Assembly (NCBI GenBank): GCA_951804945.1
Contig: OX638154.1
Coordinates: forward strand, 70,122,001-70,186,000
DNA from: Podarcis cretensis
Lineage: Eukaryota
Direction: 5' to 3'
Length of the DNA: 64,000 nucleotides
Below the pieces are notes generated by a model. The model was not told the DNA's origin and ran no database searches. It was given only the letters and a program-made list of their open reading frames with translations. Of this stretch, positions 1 through 64,000 are shown piece by piece. The number at the start of each line of letters is the position of its first letter. The stretch's first letter is position 1. A program made the translations under genes and the position numbers.

Positions 1-3000
1 ATAAGCCAGAGGACATTTTTAATCCATGCTTCCATTGCGTGGTTTTCTGCTGTGGTTTTGTTGAATTTTAAACTGATGCGTAATTGAGTAAATAAGAAAA
101 ATAAATCTCAACAGCCTTTTACTACTGTATCTCAAATAATGTAACCGGAGTTAAACCAATAAATAAGAGGAGGGAAATAATAATAAAGACTTGTAGATTC
201 CTTTCAAATCATGCCATTAATACTTTTCTGTTGGCAGCAGTTGCAGTGACGGATTCTTTTTCATAAGAATTCAGTGCATGCAAGGTGCAATGCCCTTTAA
301 TGGGGCTTCTCTCGTGTAGCATTCTGATAGTATTGATTTAAGCTTTGACTTACATTGCCTTCAGGAGTATTGCTGGCCATATATTTTCCACCCAACCTTA
401 GGCTGAGATGCAGTGTAGTAAATTGCCGCCAAGGCCAGAACCTTCAGATGACCGCATGCATGCTGATGAAGGACACCTGCCTTGATTGAAAATAAGTGGC
501 CAGACACACATCTAAGAATAGTATGAATCAGCATTGGGTTTAATATATATTTGAAAGAACTCTTGGAAAAAATAGCTTGGGGTTGCAGGTTAGTTCTGTG
601 CCAAGCCTCATGGCTCCTGAAAGAATATATTAGCCCCAGAGCAAATCTCCATGGAAAAAATGAAATTTGGTACTAACATCTTAAAGGCAGAATTAACACT
701 TTAAAAGGCCATGCTCCTTTCAGCCCATGTCATTATCAAGATATACCCTTCTCTCTTCCAAGCAGTCCTGCTCAAATCGGTTGTCTTGATTTATGTTCTG
801 CTGCATTTAATATACTAAATGAGCATACGCTAAGCTTACAATAATGCCGTTATTTATAATGGGAAAGCATTCTTTTTCACCATAACAACATCGCTAATTA
901 TATTACATTATTGGTCACTGTAGCCGCTAAATCAGATGTAAAGTGGATTTAGGGTTCCTGTACATGGGATCATGGAGCCATTTATCTCAGCCCTTTGCTG
1001 AGCAGACTTTTATTAAGCTATGATGACTGTTGAATAGGAAATGTAACCAAGATTATTTTTATTCAAATATAATTTAAATATTCATCAAAGAGGATTTATG
1101 CTTGAAACTGACAGAGACTATTAACATCAAAAAATATAATTAACTGCACTGGGTATCATGAAGCAGAGTTAGTCAAATAGCCGAGAGGTCTAATTGCTCT
1201 AGAGTTTGCAAAGCAATAGTTTATATATTATACGGTTGCTGTGGAATTAATAGTAATGTGGTTTCCTATGTGAGGCAATTTAAAGCTTTCTGTTAAGGTT
1301 CATTGCTCTGGAGGAAATATGTTGAATATCATGTAGTAAACAGGACTGACACTTAAAAAAAACAGACATGAAAATGAGAACCTGTAAAGATTAAAAGGAC
1401 AAGAAAATACTGAGGCCTTTAAGTCATCAAAGGAATTTTATTTTGTAGAGTTTATAGACCTAAGCATTAGGCAACACACAGCAACATTGTTTACCAAAAG
1501 AAGGGGGTGGAAGAGAGAAAATAAAAGAGAAAAGGGTTAACAAATTACATTAAATTAAATGCTCCTTGGGAAAACGATTGATGCAAAGTGATCTATCAAA
1601 TTGGATGCAACACAGTCACTGATCTCTGATTGTGTGGATAAAAAAATACAGTGGCACACATACAATTGTCTCAAAGTTTTAATTTTAAACATCTTAACAT
1701 TTTTGGCTCCATTAGGCCTTTGTAGCAGAGTGTGAGAAAGGGACACCTTTCCCATTGTGCTTCACAGGGTCTTTTTGTATTTGCCCAGCCTACCCAGCCC
1801 TGAATTAATCAGATGTTGTAATGGCATTTTTGCATTACTGAAATTGCTGAAATGTGAGAGCTTAAGGGTCAAGGGGAAGAACAATAGCCCGATGTTAACA
1901 GAGCATCTGTTCTCCCTCCATTAATGAAGTTGCAGCTAATTGCCTAATAAATTGGTCATCATTACTCAAAAAGCCTAAATAACTCCAGACTTGAACACGA
2001 CCCTTACGAATATGAAGCAGAACCTCATAGGCACAAAGTAGAGGAGGATCTTTACATCCCCACCCCTGCAAATCTGTTTGAAGAGAATGGAAAGGAAACT
2101 AAACCAGACCCAAGCAGACTTCCAGTTGCTCGTAAAAACCATGCCTGTGTTATCCATTATTTAACATGCTTACCCTGTTTATATCAGTGACATAAGAGTG
2201 TGTGCTAGTTTCTCCGAAGAGTACTGTCTTTGCCGCTTCATAGCACACTGTCTTGTACTCCCAGGCCTGCACATGGTGTTAGCAGATATTTAAAGCATTT
2301 CAGTCTAACATTTTATAGGTCATGATGAACTGAGCCTATAAAGCAAGTTACTGCTAGGAAGTTAATGCAGTCTAAGAGTGTAACGTAGACTGAATGCTCT
2401 ACTCAGTCAGTGTGTTTCAGCTTGCCACAAGAACCATCAGTGGGGAATTAAAAATTACCCTCATATAAAGCTCTAATGGCAGATTGCTTGATAACATAAC
2501 AATAGCCAGAACTATTCTACAGATGGATGTGCCTTAGATTTCTACTGTCACAAATTTAGAGTCTCGGTTTCTTTTTAAAATAAGGTCATTATAGGAACAT
2601 GCATATTTCCCCCCTGATTTACATACACAAATGCTCAGAACTTCGAAAGAAAGTCAAGGTGCTGATAATATTTATCAGAGATGTAGGATATGTGATTCGC
2701 TGGCCTATTACCTCTTTTTCATTATTCATTGTTCTCCCTTGGTGACCTTTACACCCAACTTCCACCCATTGAGTGATGGTTTGAAGGGGGAATCAGCTGT
2801 ACTCGTGGCGTTGACTCCTCTGTTATTGGGACTCCTGGTCACATTGAGGAGCCCCTTGTGAGTAGAGCCAAAGGTCTATTCAACTTGTGGAGGCCAGGGA
2901 CATGCCATAAATGCTCCCATCTTTTTAATGGCATGGTCCCCTTTACTTGGGAAAGCATATAAGGCAGTCAGTCAGTGGATATTGCAATCCTACGTCAAGC

Positions 3001-3022
3001 TTTTCTTAGGTTTGAGAAAGTA

Positions 3023-3350
3023 CAGTGGTGCCTCGCAAGACGAAAATAATCCGTTCCACGAGTCTCTTCGTCTAGCGGTTTTTTCGTCTTGCGAAGCAAG
3101 CCCATTGACGGCTTAGCGGATTAGCGCTATTAGCGGTTTAGCGGCTTTTAGCGGCTTATCGGCTTAGCGGATAAGCGGCTTAGAAAAAGGGGGGGAAAGG
3201 AAAAAACCCCCGCAGGAACTCGCAAGACATTTTCGTCTTGCAAAGCAAGCCCATAGGAAATTCGTTTTGCGAAGCACCTCCAAAACGGAAAATTCTTTCG
3301 TCTAGCGAGTTTTCCGTCTTGCGAGGCATTCGTCTTGCAGGGCACCACTG
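3023..3350. mobile_element. Non-autonomous Tc1/mariner-superfamily MITE (family A, 328 bp)
   Basis: TIRs cagtggtgcctcgcaagacgaa / ttcgtcttgcagggcaccactg, TA on both sides, internal repeats of the tcgtcttgcg motif and a ttagcgg array; second copy at 62449-62793. Confidence 0.9.
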
Positions 3351-6300
3351 TATCGGGTTGGGTATGTGTGTAAGGCACTTTATTAAACAAACATACTTTG
3401 CACTCCAGTCAGTGTCCCTGAACATTCAAAACCTTTATATGGTGTAACAAAAAATCCTTTTATACTACGGTGCCCGCCTCCCCTCACTGGATTCCTTATT
3501 CTTATTTCCAAACTAGGGAAGGCAGGTACACCAGACTGGACTATATTTCATCTAATAGAGATGTATCCATTGTAAGTGTAAAACCACCCATATTATTTTA
3601 GTAGTGGCTGTTGGTGCAAAGCTTATCTTTTAACCTTGCTCTTCCAGCATGGCTTTCTTGCTGTGATTTCTAGCTAGAGTGGGTAATGATGCTGAACATG
3701 CCTTTAATCTAGGCATTTTATGAACTCTGCAAAGCTATTGTTTCAGCATAAATCACAGCGCTGTCCTCAACCTTAGGGTTTATGTGAAGGATTGTTCATA
3801 TATGTGCAAAAATGAGGCTGGTTGGACTCATTTCTCTACACACCACACGCCCCTGCACATGTGATGTTTACTTTCAGGTGGTAAATTCTGTGATACAAAT
3901 ATGTAGATCTGTAGGTGATTTCTCATTTCAAATGTATTAGTCTTCAGAGCACTGCCAGTATCACAGATAAGTTGAGGAGATGTCACTAACCTAAACACTT
4001 AGTGTTCTTTGATTATTTCTTCATCTTTGTGACTAAAGATCTCTCAATGTAGTTCTACATTTTAAGGATCACTTTGGAGAGTGCTCGGTAAGACTAAATA
4101 CATAGGAGGTAGCGTTCTGTTATCATGAATGCCATCAGAAATGCCTTGTTGCCTCTCTTATCAGCCACTTCCTGCTGTCAACCAGTGCGTATTTCAATAG
4201 GGAAGGATTTGCTTCCAGTGTAATGCAGCATAATGTCTAACACGGAGTTTTTAATTGTGCAAACACACGAAGCCTTTGCAGTGGTAGGCAATTTGATAAA
4301 AGGATTAGATTATGAATATTTCCAACTTGATTAGAGATTAGCTGGGAGCTGATCAATGTGAGTCAATGAATCTCCCCAAATCTCTTACGTTTCTCGCACA
4401 TCTGAACTTGCTTGTGGAGTGGGGAGGGGGCTTTCCCCAGCAATATTAATTATAATACAAACCTGCCATTCATTGTGAAGGAGTCAGGTAGATTCTTGCA
4501 GAACACATTCAAAGAAGTAATGTACCTAATCCGTGCAAGATTAAGCCTTTTTAGTTCCAAAAAAAATTAATGATTTTTCAGAGGAAGTGTTATAACTCAG
4601 AAGCTTTTACAAACTTTCAAGATGCTAATTGTACCCAGACATCGCCATGGCTGGTGAATAACTGTTCCTTTGTGGCATCCAGGCTTTCTCAAGAAAGAAA
4701 GAAACTTGGACAACAACGCAGCACTTGTAGCACAAACTTTAGAGATACATTTTAATAGAAAATGACACCACTGGTACTGACTTGATTAAAGATCCTTCCA
4801 AGGTCACAACACTTCTGTCGCAAGTTTTAAGCCACATGGGGGGGAAAGGGATAGGGATATCGGAAGATCAACTCAAAAGTCTTTTCATTTACTTATTAGT
4901 CTCCAGTTTGAGATTTGTACTTTTTAAATCCATAAATGGAAAGCTAAAGGTATGGGGCAGGGGAGAGATTCGGACTGGTCTCAGATTGCAATCTTAATCA
5001 GGACAAGAAAGAGGAAAAGAACAAAAGGAAAGTAATCTGGATCATTTGGGAATGGCTTGAAATTAGCCAGCTATATTGGCTTCTTTTAGTGTTTCGCTGT
5101 ATGTTGGACTGTGCCATTATACGCCGTAAATATAATGCAAACACAGATCACATTGACAACAAAGGAGGATATCTGTGTTCCCTCCATTCATGGGGTAACT
5201 TTAAAAAAGAAAGAAAGAAATGTATTTACTCTTAAGAACCAACTTATTCTGCACACAAAGGTTTGTGTGTTGACTCCCCCCCCCCCTCATTTGCATCATT
5301 AGTGACTGAAATACTCAGAGAGTGTAATTAATGGGCTAAGAGAGTCATTTAGGCAAACCCAGAGCCATGAGGGTGAAATATTTTTCTCCATGGAAAGATC
5401 TTTAAGGAATAAATAATTGCACGCACCAGAGGTTTGCAATGGCCAATCTAAATGCGAGCGTGCAATTAGGAAGAGCGTGGCTCAAGAAGCAAAACGCTTG
5501 CCGCTATCCACATATCATGTGACTAATTAAATATTTAAAAGTCCATCCCTACCCTTCTTCATCCCTTGCTCCCCAAAAGAAAAATATTATGCCACAAATA
5601 GACTGGTACCCTTTGCAGATAATTAACAAGTTTTGGAAGGAGGGTGCAGATTCTGATAGCCTCCAAGGTTCTTACAAGGTCATGTCTTATTATGCTGCAT
5701 CTTCTATATGTCCTGGTAACAACTTTCTTGCTAATTTAAATCTTAACTAGGACATCCCATAGCGATTTCCCATTTCCCTTGTCAAAATGGAAAGTGATTG
5801 TTTCTGTATGCAAAAACTGCAGTAGGTGCACGTTCTCATAAGTAATTGGTCCTAATTGACACTGGCCCCAATATATAGAGATACATTGTAATTATCCCAC
5901 GAGAAGTTTGGAAACTGTAGGCATCCTGTAAATGCTTAAATAAATAAGTGTGCGCACACATTTATTCGCTGTATGTATCTGCAATAATGTTTCCCCTGCA
6001 TTATGTTGAGACATGATGACCCTTTGAAATTAAGAGAGCCTCAGTGGTCTGCTTCGTAAATAAATATGTTTTATTTTGCTCCTAAAATGAAGCCACTTTT
6101 ATGTTGAATGTGCAATTCTGCAAACGAGAAAGTTGGGTTGGATTAATAAGACTCTGAGTGAGTCAGGCCTAATTTGCATTAAACTGACCCAAAGGTCTTG
6201 TAAAATTGCTCAGAATTATCAAGGCTTCTAACATATCAGAGGTTTTATTAACAAATTACTGGTGTTATATTTTTTTAAAAAAATATGCTTATTTTGCTAA

Positions 6301-6582
6301 TTAAAGGACCTTTCAAAGGCAGTTTTAAATTGTATTTAAAATCTATGCAAATTATGTTATATAAAGAAAATACATCCCACATATTGTTGTTTGTGTACAC
6401 GCTTGCAGAAGTTGTTATTGGGGTATCACATTAAAACTAGAAAGCGGTAAAAACATTCTGACATGGTAAAACATGTAACCCTTTTGTGGACATTTCAAAT
6501 AAAATAATTAGTGGCATACAAGTGTTTACTACCAAATCTACTGGGTCTTTATTTTATGCCAGTTGTGAGCACACCTTATGGA

Positions 6583-6950
6583 AGTAAAGGTAAAGGACCC
6601 CTGACAGTTAAGTCCAATCGCAAACAACTCTGGGGTTGCGGCGCTCATCTCGCTTTACAAGCTGAGGGAGCCGGTGTTTATCTGCAGACAGTTTTTCTGG
6701 GTCATGTGGCCAGCATGACTAAGCCGCTTCTGGCGCAACAGAGCACTGAAACCAGAGCAGCACACGGAAACACCGTTTACCTCCCTGCCGGAGAAGTACC
6801 TATTTATCTACTTGCACTGGTGTGTTTTCGAATTGCTAGGTTGGCAGGAGCAGGGACCGAAAAATGGGAGCTCACCCTGTTGCGGGGATTCGAACTGCCG
6901 ACCTTCTGATCGGCAAGCCCAAGAGGCTCAACCACAGATCTACCTGGGTC
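6583..6950 (-). mobile_element. Sauria SINE, near full length, antisense to the gene
   Basis: (aaaggt)n, the reverse complement of the ACCTTT tail, at the left end; diagnostic core gggtcatgtggccagcatgac, ggaaacaccgtttacct, cgggattcgaac; TSD caccttatgga at 6572-6582 and 6951-6961. Confidence 0.88.
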
Positions 6951-7019
6951 CACCTTATGGACGTATGGTGTACTAATTTCAGTGGGACATGCCTTTACAT
7001 CAGATTTATCTAAGTTGCT

Positions 7020-7127
7020 GTAGTCCAGATGTTCTGGACTACAACTCCCTTTTATCACTGACCATTGGTTAAAATGGCTGGGGCTAATGGGAGTTGTAGT
7101 CTGAAATGTGTAAAGGGCACCAGTTTG
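7020..7127. mobile_element. Degenerate copy of a related hAT fold-back MITE
   Basis: ccagatgttctggactacaactccc ... gggagttgtagtc inverted core shared with 37547-37682; a further half-copy sits near 35075-35135. Ends approximate. Confidence 0.6.
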
Positions 7128-8072
7128 AAAGGATACATAGGTTACCCACTGTCACATCATGTACTACTTTGTTTCCAGTGTTTTGTTTTATTTGTTTAAA
7201 ATTGTTGGATGTATTTGTTCTCTTTGCTTTATATCTTTATTGTTTTGCCCATATTGATATATTAATGGATTGGTGGATTTAGTAAGCTGTAACAGGCAGT
7301 TGTTGCATGTCCGGCATATCACATCACTAGATGGGAAGCTAGTTTCACGGTGCGCATGTCATTCCTTTCACAGTGGAACCTGAAGGTGGCTTTATGCACT
7401 AAGTAATATTTGGTGGATTGTGTCCATTGGGTTCCATTTGCATTCATTGGATTCATATAGATGCAGAATTAAATTAAGTTATTTACTTTCAAATTAATTT
7501 GAATCCCTTGATTGATTTTACAGAACTAACCAAATAGAAGATAGTTGTATTTTTTTATTTGTATTGCATTTAAAAATAACTGCCACAAGCATTACTTATT
7601 ACATTAATTGTGACAAATGGGATCATTACTGTGAAACACCTTCTTTGCCATATTAATTGTGCCACATTTAGCTTCCTAATGTTATGTTTATTTAGTAATT
7701 AATAAGATTCAACAAATCATTAGTTATTAAACATTTAAGGAAAACTGCATCCGCATTTCTCCTGCAGTGTTAAAGTTGCTGGCTTATGCACAGGCCCTGC
7801 TGTCTTTGCTGCTACTCCATGTGCATCTCTCTTTTTCTGTGTGAGTGCACAAGTGCTTGGTTTCTTACATATATGTGTATTATGGTTGCCACCTTTGGTT
7901 GGGCAAAATACAGAACGGGTCAGGGTGGATTGGGGGGGGGGTGTCCCTAAAAATTACTTTATCAGGTGCAGAAATGACTTCAAAGCAATCCATTACAGTG
8001 ACACACTGGGATTATAGTGGTTTATTCAATGAAAAAAAACAACAACCCAGGCCTGCATACAATCGTGCGTAA

Positions 8073-8104
8073 GCGTGCGCGCGCACACACACACACACAC
8101 ACAC
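8073..8104. repeat. Alternating purine-pyrimidine tract (GC)n(CA)10
   Basis: gcgtgcgcgcgcacacac... Confidence 0.9.
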
Positions 8105-10191
8105 TGTCTGACTCCGAGTCTCCGTCTCCGACCCACCCGCTTCTGCCTGCACAAAAACTCTCCCCCCTCACTCTCCGATCCACCCATTGCCCTCCACAGC
8201 CTGTTCAAAACCCAAGACGCCACTGTAGATTGCCCATGCACTACAAACCACATCTCTCGCTCTCCGCGAGCCATCCGCTGCCCATGCAGAAACTCTCTCA
8301 CATGTATTGCCACATGTGCTGGATCACGCTGCATTAGTCTGGCTACTGAAAGCAGAGTTTGCTCTTTATCTACCACTGCCATCTCTTCCCACGTGTGTGT
8401 GTGTGTGTGTATTCTGACCACTCCAGTGTTCAGTTTTCCTCTCCATATCCAGTACTACATCTAGCTCCTCTATGCGTGCCAGGCTTGTCATGCTATACCA
8501 AACCTTTCATTTTAATCTTGGAGTATTTGTTCAAGACCATAGATTTTGCATTTTTAATCTTCCCTAGAACAGTGGTGAATAATGGCCCCTGGCAGGAGAT
8601 AATGAAATTTTCTTAATTTATATTTTCAAGCAGAAGCCTCAATTGAAAATGGCATCCTATGGCCCGGAGACATAGCTCTAGTGCAAGTTTCAGGGGAGCT
8701 GTAATAATAACGCAGTGCCAATGGTGACGGGGAATGATAGGACAGTGAAGAAGTAATTTAAGGAAGAAAAGGGAATGTACCAAAGCTTTATTGTAGCATA
8801 TCTAATGATCTACTGAAGATCCCCAATGGCTTTTGGAGCATGACAGGAGAAACTAATGTTATCTTGCCAAAACAGAAGCCTCTGCTTAATCAGCAGAGCA
8901 AGACTATTGATTAAAACACCTCACACAAATAGATTACACATGGAATCTCATCTCCATACTTTTCACTTGGTAAAGTGTAATAATGAGCATAAGATAATCA
9001 AAAGAAGAGCTAAAGCAATTTGTTGGGAATTGTACGAGTCAAGATTACAGCGGGAACGCAAACAAATTAGAATGAGAACAAGGACTGCTTTTAAAGCCAA
9101 GCACACGAGGACAAACTTGCACAGTACACAGGGATAAACATGGAGTGGGCCCATGTAACAGCAGTTAGGAAAATGAAAAATTGCCTCATGCATTGGTTCG
9201 ACTCCCTCACCCCCCTTCTCTTTATCTGATGTGCAAAAAAGCATAGGCCTGCTTTTGCCCAATCAGTCAAATGAGGTGAGCCAAGTTCACCATCTCTCTG
9301 GAGCTGTTAATTAGCTGGCCACGTTTGATTTCAGATTCCCTCAGTGTCGCTATACATATTGGAAAGATGTAAAAAGAATTGCAAATTCTAAAACACACAC
9401 ACACCCTCACATTTGTGGTCTTACATTATCTCTTCAATAGAATGCTATCTGACAGTGAATACTGTCATAAAAGCACAGGCATATTCCTGCATTCTCCTCA
9501 CAAGTGGGAGGTGGGCAGAAAGAGAGGTTTGTATGCAGACATGCCTATCTCTCTCTTTTTTTCCATATAAGTGGCAATTTACATGCCCCTTCCTCTACTT
9601 CGCTCCTCAAATAGCCTTATACATATATCTCAGAAGCACAGGAATTTTAAGTGCAACAATTACAGCTTTTGACAGAATCAGTTAATTAGCCTTCTAAAAT
9701 GAAGGACTGTTAATTGTGGGCTGTATTACTCTGGAATAAAAGCTGGTACTTAGAATAAGGGACAGCCGGCCACCCTATCCAACACATGCACACACTTCAA
9801 GAATCTCTACATTGTCCCAATGAAGAAGAAAAAGAAAAAAGGAACGTTACCACAGATGAACGATATGTGCTGGTTTATTATAACTTGCCAGTGGCTGTTA
9901 TCTACCTGTTCACTTTCGGATCATAGCCAATTATATGCTGCATTCATGCCGTCCAAAATAAAGTCCTATTAAGCTTCCACCAAGATGTATCTTTGCCAAA
10001 ATAAATCACAAATATGACCTTTAGTATATCATTTGACAAACAACAGTCCTGCTAACACAAGTGCTTTTGGCTGCAAAATGGAATCTCTCCCCCCCTCCTT
10101 TTTCCACACGGCCCTTAAATCTGCTCTAGAGTATTGTGAGAAAACCCGGTCAATGTTTAGGGAGATGTGGTGAGCAATATGATGAACACAA

Positions 10192-10483
10192 GTAAGGGTA
10201 AGGTGAAGGACCCCTGGATGGTTAAGTCCAGTCAAAGGTGACTACGGGGTGCAGCGCTCATCTTGCTTCAGGCCAAGGGAGCAGGCATTTGTCCACAGAC
10301 AGCTTTCTGGGTTATGTGGCCAGCATGACTAAACTGCTACTGGCACAACGGGACACCATGACTGAAGCCAGAGCACATGGAAACGCCGTTTACCTTCCTG
10401 CTCCAATGGTACCTACTGGTATTTATCTACTCACCCCATTGCATGGATTGGAACCGCTGACCTTCTGATCAGCAAGCCCAAGA
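10192..10483 (-). mobile_element. Sauria SINE, second copy (internally deleted), antisense
   Basis: Collinear with 6583-6950 (ggacccctg..gttaagtcca, atgtggccagcatgactaa, accttctgatc.gcaagcccaaga). Confidence 0.82.
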
Positions 10484-12239
10484 CCCTAGCAACCGTTCTG
10501 TTGAATCCAGTCACACAATGACTTCGTTGGATACAGTCCTTTGTTTCAAATTGTAATTTAATCTGTTTGTTGATTTCAGTGTTGATTTAGTTGCCTTGAA
10601 TACGATTTAACCATAAAACAGAGATTTAAATGTAGATTCAAGTTAGTTCCACATTTCCCATTATTCATTCATTTTATTATTTATCACAGGGCTTTATGTC
10701 CCAGGCTTTGGTAGAAATTCCTTGGGCAGCTGGCAATTGTTTTGTGAGTTTCTTTTTACTCACAAGGCATGCAAATGTTCAAAATAAGGCACACATATCC
10801 TGTTCCCAGTTAAGATATGTATTTTATACAAATTAACACATACTAGCAACCAGTATACACAGTTAGAAAATTCATATGCAGGCTATGAAATAAGTACATT
10901 GCCTACTGAGTGTGTTCAGTGTATGAGATACTGTGGCATTTTCATTCTCACGAAAGTATCATTTCAGAGCTGTAAAGTATATACAACTATAATGCTGTCA
11001 TTGGTAATTTTCTGCAGGATGTTGTCTAAAAATACTGAGAAAAATAGAAGTGGACAGTCCGCAGGCAGCTACTACTACCAATGACAGCTATTTGTCAGCT
11101 CCAGCTAGTCAGTCTTTTTTTATTTTTAAAATGCAAAGTCAAATTATGCGATCTACTTGAATCACACATATCTTCACATTTCACATCATGTATTCTGCTC
11201 TTGCATAAAAGGACAAGTTACCACAGAGAGTTACCCTTTGCCCACTGGAAGTCTTGTTGAGCCATCGTTCTGAGTGCTGAGATTTCATCACCCATTCCCT
11301 AGCCACTTTCAAGCATTTATATAGTGTCATAAAGGCTGGCAACTTACTTTAAAAAGAAGCTGGCAGTTGCAGGAAGCTGAATTCTATGTCCAGTAATGCA
11401 GTTATTTCTGCACTTGTGAGGAATCTCAAAATACACAATTTCAGTTGCAATAGTTAGGACAGAACCAACAGCCGTAGCATTATTGCAAAAGGGAAAGGGG
11501 AAAAAAAAAAAAGACCAGAAGTTTTCTGCTCAGCCTGAGACTTAGTTCCCATGATCTTATCTGTTGTGCATGAAACCTGGGTCCTTCCCATTGCTGTTGA
11601 CATTTCCTGAATGTTTCTTCCAAAGCTACCAACCAAAAATTCAAGTAGATTCGTGATTTATTTGCTGGAAGGACAACTCAAGTTGTACTATTGGGCTGTC
11701 TTTAATATTCTTCCAGCTGCGTGAACTGAAATCTCAGCTTCATCTTGCACCTGTTGGCCAGGGACAGATGTCAGGGGTTCCCTGACACAAGACAGATCTC
11801 TTCAACTTGTGCAAGGGGTATTCAGTAGTGTGGGAAGTGCTAGTAGCACAAGGATTGATGTACGGCTGGAGTCAAAGGCTAGACTATTATTTTAAGACCT
11901 GGCTTCCTTTCCTTCACTTTACTGACAAACAGAACTCACCCAGGAGATCAGCCAAGCTTCCCTTGTTTTTAGTCACCAAACTGTTTCTGACCTTTTATTT
12001 TCCTCCTTCCTTTGCTTTCAGAGAAAAAAAGGCTGAAAGTCATTTTCTTTCAACCCCTTTTTTGGTTTTGACTAGTGCTGCTTGAGCCAGATCAAAATCA
12101 ATCCATTTTAAAGTACCAAGCCGTAAAATACAAATCCCGTCTTAATATATTTGTTTGCAAAGTGCCAAACTGTACAAATCAGTAGCTTTCACTATGAAAA
12201 ATTGATTGTCAACTTTTCTAAGAGCAGGTAAATTAGGCA

Positions 12240-12273
12240 GTTTGTTTGTTTGTTTGTTTGTTTGTTTGTTTGT

Positions 12274-12322
<49 letters not shown>
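12240..12322. repeat. Compound microsatellite (GTTT)n(CT)n(GT)n
   Basis: Directly visible. Confidence 0.95.
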
Positions 12323-12974
12323 TTAAATACTTTAAAAAGAAGGCTGTAATTGTAGACACACTTACTTGGGAGTTAGTTTTGTTGAACACCATGAAAGTTA
12401 CTTGTGATAGCAAATATGCATAGAATTGTGCTAGTCTGCCCAGCATGAGCAATTAACTCATTAAAATCAATGAAACTTGAAACGTGCTTAATTTGGGCTG
12501 GATGAAGCCCTTTTGTTTTACTGTAATTTATAGCAAGAAGCATTATTTTCTTACAAAGGTTTATGATAACTTACCTAGGAATACATTCCATTGAACTTGG
12601 TGGGGCTTACATCTGAATAGGTATGTTTAGGATTTTTAATGTCCCCACCATGATGGGTTATATTTTGTTAATTAGATTTGTTATATTGTTTTAGGATTCT
12701 TGTAAGGCACCCTGTGAGTTGCCAGAATGCAGGGAGGGGTTATAGCAGTATCCAAGATAATTAAAATAAGCCTTTAGCCTTTACTGTCTGAAATTACTTC
12801 TGGTTCCGATTACTGAAAGTTCTGCAAAATTATTATGAGTTTGAACTAAAAATACATCTAGCCCACAACCTCTTTGTGGTCTAATTCAAATGCCTTAGCT
12901 ATGGTTGCTGCGAACTTTGTAAATTAATTCTGATTTTGTAATTAACACACATCCTTCTCCTTCTCCTGCCCCAG

Positions 12975-13084
12975 GTGCAACAACAGAACACAGTGTATAG
13001 TAGTTACCGGGTCAGATGTGTTTCCTGATCCTTGTCCTGGAACATACAAATACCTCGAAGTACAATATGAATGTGTCCCTTACA
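12975..13084 (+). CDS. ADGRL2: Exon (110 nt): C-terminal half of the SUEL/rhamnose-binding lectin domain, (R)[36 protein letters not shown]
   Basis: Pyrimidine tract + cccag| acceptor and a|gtaagt donor; contains the [12 protein letters not shown] lectin signature. Not in the ORF track (no upstream start codon). Confidence 0.96.
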
Positions 13085-13631
13085 GTAAGTATACGCTTTT
13101 TTTTGTTGCTGTTCTTGTTCACTTCCTCTAGCCTTCACAATTGATGCTGTGGCAGTCCAAGATGCACAAAAAGAGCATAGGTTTCGGGCCTGAGAACTAT
13201 TATGCATGCAGAGCACTTTCAAACTAGGCCTTCCAATTAGCTTCAGCAAAGTGTGGAAAGGAGCCATCGTGTGATGCTGGCCAAGTGGCTGTCTGTGTTC
13301 TTAAGTGTTTGGCTTTTAAGGGTACTAGGGTTTTATTCCGCCCCTCCCTCCCCCCCCCACAAAAACAAACTTGAATTAGCTATTCAAAAGACTAGATAGA
13401 AATTTGTACTTTTGCCCAATACCGGTTCCTGACAAATTGGCTTGGCTTGCAGTTTTCTAAAGAAACCACTGACTCCAATTTTAATCTTCCAACAGTTTGA
13501 AACAGCTACCTGCTGTGGTAACAGTGGTTCACAGCCATACAGTACCGTGGAAATATCCAGGAGTTATTTCCCCAGTTACTTGATACAGCAATGTTTGCTT
13601 TTATTTCATTTTTATTTTCAGTTTGAAGATC

Positions 13632-13935
13632 ATTGTTGTTGTTGTTGTTGTTATTTATTATATTTGTAAGAAGTCCTTCATCCGAAGATCACAGGGCAAT
13701 TCACAACATAAAAATACAAAACCAGAGCACAAAAGACATAATAAAACAGAAGCAAACCAATAAACCCACTCCCACAAAAAGTAATTAGCCAAGGGCCTGG
13801 TTGGGGGGGAGGGACATTTTCACCTGGTGCCTAAAGAAATGCAGTAAGTCCTTGAGGAGAGCACTCCACAAACTGGGAACCCGTTCTCATGTCGCCACCC
13901 TCCGGACCTCTTGTGAAGGAGGCGCACAAAAAACT
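13632..13935 (-). mobile_element. LINE 3' end fragment (L2-like), antisense
   Basis: (gtt)n/ttatttatt tail, then cagggcaattcacaacataaaaatacaaaa, an A-rich tract and aagggcctgg...cacctggtgcctaaa; this layout resembles squamate L2 3' ends. Family assignment is inference. Confidence 0.5.
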
Positions 13936-16900
13936 TTTGCAACTAATGAATACTCCCTTAAAATTACACATTCATTCTTTTTTAATGTACAGAATCTCAT
14001 TGTTTGATTCTTAAAATAATAATAATCAAGTGATCCTCTAATCAGCGGGTAAGCAGTATCTACTCCCACCCCAAAATAACCCCATCATCCATAGTAACAA
14101 CCTATCCATGATGAGTCTCCATTCATCAGCAGAGCATAACATCTTTGGCAGACCAGTCGACAAGCCTTGAAATGCCTGCCGTGGATCTAAAGAGCTGATT
14201 CATCCAGTTTCTGAAAAGCTTTTGTTTTCTCCTCCATAATGCCGTCGTTCAAAATGAAGTCAACCTTGGTCTCATATTTTCCATTAGAGGAAGTCTGTTG
14301 CTTCTAACAGTAAACTTCAGCAATGCATTGATTGTGCCTCCATTTGTTATAAATGTGACGTTAGTGTTTTTTAATATCTTCAAACTTAAAATATTAAAAA
14401 TAATTGTAGCATTATTTTTGGTGTAGGGAACATACACATAGCAAGAAATGAACGGTATAGGATTAGTAGCATTTGCGCACTAAAAAAAATTGACGGAATC
14501 AGCTGTGTCAGAAATAGGCAGCATCAACTCTCCCCCCCCCCCCATTAATGCACTTAACACTGTATGTATATGTATACAGCAGTTTGCATCTGGATAGTAC
14601 TCAATACTGAGTCACAGTATTGTTCTTTCTGCGCATCAGTTAAAGGCTGAACACAGATCATCTTTTCTTTCTTTACATTCTTGCTATGTATTCCTGTGGC
14701 ATTGTGAAGCAGATGCTTGTTGTGGCTTTCTTTTTTTGTGCCGTGGGTAGGAATTGGAATCCTACTGTGTCTGCTGAGCTTTAGTGCCCTGTTCTCATGT
14801 GTCTATCATTGGTGGCTCATTGAAACCATCCTTCTTGTGGCACTTTGAGGAGTGTATTGTCCCTACCTAACAAAAACAGCTTTGTTTCATAAAGTCACCT
14901 TTACATTAAGATCACTATTTCTATTCCTAAATTCCCAGAAAGAAGCAGTGAATCCAATTCCAAGCTATTCAAAAGCCACAATGTTTCTATTTCGTTGAGT
15001 CGTGTAGGACAAGACAGTAGTTTAAAAAAATAAAATGCAAATGTTATTTTCAGATTTCAGATCATTTTTTTCATGCTGTTTTAGGGAGACAAGTGTGGAT
15101 ATGCCCTGCTGGTTTGGGTTTTCCTATCTACAGAGAAAAAATGTTTCTTTTGCAGTTAACAGAAGGATGCTCTGCACAGCACTGCCTAGGCAGAACTCTT
15201 TTAACATGTAGTAATTTTACTCCTTTAAAAATAGCTGTATTTCAATATGTATATTGCTTACTGCTCATTTCATTACAAAGCTATTTTCAGTTGCTCTGTG
15301 CAGAAGTGAAATGAATCAAGAGTCTTTTCTGATTCATGAATCAAATTCAGAGCTTAATTTGAAGAAGCATATTTTGAATTTGATTTAATATGAAAATTTG
15401 TTGATAATTGCATTTTCTTGTTCTGGCTTACTATTTACAAGTCCCTTAGAAAAAGGAAAGGTAACATGATCGTGCTTACTTTGTAATATATAATACTTTA
15501 TTTAAAGAAGAAAATAAATTTTGGCCACAGTCCTGCACCCCAAAAATAACAAGAAAAACCCGTGAGTCGAGATTTATCTATCAGGCATGTTACAGACTTC
15601 CTCCAGTGCAAGCTTTGGGCCAAACTAGATGTGATGTTTTTTGTATCTTTAGTCTCTGTATGGCTATTTTTTTTCCTGGCAATAAATATCTGACATGGGA
15701 TGTCTGAGCCAGATCAGGGCTGTGGCATCGGGGCGGGAGGAGGAAGAGTTAGTCTTCATCCCACTATGGTCTTGCTCCAAATCAGGGGTGGCATGTATAC
15801 TATCTGTTTCATTCCCTAATGGTGACAAAAGTCCCTGTCGCAGCACACCCAGCCCACCTCTGGGACCCCTGTGCCAGCTAGCTAGCTGTTTATTTCTTTA
15901 TTTTGAAAAACCAGCCACACATGAGCTTCCGACATGAATAATGTCATGTTTAGTTTGACCCTCTGTCTTTAAGAAGACTTATACCAAATCCTTCTCCTTG
16001 CAGTACTGTGTAACTGGACAGCTTGACGAAACCTGCACCCATCCTCTCTTTCAAACGTATACACATAAGCACACACAAACACATGCATGCACATAAATTA
16101 TTTCTGTGGATGTCTGTTCAAAATTCTTCACAGACACATCTACACAGAGGAAGAAATAGTGAATATTGGAACATGCACTGAGTATTTAGCTTGTAGATTC
16201 CAAATTAATGATCAGCATACTTCAAATTTAAGTTCATGACTGTCCAGGTTGAGAACAGCTACATGCGAGTGTTCGGTCTTTTCATGTGAAAGCAGACAAG
16301 CAAAAGAAGTGAGTATACTTTTAAACTGTTCCAGCTCTGACACGTCATCTCTGCGCAGTTTAGAGCCCACAAAAGGTTACTAAAAACATGGTTTATTAGG
16401 GGTTTCACAATATTACCAGAGGGCAGCACAGTCTCTTAGCTTCCCTCCCCCCTCTGAATTAATGCTCATTTTCAGCTACAGTATTTTCACTTCTGATATT
16501 CAGTTGTTTAACATTGTACACAGTGCTCAGGTTTGCATGCTCAGATAAGGGTTAGGATAAATGAGTTTCAATGCTTTGCTAGTAGTCCTAGATTAACACC
16601 CATTAAGTTAACGACGTTTCCATCCCTGTGCTGTGCATCTCACTGCTTCTAGTCGTGGGGGTTAACGTGGTGAAGATTTCAAAATGTGTTTTCCAAATCT
16701 ATTGGAAACTTAGCTTTTCATGCAGTGCATGAAAACCCATGAGTTTTCTCATGGGTGGCTAGTTGCAGGAGGTCTTGCATCCAGTTTTCCACATATGATG
16801 TCCTTTCCAACACTGAAGGATTATTCACTTTGCTGCCAAAGTAGAACCATCATTCCTTTCCTTTTGGTAACCCCCACCTGGCAGGTGTGGAGCCATTTGT

Positions 16901-19900
16901 GTTGGCATCTCCTATCAACAGGGATTGGTCCATAACTCTGTACTTCCTTTCAGAAGCGTTGGATTACTGGGCAGCTATTTATACCTCCAGCAGTAATCTG
17001 TGGATGTGATGCCCCTGTGCTTAAGGCATGTTGGTGCCCATTAGGCCCAGAAGAAGATTTTCTGTTGAATGAACCTCAGTCTAATGTTGTGGGTTAGCTG
17101 GTTGGATACTAAGTAAGGCTTTCCTCCACAGTGTAGATGTTAGATGTGCTTCTACTTCTTTGTCCTGCTTTTGCCTCAGCCTCACAGAGTTTAGATCCTG
17201 GTTCAGTATGTTACATGCTGATGTGCCTAGGCACTTGCTGAGCCTCCTTGAGAAGGAAAAGCTACAGGCTTCTTGCAGGAGATCCAGGGTTTCTGCTGCA
17301 CTCAGAGCATCTGTGCAATCCCCACTCAGTGTTGTGAAGGGCTCTAAACTGTGCAGAGATGACACACCAGAAGGGGCTTTGCACTGGGCCTCCACTCTCC
17401 TAATGGTCTTGTTTAAATGCAAGGAGATTGAACACCAGAATGGGGCTAATAATAGTGATGCCAATATTATCTACACATTTGTCATGTAAATTTCCTCTTA
17501 TTTCTGGTGTCATTCAGAATGTTCAGATGAGCTTTATTTACTTATTTCAATCTCCCCGCTTTTCTGTAACTACCTGCTTTTAAATCTCTCTTTTTTCTTT
17601 TGAACTTTTGTTTTAAAAATCTGCTTTCTTCTCTCTGTACAAAACCCAAATCCTTCTCTGTGGTCTTCTTCTTTTAAGGTTGACATTCCCTTTGTAACGA
17701 GACTGAAGTTTTCTGTATCTACATGAAGTGGTTTGCAGCAGTCCTTATTGAGCTGCAACAAGTGTCTGAATTACTGGAATATCTGAAACCCTAGTGTCAC
17801 TTTTGCTACAACCCTGTCAGCGCTGCTTCTGAAATTGTCATTGTGCGCCCTGTATACTTGCATCAAAGCACTGAATTGCACTGCTCTGTTCCCCTGTGCT
17901 TGAGTTAATGCACTTACATCCATCATGTGTTTCAGGTTCAAGGCCAAGGAGAGACGAGACCATCCTTGTCTAGCAATACACATCTTCTGCGCTCCTTTTC
18001 TGCTAATAGAGCTCTGATACACTGCACTGTCAATTACTTTTATTTTGAGCATGATTAGTGAGCATGAAGGGACTGACTGCGCAGTTTCTAGTCTGTAGCC
18101 CTCGGTTTTTGTTTTGCTTTTGTTTTTTGGCTAACCCACACTTGACCTTTGGTGGGCGAACATTTTTTTTCTTTAGACTCAACTCCCTCTTCCGCCCATA
18201 CAGCATTTCATTTTTCCTGTCACTTCCCTCTAAGGGATCCATGAGTGATGAGTAGATCTGGGTTTCTCCTTGTTTGTTTCCCTACAGTGCCATCTTAAGC
18301 CATGGTATGCAAAACATTTGTGTTAAGAAGGATGCATGTGAACCAGCATCCCAAAAACCAAAGTTGCTTAAGGAACCTAAATTGTGAGGAAAGGTTCCTT
18401 GGTTGCATACTTTGAAGCACTGCCACCCCCCCCCCCAAAAAAAAAAAGAGCATGGAGATCTCGGGGAGCCATAGCATTCATTTAGTTTATTTACTTGTGA
18501 TTTATGTCCTGCCATGTAGCCTAGAATGCACAGTGATTGTATATAAAAGCAAGAGAATAATGATTTTTCTCCTTATAAATCCTCGGAGCTCAGTACAGAT
18601 TATGAATACAGATTATGAATAGTCTCTTGTGATGGCGAAATTAGAGGGGGAAAGTTAAGGAAATGGAAGGAAAATTCCAAGATTGGAAGAAAAGTGAACT
18701 AGGCAGAGTGCCAAAGCTTGCTCCTTGTAGTAAATTCATGCTCTCTGTGTTACATTTAGTGTACAACATATAAACAGTATAAACAAACATCAGTATAAAA
18801 ACCTCAACTATAATAACAGTGTCAATGAATACAGGGTATAGGATCCAGAGTTAATGGTCGGGAAAAGCAAAAACAGTATGTATTAAAGGGGCATGTGAAG
18901 TATATAGCACAGGGAAGGGCTTTCAGAAGAGAAGGTGCAATGACAGAAAATGCCTGTTTATGGGCCACTGCCATAATTTTCTGTATACCTATATGTTTTT
19001 AATAGTAACCTAGGGAAGTAGCCTCAAAACAAAGTAAGGGATATATATATAGGCGTGCCTGTCACACTTACAATAGTGTTGCCTGTGGAAAGCATCTAAG
19101 TGTGAAGCGGGCACATGCATTCCCAGATAGTCAATATACCTGCCGTAAGAAGCCACTTGGAGAAATTGCCTTTTGCCATCACACTTTACAACAAGAGTGG
19201 GGAAACAGGAGATGAGGTTGGGTTCCCACCTGCCATCATCTTTGATTGTCTCCTAATGGGGACTGATGGAGGCTGTCAGACCCAGATTTACCATTTAGCA
19301 TTTCTCCAGAGGCAGCAGCAGTATAAATGTAGAAAACATACCAGTCACTACAGAGTGTGATCAATCCCAAGACATGTTCAGCAGACCAGCTTCAGGCCAA
19401 TCTTCCAGATTTACCAGGCTGCAGTTCTCTACCATATTACTTGGGAGTAGGCCCAGTAGGATTTAGATCTGAGTTGAAATGCATTGGATCACACTCTCAG
19501 TCTTTTGGACCTAGTAGCACCAATGCACAACTGCAGTCACCCTTCTTCTTGCTTTTCCTTTACCACTTCTGGCCTTTTCGGTTCTCTGTTGCCGTCACTT
19601 AACAGGACAGAACACGGCATCTGTCTCGGAGAGTTCACCCATCTGATTAAAAACTGTGGTGACTTTTCAAGTACTTCCATTGTCATAGTGCACAATTCCT
19701 GTCACCACTTAAAAATCCAAAACTCCAATTTGGATGATCGAGTAACACCATGCCCTACTAGAGACTTGTTCAGGCAAATGTTGACTATGGTAGCTGGCCA
19801 TTCCAGTGTTCACACATATTGCCATTATTTTTTGGATGTGGCATTCCTTCCTAAAATGATTGAAACAAATATCAACAAAACTTGTTCTGCAATCTCATTG

Positions 19901-22098
19901 CAACTCCATCTATTCACTGGAACCTGGAATGGTGCTGTAATTGGATTCTTTGGTAAATGATTAGAGCTATGTATCACACAGGATACGATACCCTCGCATC
20001 ATTTGTTGTCTTCTTGCTTCTTTATGGACTGCATTCAGATATGTATTACTGTTGCGAGGATTCTTCTCAATTGATTAAGTGTCTTGGGTTCTAATAGCTC
20101 TCTATTTGTTTCGTTTTTTCAAAAATTCCCGTCTACTGCCAATGGTTCCTGCTCCCCCCCAAAAACCTTTTCAACAAGAAAGCTGCTGTAGATGAATTGC
20201 TACTAATATGAGAATTCTAAATCAAGCTAAAAATGCATTGCTTTTTCCTTGAATAAGAGTGTTATTGATTAAATTACAGAGGAATTGAGAGAACCCCACT
20301 TGACATTTCTCTCAATTATACTGCACAATATATGTTGATACTTCAAATAACCCAAGTCAGTCCTTTTAGGATTAATAAGCACATCAGAAGCACCACTTCC
20401 TACATCTGTGCATGATATTTTATTTTAAGCCTTGCTTGGACCCAGGAATTCAGTGGAAAATATTCAAGTGTTCCATTCATTAGCTGCACTGATTGAACTT
20501 GCAGTTTTTGTTTACTTTAGCAAACCCATCTGTCCCTGAAAATGCGCAGTTGTACAACTGTGCACTCACAGCCGACATATCACTAATAATTATGTTATCC
20601 TTGTCTTTATGCCACTGTTTTACTACTATTCATCCTAAGCAGGTGCAATCTTCCTCTTATTGGTGGATTATGATGTGAAACAATGCAACATGATTGTTTC
20701 ATGTACCAGTCATGTCTTTGGCAAGAAAATGTTTCATGGATAATGCCGTTGTTAAAAAGTATATTTATTATAAAATATTGCGTACATTAGCTTGCAGTTG
20801 AGACATGCTACATAAAGAATGGCATGGCCAGCATTTTCTCCAAGGTGTATGCTTTTCCTCCTTAGAAAAATAATGCACTTTTTATAGCTAGCCGTTATTG
20901 GACAAAAGTTAGCTTATACATTCTCATCCCAATGCCGAGTCCTTCATTTACTCTGATAAATGTGCAAGCTTTCCAATTCATTTCAATGGAGAAAGCTGCT
21001 ACGTACATGCAATCCTATGTGCACAGAAATCAGCTCCATTTATTGCACTGCCTGGACCAGAACAGATTGCTGTACTGGAATATCTATCTACAAGTATTTA
21101 ATATATTCCTGCCTTGGAATTGAGTAAGTTGCATTAGCTAACCAACCCCCCACTCCATGTTTTTCTTTTATTGGGATGACGGGGCAAAGATTTGATAGAA
21201 ATTATGAATATTTGGTAAGATTCGCTTTGTAAACTAGGCTTCTCACTTTTATTCTTTTAATTGCTTACTGTGCTTTGTTTCTTCCTTCTAGAGTTATGTA
21301 CTTATTTCTCTTAAGCAGATGTTTCACATCAAGATTGAAAAGTCATTGCATTTCTCAAGATTAATATCCAGCAGTACAAAAGCACCCCCCCAAAAAAAAA
21401 AAAAGATAACACAAACGAGCCACCTCCCCTTATAAGAAAGAAGGGCAGGGCACAATTGAATGGTGGGAATAGGAAATATAATATACATATAACACTTTTT
21501 TACTATGTTATGAAGCCTCAGGAGACGTTCCGTACTTAAGACAACCTGGTTTTTCAGCACACCTCTGTTCTAAAGCCGGAAACCTCTGTTTTGCACAGGT
21601 TCAAGCTGTTTTGTGTGACTTCTGAACAAAGTATCTATTTTTAAAGTTTATCAACTGATTAAATTTCAGACAGATTTTTAAAAAATAAATAAATAAGATA
21701 CGCTCCCTCACTTTATTTATTTATTTGCTAGCCATGGTGAATTATGGTGGCTTTTCTCCCTCCCCTCTCCCCTCTCTACTCCCCTTCAAAGAGATTCTTT
21801 CTTTTTCTTCTTGCTTTCCCATTGCTTTTGGTGCTTTAGCGAATGTCAAGCATTTCAAGAATATTTGCAGGGGTCCCCCTTTTGCTGGTTTGATGAAAAT
21901 TCATTTGGTATTTCTAAAGCTATGAGATCTCAGAAGTTTCCATTTCGTTCAGTGGAAAGGGGCACAAGTAATATAGTGCATACCATATAATGCTTGCTAA
22001 ACCTCATTGTCTAAAATGACATACACAGCAAACTAGAAGCCATGCTGTTTCAGGATGGAGAGGTGGATGGGGGTGGGATGGGGAGAGAGACGGAGGGA

Positions 22099-22128
22099 CC
22101 GACGGACGAACGAACGAACGAACGAACG
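22099..22128. repeat. (CGAA)n/(CGGA)n tetranucleotide repeat
   Basis: gacggacgaacgaacgaacgaacgaacg. Confidence 0.85.
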
Positions 22129-23797
22129 AGGAAGCTTCCCATCCAATACTGTCTCCCTTCAACCAGGGTGCAACAGAGACATAGATCTTAAGTATCCCCA
22201 TTCCATTTGTGGAAGGAACTGTAGTCCATCAGATGTTCCCAGCACATCAGAGGTGGAACAGTACTTTTTTGCCCATGTGCCCTTGTTCCTGCAGCCCCAT
22301 GTGCCACACCTCATTCTGCAGTGCAGCAGATTTTCAACGGGCAAAGGTGGTCCAGGTTAAAGGGGAATCAGTTCAGGATAATCCTGTGAATGGAACTCAA
22401 CCCTTTGGGACTCTCCCGTTAGCAGAAGCTTAGTTGGCAGCTATAAAACTGCTTATTTTCTGCTCCTCCAATCAGCTTTCCTGTTCTGTCAGGGAGATGG
22501 GAGAAAGCCTTCCCTTGAATGAAAGGGGAAAGCAACTTATTCTCTCCTGCGGTGTGAGCTGGCTGCATAACTCTGAGCAAAGAAGGATATATTTCCACTC
22601 TCTGCCAGGTTGAGTCTTCTCATCCTACATGAAGAGGGGAACCTCTTCTCTGAAGGTGTGGAACCAGCTATTTGACTCAGGAGAGAGAGGAGGAAAAAAG
22701 CACTTTCTCATTTAGCTAGGGAAATCGCATACCGTAACCTCCCTGAAGGTTGCTTCCTTTAATTTGGCAACAGCCATTTCAAAAAGAGGCAGCCTGCAGA
22801 TTCTGGAAAAGTGATCTTGCCTCCTGCATGGTGAGGCAGAGGAGGATCAGGCTGCTTGTGGAAGTTTATGTGAGCAGGGGAGAAATCAGTAGTGCCATAG
22901 AAATAAGTAATAGAAGGTGTCATAGCTCAGTGGTGGAGCAGATCTGAGTGAAAGAGTGAATCTGTGTGAGGGGTAGGTGATGGTTGTATTTGAACCTCAC
23001 GTCCAACTTCAGTGTTCCTTACCTGCAAAACAAAAATGTCTTGCAGGATGTCTTCTAAAAGCTTGTCTGCTCTGCATGCACTCTGTTCTTCTTTGTGCTT
23101 GAGACACAGTTTGATGTTGACCTGCTGAGGTCTGATATAATGTGTGAATGGGCTTGCATGTGGCAAGGGACCTGCTGCTGCTGCACTTCTTACAACCAAG
23201 CAGGAAAGCACAGGAAAGGAGTCCTAAACTGAGCCTCTGTACAGATTTCCATTGTGCAAAATTTCACACATACACACAAAAATCATCTAATTTAGTTGCT
23301 TTCTTTACTTTCCTTTTTAAAAGGAACCTCTAAAAACTAGAAATGGTTGGTTTAGCAGAAGAGTAAAAGCTGACAAATAACTCTTGGTCTGCAAAAGCGT
23401 GGAAAACGTAAGAGTTTTGCTTTAATTTCTGCACCATGTAAGCAAAATGAGAGGTACAATAGCGGACTGTATTGAATTCACACCCCTGTTCAAAGGCTTT
23501 GGGTCCAATAGGATGTGTCCACTAGAGGAGGAGGAGTGTAGCGATTTTTGACAATTTCTCTCTAGCAGCAGCCCTGAAAATATTTTTGGGATGATCCCCT
23601 AGAACAGGGGGCTGCAGGGGCAAAATCAACAAAACACCCCCCTCCTTGGTTAGCAAATACCATAAGACAAGGAGGACTGATTTGATTTCACCCAGTTGGG
23701 ATTGCTTACAGGTTCTGCAGCAAGACTGAAGATGAAGGGTGTGTACAGAGAGATAAGACTAGGGGCAGTCTTGTAAGGATTTGGGCATTAAAGTATA

Positions 23798-23894
23798 GAT
23801 AGCTCAGTTGGCAGAGCATGAGACCCTTAATCTCAAGGTCATCAGTTCAAGCCCCACATTGGGCAAAACTATTCCAACTCTACGATTCCATGAT
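23798..23894 (+). mobile_element. tRNA-Lys(CTT)-derived SINE remnant with a CR1-like 3' tail
   Basis: tagctcagttggcagagcatgagacccttaatctcaaggtcatcagttcaagccccacattgggc follows tRNA-Lys-CTT (anticodon ctt at 23826-23828) but lacks the 5' acceptor strand; it is followed by ttccaactctacgattccatgat. Confidence 0.75.
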
Positions 23895-24649
23895 AATGTT
23901 CAAACTTTGCTGGTTTTACATTTGGTTCAATATGAGCAGAACTCGAAACCTTTCAATTTTATGAGCACTACCTCCCACATCTGTGTTGCCGCCAACTTGT
24001 AGAGGAAGAGAAAGAATTAAGCCTGAATGTTAAGGTGAACTGTGTGTGCAATTTGTAAGCAATCTATGAGATTGTACATCTTTACTGCTTACATGGTGAG
24101 AAAGTTAACGCATCAACCTTAACTTGTGATTTCTATGATTTTTAGAGCACGGGTGACTTGTTGAAGCCTTCACTCTTCTTAAACTAAAGGGTTTTTCTTA
24201 TTTAAAAAATGTATATATAGTGACATACATAATACATCTATATGTGCATATCATATTAATAGGTTTTTTTTAAAAAAAAAAAAGATAAAGTTGACAGGAT
24301 TTTGCTTGCGGCTTTGCAAAGGGAAGGATAGGTATATCATGCATTAGTCAAGTCTTTCATTATTTATTCAGGTTGACTAAGTGAAACTACATACGAGCAT
24401 TTTCAGGACTGCCTCTTTAACCTACTAAAATGATTGATCCATGTTCACTTATGTAACTGTAGAATCTTTCTCCTGCTAGGTTTTCCTGTTGTCTGTTTCT
24501 CTCTATCCAATGTAGTGCACTTCTTATTCTCCCTGTGTTTAACATCTTGTGAACTAATTTAATCTTCGCCTAATAGTCAATTTGTGTTAATCTTCTTCTT
24601 TTTTCCCTTGCACTTTTTTTTTTCATTTTTCTTCCGATGCTTGAAATAG

Positions 24650-24664
24650 AAGTGGAGCAAAAAG
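24650..24664 (+). CDS. ADGRL2: Alternative microexon (15 nt, KVEQK; or 12 nt from 24653, MEQK) between lectin and olfactomedin domains (latrophilin splice site A)
   Basis: Long pyrimidine tract, then ...gaaatag|aagtggagcaaaaag|gtaaat. Phase 1-1: tac a+aa gtg gag caa aaa g+tt ttt gives Y-KVEQK-VFVCPG, the known latrophilin insert. Confidence 0.9.
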
Positions 24665-25197
24665 GTAAATAACGTATATAGTCCCAAACCCCCACCCCCA
24701 GCTCCTTGTTATGTGCCTTATGGATGTTAACCTCCTCCACCCCTTCCCTTCCCCACAACACTCTGGTAACTATGGTGGTCAGCAGGATCTCATAAGCGCC
24801 CCTCATAAAGAAGTCGACTTTGCAGTAAACTGGCTGGGCTGCTGAACTGACTCGGCTACTTAAAGCAGGTGGCGGGATTTAGTGTCTGGTGTACCTGCTC
24901 CGGGACAGAGGCTCCCTTTTGCTTTCTTCCTCCCTTTCTTTCTCTTTCCCTGTCTTTCTCTCACCCTTGACTAAATCTTGTTAATGAACCCTCATCTTGC
25001 TTGGCTTCCAGAACCCACTCCATAGCATGCCATAATTACAGGGGTCCCTGGTCTGTTTCATCCATCGCTTTGGTTGTCCTTTATTTTTTTGTTGCTCCTA
25101 ATGAAGATCTGTGTATATATTTTACACACACACACGGGTTACACACACACAAACAAACCCCAAAACTAAAAGCGCATATCTATATATCTATATAGAT

Positions 25198-25384
25198 ACA
25201 TTCAAACTTCAGTTCCCGAACGCCTACATTTTGGAATGTTTCGGCTCCCGAACATCCGACACGAATTCCAGTCTGCAAAAAGCCTAGCTGTCAGCCAATC
25301 AGTGGCCTTGGAATTCAAATGTTTCGGAAGTCGAATGTCCTTCCAAAACGGATTGTGTTCAACTTCCAAGGTTCAACCACATAT
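25198..25384. mobile_element. Degenerate mariner/Tigger-like MITE remnant
   Basis: Locally CpG-rich with repeated cccgaac/gtttcgg motifs and an acggatt...gttc...ccaaggtt 3' end resembling the ends of MITE families A/B; TIRs are eroded. Confidence 0.4.
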
Positions 25385-25826
25385 ATAGAGATAATATCAA
25401 GGCACTGTTGTTTTCAACCACACAGTTTATTAAAGTTTCTACAAGTTTTATGACTTTAAATCCATTGAAGTGTTGTACACCAGTTGAAAGGTCTGGAGAA
25501 TAAATCCTGTCTTCATCATAAATGCAAGCGTAGTTATCTGCTTCCAGATGCATAGATGCGCCATAGATGCGACCTTGGGTGATATTAGCGAAAACACTTC
25601 ACATACTGGTTACTATGGTAACTTTAAGAAGCATGGATGACAAAGGGTAATACATGCATTAATTACATATGAGGTACAATAAATATTGTTGCCAGTTAAT
25701 TGGATCTTTTCTTCTTTATTGTCACTTGTGATTTTTTTTACCTTGACTTTAATTGGTAGCATGCACATTTTATTTTATTGTTTTAAAAAAATAAATCTTG
25801 TCTTGCTTCTTCTCTGCGACTGCTAG

Positions 25827-26627
25827 TTTTTGTTTGCCCTGGGACATTGAAAGCCGTTGTGGATTCCCCAAATTTATATGAAGCGGAACAAAAGGCAGGT
25901 GCCTGGTGCAAGGACCCTCTTCAAGCTGCGGATAAAATATACTTCATGCCGTGGACTCCATACCGTACTGATACTTTGATAGAATATGCTTCTTTAGAGG
26001 ACTTTCAAAATGGACGCCAGCAGACGACATACAAGCTTCCAAACCGAGTGGATGGTACTGGATTTGTGGTATACGATGGTGCTGTCTTTTTTAACAAGGA
26101 AAGAACTAGGAACATTGTAAAGTTCGATTTGAGGACTAGAATTAAGAGTGGAGAGGCAATTATAAATTATGCCAACTACCACGACACTTCCCCTTACAGG
26201 TGGGGAGGGAAGACTGACATTGATTTGGCAGTTGACGAAAATGGCTTGTGGGTCATTTACGCCACGGAACAAAACAATGGGATGATAGTTATTAGCCAAC
26301 TGAATCCTTATACCTTGCGTTTCGAGGCAACGTGGGAAACTACGTATGACAAACGGGCAGCATCTAACGCCTTTATGATATGCGGGGTTCTCTACGTTGT
26401 GCGGTCCGTATACCAAGACAATGAAAGTGAAACTGGCAAGAACTCAATTGATTACATTTACAACACTCGGTTATTCAGAGGAGAATATGTAGATATCCCT
26501 TTCCCCAACATGTACCATTATATTGCTGCTGTGGATTACAATCCAAGAGACAATCAACTGTATGTGTGGAACAACAACTTCATCCTGCGATATTCTCTAG
26601 AGTTTGGTCCCCCTGACCCCGCTCAAG
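25827..26627 (+). CDS. ADGRL2: Exon (801 nt): olfactomedin domain, [14 protein letters not shown]...[12 protein letters not shown]
   Basis: ctag| acceptor and g|gtaggc donor; coincides with ORF 25847..26659; olfactomedin motifs [44 protein letters not shown]. Confidence 0.98.
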
Positions 26628-27459
26628 GTAGGCATTCTTTATTATCTCTGTTTCTTTAAATACTAAGTTATTTTAATAGAGTGCTTGCTAATGAAACTAG
26701 CCTTCAGTATTTTGGCAATTAAAGTACCTGTCTTGTAATGAAATGAAACACAAAAATGGATTTAAAATTGTACCTGTGCCATCTTGCTCCATAGCAACAC
26801 ACCCAATGGTAAGTTTCAGCTCCACATTACTAGGTTCAAGACAATCTATCCATTTGGAATAAGAAGCATGTTAGCATTGGTGTTTTTATCTGATTTTAGT
26901 CCTGAGTACAATATTTTTAAAAACTTAAAAACTGTTTTCTGCCTGTGGCTGGGAAAGATGTGGTTTGAAGAACCTGATGCAGTTAGGTGCAGTAGTTCTC
27001 AGCGTGGATGCTGCAAAGGTTTGCATTTTCCAAGTCTGCAGTTTGAGCCTGAAAAGAGGATTAGCCTCTATCTTTGTAACATGCTATAACATCCCATAAT
27101 TTCCCATTGGTGGAGCAAATGCAAGTCAGTGTATTCAATTTGAGAATAGCTATGGCTACTTAAAAGACTGCATCGTTATGTAAGCTGCCAACGAGTAGTC
27201 ATTTGGGAACTTGTATCACTGAGGAAATGTCTCCAGTATGCAGAACCGCGGGTGCACATACAGAGGATGTAGCTTTTGAATACTGTTTTGGCAGTGGAAT
27301 TAGGAAAAGATCCACACGCACACCCTTGTAAGCTCACTAAAAACAATTTGCTTTCCCGGAATGTTATTTTGGTTGTAGTCTCCAACAAAGCTGCTTTTAG
27401 TTACCTATTTTTTCACATGTTCTTACTGGATATCTCTCTTAGGCTGTTACAAACTTTTA

Positions 27460-27685
27460 CAGTGGTACCTCAGGTTACATACGCTTCAGGTTACAGACTC
27501 CGCTAACCCAGAAATAGTGCTTCAGGTTAAGAACTTTGCTTCAGGATGAGAACAGAAATTGTGCTCCAGCGGCACGGCAGCAGCAGGAGGCCCCATTAGC
27601 TAAAGTGGTGCTTCAGGTTAAGAACAGTTTCAGGTTAAGTACAGACCTCCGGAATGAATTAAGTACTTAACCTGAGGTACCACTG
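27460..27685. mobile_element. Tc1/mariner (Tigger/pogo-like) MITE family B, copy 1 (226 bp)
   Basis: TA|cagtggtacctcaggtta ... taacctgaggtaccactg|TA perfect 18-bp TIR; repeated cttcaggtta motif inside. Confidence 0.9.
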
Positions 27686-28636
27686 TATTACTTTCATTGC
27701 GGGAGACTGAAGGCTGACTGCACGGTAGGAATACAGAAATATTCTATAATACTTCTATGTGATAATACTATATGGTCTCTATGAGGTTGTAATGTAGAAG
27801 CACTATGTAAATGTGCTATGTTGCCACATAACAAACATGTCACAGGACCATATAATCATACGGTAGGAATGCAGACATGCTCTATAAATGCCAGAAGCTG
27901 ATTCTTACTAACATTAATATGATTGAAATGCTTGTTTGAAGCATTTAATTCATATTAATGTTAGTAAGAATATACCTAATGAATTCCATTGGTGTGTAGT
28001 CCTGTGACTGTTGGAAGGATGTTCTGTGGGCCATGGGATATCTCAGTTATCATCCCTCAGTTAGAGAGACAGAACTCCCAATGCTGTAGACAGAAATCTG
28101 ATGTCAGATTTCTTGTTCCCAACTAAAGGTGCTAGCACCCTGGCCCAAACATCAGATATGATAAAAAAGAGCTGGGCCAGAGACATGCCAAGAGAGAACT
28201 AAGAAACAGCTGGTGCCTGAAGGATCCCAAGCCATTCTGGTCCCTTGATGCACTCCCAAACTAGGAAGAAATTTAGACACACTTTCGAACGGTGTCTAAA
28301 TCTCTCTCATTTCTGTCCCATTGTTTCAGTGGGAAGAGGAAAGCATTAACGTTTTTTTTAAAAAAAAATGAAATAAAATAAATAAAACACAGGAAACGGA
28401 CAGAGGAATGCAATACCATTCCTACACTCCCTGATGACTCAAATCATGCAGTGTTTGGGATATGGTGGTTGAACCTTTGGTTTTTTGCTCCCTCCCCACA
28501 TTAGGAATGCATCATTAGAAATTCTTGTTAAAAAAAAAGTTTAAGACTATGAGAACATTCATGCATATATTTTTTTAACAGTGGGGGAAATGGCTCCATT
28601 TTTGTCATATTTTAATAGTTAGCTTGCTGATGTGTA

Positions 28637-28878
28637 CAGTGGTACCTCGGGTTACATATGCTTCAGGTTACATACACTTCAGGTTACAGACTCCACTAAC
28701 CCAGAAATAGTGCTTCAGGTTAAGAACTTTGCTTCAGGATGAGAACAGAAATCGTGCTCTGGCAGCACAGCAGCAGCAGGAGGCCCCATTAGCTAAAGTG
28801 GTGCTTCAGGTTAAGAACAGTTTCAGGTTAAGAACAGACCGCCGGAACGAATTAAGTACTTAACCTGAGGTACCACTG
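28637..28878. mobile_element. MITE family B, copy 2 (242 bp), same orientation as copy 1
   Basis: TA|cagtggtacctcgggtta ... taacctgaggtaccactg|TA; near-identical to 27460-27685 plus one extra 16-bp cttcaggttacata-type unit. Confidence 0.9.
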
Positions 28879-30843
28879 TATATCCAGTGCCTTTGTAAAG
28901 TTAAAGGATTTTAATACTTTAATATGTGATTTTGAGATTACGGTGAGAATTTTTCTAATTCATTTGAGATGAATTAATTGGATTTCAAAGGTACGGATTG
29001 TGAGGATGTGAGCTTTAGAGTTCATCTCAAATTTTGCCCTCCATCTTCCATGAGCAAAACTGAACTGTCAGTCATTAAGGAAAAGAAAATCAACTAAAGC
29101 ACTTCTGCGATCATCATTTATGCAGTCAGAGTTTATACAGGCTGCTTAGAGCAATGGGATATTTGAAAATGAAGGCATGAAGGTAGTATTTCTGGGCCTT
29201 TCTGCTTTGGGGAAAGGAAGTTGCCCTAACATGAAGTGCTTAATGATGTCATGGGGTCAGTGCCTCTGCAGCAGAAGTCATGGCCTCTTCTGTTGGAATG
29301 CCTAATTTGGGGCCATTACGGAAAACTCAGCAATCTTTGCCACTTCACTTGTGATGGGAGCAGTAATGATATGTTGACCTACTCAATGAGAGTCTTTCAT
29401 CTCTCTGCCTTGTCAGCGCCTGACTGCATCATAGCTTCCTACCCCAAAAATGGTTCAAACACTGTAGACTGTCTCGCCTTTTGTGTGAAACAAGTCCTTT
29501 GTCACATCCATCTGACTTGCCCTCCTGAGCTTAGATGTTATTTTCACTCCCAAGGCCGAATGGCATTCTTGACCCCAAACATGTGCGTTTTCCTGAGATA
29601 GAACAAGAGGTATTCCTTGTGTTCGCCATATTTCAGTGGCTGTGGCGTTGCCAGAACTTCCCCTCACCTTAGCCCTCTTATGGGTTCTAAAAGATGAGAC
29701 GAACCTTCATAGATACCAAAGTTTCCCTGCTCCACAAGTTCCACTTTCCACAAGTTGAAAGGCAGCAGGAATGACAACAGCAGATGAGGCTAACACTTTG
29801 TCCCCACTAAACTCCCTCCCGTGTTTATTGAACTCTTAAATGTCATGTCTGAAGAGGCTCCTTGATTTTTCCATTTCTGCAGTGCTGAAACTGTACTATA
29901 ACACGATTTTGCAATCCCCTCCCAGCATGCAATATCCATCAGTCTTCATGCATACCTTCATGGAATATAAAATGCTGTTTCCAAACCAGTCCTTTTAGGG
30001 GCTAAGGTATTTCTGTTAGGTACGGCACACTGGCGTGCTTCTGCATTGCATCATTTTGAGGATCTTACTGTCTTTGATTTTACAGCAGCTGACTGTGGGA
30101 TTGGTTTGTTCTCTCTTGCATTTTGCTTCAGCTTGCTTTGTGATGACAAGGAGACAATGTGGCCACAGTCTAGCAAGGTCCTCTGTGTGTATTTACTGCG
30201 CCCACACACCAGATGCGGTTTTATTTGCTGGGTTTGCAGCACACCTTTTCAACACGTGCCAATGTGTTAGATACATGAGACGATCCAGTTGCAAACTTCA
30301 TTAGCGTTCTTTCCCAGCTTCCCCCTTCCCCTTAAATCAACCTATATCTATATAGCTGGTGAATAAACTATCACCAGGATAGCTTGCAGTGAACTCCAGA
30401 CCCACACTGAGTAATGCTCGCTTATCCCCCCCCCCCCCAAACTTTTCTAGTTTTGACGAATCAGGTTTTGGGGCAGATGGAGAGGCGATGATTTTACAGG
30501 AACGAAAGTTCAATTTCCCTTGCATCTGAAGAACTAGTTAAATAGTTCTTTGGATCTCATCCTGTACATTTCTCAAATATGACTGAAAGTTTTCCTTCTG
30601 AATTTACTGATAGCTGCTGACCTACTTGCCAACATTTTCAGATTTGAGAAAAGTATATTTGTAGGGTATTCCTATCCAAAGCTTCTCAGAGATAAGTTCC
30701 ACTCAGTTCAATTAGAGCTTCTTCCCTTGAAACATGTATCAAAGTTTGCTTCCAAGGTCATTATCCTATCATCACCTAATTTTTTGTCTGTTTTGTTCTA
30801 CTGATTTGCAACTGATATCCTGCTAAATTTATTGCCAATGAAT

Positions 30844-31052
30844 TATCATTTATTTCATAAAATTTATGTACCACTTGATTGTAGAAAAAACAACAACCAG
30901 TAAAGCAGTTTACAAAAAGATAAAACAATAAAATAATCACTAAAAAATGATAACCATAATTTAAAACATGCATAAAGTTAAAACCACAATAGAATAGACT
31001 AAAACAAATAAAAACTCACACAGACTTTTTAAACATCTGGGTAGAATTGCCT
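30844..31052 (-). mobile_element. LINE 3' end fragment (L2-like), antisense
   Basis: tttatttcataaaatttatgtaccac...aaagcagtttacaaa followed by a strongly A-rich tract; same layout as 13632-13935. Confidence 0.4.
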
Positions 31053-34000
31053 ATTGATATCAGGCAGCTGCTTTCACTGAATTCTTCTTGGTTCCTGCCT
31101 GATATCAATAAACGATCAAGTTCTTATCGATATGGTATGGGTATTAAGTAGCACCTGTAAAACTGCCAGTGGGCACATATGGGGTAAGGCAAATTCAAAA
31201 GTTACGAAAGGATTTCCAGCCAGTGTGTGCCATAATTATCCATTTAGGTGTGATCTGGCACTTCTAGGGGGGGTACATAGCCAGAAAGTGCAGCCAGAAC
31301 GGTGGTGGGAAGCTGAACGGGTTGGCTGATCAGCTGCAATCTTCTTGTGACATATCTGTAAGGGCTGCTCTAGCTGTGCTTATTGTTTTCATGTGAGAAA
31401 CAATGCTGTCCCTCCTTAAACAGGAATGATGTTGCGTGAAAGTGCTCCTTGCCAACACTCTTCATACCAGAATGCAAATGGGAACTTTATAATCCAAACA
31501 AGAGTTATTCTGTCTCTCTTCTAATCTACAGCGCAGGCTGGTCGCAGCTATGGCATTTGGTGTGCTAGACACCATTGCAAAACTACAGGTCCTGGCCACT
31601 TGCGGGGAAGATAATGCTTTCTGGGAGCATCTCTACAGCGAGTTTGGGGCCATTTTCAATTTATTGAATAGTTAGATACATTAAAATAAAGAAGTCCTGG
31701 ATTCTCATCTCTTTCCAAGGGCATGTCCCACCTGCAAGCCTTTCTCCTTTTCTACAATTCCAAGTCTGCTTGGATGACTGTGGTGCCACCTTTAGGGAAA
31801 GAAGTGTGGACTTCGCCACTCCACTCCACTCAGCCTTTGAATGGTGAATAAATGTTGAACTGTTGCCGTTTCTCATTCCAAGCAAATACGCAGAGCTTTT
31901 AGGAAACGATTTTGCAAAAAGGGCACCCCCCCCCCAAATTACTTAAAAAGAAAGATGCAGATCGTTTTTCAGACAAAGCAGATGTGTCTCAGTATTGATT
32001 TTAATAGCCACATGGGTGGCACTGGAACAGCTGCATCTAGTGTAGTGGATGAAATTATATGCTCTTGTGATTCTAACCTCATAACTGGACCTCAGAAAGG
32101 AGCCATCGTGATCCCTTTTAGTGATGTTAAGCTGTAGGGCACAAGTGTAGCTTAAAATGAGATAGAAGCTGTCAAAAGTAAGAGGATCTGTGAGAGTATT
32201 AATTGCACTATTGTTGGTACAGATTTCTGTCGTCAGGAATGTCTTAATTAAGCACATGGTGTCACTGAATGTCTAAGATCTTAGTAATAAGGAAAAGCTT
32301 CCTAGATTCTTCTCACAACACCCCAAGATCTGAATCAGTTGTGGCTTCTTGACACTTTTCTTTTCTTTCTTTTTTCTCTTTTTTTTTTTTTTTTTTGCAA
32401 GTGCTTGTGACACTTTTGACAAACGTTAATTGAGAAAGCATCAAAAGCCTGGCTGCATTATAATCAGAATAAAATTACCGAGGTTTCACACAATGTCAGG
32501 AGAGAACTTGCAGAGAAGATAGACAGATCTGGAAAGGTTTTTCCAGAAGCTAGGCTGAAAAAACAGCTCAGCAGAATCGTGCACAGGCAGCACTCACTCA
32601 GACTAGGGGGAAGAAAAACCCCCATGAGGCTCAAGATGTTTTTGGTTTGAGATAGAAAATAACCAGAAAAACTATGATTTGCACTCAGCTAGAAAGAGGG
32701 AACAGCTATGAACAATCACGGTAAAATACCCAGGTTTGTATTAATTATTACTAGCTAGAGCAGAGGTTCTTAGACTGCATTCCACAAGTTCTGCTCAAGA
32801 CGCTCCACAGAAAGATTGTGGAACAGAGAAGAGTACTTGGCTCTGCATTTGATTTAGGGTTTTTTCTCCTGATGATGGAAGTCAAACTTGTTTTGACCAG
32901 GGACTGCTGGATTTAATGAACAATCTAATGAGGACCTGGTTCCAGGCCCTTGATTTTCATAGTATCACACTGTTTTTGATTATCATGCCAAATAAAAATA
33001 TGCGCCTCCTTCGATTTCATCCAGAAGTTAAAAATGCAAGTTTTCTGAATTAGCATCACCCTACAGCTTTACATACATTGGGCTAAGGTAGCTTGGCCTA
33101 GGTCCTATTGAAAGTGTGATAAGTTAGTCTTAAGTTATTTTCAGTGGGGTTGAAGTATAGCTACAATCCCAACTCCACTTACCCAGGAGTAAGCACCATT
33201 GCGTTCACTAGGACTTAATTCTGAGTGGACATGGCCAGGACAGCAGTGTTGGTGTGGCTCCATCCCATAGTTCCAACTGGTCACATTTTGTCAGCTGTGC
33301 CTGTGTGGTTTTCATTGGATGAATTTGGTTGATTGTGTGTTGTTTTCTATTGGTTATAGTTTGACACCTGTTTGGAAGGGGAATTAATGCTGGCTTCCAT
33401 GCAGTATTTGATGTAAATAGAAATTTGTAGCTATTAAGGAATGAAAAACAAAATTGTATTCATATTTATGCAAGCCTGACCCCCCACTGGTTGCACCACA
33501 GCATGTAAGCGGACAAATAACAGGCTCCACATCCATCCACTTTGCTCACAAAAACAGGAATATCCATTATATTAGAAAGGAAAGACAATGGTTATTAAAA
33601 TGCTAGTTATGTATGTACTTTGATTTATAGGAAAACAGCAGCAGTGGCGGAAAAAAGGTTATTAAGTAGTCTGCCAAGACCCCAAGCAATTTTTAAGTGA
33701 CCCAGGGAAAAAAAGTTTGAGAACCATTCTAGAATATACATAAAATATACGAAACTAATGAGTTCCACATACAACACATTCAATCATAAATTCTTACAGA
33801 CATTTTAGCCTCTCATGTTGGCATCCATTGTCCTGAAAATAAAAAATAAATAAATCCACACTGAAAGATTTGTGCTTCAGTTTTCTGTGAAATATGTTTC
33901 CCTCAAATAGTATATGGAGATGATGGGATGATTAGAGCTTTTGACCACTGTAGGAGTGCAGGAAGATTTATGTTAGGCTTTTATTTTGTCAGAACCCTTG

Positions 34001-36313
34001 TCCCTACTCTGAAAGAACTGGAAACTCCATCTCTTTTAAAAGAAAGAAACATTCTTTTCAAGTTCTTTGAAAAGACAGCCTGGTGCCTCTCTCCTTGTTT
34101 GCATTTTGTGGTTAAATTCAATTTACATTCAAGAATATATGTTTTTGATAAGTTCTAGCCTAAAGACAGAAGAGGTTTAAATCGCTTTTTTAAAAAAAGA
34201 AAGAAAGAAAGCATAAGCCTTTAGGAAATAAGTGTCAAAGGGAAAATTTTAAACCTGAAAAGTGTCAGATCCAGTTGCTTCCAGAAGGCCTGACATGGAA
34301 AGGAGTGAATACCTGTCACAGTTTGTAAATTCCTCCAGGCAGGGACCTGTCTCTTCTTTGTTTGTAAAAGTGGCAGGCACACCTGTGGAGATGATGGAAT
34401 AAAAAACCCTAAGTAATGAATTGTGTTGCTCCACTAGCCAATGTTGCTTTGAATTTCGCTGTAGCCAGCGGCACTCTAATACCCCAATGAACAGGCGGGC
34501 TTGCCAACTCTACCTTTTTTTGGAAAGAGATTACCTTGCCACTTTTGAATTTTGAATGTACCCTTTGATGGTTGGCCTTTTTTGTTTTGTTTTGTTTTCC
34601 TTTTCATTTTTTCTCTCTCTCTAGTTTTCCTGGAAACCGTTATTTACAATTACGACAAGCTTTTCAAGAGCAGAGATGGATCAAATCAGAGACCTGTCCC
34701 TGCAAATTATGATAAGCAGAGCTTAATTTCACATGGGGAAACCCAGGTTTCTCAAAGTGCCTGCTTTTCCAGCTGTTTCATATGTTTATACACATAAAGT
34801 GGACCTGTATAGCCACCATGTTGAGAGCAGCATGCACACTCCCAAATAATGGCCTAAATTCCCATGTCTACCTAGAACTTTAAGAACTGTACTGAGGGAT
34901 TGTGCTTTAAGGACTTGGTGGTCCTGGTATCATGTTCTGCCAGACAGTCTGGCAAAAATGCAACTTTAGGAGGCAGTTTAACAAGGATATAGCCTTCACA
35001 TTCATCCTTACTGTTCATCCCCAGTGTTTGGAGAAGCGCACTCTGGACATATCTGCACGATTCTTCCCCTAGATCAGTGTTTCACAAACTTGCATCTCCG
35101 TTGATAGACTACAACTCCCATCACACCTAGCTAACAGTGGTGAGAGATTATAGATTATAGCATCTGACAGAAGTGGCTTCACCAACTAAGGGAGCAGGCT
35201 CAGCTGCCTCAAGAGTGGAGTTTAACTGGATTCTAACAACTCTCAGGCAGCAGCGAATATCCTCTTCTTGAGCAAGCTGTTCAAGCGAGTAGATGCCCAG
35301 GATATCTTGGATAAAACTGATTGTCTGGATCCATTTCCATGCCCAGTTTTGGCACAAAAGCTGCCCTGGTCGCACTGATGAGTAGCATGCACTTATAGAT
35401 GCTGGTAATCAATCCTTCTGGATCTCTCAATAGCTTTGTGTACTATTGACCATGGTAATCTTCTAGACTGCCTGGACTACAGTGTTTTGGTGGTTCCTTC
35501 CCTGGAAGGGCCAGTTTCAGAGGGTGGTACAGAGAGGAACCATTCTTCACAACTTTGGCATTAATACTATAGAATGCTGCTGGGTTCTATTTTCTCCCTT
35601 TTTAAAAACACGTTCTTGAAATTGTTGAATGAAGTCATTTGGAGCTGAGTGCAATCGGAAGCTGTTTATGTCTATTGCTATCTTACTTTTACACCAGGAA
35701 TTGCTACATTAGGGCTTGAGATCAGTAGTGGACTAGGAAAGAGCTCAATTCTGATAAGGTGTACTTTTCAGGAAAGTGGTGTTCAACTTGTTCTGAACCA
35801 AACTGTACTCCTCCAAAAAGGGCAGGTTTATAGTTCAGGGTATGTATGCTCATACATACAACCTTGTCAGCTGAGACCCAAGCAGTATCAACAAAGGCTG
35901 GTACACCCATTGTGAAATCCCTTCTTGGACAGATAGCTCAGCCACCACAGTTAGAAAGGTCCTCCTTCTCTCTAAGCGTGACTATTTCAACAATTGTATT
36001 TGGGGCTGCAAGAAAACATAGACTAAAATACAAAGTCAAGGATGCTCATTTGTACCTGTCATTGGGAACACATTGTGCCATTATTTAGAGAGTTCCACTG
36101 CTACCAGATCATTTCCAACTACAACAGAAAGCATAAGCACTTACAAAACCTCTGCAGCTTGGGACTGGGATAACTGATAGAATGATTCTTTTATGTCAAC
36201 CAGTTTATGTAGTAAGATAATATTCAATAGCTGATTTCCAGATATTTTGCTGGTAAGTGGCTGGTAAGAATGAGGGGAACCTTCTCTGGGAGTGTGTGTG
36301 TTTGTGTATTTAT

Positions 36314-36473
36314 GGAGCCTTGGTTCAGTGGAAGAGCACATGCTTTTATATGCAAAAGGTCTTGGGTCTCAGGACTGGAAAAGACTGCTGTCTGAAACCC
36401 AACAGGCTGCTAAAGAATGCAGGCATAACTACATTGAACAATGATCGGAATCTATAAGGCAGCTTCCTATGTT
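36314..36473 (+). mobile_element. Degenerate tRNA-headed squamate SINE (same family as 42293-42461)
   Basis: ggagccttggttcagtggaagagcacatgc ... tctgaaacc ... tataaggcagcttcctatgtt. Confidence 0.55.
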
Positions 36474-37546
36474 ACACTTGCAGCCTAGTCTGATATCCTT
36501 TGGTATTTTCAGCATTTGAGGGATTTAAAAGCAATGACTTTTCTTCTGCTGTTTTATTGATGGTTGGCGTTTTCTAGCATTTATTGCCCTGTTGTTATTA
36601 TTTTGCTAGTTTTATTCCATAAACCACCATGTAGATTATATACTAAAGGGTGGTACATACATTTAGAAAAAAATATATGATGCAACAGGTTAATACACCC
36701 GACTCCCCTGGAACAGCAAAACACGGTCACTCCTGCCATGTTAAAATGAGTAATAGGACTGAGTGAGCTCATACACAAGGCCACTTGCCACACACAGAGG
36801 CTCCCCCCCATTCAGTCCATTTAAAGTGCAGTTGATGATTCTATGCCTTATTAATTATTGTATATAGAAAGTCTAGTTGTGATAATTATTAGTCCTGAGT
36901 GGAACAGTGTAATCTTCGGCATATACTAGGTTATTTACTCTTGGGAATCTTACGTACAATGGGAATGTTTTGTATGTGAAAAAAACCCTATGTATTTTAA
37001 TTTGAATATTGTCAGCTTGATAGAACTACCAATTACAGAACCCAAACCAGAAGTTTCTTGTTTAAATCCAGTTTTCTTGACATCAATGATTAAGCTGTCT
37101 GTGTACTTGCCATTGGCTTAAATTAGTTCTTTCTTCACACCTGCTCTATCAAAATAGGGAAAGGGGAATGTTTAAAGGCTGAGATGTTGAAACACTAAAA
37201 CAACACATGCATGCGAGGCTTTTTTCTGTTTGGGTCTAATCAGGCATGCTGGAAATCTCTCAAGCAAAAATGACTGCCGGGTGGGAAGATGTTACAGTAA
37301 TTATCTTGCTGTAAGTTGCAGAGTGGATGACATGAAGTTAGGGTGGCTTTTTGTGTGTAAACGGCCTGGTTATTTACAACCTACTTTTTCGTTTTGGAAT
37401 CTGTTCATTTGTTGCTTCCTTGTTTGTTTTGCTTTTCAAATATAGAACTTAGTTTTATAGTGTAGATTCTGCCATGTTTTCTTTGTTTAAAGGTATTCAT
37501 ACACATTTTGTCATACAGAAATAAATCAGTATTAAGGCCTCTAGGG

Positions 37547-37682
37547 CAGGCTTCCTCAAACTCGGCCCTCCAGATGTTTTGAGACTACAATTCCCATCAT
37601 CCCTGACCACTGGTCCTGCTAGCTAGGGATCATGGGAGTTGTAGGCTAAAAACATCAGGAGGGCCGAGTTTGAGGAAGCCTG
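37547..37682. mobile_element. hAT-type (Charlie-like) fold-back MITE, 136 bp
   Basis: 58-bp arms caggcttcctcaaactcggccctcc... with 5 mismatches; 8-bp TSD ctctaggg (37539-37546) / ctgtaggg (37683-37690). Confidence 0.85.
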
Positions 37683-37728
37683 CTGTAGGGATTCGAAGTT
37701 TTTAGAAATATAACTATTTGGTAGATGG

Positions 37729-37730
37729 GT

Positions 37731-37782
<52 letters not shown>
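37729..37782. repeat. Compound microsatellite (GT)n(GA)n
   Basis: Directly visible. Confidence 0.95.
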
Positions 37783-37785
<3 letters not shown>

Positions 37786-38594
37786 TAAGAATATGTGCTG
37801 CCAGCAGTATACTGAGATTGCATTCCTGTCCACACTTACTCTATATTGCACTCCATGAGACTTTTAGTATAAATGCTTAGGATCCTTGGTGTTCCAGCCA
37901 TGGAAAAGCTCCTTCCGTTTGCAGAGGGAATGGGTATCCAGGAAATGGTTCCTGCTGGATGAAGAAGGCAGGTAGATCATTTTCACTGATTAAGAACACA
38001 GGGACACAAGTAGAGCCCTGCTAGATCAGGCTATCCAACATCCTGTTCTGATAGTGACCAGTCAGATACCTTGAGTGTAATAGTGTTCTCCCCACTTGCG
38101 ATTCTCAGTAACTACGATTCCAAGGTTTACCACCCCTAGCACCCCCAGCAGTGGAAGTAGAACATAGCCATCATGATTCCTTCCCACTCATTCCCCACGC
38201 TGTTCCAGAGAGTCCTCCTGAGAAGCATTTAGCAGGGAGCAATGGGGGCTGCAGGGGTAAGGTGGGATTGGTGAAAAAGTCACACTATATCTGTCAAATT
38301 TTTCTAAATTGTGTATTCCACTATCTTGCCAGAAATGGCTCTTTTGGTAGCTAGGTGGCATATCTAGGTGGTATGAAGAGGATGATGATGTTGATGTTAC
38401 TACTGCTACTACCATCGTTGCTGCTGCTCACATATAATTTTTATCATCCAGTCATTTCCCCAGAAAACCTGGTGATTCATTCTCATATATTGAATCAATG
38501 AGACTTTAATTTTATAAGGGAAATACAGGTGTAAATGTTTTCACAACCACTTCTCTGGATACTTCTCTGTGTAACACTGCTTTTCTCTCCCCAG

Positions 38595-38891
38595 TGCCTA
38601 CCACAGCCGAGACCATAACTCCTTCCACAGAGCTGTACAAGACAACTGTGTCAACTACAAGCACCACGCCACAGAAAATTCCAATTAGCACAACATTACC
38701 TGGGGGGAAGGGGGATGAAAGCAAAGGCCCCAAGCCACCGCCAGCAGTATCAACGACCAAAATTCCTCCTGTTACAAGCTTTTTCCCTTTGCCAGAGAGG
38801 TTCTGTGAACTTGAGGTGAAAAGGGATATAACTTGGCCTCAGACTCCAAGAGGAAACATGGTGGAACGCCCCTGTCCCAAAGGAACTCGTG
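38595..38891 (+). CDS. ADGRL2: Exon (297 nt): Ser/Thr/Pro-rich linker and start of HormR domain, (V)PTTAET...FCE...WPQT...[10 protein letters not shown]
   Basis: ctccccag| acceptor and g|gtaaga donor; ORF 38594..38926; HormR Cys/Trp pattern. Confidence 0.95.
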
Positions 38892-39453
38892 GTAAGACCT
38901 TAAAACTGGATTTTCAGCTTAAATAAACATTCTGGTGTCTATATCTTGAACCCTCTTTTCCTTAGCCTCAGACTATCTTTCTTATGATCTTGGCTGCTTG
39001 CAAGGAAATGGCACCTTCAGGTTTTAAGCTGTAGAGGGCATTGGAGCCTAGGTACAGAATTACATTCCAGCCCCTTTTCAAGGATTCCAGATCATAGGTC
39101 TTTGCAACAGACAGGACTTCAGCCACACTTGCTTTCTGCTGTATTTCTCATTATGAACTCCACTTTGGATGGTTTCCAGAAAATGCTAGAGCTTTTTCTT
39201 TTTCTCTCTGTTTATTCAGTATAAAGTCTGATATTTTGTCCTGGCTTTGTTAGCATTGCTTTTAATTGGCATCATTGCCTTTGTTACCTCATTTTCCTAC
39301 AGGCTTCCTTAGTCTCTTTTAAAGCGACTTAAGTACTGAAGCCCTAATCCAGTATTTCTCAGGTGCTTACGAAACATTTTTTAAAAAATGTACACATGCA
39401 CAAACAACTTGAACACTCTTACTTCCATTTCATTTTTCTCATCCTTTATATAG

Positions 39454-39557
39454 GAACAGCTTCATACCTCTGCATGGTTTCCACTGGAAAATGGAACCCG
39501 AATGGTCCTGATCTTAGCAACTGTACTTCACACTGGGTAAACCAGCTGGCTCAGAAG
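39454..39557 (+). CDS. ADGRL2: Exon (104 nt): HormR C-terminal part, (G)[34 protein letters not shown]
   Basis: tatag| acceptor and aag|gtgggt donor; PDLSNC motif; within ORF 39363..39584. Confidence 0.95.
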
Positions 39558-40969
39558 GTGGGTTGGAAAATATTTTTGATATGATACCATGCCCATGATT
39601 ACCAGCACAGATGCTTATGACAAACACTGGGAACGTTGCACGAAACTAAATCAAGTGCCCTGCCATCCCAGGGCTTTAACAGGGATGTCATGATATTGCC
39701 CACTTCAAGGGTTGGGGCAAACACACTTGTGGTTTCACCATGCAAACTGCTGCTTCCGGCTTACTCTGCCTCAAGGCAAACAATGTTGGTTTCAGCCAGG
39801 TGAAAGTTAAAGCAGAGGATGTGGCAGTTATGGGGCTCTCCTTCCAAGACCTACAGTTCCCACATCCTTCACAGGAAATGGTGCTGAACATCATATTTGC
39901 ACCAAGGAAAAGGCTGTCTCCTCTGCTTTGATCTTTGCCTAGCTGGAGCTAAGGGATTTTTCAGCAAAGGGACACAAGCATGGAGACATTAACGGAACAG
40001 CCATTCGTTGAGCACCTGCTCTGTATTTTTGTTTTGTTTAATAAAGGGTGGTCTATAAGTAAAATGAGGGCAATTTTTAAAACACTGTGTTACTAGCAGG
40101 AAATCCCTATGGAAGTTAATATGCATAAGAGAAGGGACAGGATGGACTGTTTCTGTCCTTAGCTATCAGCTCTTGTATCCCATTCTCGTTTCCTAAATAT
40201 TTGAGCTGTACTGTCACATTCTGCCTGCCACATTGACAGCCTCCGTAACTGCTGGGGTGAAAAGCAAATAAAGATATCCTATGTTACACTCCCCACCCCA
40301 CAAAAGAATCTGTGTTTCAGATGGACTGCCCTGTGCTGAAACCCAGCTCTTGGAGATTGCGGGTGGGAGGAAACATCACAAACAAACTGCCTCATTTCCC
40401 ACCGCTTCCTCCAAAGAAGCACAAAGGGGGGGGGGGGGAATCTCAAATGCCTGCGGAGATTGGTTGGTTTTGCTCCCTGCAAATGCAGAGCTCTCCATGC
40501 AGCACTTTATCATCCCACCACGGGATGAATGGTGGCCATTCACTCCTGGAGAAGAAAGCGAAGGCACTTGGGAAAAGGGGGCTCATTCCTTAGCCCTGCA
40601 GATCCTGGTGATTAAGAATCAAGTCTCCTACTATTTCTGTAGCCCCATTCTGCATAGAATTTGTTGGTCACACTGAAAATGTGATGGAGCATTGAAAGAG
40701 TAGAATGGAATGCTTGGAATTGACATGATAGATAGATAGATAGATCACCATCAATGCATATAGCACTTTACTAAATCTAAGCAGTGTTGCATATTATCTC
40801 TCATTTTTTGTGGGTGTAGGGCAGTTGTTGTTTTTTAAGGACAAAAGAACTTTGAAAGATAAAAAAAGATGTAACAAAAAATAACCCACCTTTCTATTTA
40901 GAAATAAAGTGTTCTAAGAGTTAAGTGGCAGCGGGGGCATCACTAAAATAATTTAAATTGTCATTTCAG

Positions 40970-41155
40970 ATCAGAAGTGGAGAAAATGCTGCTAGCCTTG
41001 CCAATGAACTGGCTAAACATACCAAAGGACAAATCTATGCTGGTGATGTGAGTTCTTCAGTCAGACTGATGGAACAGTTGGTGGATATTCTTGATGCTCA
41101 GCTGCAAGATCTGAAGCCTAATGAGAAGGACTCTGCTGGACGGAGTTATAACAAG
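40970..41155 (+). CDS. ADGRL2: Exon (186 nt): GAIN subdomain [19 protein letters not shown]...DSAGRSYNK
   Basis: tttcag| acceptor and aag|gtagat donor; within ORF 40958..41260. Confidence 0.95.
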
Positions 41156-41894
41156 GTAGATACCAACCTGAATAGCCTTCTCTGGTGTGCATTAGAACAA
41201 CCTGGCCTTGTGGCTTTCTTTCTTTTCTCTTGCAAAACATCTGCCTGTATTTTGCACTAGTCCTTTGAAGTAGGGCACATTTAGGGGTTGTTTTTTTTTT
41301 GGGGGGGGGAGGAACCAACAAATTCATGGAGACATGTGGATTCTGATGCTGTGTCAGAGTCCCCAAAGGCTGGTGGTACACGAGAACGGAATGTGACCGT
41401 TCCCATGTGGGCAGAAGGAATTGAACAGATAATGTTAATTATACTTTAGCAGCAGCCTGAAACAGAACAATGATTAAGGCATCAATAAGAATCAGACCTG
41501 TTGTGTCCTTTGATCCTTTACAACTCTCAACCTGGGGGTGGGGGGGACAAACTGCGGCAGGGAAAAATGAATACTCTTCCCCCCCCCCATGACTTTCTTA
41601 CTAACGTATTTGACGTATAATACTAACGTATTAGAAGTATTTGACATACCAAGCCATGAACTAACCTTAGTGCATTGGAATGGCCTTGTGATTCATTCAC
41701 TCCCTTAAAAACCCGCAGATTCATCTGGAAGTTATACTTTAACACACTTTAAGATTGTTAATTTTATCAGCAGATCTTATTTCTCCGGTTAGCATATAGG
41801 CGTTTGAACAATGATCAAGTAGTACTTAATCCTATTACCCTTTAAAAAAAAAAATGTCTAACCTCTGATGTGTGTTTTTTGTCTTATTACCAAG

Positions 41895-41933
41895 CTCCAA
41901 AAGCGAGAGAAGACATGCAGGTCTTACCTTAAG
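41895..41933 (+). CDS. ADGRL2: Cassette exon (39 nt) in the GAIN domain, LQKREKTCRSYLK
   Basis: ccaag| acceptor and aag|gtatct donor; phase 0-0; matches the 13-aa alternatively spliced LQKREKTCRxYLK segment of latrophilin-2; tctaac branch-point candidate at 41857-41862. Confidence 0.9.
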
Positions 41934-42292
41934 GTATCTCTCCTGTGCTGTCACCTTGCTTTGTCCCTGCTTCAGTCACCTTCTGCCACGCTTTTCCCTC
42001 CTGCTGCATGTCCCTATGTATTTCAGTCTTTGATAATTGTGCACTGTGCCTTCCCCACAGCAATTGTACAAAAAAAGGTGTTGGCTTTGCATGGGTATAA
42101 TACCTTCAGAAAAAGCCAGTCGTAAATAATAAATCAATAATCAATACTTCTTTTCCTCCTCCTTTTATCAAAAAAAGAGCAGCCATGGAGCTTTTAACTG
42201 AATTGGAAATAAGAAGAGCTTTGCTTCCTTGTGGTATTGTGCCTGTGGAAGGAAAACAAAACTTGCAATGGGCACAAATTGTTTGACATGGG

Positions 42293-42461
42293 AACACAGG
42301 AAGTTGCCTTATACTGAGTATAGATCCACATAGCTCAGTATTGCCTACACTGGCTGGTAGCCGCTCTCCAGGGTTTCAGACTGGGGACATTGCCAGACCG
42401 GCCTGGAAATGCTGGGGATTAAAGTTGGGCATGCAGATGCTCTATCACAGAGCTACGGCCC
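42293..42461 (-). mobile_element. tRNA-headed squamate SINE (Squam3-like), antisense
   Basis: Reverse complement begins gggccgtagctctgtgatagagcatctgc (A-box) and ends cagtataaggcaacttcctgtg; related to 36314-36473. Family name is from memory. Confidence 0.6.
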
Positions 42462-42737
42462 TGCCCCTTGCACCTGGGTTTTGTGTTTGCAGATCTGTGT
42501 ATCAAAGACTGTGTAGCCATATCTAGTGGAATCCACTAATCACTGCTGCCTCGTGACTTCCATTGGTTCAGTGGAGTTTGTGTGGCAAGAGTGTCTTATG
42601 GATTACATCCCATGCTTGTGCATGATGAAAAAACAAAAACCCCAACACATACACATGTTAAACTACCCTACATTTTATTTTATTTTTGTGCACTCTTGAA
42701 TTCAGCGAGTTCTCTTTTGTGTGTGTGACACCAGGGA

Positions 42738-42740
<3 letters not shown>

Positions 42741-42769
<29 letters not shown>
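42741..42769. repeat. (GT)n microsatellite
   Basis: Directly visible. Confidence 0.95.
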
Positions 42770-44241
42770 GAGTTAACAAAGGCCAGCTTTGATCATTTGA
42801 GTTACAGATACAGTGCAAACTTTCCTCATATTCTCCTGGAAGCATATCCTGTTTCCCATATACCAGGAGAGGCATAAAGATACTAAGGAACTTGGAATGT
42901 CTTGCAGGTCTTATTATGTGTATTCTGTTCTGGTTAATGTCAGTATTTCAACTGTGGTGGGATGTTGGATGAAAAATGAAAGCCTGCTGCTGATTCGTTT
43001 TGAAACATGCATTCCATATGTCTTTGTAGTTTTTTCTTTTGCAATGTTACCAATTGGTATTAAAAATAGCAATTAAAAAAAACAAACCTGAAGCAGCGCA
43101 GCATAGAATAAAATCAATAATAAAAAGGCTCCTAAGAGATGTAACGTTGTCCAACTGCTTAAGAACAACTGTGCAACTGAGAGCGGACCAGTTTATTGTT
43201 CACTCCTTTTCCTTAACCCCTTTCTCTGGAGTTAGAAATCGTCCCACTCCGCGAAGGAACTAGCCATGATGAAAGCTATAACATCTGCAGAAATGCCAAC
43301 TATGGTTGGAGCTTACCAGAACTTAATGCAGAATTACACCACGGTTTCTCATCTGGGGTTAACAGGGATCCCAGTTAGTCCTAGCTGCAGACATAATATT
43401 TAACTATGGGGTATGCATCCTACCAAAGGCCGGAAAAAGGTCCTGCACAATCCCTTGGCTGGCTGTTGATTGCTTAACCATGGAACATGTTACATCTGCT
43501 CTCAGCCCAGATGACATTTTGCCCTCTGTTTTACATTCAGCTGCTGATAAAACTTTGGGGAGACCGAAGTGTGTTCAGTTTTATCAAGCGGTTTTGCAAG
43601 GAAAGGAGAGTAGGAGGCGGGGGGAACCACATGTATCTTAAATTATATCATGATAACTGCTCTCTTTTAAAGCCAGTGAGTGGGGATGCAAAGCAAAGTC
43701 TGCTGAATTGGGTTGATTTCTTTTTTACAGTTGCATTTGCAGTTCACCTTTGAAGATAAATGTCATTGGGTAAAATGTAATAACCATGTGTGTGGTTGCT
43801 ACTGAAAATGTTTTGTCACTGTGGTGGCAAGAATCTAGGGTTACGAGCCAGTCTTAAGTGAGGCGTTAATTCCCAATGATTTATTTGAATGAGGAGGTTG
43901 AGCACAGGCATAAATATTCTCCACTGAAATCAGTGGGGTCTCAAGCCTCCTTCACATTTTACTCTTGTAAAGGGGCAATATGAGTAGAAAGGGGCTCCTT
44001 CAGGCCCCACTCTTGCCACCCATGTATTAAGTGTGGATGTCTGAGGTGGGGGAAGCCTTTGCACATAGATGTCCGGACACATAGGCTTCCAGTACCCAGA
44101 GAAGCCTACATTTGTAGGCTACCCCACATCGGAAGTCTATACTAATGGCTGGGCATGTGTACATCTGCTACATGACCCCCTCCACCCTTGTGATTATTGT
44201 TGCTACATTTATATACCATTCATGAATTCAGTTCTCTAGTG

Positions 44242-44353
44242 GTTGGTATTCAGCTATGTTTTACTCAGAGTACTCCTGTTGCAATTGATGTACCTAACTT
44301 AGCCATGTTCATTACTTTCCACGTGCCTACTCTTGAGTAAAACTTAATACAAC
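44242..44353. mobile_element. Short palindromic (fold-back) interspersed element
   Basis: Arms gttttactcagagta (44258-44272) and tactcttgagtaaaac (44328-44343); similar degenerate 80-110-bp palindromes occur near 12350-12430, 12565-12635, 30665-30740 and 33160-33240. Confidence 0.55.
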
Positions 44354-46273
44354 TCATAGTTTAAACACACACACAAAATCCAATTATACAAATACAACTT
44401 AGCACGTAAAACCACCCCAAAGCCAGCACAAACACAGCAGCACAAAATCAGTTTTAAACCGGCAAGGGGAAAACATTTATGTTAGCAATTTATAGGCAGC
44501 TTAATATAAAAACAAAATACCCTCTCTAAGCAATTTACCAAGTTTTTTTTAAAAAACACACAAAAACAACCAATCCATAAAACTGTAAGGCTAGAATACA
44601 AATAAGATGAAAATACATGTTGTCACTAAAAATCCATAATCGGAATACTAAAATAAAATACTGAGAAGTGCATATTGGGGGGGGGGGGCGGATTAACAGT
44701 AAAAAATGCCCAAGCAAATAACTAAGCTTTTGATGGGCATCTAAAATACGTCACGATTGACATCTCCCGGATTGTGTGGGAGAGGAGGCAAGGAATTAAG
44801 CATATTTAAAAAATGTGTGTGTCCTGGAAGAATATAAATGTCTACACTTGGCACAATGCAGGTGGGCACCAGGCAAGCCTCTCTGACGAGGATGTTCTGT
44901 GTATGGGGCACCACTACCAAAAAGACCTTGCTACCTTTGGACTGTGGCATTATGGCCTGGGAATTTATTTTAACTCTCCACCTCCCTCCCCAACCACCTT
45001 TGACAAGAAATAGTGTCATTAAAGAGCTGACTATTTTAATGTGACCGAAGAAAAGCAGCCAGTCAGACAACATTAAAAATATAAGGAGTGAATCAGGCTA
45101 ATGGATACATGCAGCCATCAGGACGCGTATATACACGCAACACGAACTGAAGCACAGCCTTAATTTCTCGCTGAGATCATTTTTAGTAGGTCTCAAATGA
45201 GCTTCCCAGTTTGGCTAAGACTAATAAAAACCTCTTAAAATTACAAATCGAAAGCTGGCTGATGCTATGCAAATGAAGCAAGTCCTCACTTCGCGACAGA
45301 GGATTCATTTGTAACTCAGATCAGAGGCTCCGATCCGTATTTCTTGGTGACTAATGAATATGGCCTCTGCAGACCAATTTCTGTTCCACTCTATTTAATG
45401 GCTGAAGCAGTATCAGTGTGAGCAGTTTGACTCTTCTATTTCCCATTAGAGAAGAGGGGAAGAAAATCCTTTTATTCCACTCCAAAAGTATCTCCCACCT
45501 GCCATTGTAGAGACTCACAATTCAGACAGAAAGAGGATATTAAGATGGATTAGGCTAATTAATTTTGCTCCTGACAATAGATAGTCCTGACCCAACTTTT
45601 TTCTATCCATTCAGGCGTGGAGCAGTGTTCTGGGTGCAACATCTTTTTATTTGTGTGACGCAGCCTGTTTGCATTTCCATTTGTTTTCGAAATCAGCCAA
45701 ATCATATGTAGATATAGATATATGTGCCTAATGACACATTGTAACTAGGTAAATGGGACATGGTGATTCAGCAATCACCCACATTATGCATTAACGTAAG
45801 AGCCTCCCTTCAACTGACGAATACCGTGTTTTCACTAAAGATCCTTTAAAAAATCCTCCTAAATTGCATAATATTTTGTGAGCATCTTAATGTGGGTGTA
45901 AGTATGTGAGATCAGGCCGCTACTGATCATTCTTCAGTTCTGAATAAATGGGGAAATCCTCTGCTCCTGCCGAACTTAACGTGCACATCAGAGCCCAGTA
46001 GAGCTCTAGCCTGGCTGGAGGAACTTTAAAATTAAAGCCATGAGCCTTCCCTTTTTATATGCTTCAGTATGTAATAATATTCTTTTTCACTGCTGCTCCA
46101 AGGCTTCTTATATCAATGCTCTTTGTTATAAGGGGAAAGCGGTAGCCTTTTGGTCTGTAAATCACCGCAAATCATGTTGACAGTTAAATATTGTAATTGT
46201 CATCAGATCATGTTAGGGACTCTCTCCTGTTGCCTTAAGGCAGTAAGGCCTAATATTTTTCTACTGAATGCAG

Positions 46274-46457
46274 GCTATTGTTGACACGGTGGACAACCTG
46301 CTTAGGACCCAAGCGCTAGACTCCTGGAGAGATATGAATTCCTCTGAACGAGCACATGCTGCAACCATGTTACTTGATACCCTGGAAGAAGGGGCCTTTG
46401 TCTTGGCTGACAACCTCTTAGAACCAACAAGGGTCGCAATGCCTACAGATCACATTG
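46274..46457 (+). CDS. ADGRL2: Exon (184 nt): [15 protein letters not shown]...[11 protein letters not shown]...MPTDHI
   Basis: tgcag| acceptor and g|gtaagt donor; ORF 46268..46465. Confidence 0.95.
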
Positions 46458-48580
46458 GTAAGTGAATACGTCTTGAAACGCTTGGCATCACACCGTGGGA
46501 AGAGTCCACCAAACCCAGTGGTTTGGGATGTCCATATATTCCACATTAGATGGAACAGTGTAATTTGCCCAATTAGAAATATATTACATGGAAATAATAC
46601 AGAAACCTCTGCATTTTAAAAATGGAAAACCATTATAGATTGATGTTCTGGTTCTAGAACAGATAGCGACTAAGATTGTAACCCCGAAAATTCCTAGTTC
46701 GATTATTTTTGGCTAACAAAATTAAGTCAAAGGACTTAGGCAAGTAACCTTTATCTTATTCTCATCTGAATTATGGAGCTAATAATGTTGGGCTACTTCT
46801 GAAGGATTATTGTAAATATTTCTGGATAAAATGTGTATGTAGTGCTTTGAACACTTTGAAAAATGTGCTACATAAATGACAGAAAATACATACATATTTT
46901 TCAGTCCTCATGGTAGAAACTCTTTCTCCTTTATACATAATCGGTTCCTAATGAATGTAGATTACTTTCAGGGACAGCGCATTGCCAACTTTGGGCACAT
47001 AGCACATAGACTAAATGTTTGCATTAAACACAACTGCCTTCAGGTGAAAGTGTGTTCAGTGAGCCACATCTCCCACAATACAAAATAGCCATGCTTCACA
47101 GATTGCAAAATAGCTACCGACACTTTGAGCATAATTTATCATTTAAATGCTGGCAGGGAAACAAAACTATTATGTATTAGGGACATACAGGTATATCTTG
47201 TTGTGGTTAAGAAGGTTGTTGTGTATAGATGTAAAATGCCATTCTCCTTGCGCCCTTGAGGCTTATACCAGTCTACATATTAGGAGGTAGAGCACACATA
47301 TGTCATAAACATTTCTAGGCTAGACCTTAAAATAGAAGAACTAATTTATGAATGGGAGAATGTCAGGTACGTGGATTTGTGAATGAGGTGGTGCATGTTT
47401 CTGTTGCTAAAGGTGGAAGCAGAGTTTGCAGATAATCAGCTGTGGAATGCTAAGGATGTCTACTCCAAAGTAAATTCATCTAGGTTAAGTGGGCCTTTGC
47501 CTGCAAAGCAAATCCCCTTTGTACCAGGCCTGGTGGGCTGGGGAGACAGATTGGCTTGAGGTGCCTCACCACTCAGTCATTGCACTGACTGCCACTATCA
47601 GCCTGCAGAGTGAGGTCAGCATGTAGAGTCTCCCCCCAATAAGCAGAAGTACCACCAGTGGAAGCCATGCTCCAGGAAAGAGGAGGTGCTGAGCTGGACC
47701 TCTTCACTTGCTGGCATTGGTCCTGAGCTTGGCTGGATCACTGCATTACCTCCAGGCTGCTGCAGCAACCTGCTTTCCCCCTCCTCCAGTCATCTCCCCT
47801 GGTTGGTGTGAGAGTTGTGGGTGGGTTCCACCATTCCGTCACACCCTGCCCCTGCCCAACTAGTTGCTATCTAGTAATCATATTTCTTTCATATTTAGTT
47901 TATCTATTTACATTTATAAATATATACCCATTTTTTCCCTAGAAAAATAGCTGCTGGTACTCACCCTGCTACAGTTTTTAACAAGAACAAAAAAGAGGTG
48001 CCGTTACTGCATACTCTTGAGTAACCCCTGAAAAAAAGGACTGTCCATATCCTACCTTTCCCCAGAGTCGTGCCCATTGTTATTACCTTCACCACTCCTT
48101 TAATTTAAGTAGGTTAGGCTAAAATACAATGACTGAGCCATGGTCACCCTACAGAGATTTAAGCCTGGATGCCCCCAGTCCCATTCTGACAGTTTTAATG
48201 ATCTACTCCTCTGGCTCCCTGTTGCATAGCAAGTAGGACACAAACACTAAAAATTCATGCATCATGGCTGTTTTGGTCTCCAAAAGTTAAGCATTTCTTC
48301 CAACTAAAAACTCTTGGGACTTTTGAAGTGATCTCTCTTAGGCTCACATTAAAACCAGGTTGGCTGTCATGTTCTTTGAACTGGCGTGCTGTTACTTTTG
48401 TGCATCTGCACTCGGGTTTGATTAAAATTTAAAGGAAAATGACTCCAATGCTACCGGTATGCATCTGTCATGTACAAGGAAGAAAATAAGCATCCCGAAA
48501 GGAAAAAAGGAAAAGGAAAACATTAGCCAAATCTGACAACAGAAAGCAAAAACCTTCTTCTTGTTTTTTTATCCACCTAG

Positions 48581-48703
48581 TCTTGGAAGTTGCAGTGCTG
48601 AGTACAGAAGGACAAGTGCAGGACTTGAAATTCCCCCAGGGCAACGCAGGAGGCAATTCTATCCAGCTCTCTTCGAACACTGTGAAGCAGAACAGCAGAA
48701 GCG
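48581..48703 (+). CDS. ADGRL2: Exon (123 nt): GAIN subdomain B, (V)[18 protein letters not shown]...NTVKQNSRS
   Basis: cctag| acceptor and g|gtatgt donor; ORF 48583..48774. Confidence 0.94.
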
Positions 48704-48969
48704 GTATGTCTTTTGCAAACCATTTATTTTTCAGCTGTAGCAACTTAATTTTGGGAGGGTTTGCTGTGTTATAATAATACACACTCAGCAACATTAAAAA
48801 TAGCCAGTCGATAGCTCTCATTTGTAAATAACATTAGGCTGGCCTTTTTTCTTTCTTTCCTTCTTTTTTTTTACTCGAATCAATCTTTCTGCACTAAAGC
48901 TGGGGAGGGTTAGGCTATTTAAAACATGCCATGTTACTTAAAGTGACTATAATAGCTTTCTTTTCACAG

Positions 48970-49175
48970 GGTTAGCAAAGCTGGTTTTCATAATTTACAA
49001 AAGCTTGGGCCAGTTCCTCAGTACGGAAAATGCAACCATCAAACTGGGAGGAGAGTTTGCTGGCAGGAACAGTACCATTGCTGTGAACTCTGATGTCATT
49101 GCGGCCTCCATCAACAAGGAGTCCAGTCGCGTGTACTTGACAGACCCTGTTCTTTTCACCCTGGCACACATTGAT
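48970..49175 (+). CDS. ADGRL2: Exon (206 nt): GAIN subdomain B, (G)[25 protein letters not shown]...[11 protein letters not shown]
   Basis: cacag| acceptor and gat|gtgagt donor; ORF 49005..49211. Confidence 0.95.
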
Positions 49176-49669
49176 GTGAGTTATGGTAATGAATTAATGG
49201 GAAGGTCATAAAATCAGCAAGAGCAAAGAGCAAAGAAGGGACGGGGGTGGATCTTTCAATTTGAATTTTAAATGTCGGACTAGGTCAGAGGCACAGGTTT
49301 GTTTAAGTCTACGAACATAAAATTAAATGAGCCTGGTTCAGTGATTATTAGAACTTAAGTGTATTCTTAATGAAAGCTAATTCGGTAATCAACATGAAAA
49401 TGTAAATGGCTCTAATTTGTTCCTAAGTGAAAATTAACTCTTACCTTAGCAGCAGGACAGAAAAACACCAGCTCTTATGATTTTGCTTCCTTAATGTAGC
49501 AAAATTTTAATGGAACTTAGAGCATTTTGCTCTAATTCCATACTGTCTGCTGGAGCCCATTCACTAATCATTCAGATAGGTTTTAGTCAACGAAGGAATC
49601 TGGTGCTGTTTTCTGCATTCTGCTTGACACTAGGTTTAACTTCTCTGTGCTTGAACTAGTCAGGTGTTA

Positions 49670-49860
49670 GTATTCTGACTAAACATCAGGAAGAACTTTT
49701 TGACAATAAGAGCTGCTCAACAGTGGAACAGACTCTTTAGTTGTTATTTTTAGCAGAGGTTAGATGTCCGTCTGTCATGTATGATCTAGTTGAGATTCCT
49801 GTATTGCAGGGGTTTGGACTAGATGAGCCTCAGGATCCCTTCCAATGCTACGATTTTATT
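49670..49860 (+). mobile_element. CR1 LINE 3' end fragment
   Basis: aggaagaactttttgacaataagagctgctcaacagtggaac ... gcaggggtttggactagatg ... cccttccaa ... gatt, the typical CR1 3' UTR. Ends approximate. Confidence 0.7.
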
Positions 49861-50485
49861 TTCCCAGCTGAGATTTTCCATTTCCCAAAAGACAAGACTC
49901 TTAAAAAAAGAAAGGAGAAATCCCTTATCTAGGTGTTTTTCCCCAGACCAGTTTTTCAGTTCAGTTTAATCTGAATTATTATGTCTAGTGATCCTTTAGA
50001 CTGGATGGAAATTGAGAAAAGGAAAGTGAATTCGTTAGTAAATCCTCAATTATTCAAGAAGCCCTTTAGAGAAACTTCATGTATCTACTGCTGCAGGATC
50101 GGCAGAAATGGCCACAAGTGCACAGTATGAACATTGAACAGCAAGCTAGGAAACTGATTGATTAAAATTAGATCTATAGTAATGTGGATTGCACTTTGGC
50201 GTATTTTAAACTATTAAACCCACTTTATAACTAGGTGGTAGGCTTGTTCAACATGTTCTTGTCAGGTTTGCTAATGCTGGCTACAATCCACCACAGTCTA
50301 TCCTAGGTCACCTTAATTGCTGTTTAATGATGTATGAACCTATGCCCCTTATTCAATTGTGCTCCAAAACAGAAAACCACAAAAATGTGGAGAATGTAAT
50401 CCAAATTGTATTCTATGCCCATTGCGCCATACTTGTCATTTCTGGGTTTACAGTTCTAATTTTCTTTCATTCTGGTGTTTTGCAG

Positions 50486-50659
50486 ACCAAGAATTATTTC
50501 AATGCAAATTGTTCCTTCTGGAACTACTCTGAACGGACTATGATGGGCTATTGGTCAACTCAAGGATGCAAGCTGATCGACACAAATAAAACGCATACCA
50601 CGTGTGCATGTAGCCACCTAACCAATTTTGCAATCCTTATGGCACATAGGGGAATTGCG
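50486..50659 (+). CDS. ADGRL2: Exon (174 nt): GPS motif with autoproteolysis site H-L|T (50615-50623) and tethered agonist (Stachel) TNFAILM
   Basis: tgcag| acceptor and gcg|gtaagg donor; CSFWNY...WSTQGC...[15 protein letters not shown] is a canonical GPS. Confidence 0.97.
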
Positions 50660-51551
50660 GTAAGGAACAATGCCTTTAATCAGCAACCAAATGACATTTA
50701 GAAAACCCACTTTAACTTCTCTATGTTTGAACTATCTATATAGTTGGATGTTAGTATAATTTCAGAATCCTTCTGGACATCTCATTTCACAGTATTCCAA
50801 ATATGACCTTTGTGTTCCATAGGTTCAGATGTAAAATGAAGAAAAAGAATGTGTCTGTTCAGCTCCTTATATTTAATGCTGAATGCCATTTCATTAAAGG
50901 AGCTCAAATATACAGTCATCCCCTATCATTATATACCAATATTTTCTGCTTTCTGGCAGTTTTAAGTTCTCTGACATACTCATGGTTTCTCAAAGCATTT
51001 TGTAGATTTCTGATAGGATTGCAGTTAAGACTGATTACTTGAAAACCCTGCAAATTCACATTGGGACTGGTTAACTGTTGACAAAGAGATGGATATTTAC
51101 ACCCTTCAAAAGCATACTTAAAAGGGAAGTGTGTATTCTGCTCTGCATTCTCTAGACCCACGTATTAGGTATCTGGATGGCATCAGTTCTGAGGGAAAAT
51201 CAAAAACTACCAAGAACTATAAAGTACAAGTTCTTCTAGATGCTACTGAACTACAGAGCCATGGAAATGATAATAAAGAATGTTAATTTTCTCTTACCTG
51301 GCCATGAGCTGTATCACTGGCCAAGGAGCCTGACAGCCTCACCTACTCTAACTGGGTCACACAATGAGAGTCATTCATCCATTCCATTTATGGAACATAT
51401 GGTTTATACTGAAGATCTCTCGTTTCCTTAAATTTCCTTTAATGTCCTGAACAATGCTTTATTTGTGCATTCAGTATAGAAATTATGTTTTCCCTCCCCT
51501 GCCCTCCTTCCGGAACATCCCTTAGGCTTAAAATGTGGCATGTTATTGGAA

Positions 51552-51578
51552 ATAATAATAATAATAATAATAATAATA
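51552..51578. repeat. (AAT)n microsatellite
   Basis: Directly visible. Confidence 0.9.
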
Positions 51579-51752
51579 TTTCAAAGTTACCGGTAGTTCA
51601 TCTCCACTGTTTAACACTGTAACTGCCAATGAACAGGCTGTTGTGCTGTCCTTTGAACAAAGTTGGAATTTCTAAGTGTTAGCGACAAACATATTTTAGT
51701 TTTGTATTGATCAGTGACCACACTAATTTTCTTTACTCTTCATCATTTCTAG

Positions 51753-51959
51753 TACAATGGAATGCATGGTTTACTCCTCACTGTCATCACCTGGGTAGGG
51801 ATTGTCATTTCCCTTGTCTGCCTGGCAATTTGCATCTTCACTTTCTGTTTCTTCCGCGGCCTTCAAAGTGACCGAAACACAATTCACAAGAACCTTTGCA
51901 TCAACCTCCTCATTGCAGAATTTATTTTCCTAATAGGCATCGATAAGACGGAGTACAAG
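51753..51959 (+). CDS. ADGRL2: Exon (207 nt): TM1-ICL1-TM2, [31 protein letters not shown]...IHKNLCINL...KTEYK
   Basis: ttctag| acceptor and aag|gtaagc donor; IHKNLC adhesion-GPCR TM2 motif. Confidence 0.96.
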
Positions 51960-53518
51960 GTAAGCCCTCTATGTTTAACACACATCTGAAGATACCTCAC
52001 TGAAAGGAATGGTAGCAGTAAAGTATTTGATGGCCAAAAGAAGTTTCTCAGTTGTCTGCTTTTTTGATGCAACATTTAGCCACTTACTCCATGGATGGGT
52101 AGGTTAGTCAGGAAATAATGGCAGGCAGAGAAAAGGTTGAACAACTAATGTCTGAAACTTCTCATTTAGATGCAAAGATGGAACTATCTCATTCCGCTCA
52201 AGAGCATTGAGATTTTGCATGGAAAATGAGTTTACCACTATATATGGCTTAGAATTTACTATGCCACAAAGACTTACACCAGTTTAGATTAAACAACAAA
52301 AAATATTGATGCCATAGAAGGTACAGGAGGGTCCGCTGGCACCCACAGGTGTTGCGTTGGCGACCTCTGTTGTAGAGAAAGCAAGAAAACATGCCTGTTC
52401 AATGTTGTTGGGAACCAGTAGAAGCTTAATAAGCCTGCCAGAGAGTTTCTTGTCAGGTATTGTTTAGCATTTAAGCCACCTATTGACCAACAAGTTTTTC
52501 CTTCAATATTGTGTGTGTATTAGGGAGGGAGGGAGATCATAGGTGTACAAGTGATGACAATTCAGATTGATGTATGGTAGTTTCTGTTATTTATGATCAT
52601 TGTTCAAGATCATTTACTGTAATCCAGTGGAACAGATTCTGCAGCTCCATTGGGACTAAGGAAGCAGTTAAATGCTTAACTCCCTGTTGGCTGCAGTGGG
52701 TTCTTAGATAAACCTGCCTCTTGTCCGGTAGGTGTACCTAGCGCCCCCAGATACAGGAGAATGTTACATAGAAATAATACACTCCTATCCTTAAGAGATA
52801 GAAAGCTATGGAATTCTTTTCCTTTGTGTGTCTTCACTTCTCATTTCAGATTAGCCTTTTCCTAAATCTCAAGGCATAAGGCTGAACCCATGGTTTTTCT
52901 AAAATAAGCTGCCCTTAGAATTGAGTCAGTCGGTAGGATTTTGTTCTGCAGTCATCTACAGAGTGTGGCTAGTGATATGATAGCAGATCTTCCTAAAAAT
53001 AGAAAAAGCAACGATATTTGATATTTAAAGGGAAATGGAATATTCTGACAGAGGAATAAGAATTTTCAACAGAAGGTATAAATAATACATCTAGTAGCTG
53101 GGGCTCTTTATCTTCTTGTACCAAATCATCTGCAATATAAGCCTTACAGCAGAGTGTTAACATTGTGCTACCAAAAATTAATGGACTGCTTGCCACACTT
53201 GATATTCCATTGCGTCAAAGAATGCTAATAGGCACATACTTTCCATATCTTAACTCAGAGTGCAAGAGAGTAGAAGCTGCAGCTACTGGGAACACAATAC
53301 AGTTTTCAGTAGTTATGAATATGAAGTTTTATGTTTGGGGGGGGCAGTGTGTGTGTGTATTGGTGGGGGGGGGTTTCCAATTACTGCATATACTGTATGC
53401 TGCCATTACAAACCAAGCTATTAACATCCACATTATTTCGTTTTCTGAATACATGAGATGAAGTGGGAAGGTTGAAAAGTGTTGCACCTTGCATTTGATT
53501 GTTTCTTTTTCTTTGCAG

Positions 53519-53739
53519 ATTGCATGCCCAATATTTGCAGGCCTCTTACACTTTTTCTTCCTGGCAGCCTTTGCCTGGATGTGCCTAGAAGGGGTGCAGC
53601 TCTATCTCATGTTAGTAGAAGTATTTGAAAGTGAATATTCTAGGAAGAAGTACTACTATGTTGCTGGCTACCTCTTTCCTGCCACTGTTGTTGGTGTCTC
53701 GGCAGCTATCGACTACTCCAGCTATGGAGCGCAAAATGC
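53519..53739 (+). CDS. ADGRL2: Exon (221 nt): TM3-ICL2-TM4, [29 protein letters not shown]...YGAQN(A)
   Basis: ttgcag| acceptor and gc|gtaagt donor; WMCLEG TM3 motif. Confidence 0.96.
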
Positions 53740-55703
53740 GTAAGTAATTGCTAGTGACCTGAGTGTTTCAGGCGATTTTTTATTTTTTTTAAAGCGTGTT
53801 AGCTGTCAGAGCCCCTGACAGACTAAAATAGCACCAGAAAGCTTTATTGGTACGAGAATGGCAAGGCTGTGTGCAAATTCCAATCAGGTCTTTTGTAATT
53901 TTCTAGGTTCAGAGAATTTGTACCCTGGAGAGGCAAGATTCTAAATTACCACCTTTCTTTTTAACACAAAAGATTGACCCGAAACAAATTGGGAGAAAAA
54001 GTAAATAACTTTTTGGGCCTCCAATGAATATTAAGTAAAATAAAACAAAATAAAATTCTACTTTACTTAAAAGTATCTGGTTTGCTTTAACCCCCCTGCC
54101 CTAGTTTTAAGCTAACACTTCATTAGATTTCTTTGTTCAGCATGCTTTCTAGCCGGTTCTCTTTCTGGAGAATGATAGTGCAGTGTTTCTGCCCCAGTGG
54201 TTCACTTTGATAATATTTATCGGGAAAGAATCGGATTAAAATTAGCCCACTGTTTTTTATTTATAAAAAGTAGGGATATTTATACAAAGTGACAGAAGGT
54301 AGGCCCCCCAAAATAATAATATTTCTGAGGGTTTATGTTGCTAGAGGCATAAATGTGCCTTCCAATAGAGCTTACTTTGTCCTTTGATGAAATTAGTTAC
54401 AGTATGGGCAGATACTGTTGGAATACAAGCAAGCTGCTTGATTCTGCTGTTGATGGAAGACAAACGAAAGCGATTCCGTAGGGAGCTGTGCTATATGAAA
54501 AGTGAATCAGTAAGTGAAGTGAGTCCCGATAAACTGATGCCTAATTTAGTTTAATCCTGTTTGGGTTTTTTTGCTTTAACTATTAAATTTGCAGCAGCAG
54601 GTCTGAGGCATTTTGTTTGCATTATGCTGCTCTGCAGAAGAAGAAAAAATATGACATTTAATCATTTTCTGAGTTGGCGTTCCTTGGGGATAGTCAAGTG
54701 ATGGACAGCTAAAAGCATGTTTTAAATGCACAAAGAAAAGCTGTGTGGGGAGAGGGGGCCCCACATCTATACCTTTGCCTGGGTTCACGGCCTATATCAA
54801 ATACTAACCCAAAAGGAAGCAGAGTTGCTTAATCAAATACCAGGCTTTTTGTGGTTGCCCTGTACTTGCAGGTACCCCTTTGGGTTGATTAGCTGTACCA
54901 TACAGGGCATCTTCTTAATGCTTGATGCTTTTCAACTTGTTGGTTGACCCCATTCTAAGGTGAGCTGCACCAGTGGCAACATCACTATTTTTTTGTTGCA
55001 TTTCATTGAAAAGAAGTGTTGGGGGGGGAGAGAAGGGGGAAATAAATAAGCTTAAATGAGAAGCATTGAGAAAGGAAAATGGATGTGGCCTTGAGTTTCA
55101 TTCTGAGGTTTGATAGGTTCCAGATTTGAAAAGTGTAAAACATACTGTAGCACCACCATCAATGGGGGGGGGGGGCGCGTGCAGGTGGTTTGCAATAGTG
55201 TGAAGAAAATGGACTGATAGGCAACAATTAATGAGCGTAAAGATGAAAGCAGGTGATCATAAGGAAGTCTTGTTGAACAGCCTTAAAGCTCAATAAACAG
55301 ACACATTCTCAAGCATATGCTAGTGTTCTGAATTACATCTCCATGCATTTAACTGAAAGAGAGAGCTGCACGGCTGATTTTCTCAACGTAGAACACTTAT
55401 GGTGTGCTAATGCAGTTTCCCTTGGTGACCATGCCATTGAACGATGTTAATCTCCTCCCACTTGGCACTCCAAATCACGCTCAGGAATAACATACATACA
55501 AGGAAGCAAGTCAGCCAGGTGTGTATGGCATCCATTTTCAAGAATAGGTTTCATATGGATGTCCACATGGGGTCACTGCTAAAAAAAAGTCACATCATAG
55601 CCAGTCCATGTGAATAAGTTCTAAGAGATGTCTACTTTCCATTGGTAACACAGAGTATATGTGCTATTCTCACACCACTTTTTTTCTTTTTTTTCTGTAA
55701 CAG

Positions 55704-55770
55704 CTGCTGGCTCAAAGTTGACAATTATTTTATCTGGAGTTTCATTGGGCCTGTTACCTTCATTATTCTG
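55704..55770 (+). CDS. ADGRL2: Exon (67 nt): ECL2 and start of TM5, [22 protein letters not shown]
   Basis: aacag| acceptor and ctg|gtaaga donor; CWL...IWSFIGP motif. Confidence 0.95.
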
Positions 55771-56408
55771 GTAAGAATACTTTCACTTTCCTTTCCGCCC
55801 ATCTGCCTGCCTCTCTCCCAATCCACTTTATTTATTACAGTGGGAATGACCAAAATACTTTGAAAGTCAGGTTATATTTGCTGTGAAACTGCCATAGCAA
55901 TAGCCCTTTTGGATAAGACCATAGGCCCATGTTCTCCAGCATCATCTTCTCACTATAACCAACCAGATACTCATGGAAAGCGCACTTCTCATGGTTTGTC
56001 TCTGATACCGATACTGGAGGTAGAAGACATCCATCACAACTTCTAGCCACTGAAAGTCTTATTTGTCTAACTGCCTTTTAAAGCTATCCAAGTGGGGGGG
56101 GGGAGCACCACGTCATGTGACAGCAAATTCTACTATGCACTGTGTTCATTTTGTCTGTCCCAGTATTCAACACTCCAATATTCAACTTAACCTGGATGAC
56201 CTTGGGTTCCAGTATTGTGAGATACGGAAACCTCTCTCTGTTGTTTGTACACAAATCGGTTAATTTCGACTAGAGACTTTGTACAGTTGTGATGGCATGT
56301 GAATCACAAGTCTTAGTTTTGATTTGTGCACAGTGCTATCCCCTCTTGAGATGATACTTTTGGGATTTCTATATTTCCTTCTGGTTTCAAAGCCCTTCAG
56401 ATATCTTT

Positions 56409-56495
56409 GTAGACTCATAGAGATGGAAGGGACCCCAAGGGTTCTCTAGTTCAACCCCCTGCAATGCAGGAACCACTGCTAAAGTATCCCTGACA
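56409..56495 (-). mobile_element. CR1 3' end fragment, antisense
   Basis: tcatagagatggaagggacccc...tctagttcaaccccctgcaatgcaggaa is the reverse complement of the CR1 tail at 49795-49855. Confidence 0.65.
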
Positions 56496-58351
56496 TATCA
56501 TTTATTGAATATTATCTCTGTACCTGCTGAACTAAAACAGTGCTGTTTTAAAAGCAGGACTGTTAATAGGCTTTTATTTATTTACTTTCTTTCTTTTATT
56601 ATACTTTGCTCTTCATCCAAGAAGTTCAGAGCTTTGTATGGATGGTTTTCAGGTGGTGTCCCATCCATGTACTTGTTTAGGAAAAGCCCCTTTTAATTTT
56701 AGTTACCATGTTCCTTCAAACTATTCTTCCTCACACATTCTATAATGCAAATGCTAATGATCCTTTTGCGGGGGGGGGGAGATATCATTTTTCATTTTAG
56801 CAAACATCGCGACATTGTAGCTGATGTGTTGGTGCAAAATTCAGCCTTGTTCTAGTAGAGATTTATCTTCTTGGAGTAGTCTTACAGTCTGAGCCTTTAA
56901 GCCACTATATGTATTGAGGCGTACCCATGGCACCTAATGTCATTCTGTAGGACTGAGTTGCCAATCTTTATCCTTGATTGCCAGTTGAGTCCAGAGAAGG
57001 CAGTTTTTTTCTCAGCAAAGCTGTACGTTATCCGCAGACAAATAGTATTTATTTTCCCCATCATGTTCATTGCATTAATCATACTGTAAATCACATTATT
57101 GAAATGTTTTTAAAAACACTGTACATAATGCACAGAATTGAAATCAGTGGCTTGGCCTGTCCATCCTCCACATCGCAGAACACTTCTGAGAGTCAGGGCA
57201 TGTGGGATGTGGTGCAGAGGCAATCAAGGTCATTTGTGACTTACACCAATTCTCCCTTGCCATTGCATCCCCTACAACACAACTCATGCCAATCAGGAAG
57301 ATTAATCTGTATGTGCAATATTTATCAAGATTGAACAGTAAAAAAAACAAAACTATTTGGCTTGATTATTGGCATATGGTATACACAGATTGCACAACAT
57401 AGCAGTCCGGTGGCAAAATCTGATTCTAGCTATTTCACAGTATGGCTGAGGATTTGACAGGAGGTAAAATACTCCTGTGGTTTAACAGGATTTCTTTCTT
57501 CATTCTTGAAGTTCTCACTGGCATATAAGAAGTGTGCATCATAGAGCAGGTATGTAATTCACATTCACATAACTATAAGGATAGGGTTTTTTAAAAATAA
57601 AAATAAAAAAATCTCCTTTCATCATCTCAAGCAGCACGGCTGATAGAAGCCTGTACAGAGGAAACATGACACAGCAACTTATCTGAGATATGCCAGTATA
57701 GATAATATTGGAAGTGATGCTCCCACTCCTGATTTTTTAGATCGTAATTAAAAATGGCAGCTTTTAATTCTGTATAGCAGCCTGCAGGACTCCTTGGTAT
57801 TTTTTTGAAAGAAGCATTACAGGCTGAATCATCCAGCTGAGCACTTTCTTTCCTCATGGTGCAATTTCTGTTGTTCGTGCAACACAACATGTAAGCTAGA
57901 ACCTCACCGAAAGAAGCCATAGCCACTTCCTTTCTCTCCAAAGGGGCAAGCCGTTTCTTTCAAAACATGATAGTTCCACAGTAAGTGAGATAATCTTGCA
58001 TGTTATGCTTCCCCTTCCTGTTTGAAGCCTGGAGTGTGGCAACAGGAGTTCTGCCACATCAGTAGCAGAGGGCATTGCGGTGTGGCACCACCACTCCTGC
58101 TCTCCAGTTGGGCTGTGTCGCTGCTGTTTACCAGGAGGCAGAGGAGGAGGAGTTAGGCAGCAGTGAGCTGGTACAGTGCCCAAGACACCAGAGAAACTAA
58201 TCCAGTTCTCCCGCCAGTGCCTCTGTAGTGTGCCAGCCTCACCGCTGCCTCATTCCTCCTCTCTACCTCCCAGAAAGCAACAAAGGTGAAACAAACCAGA
58301 GGTCAGGTGAGTGGTGCCAGGCCACTATGCTGTCTGCTACTGCTTCCTAAG

Positions 58352-58378
58352 TTATTATTATTATTATTATTATTATTA
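58352..58378. repeat. (TTA)n microsatellite
   Basis: Directly visible. Confidence 0.9.
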
Positions 58379-61300
58379 ATCCCAGAAAGTAGAACTTCAG
58401 TACGCCAGGGAGAAAGTTTCTAGCCCATATTGCGCACTTAGAATGCTGAGGACTGTGAGTGTTTTATGTATTTAAGAATTGCATCTCCTACCTGCAGCCA
58501 GAATGGGTGGCAGCCCATTCTGCCACCTCATTCGCACGTAATTCTGTTGCAAGTGGACTGGTCACAGGCGTGGGAATAAAGTGGCTGAAAGTAATGTGCG
58601 AGCTAAAGTTCAGTGAGCCAGGGTCTTGGTATGTCTCCTTTCCTCTTCTTCTTTTTTTTTTTTTACAAAAATAACAGCATCATTTACTGTGAGCAGTACT
58701 TTCTTTGGGGTTTTTTCTCTCCCCCCTCCCTCTCTTTCTCTGTCTTTAAATAACATTACACTTTGTGTGGGCCTTGGGCATTGAGGCAGATATTGGTGTT
58801 TCCTCATAACCAGGTCAGAGTGAAAATCGGGGTGAGGGACATTTAATCATATTGACCATGTACAGTCAGAGTCTACTATTATTTACCGGCCATGACATTA
58901 TTATCCTCCTGCAAATCATTTAGACTGAGAAGTGAAAGGCCTTTGGGAGCAGTATTCCCAACTTCAAAAAATATGAAACAGCAGGTAGCAATCACTGCAC
59001 AGTTCCTGGGAGTAATTCTTCTCTGGCAATTGCTTTGCCCTCTAATCGTACCGACCAAAAGAAAAGAGAGTGTAATGATTCGAGAACAGTGTAATGTGAA
59101 CAGTGTAACTGCAGAAGAGGTATGGGTGTACATTAATGTATATGCGCCATTCAAGAGTGTACCATTACAATCCTTACAAACATATGGCGATGATTGTATA
59201 ACAACAACAACAGCTGCTGCTGTTGCTACTATTTAACGATTTATTTAGCCCCAACAATGTGCTGCAATAATCATGGAATATTTGTTAGCTGGAATGCAAC
59301 TCTCAATGCAGAGTATGCTAGAGTCGGCCCAATACTGGGCTGCCTCCAACCAAATTATAGAGAAAGTAGACTGCGCACTGAAAATGGAGTTTGTGTTTCT
59401 AGTCCTTAACAGAAAAGCTCATAATGTGTGAGCTACTTCTAATGGACTTTCAAACTCTACATTATAGGTTGTGCCAAGCTTTTTGGGTCACTATTGAGTA
59501 TGAAACACAGAAAAACAAAAAAACAACCCCTCATTTCTTCCTTACACATATGTAGGCACACCCAGCCAGGTAAGGCAAACAGCAGATAGTTAATTCTCCA
59601 TTTACAAAAGCAGCTCCTTAGGCGCACCAGATACCCACACTATGTGGTTGTCTACATAGCTGTTTTCTAAATTCATGTCTGGGCTTAGGTACTGTTGTCT
59701 GACGTGAGTGCATACACACAACCTGGGCCTTCTCAGATACGGTGAGCAGTCTCTTCCTCCACTTCCAACCTGTCCTGCATGCCCACCTCCAACTCTGACT
59801 TCACGGACCCTTCCTCTTCTCCTTTCCTTTCCCAACCCCAAAAATCTCTGCCCCTCCTCTCCTGAGTTCGCCTCCGCCCCCTTGCCTCCATCACATATTC
59901 GTCAGAGTATTTCCAGTCCCTCTCAATATGTTACCTTGTGCATAACTGTTATAATGTGTACACAGAACACAGATGTACACTGAATTAAGAACAATCACAG
60001 TTTTAATTTACTGGCTTTAGAATTTGAGATCTTATTCTTTTCCCACCTCCAGCCCACATACACAAAATTCCCTTTGGGGGAAAGACTAATACACCCATTA
60101 AGGAGCAGTTAGATAAATTATAGCCTATACTGATCTTAATTGAGAAGTTGCAGAAAATAAAAGCCTGAGTTTCGGTGATTTAATGGACCGCTATCAGCCT
60201 TTATATGATCTTGAGGCTTTAGTCCATTGTAATTCAAGCAAAAGATTTATTTAGTACATTCTCAGATAAGATTCCATGGCCATGATAATCTAATATAAAT
60301 TTAGGCACTCATGATCTTGTTGAAATTGGCTGCTAATTTGAGGGAAGGAGATGGGCAGTATAATGTTATCTATTTGTTTTAAAGGAACTGGAAGAAAATT
60401 GTGTTCTTTGGGAATAATAAGTGTTCAAGGGGAAATCTGCAACAGGATGTTCCATTGACTTCGTCCTTTTATTGGAATTTTTGATACATGCACCGATTTT
60501 TATATCAGCTTTTCTGCCTTCCTTAAAAAAAAAGAATTGGATATATTGGTCAGAATGGATCTCATTGTTTTGAATGGGATCAAGCACCTGCAGCTCTGCA
60601 CTGTATTTGTATTTCTGTGTTTCTTGATCACAGCCTTTTTATTTATTGCACGCCTTGCTGTTTTTTGCATTTAAAGTAAATATCACTACCCTCCCTTTCC
60701 TTGCCATACACCCACCCACCCGATGCTTTCCCTCTTAAGGTTAGGTAGCCCCGCCTTCCCAAATAACCTTGCCCGTTCTCGGCACTTTAGGAAACATGCG
60801 GCGTTCGGATCCTTGAAGGAGAGCGGTTGACTTTCCTTTCAGACTACGGGGCACCAGGGTTATTGTATCTATGGAAGAAAGCATGTGTGAGAGTAATGAG
60901 CAGTGGAACGCCATTAGTATGCCTGAAATGATTTAATGAAAGCTTGGATCATGACACGTCAGGAGCTGTTCTTATCATTTGGACAGCTCCATCTGCATCC
61001 TTAATAATTAATTAAGTTCAGGGAGAGTTCAGCTTTGCACACTCCTTTCGAAGGGCTCCTTCAGACAACACTTCTCGGGCTGCCAGTCCCAGAGAGGAAT
61101 AGGCTTCTGCTTGGCTAAGAGCAAGGATCTGTGAGATAGAAGAGCAATTTTAGAGCTTGCCTCTGCCAGGTAACAAAAGCTCCAGGGAGGACAAACAGGG
61201 TCAGAACATGTGCAGTTCAGCTAGGTTACCTCGGAGTGGTGTTTCTGTTCTTCTGTCTTATCATATCCATGTCAGCACTTCAGGCTGTGTGGAATGAATT

Positions 61301-62120
61301 TTAAGCTGCTAGGCTCAATGTAATTCAATTGAGCAGCTTGATGGCTTTAATAAAACAAACAGTGCACTCTGGCAAACTGGTCAGAAAAGCCCACACTTTT
61401 GACTTTTTGTGTTTTGCCTCTTTTCGCTTTAATATAATTCAAGGAGGTTCGAGGTTGGTTACACTTGTCATTTGTGTTACGCTCCTGAGAGAGATTCTCA
61501 TGAGCCTTAGGAATCACCTGCAGGAAGATGACTGACCCAAAGCATTCTGGATGTGGTTCTGTTTCATGAATAGGGAAACATATGATCTCTAAAGAGACAA
61601 CATTACTTCTCCTTAGTGATACTGTCCATCCAAGACAAAGCAACTTTGCAGTGATAGCATAATAGGCATTGGAAATTTAGGCATAGTTCCTGTGCTGGCA
61701 GTATGGAGAGGGATGTCTAATACTTTATACTTACCACATCCTAGAAAAATGAATTCACCATAATGTGATAAACTTCCGTGATTCAAGTACATGTTTCCAT
61801 AGCTGCAGATGCCTTGTCAGCAATACACCATTCACTCGTTTATTAGTTTGGTTTATCTTCATTTGTATGCTACTATTTGATTATTCAGAGTGACATATAG
61901 CAAATAAAAATGACCACTTGATGGAAGCTGGAGAACTGAAACTAACCCTGAATTGAAACCAGTCCCCCACTACTGCCACTGAAGAGGTGATCAGCATAAA
62001 GGTGACATTGTGCCAGGTTGGGCTTATTACATCTTGGTTTTGTAAGCCTTTTCTCTACACACATTGCCTCTTCTCTGCCCCTTTCTCAATTACACCAGTA
62101 ACACTTCAATCAACTGTCCT

Positions 62121-62247
62121 TTCCCATTACATCTGAACTGGGAAACTATGGTTACCAAGTTCTCAAAACACAGCTTGAAGTTGGTTTAAGATCCTAACTT
62201 TTTCTGTACCTGGTAACCATGGTTTACCAGTTCAGGCACAATGAGAA
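62121..62247. repeat. Degenerate inverted repeat / fold-back element
   Basis: cattacatctgaactgggaaactatggttaccaagt (62125-62160) vs acctggtaaccatggtttaccagttcaggcacaatg (62208-62243), about 29 of 36 positions complementary. Confidence 0.6.
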
Positions 62248-62448
62248 GCTATGGCTAAGTAAGTGATGTCTTGCTTTAACTGCATCGAGGAAAGGGGTTG
62301 CATATGCAGGCACAAAACTTGTTCACAATATAATATAACAAAGCTTATATCCAAAATATCATTATCCTACACCACACCCAGTTCTACTGGTGCTACCGGA
62401 TGGGCCTTTTAGCATTTCAGACGGCTTTTGTATAATAATAGTGCAGTA

Positions 62449-62793
62449 CAGTGGTGCCCCGCAAGACGAACGCCTCACAAGATGGAAAACCCGCTAGACG
62501 AAAGGGTTTTCCGTTTTGGAGGCGCTTCGCAAAACAAATTTCCCTATGGGCTTGCTTCGCAAGACGAAATGTCTTGCGAGTTCCTGCAGGTTTTTTCCCC
62601 TTTTCCTAAGCCGCTAAACTGCTTATCAGCTGATCCGCTGATAAGCCGCTTATCAGCTGATCCGCTAAAAGCCGCTAAACCGCTAATAGCGCTAATCCGC
62701 TAAGCTGTCAATGGGCTTGCTTCGCAAGACGAAAAAACCGCTATACGAAGAGCGTCATGGAACGGATTAATTTCGTCTTGCGAGGCACCACTG
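62449..62793. mobile_element. Tc1/mariner MITE family A, second copy (345 bp), inverted relative to 3023-3350
   Basis: TA|cagtggtgccccgcaagacgaa ... ttcgtcttgcgaggcaccactg|TA; aligns by eye to the reverse complement of the first copy at roughly 90% outside the internal array. Confidence 0.9.
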
Positions 62794-64000
62794 TAGTAGA
62801 AATGGTTTTGTTGACTTTAGTTTACAGAGTTCATGACAGTGTATTGTTTTGGAAAATTGTGGTTTACAAAATATAGACAATATATGTATTCTGCTCTTGT
62901 GCCTGGGATTTCATGCATGGCTCACATTGTGAGCTAGGACTAGGCATGCAGAAAAGTCTCCTTCTCCACGCACTTCACCCTCACTCAATAGGTCCACAGT
63001 TCTCACACCCTTTGAGAGGAATCATTAATCACAAGAAAATTACAAGATCATTTTATAGTGTTATGACAGCAGAAATCTTTCCGTGAGTCAGTTTGAATCA
63101 ATTCCTTGAAGGAATCGATTCAGTGGCTTTCAAGGCACACACAATATTAATGTTCTTTAAGAAATTAAGCATTTAAACTGTCATATATATATATCACCCA
63201 ATCACACCTTACAAATATGTGTGATTTCTTAGATAGCAATGAGAATCAGGCAAGTGAGGAATAAGCAAAACATTTTCTTCATAAAAATTGCGACTACAAG
63301 TCATTTCTTGTGAGTGTATGCTCTTCAACAAGTTCCTCTGCTCTGCCCCTTTCTGCTTTCCATGTTACATGATATTATGTCAATCTGTCCGAGTTTGTTT
63401 AACCCTTGATTAGAGGTGATTTATCTAGAGGAGAGGCATTTTCCCAGAGCTCTCACCTACCATGGTGATGTGTGTGTTTAATAGCAAGAAAGCGAATATT
63501 TTTCTAATGGGTACTTGGAGCATAGACAAACCAGGAATTCTGAATATTGCTTTCACATAGCGAACTAGTGTTCTTTGGTTTGCTTGATACTTTAAATTGT
63601 ATCATATTTCACAGAGATGTGGTGAACAAGTATCTGATGCTCTGTTGTCATATGTCTTCGTTACTTTGCTCTAGAACTACAGTATGTTGTATTCTTAAAG
63701 AGACTTTCATTTTCACTTACCATCATATTACAGGACCTTTATCAGCTGAATCAAAGTGCAGTGTTTCTTGTTCTGCCACCCTTTCTCTTTCTTTCACTTT
63801 CTATGCTTAAGCAGACACTCAATTTTTTATTTTTATATCAATCAATAAATTTTATTGTTTATAGCCAATGGCCATCACAACACAATATGAGCACAAATCA
63901 CACAGCTACAAAAGACACTGTATGCTCCAGACCAGGAAAAATCCACCATGTCCAAAATTTAGGAACATTCCTTCTACTCAGCACCCCTAGGGATTGGAAC

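Follow-up and report, generated by a model that had tools for sequence, protein, structure and literature searches.

The window analysed here, 64,000 nucleotides of Podarcis cretensis contig OX638154.1 (assembly GCA_951804945.1, positions 70,122,001 to 70,186,000, forward strand), contains 14 exon blocks of ADGRL2 (latrophilin-2), extending from the lectin domain into the transmembrane region. ADGRL2 is the host gene: the olfactomedin (Olf) exon is 100% identical to that of ADGRL2 from Podarcis, Lacerta and Zootoca (best 120 of 4,580 matches), and of the other Olf exons in the genome the two closest belong to ADGRL3 and ADGRL1. A microexon sits in frame between the lectin and olfactomedin exons, preceded by a tandem acceptor (Table 1). 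The lectin exon upstream is 110 nt long and matches mouse exon 8 in length and ends, and the flanking splice sites are a donor at 13084|GT and an acceptor at AG|25827. All coordinates of the first-pass annotation were borne out when the sequence letters were re-checked.

Table 1. Features of the ADGRL2 lectin-olfactomedin hinge (positions in the window)
Feature	Position	Strand	Remarks
ADGRL2 upstream exon	12975..13084	+	second half of lectin domain, ...ECVPY + 1 nt, phase-1 donor GTAAGT
Branch-point-like yTnAy cluster (putative)	24553..24591	+	A at 24557, 24562, 24573, 24590
AG-exclusion zone, long U/C tract	24577..24647	+	71 nt, ~77% pyrimidine
UGC motif inside TTCCGATGC	24638..24640	+	-12 from microexon
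Tandem acceptor TAG-AAG (NAGNAG)	24647..24652	+	second AG = Lys AAA / Val GTG codon boundary
15-nt microexon, splice site A, KVEQK form	24650..24664	+	= zebrafish adgrl2a/b 15-nt exon
12-nt candidate form, MEQK	24653..24664	+	= mouse Adgrl2 exon 9 by sequence
Donor GTAAAT (AAG|GTAAAT)	24665..24670	+	common to 15-nt and 12-nt forms
Olfactomedin exon of ADGRL2	25827..26627	+	Pfam OLF E 7.9e-83

The longer form agrees with the zebrafish exon at all 15 nt, and mouse exon 9 has the same sequence as its last 12 nt. As judged by this match, the exon is latrophilin splice site A of lizard ADGRL2. The three possible joins were re-read as VPY-IFVC, VPY-KVEQK-VFVC and VPY-MEQK-VFVC, in agreement with the claim that skipping and both acceptors preserve the frame. 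In a microexon scan of the window this site was the sole match on both strands and no match occurred in 200 block shuffles, with thresholds chosen knowing the target; identity to the fish and mouse exons is the stronger proof.

The signals described upstream of the exon were all present, namely the AG-free zone and the branch-point-like words ACTAAT (24553) and CCTAAT (24569). The last AG before the zone occupies 24575-24576, and among the roughly 4,190 gaps between successive AGs on the plus strand of the window, 39 are as long. The cluster includes AATTTAATCT, common to the flank of lizard ADGRL1, and may provide the branch point. The adenines at 24573 and 24590 would suit the AG-free zone better, whereas the one at 24557 precedes the AG at 24575 by 18 nt. 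The UGC reported 10-12 nt before the exon was found at that distance from the exon of the first acceptor, which places it 13-15 nt before the 12-nt exon; SRRM3/4 may bind there. A TGC between -20 and -6 is so frequent (912 of 4,162 YAG sites in the window and 3 of the 10 pyrimidine-rich ones) that it constitutes weak evidence by itself. In three public models (Podarcis raffonei, P. muralis and Candoia aspera) the protein starts with MLEIEVEQK, from an ATG overlapping the UGC (24637-24664, plus strand). These starts are probably annotation artefacts; their presence in lacertids and a boa nevertheless shows that the flank is conserved between them.

A genome search with the exon pattern returned four matches: the ADGRL2 exon, one each in ADGRL1 (L001) and ADGRL3 (L004), and L002, which was dropped as a chance match given its GAG acceptor and the lack of a pyrimidine tract. 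Relative to the Olf exon of its own gene, the paralogous exon lies 7.8 kb upstream in ADGRL1 and 3.2 kb upstream in ADGRL3. In all three lizard paralogues TAG-AAG precedes a 15-nt KVEQK exon. The second AG is fixed by the protein, because a phase-1 intron followed by a Lys AAA and a Val codon makes the exon start with AAG. Being forced by the codons, it provides no independent evidence of its own use, and the tandem AG, which had been taken as a sign of two acceptors, is thus a coding by-product shared with ADGRL1 and ADGRL3. Neither the tandem AG alone nor the UGC alone was retained as evidence, the former being codon-forced and TGC being common. The ADGRL1 and ADGRL2 flanks both carry TTCCGATGC at -12 while ADGRL3 lacks it; retention of this 9-mer between such old paralogues would favour a function for the UGC.

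The ADGRL1 microexon (G000:C2, ~43611885-43611910, minus strand) displays a triple acceptor AAG-TAG-AAG, and its third, upstream AG matches the 18-nt form 7a that accompanies the 15-nt form 7b of mouse Adgrl1. The ADGRL3 microexon (G000:C17, ~1520237-1520255, minus strand) has TAG-AAG and a previous AG at -73, hence an AG-free zone as long as that of ADGRL2. It has no TGC at -12, the nearest being at -25, which hints at a different regulation. The mouse exon tables include Adgrl1 forms of 18 and 15 nt and an Adgrl3 form of 15 nt only; no 12-nt form is included for either gene (PMC13108381).

Splice site A of Lphn2 has been documented in human (HsaEX0036234), mouse (exon 9) and zebrafish (DreEX0011656, DreEX0011677), and the lizard exon shares with these the gene, position, phase and exon sequence. 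The skip, KVEQK and MEQK options of mammals and zebrafish match those readable in the lizard sequence. In the corresponding section of the review by Moreno-Salinas 2019 (PMC6629964), the Lphn2 insert occurs in two versions, one as in the other latrophilins and one shorter, and the Lphn2-specific insert is present in 60% of brain transcripts and nearly absent from heart. In the part of PMC13108381 devoted to mouse exon 9 (12 nt), inclusion is about 96% in glutamatergic, 84% in GABAergic and 0% in endothelial cells, and the splicing factors are stated to be unknown. The 12-nt human exon HsaEX0036234 passes from a PSI of 0 with GFP to 91.87 with SRRM4, according to the data of PMC7935315. In the zebrafish tables of PMC12626424, adgrl2a DreEX0011656 shows a neural dPSI of +48.95 and an eMIC-mutant dPSI of -33.67 and is listed with two acceptors separated by 3 nt; adgrl2b has the 15-nt exon only, with one acceptor and an eMIC-mutant dPSI of -22.01. 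Direct data from the orthologues in human, mouse and zebrafish thus support the neural inclusion and SRRM3/4 control proposed for the lizard. The three-way choice, the neural pattern and this control had been presented as a new inference; for the orthologues they were already in print.

Li 2020 (PMC7195488) describes an insert of 4 or 5 residues, MEQK or KVEQK, that reduces teneurin affinity. According to PMC6629964 this effect was demonstrated for Lphn1, and the relevant part of del Toro 2020 repeats the Lphn1 result only; within these portions of the literature the effect is reported neither for Lphn2 nor for KVEQK compared to MEQK. The title of PMC12626420 indicates that removal of microexons in general results in minimal larval phenotypes.

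Two sources on Srrm4 concern other or unspecified Lphn2 exons. The 27-nt microexon is a second one in ADGRL2 (PMC12626420), and a remark in PMC11283458 on a 'Lphn2 microexon' after Srrm4 knockdown was set aside, since the passage leaves open which of the two is meant. Likewise, in five of the six files of the nSR100 knockout table of PMC4387716, the Lphn2 exons found are those of 27 and 45 nt and not that of splice site A. The pattern of the 27-nt microexon was not found in the window, where coverage of the gene ends before that region. A 39-nt cassette exon of the GAIN domain with an unusual AAG acceptor is located at 41895-41933 (plus strand); by length and place it is the orthologue of human HsaEX0036237, which is likewise SRRM4-responsive.

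To see which forms of the insert are annotated, we inspected a squamate set of 183 protein records (P0004-P0186), composed of matches and their cluster members, 4 of them unnamed fragments; two fish and a lamprey (P0001-P0003) were excluded. The set contained 110 records with the exon skipped, 55 with KVEQK (in 13 species) and none with MEQK; among the rest, 8 carried a gecko-specific insert, 4 started in the intron and 6 were without the region. Both skip and KVEQK models exist for Podarcis muralis, Lacerta agilis and Zootoca vivipara, at annotation level only. Many public lacertid models include KVEQK, contrary to the statement that predictors miss the exon. The reading of the element as splice site A stands through its match to the zebrafish and mouse exons; its MEQK form finds no counterpart in the 183 squamate records. 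The three-way choice holds for mammals, as described in the review, and has two acceptors in zebrafish adgrl2a, but in the squamate set no MEQK was found against 55 KVEQK.

A second search was performed with a query beginning at EQK, so that neither form was favoured, and the best 120 of 1,300 matches were considered. Among these, 34 of 36 insert-bearing squamate matches carried KVEQK, the other two were intron-start models and none carried MEQK. The KVEQK:MEQK ratios among the matches listed were 53:1 in birds, 12:1 in turtles, 2:0 in crocodilians, 4:0 in caecilians and 1:8 in rodents, and both forms were annotated in Numida (a bird) and Gopherus evgoodei (a tortoise). These are automated protein models and not transcript counts, with many rows per species and three rodent species sampled. 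The turtle MEQK rows are models found in UniRef only and could be projections from mammals; annotating an exon of 12 nt may also be more difficult than annotating one of 15 nt. In addition, the zebrafish adgrl2a exon is given as 12 nt in PMC12626424 and as 15 nt in PMC12626420, where the mouse exon has 12 nt; with such conflicting labels for zebrafish, annotation does not fix the ratio of acceptors.

The possibility that the element is a chance look-alike, an intronic stretch never spliced in, was refuted by conservation and annotation and deserves practically no credence. It is true that TGC and AG-poor tracts are each common and that one of the four genome pattern matches looks like chance. 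Nevertheless, identity to the zebrafish exon over 15 of 15 nt, the presence of the exon in lacertid protein models and the paralogous exons ahead of the Olf exons of ADGRL3 and ADGRL1 all argue against it.

As to the use of the two acceptors, lizard neurons could make much KVEQK and much MEQK in a balanced three-way switch whose 12-nt form was overlooked by annotation. Both forms are described for mammalian Lphn2, both acceptors are listed in zebrafish adgrl2a, and MEQK is annotated beside KVEQK in Numida and Gopherus. Very short exons are also hard to annotate. However, the same kind of annotation gave MEQK in 8 of 9 rodent matches listed, and yet none in the squamate records, the caecilians and the crocodilians and a single one each in birds and turtles; moreover, TAG is normally favoured over AAG, the order of preference in the part of PMC2699507 used here being CAG > TAG > AAG > GAG. 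We thus hold a balanced switch to be unlikely. At the other extreme, the second AG could be merely the Lys(AAA)-Val(GTG) boundary and never be used in lizards, leaving a strict choice between skipping and KVEQK. The same TAG-AAG before the lizard ADGRL1 and ADGRL3 microexons, for which the mouse tables give no 12-nt form, the single acceptor listed for zebrafish adgrl2b and the absence of MEQK among the squamate models examined are all in line with this. Against it, human, mouse and rat models as well as zebrafish adgrl2a use the distal AG, which is also found in annotations of a bird and of turtles, so that lizards are bracketed. A complete silence of the second AG therefore appears improbable as well, and the occurrence of both forms in Numida and Gopherus favours some use of MEQK in lizards. 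Between these extremes, we consider it fairly probable, from the acceptor preference and the annotation, that the first AG dominates in lizards and that MEQK is a minor form. The human and mouse exons stand against such a preference, since their main form uses the distal AG although AAG is normally the weaker acceptor.

Taken together, these results show a conserved in-frame microexon in the lectin-olfactomedin linker, built like an SRRM3/4 target. Neural microexons dependent on SRRM3/4 (nSR100) share a length that is a multiple of three below 27 nt, a pyrimidine-rich AG-free zone and a UGC near the acceptor. The lizard exon has 15 or 12 nt with the frame kept, 71 nt free of AG and a TGC at -12; it differs from the class by its tandem acceptor, and SRRM3/4 dependence is known from its orthologues only. 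By analogy with these, the exon would be skipped outside neurons and included in neurons through SRRM3/4. SRRM3/4 would act via the UGC to promote recognition of the 3' splice site of an exon too short to be defined unaided. The step through the UGC stays an inference, because the zebrafish flank was scored without a UGC (PMC12626420) and the motif, present in 74-79% of SRRM3/4 microexons, helps without being strictly needed, as stated in the section concerned of bioRxiv 10.1101/2024.09.17.613571. The spliceosome would then favour TAG, the first AG, over the weaker AAG 3 bases downstream. Compared with alternative NAGNAG acceptors of the EI class, TAG-AAG is a plausible tandem, without GAG and with an in-frame shift of 3 nt; in contrast to a clean single-residue deletion, the phase-1 intron makes this shift swap KV for M. 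By analogy with Lphn1, the insert would make the Lec-Olf linker longer and lower teneurin affinity.

The feature is real and already known: it is a described ADGRL2 event, in a lizard whose relatives have the exon annotated. As found, its import is small and consists of the extension of this event to one more lizard. Acceptor preference may have shifted between lineages, as suggested by the prevalence of KVEQK in non-mammalian models and of MEQK in those of human and mouse and in the majority of rodent ones. For human and mouse the catalogued exon is the 12-nt form, and MEQK predominates in rodent models, whereas only KVEQK was found in squamate models, a difference at the level of annotation; zebrafish adgrl2a, with both acceptors, complicates the contrast. 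In a bolder and rather doubtful scenario, an old wobble site has flipped: amphibians, lizards, turtles, crocodiles and birds would make mainly KVEQK and mammals mainly MEQK, with linkers differing in teneurin affinity, so that a synaptic receptor was retuned on the mammalian line. If the ratio truly differs and the inserts bind teneurins differently, this would offer a clear-cut example of NAGNAG wobble that affects function and, on the same condition, of evolutionary tuning of a circuit-wiring receptor. No comparison of KVEQK:MEQK between mammals and other tetrapods was found in the literature searched; the primary study of Boucard 2014 may bear on it.

The gecko-specific insert belongs to 8 models of Paroedura picta. 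These carry 11 residues, KILSSFSLGLL, resembling the translated end of the intron (about 25794-25826, plus strand) before the Olf exon, and judging from this resemblance P. picta apparently possesses an alternative acceptor further upstream at this hinge. Outside squamates, a cod ADGRL2 model (P0001) and a lamprey protein (P0003) score as if they had repeated olfactomedin segments, the lamprey protein with two Olf copies in tandem.
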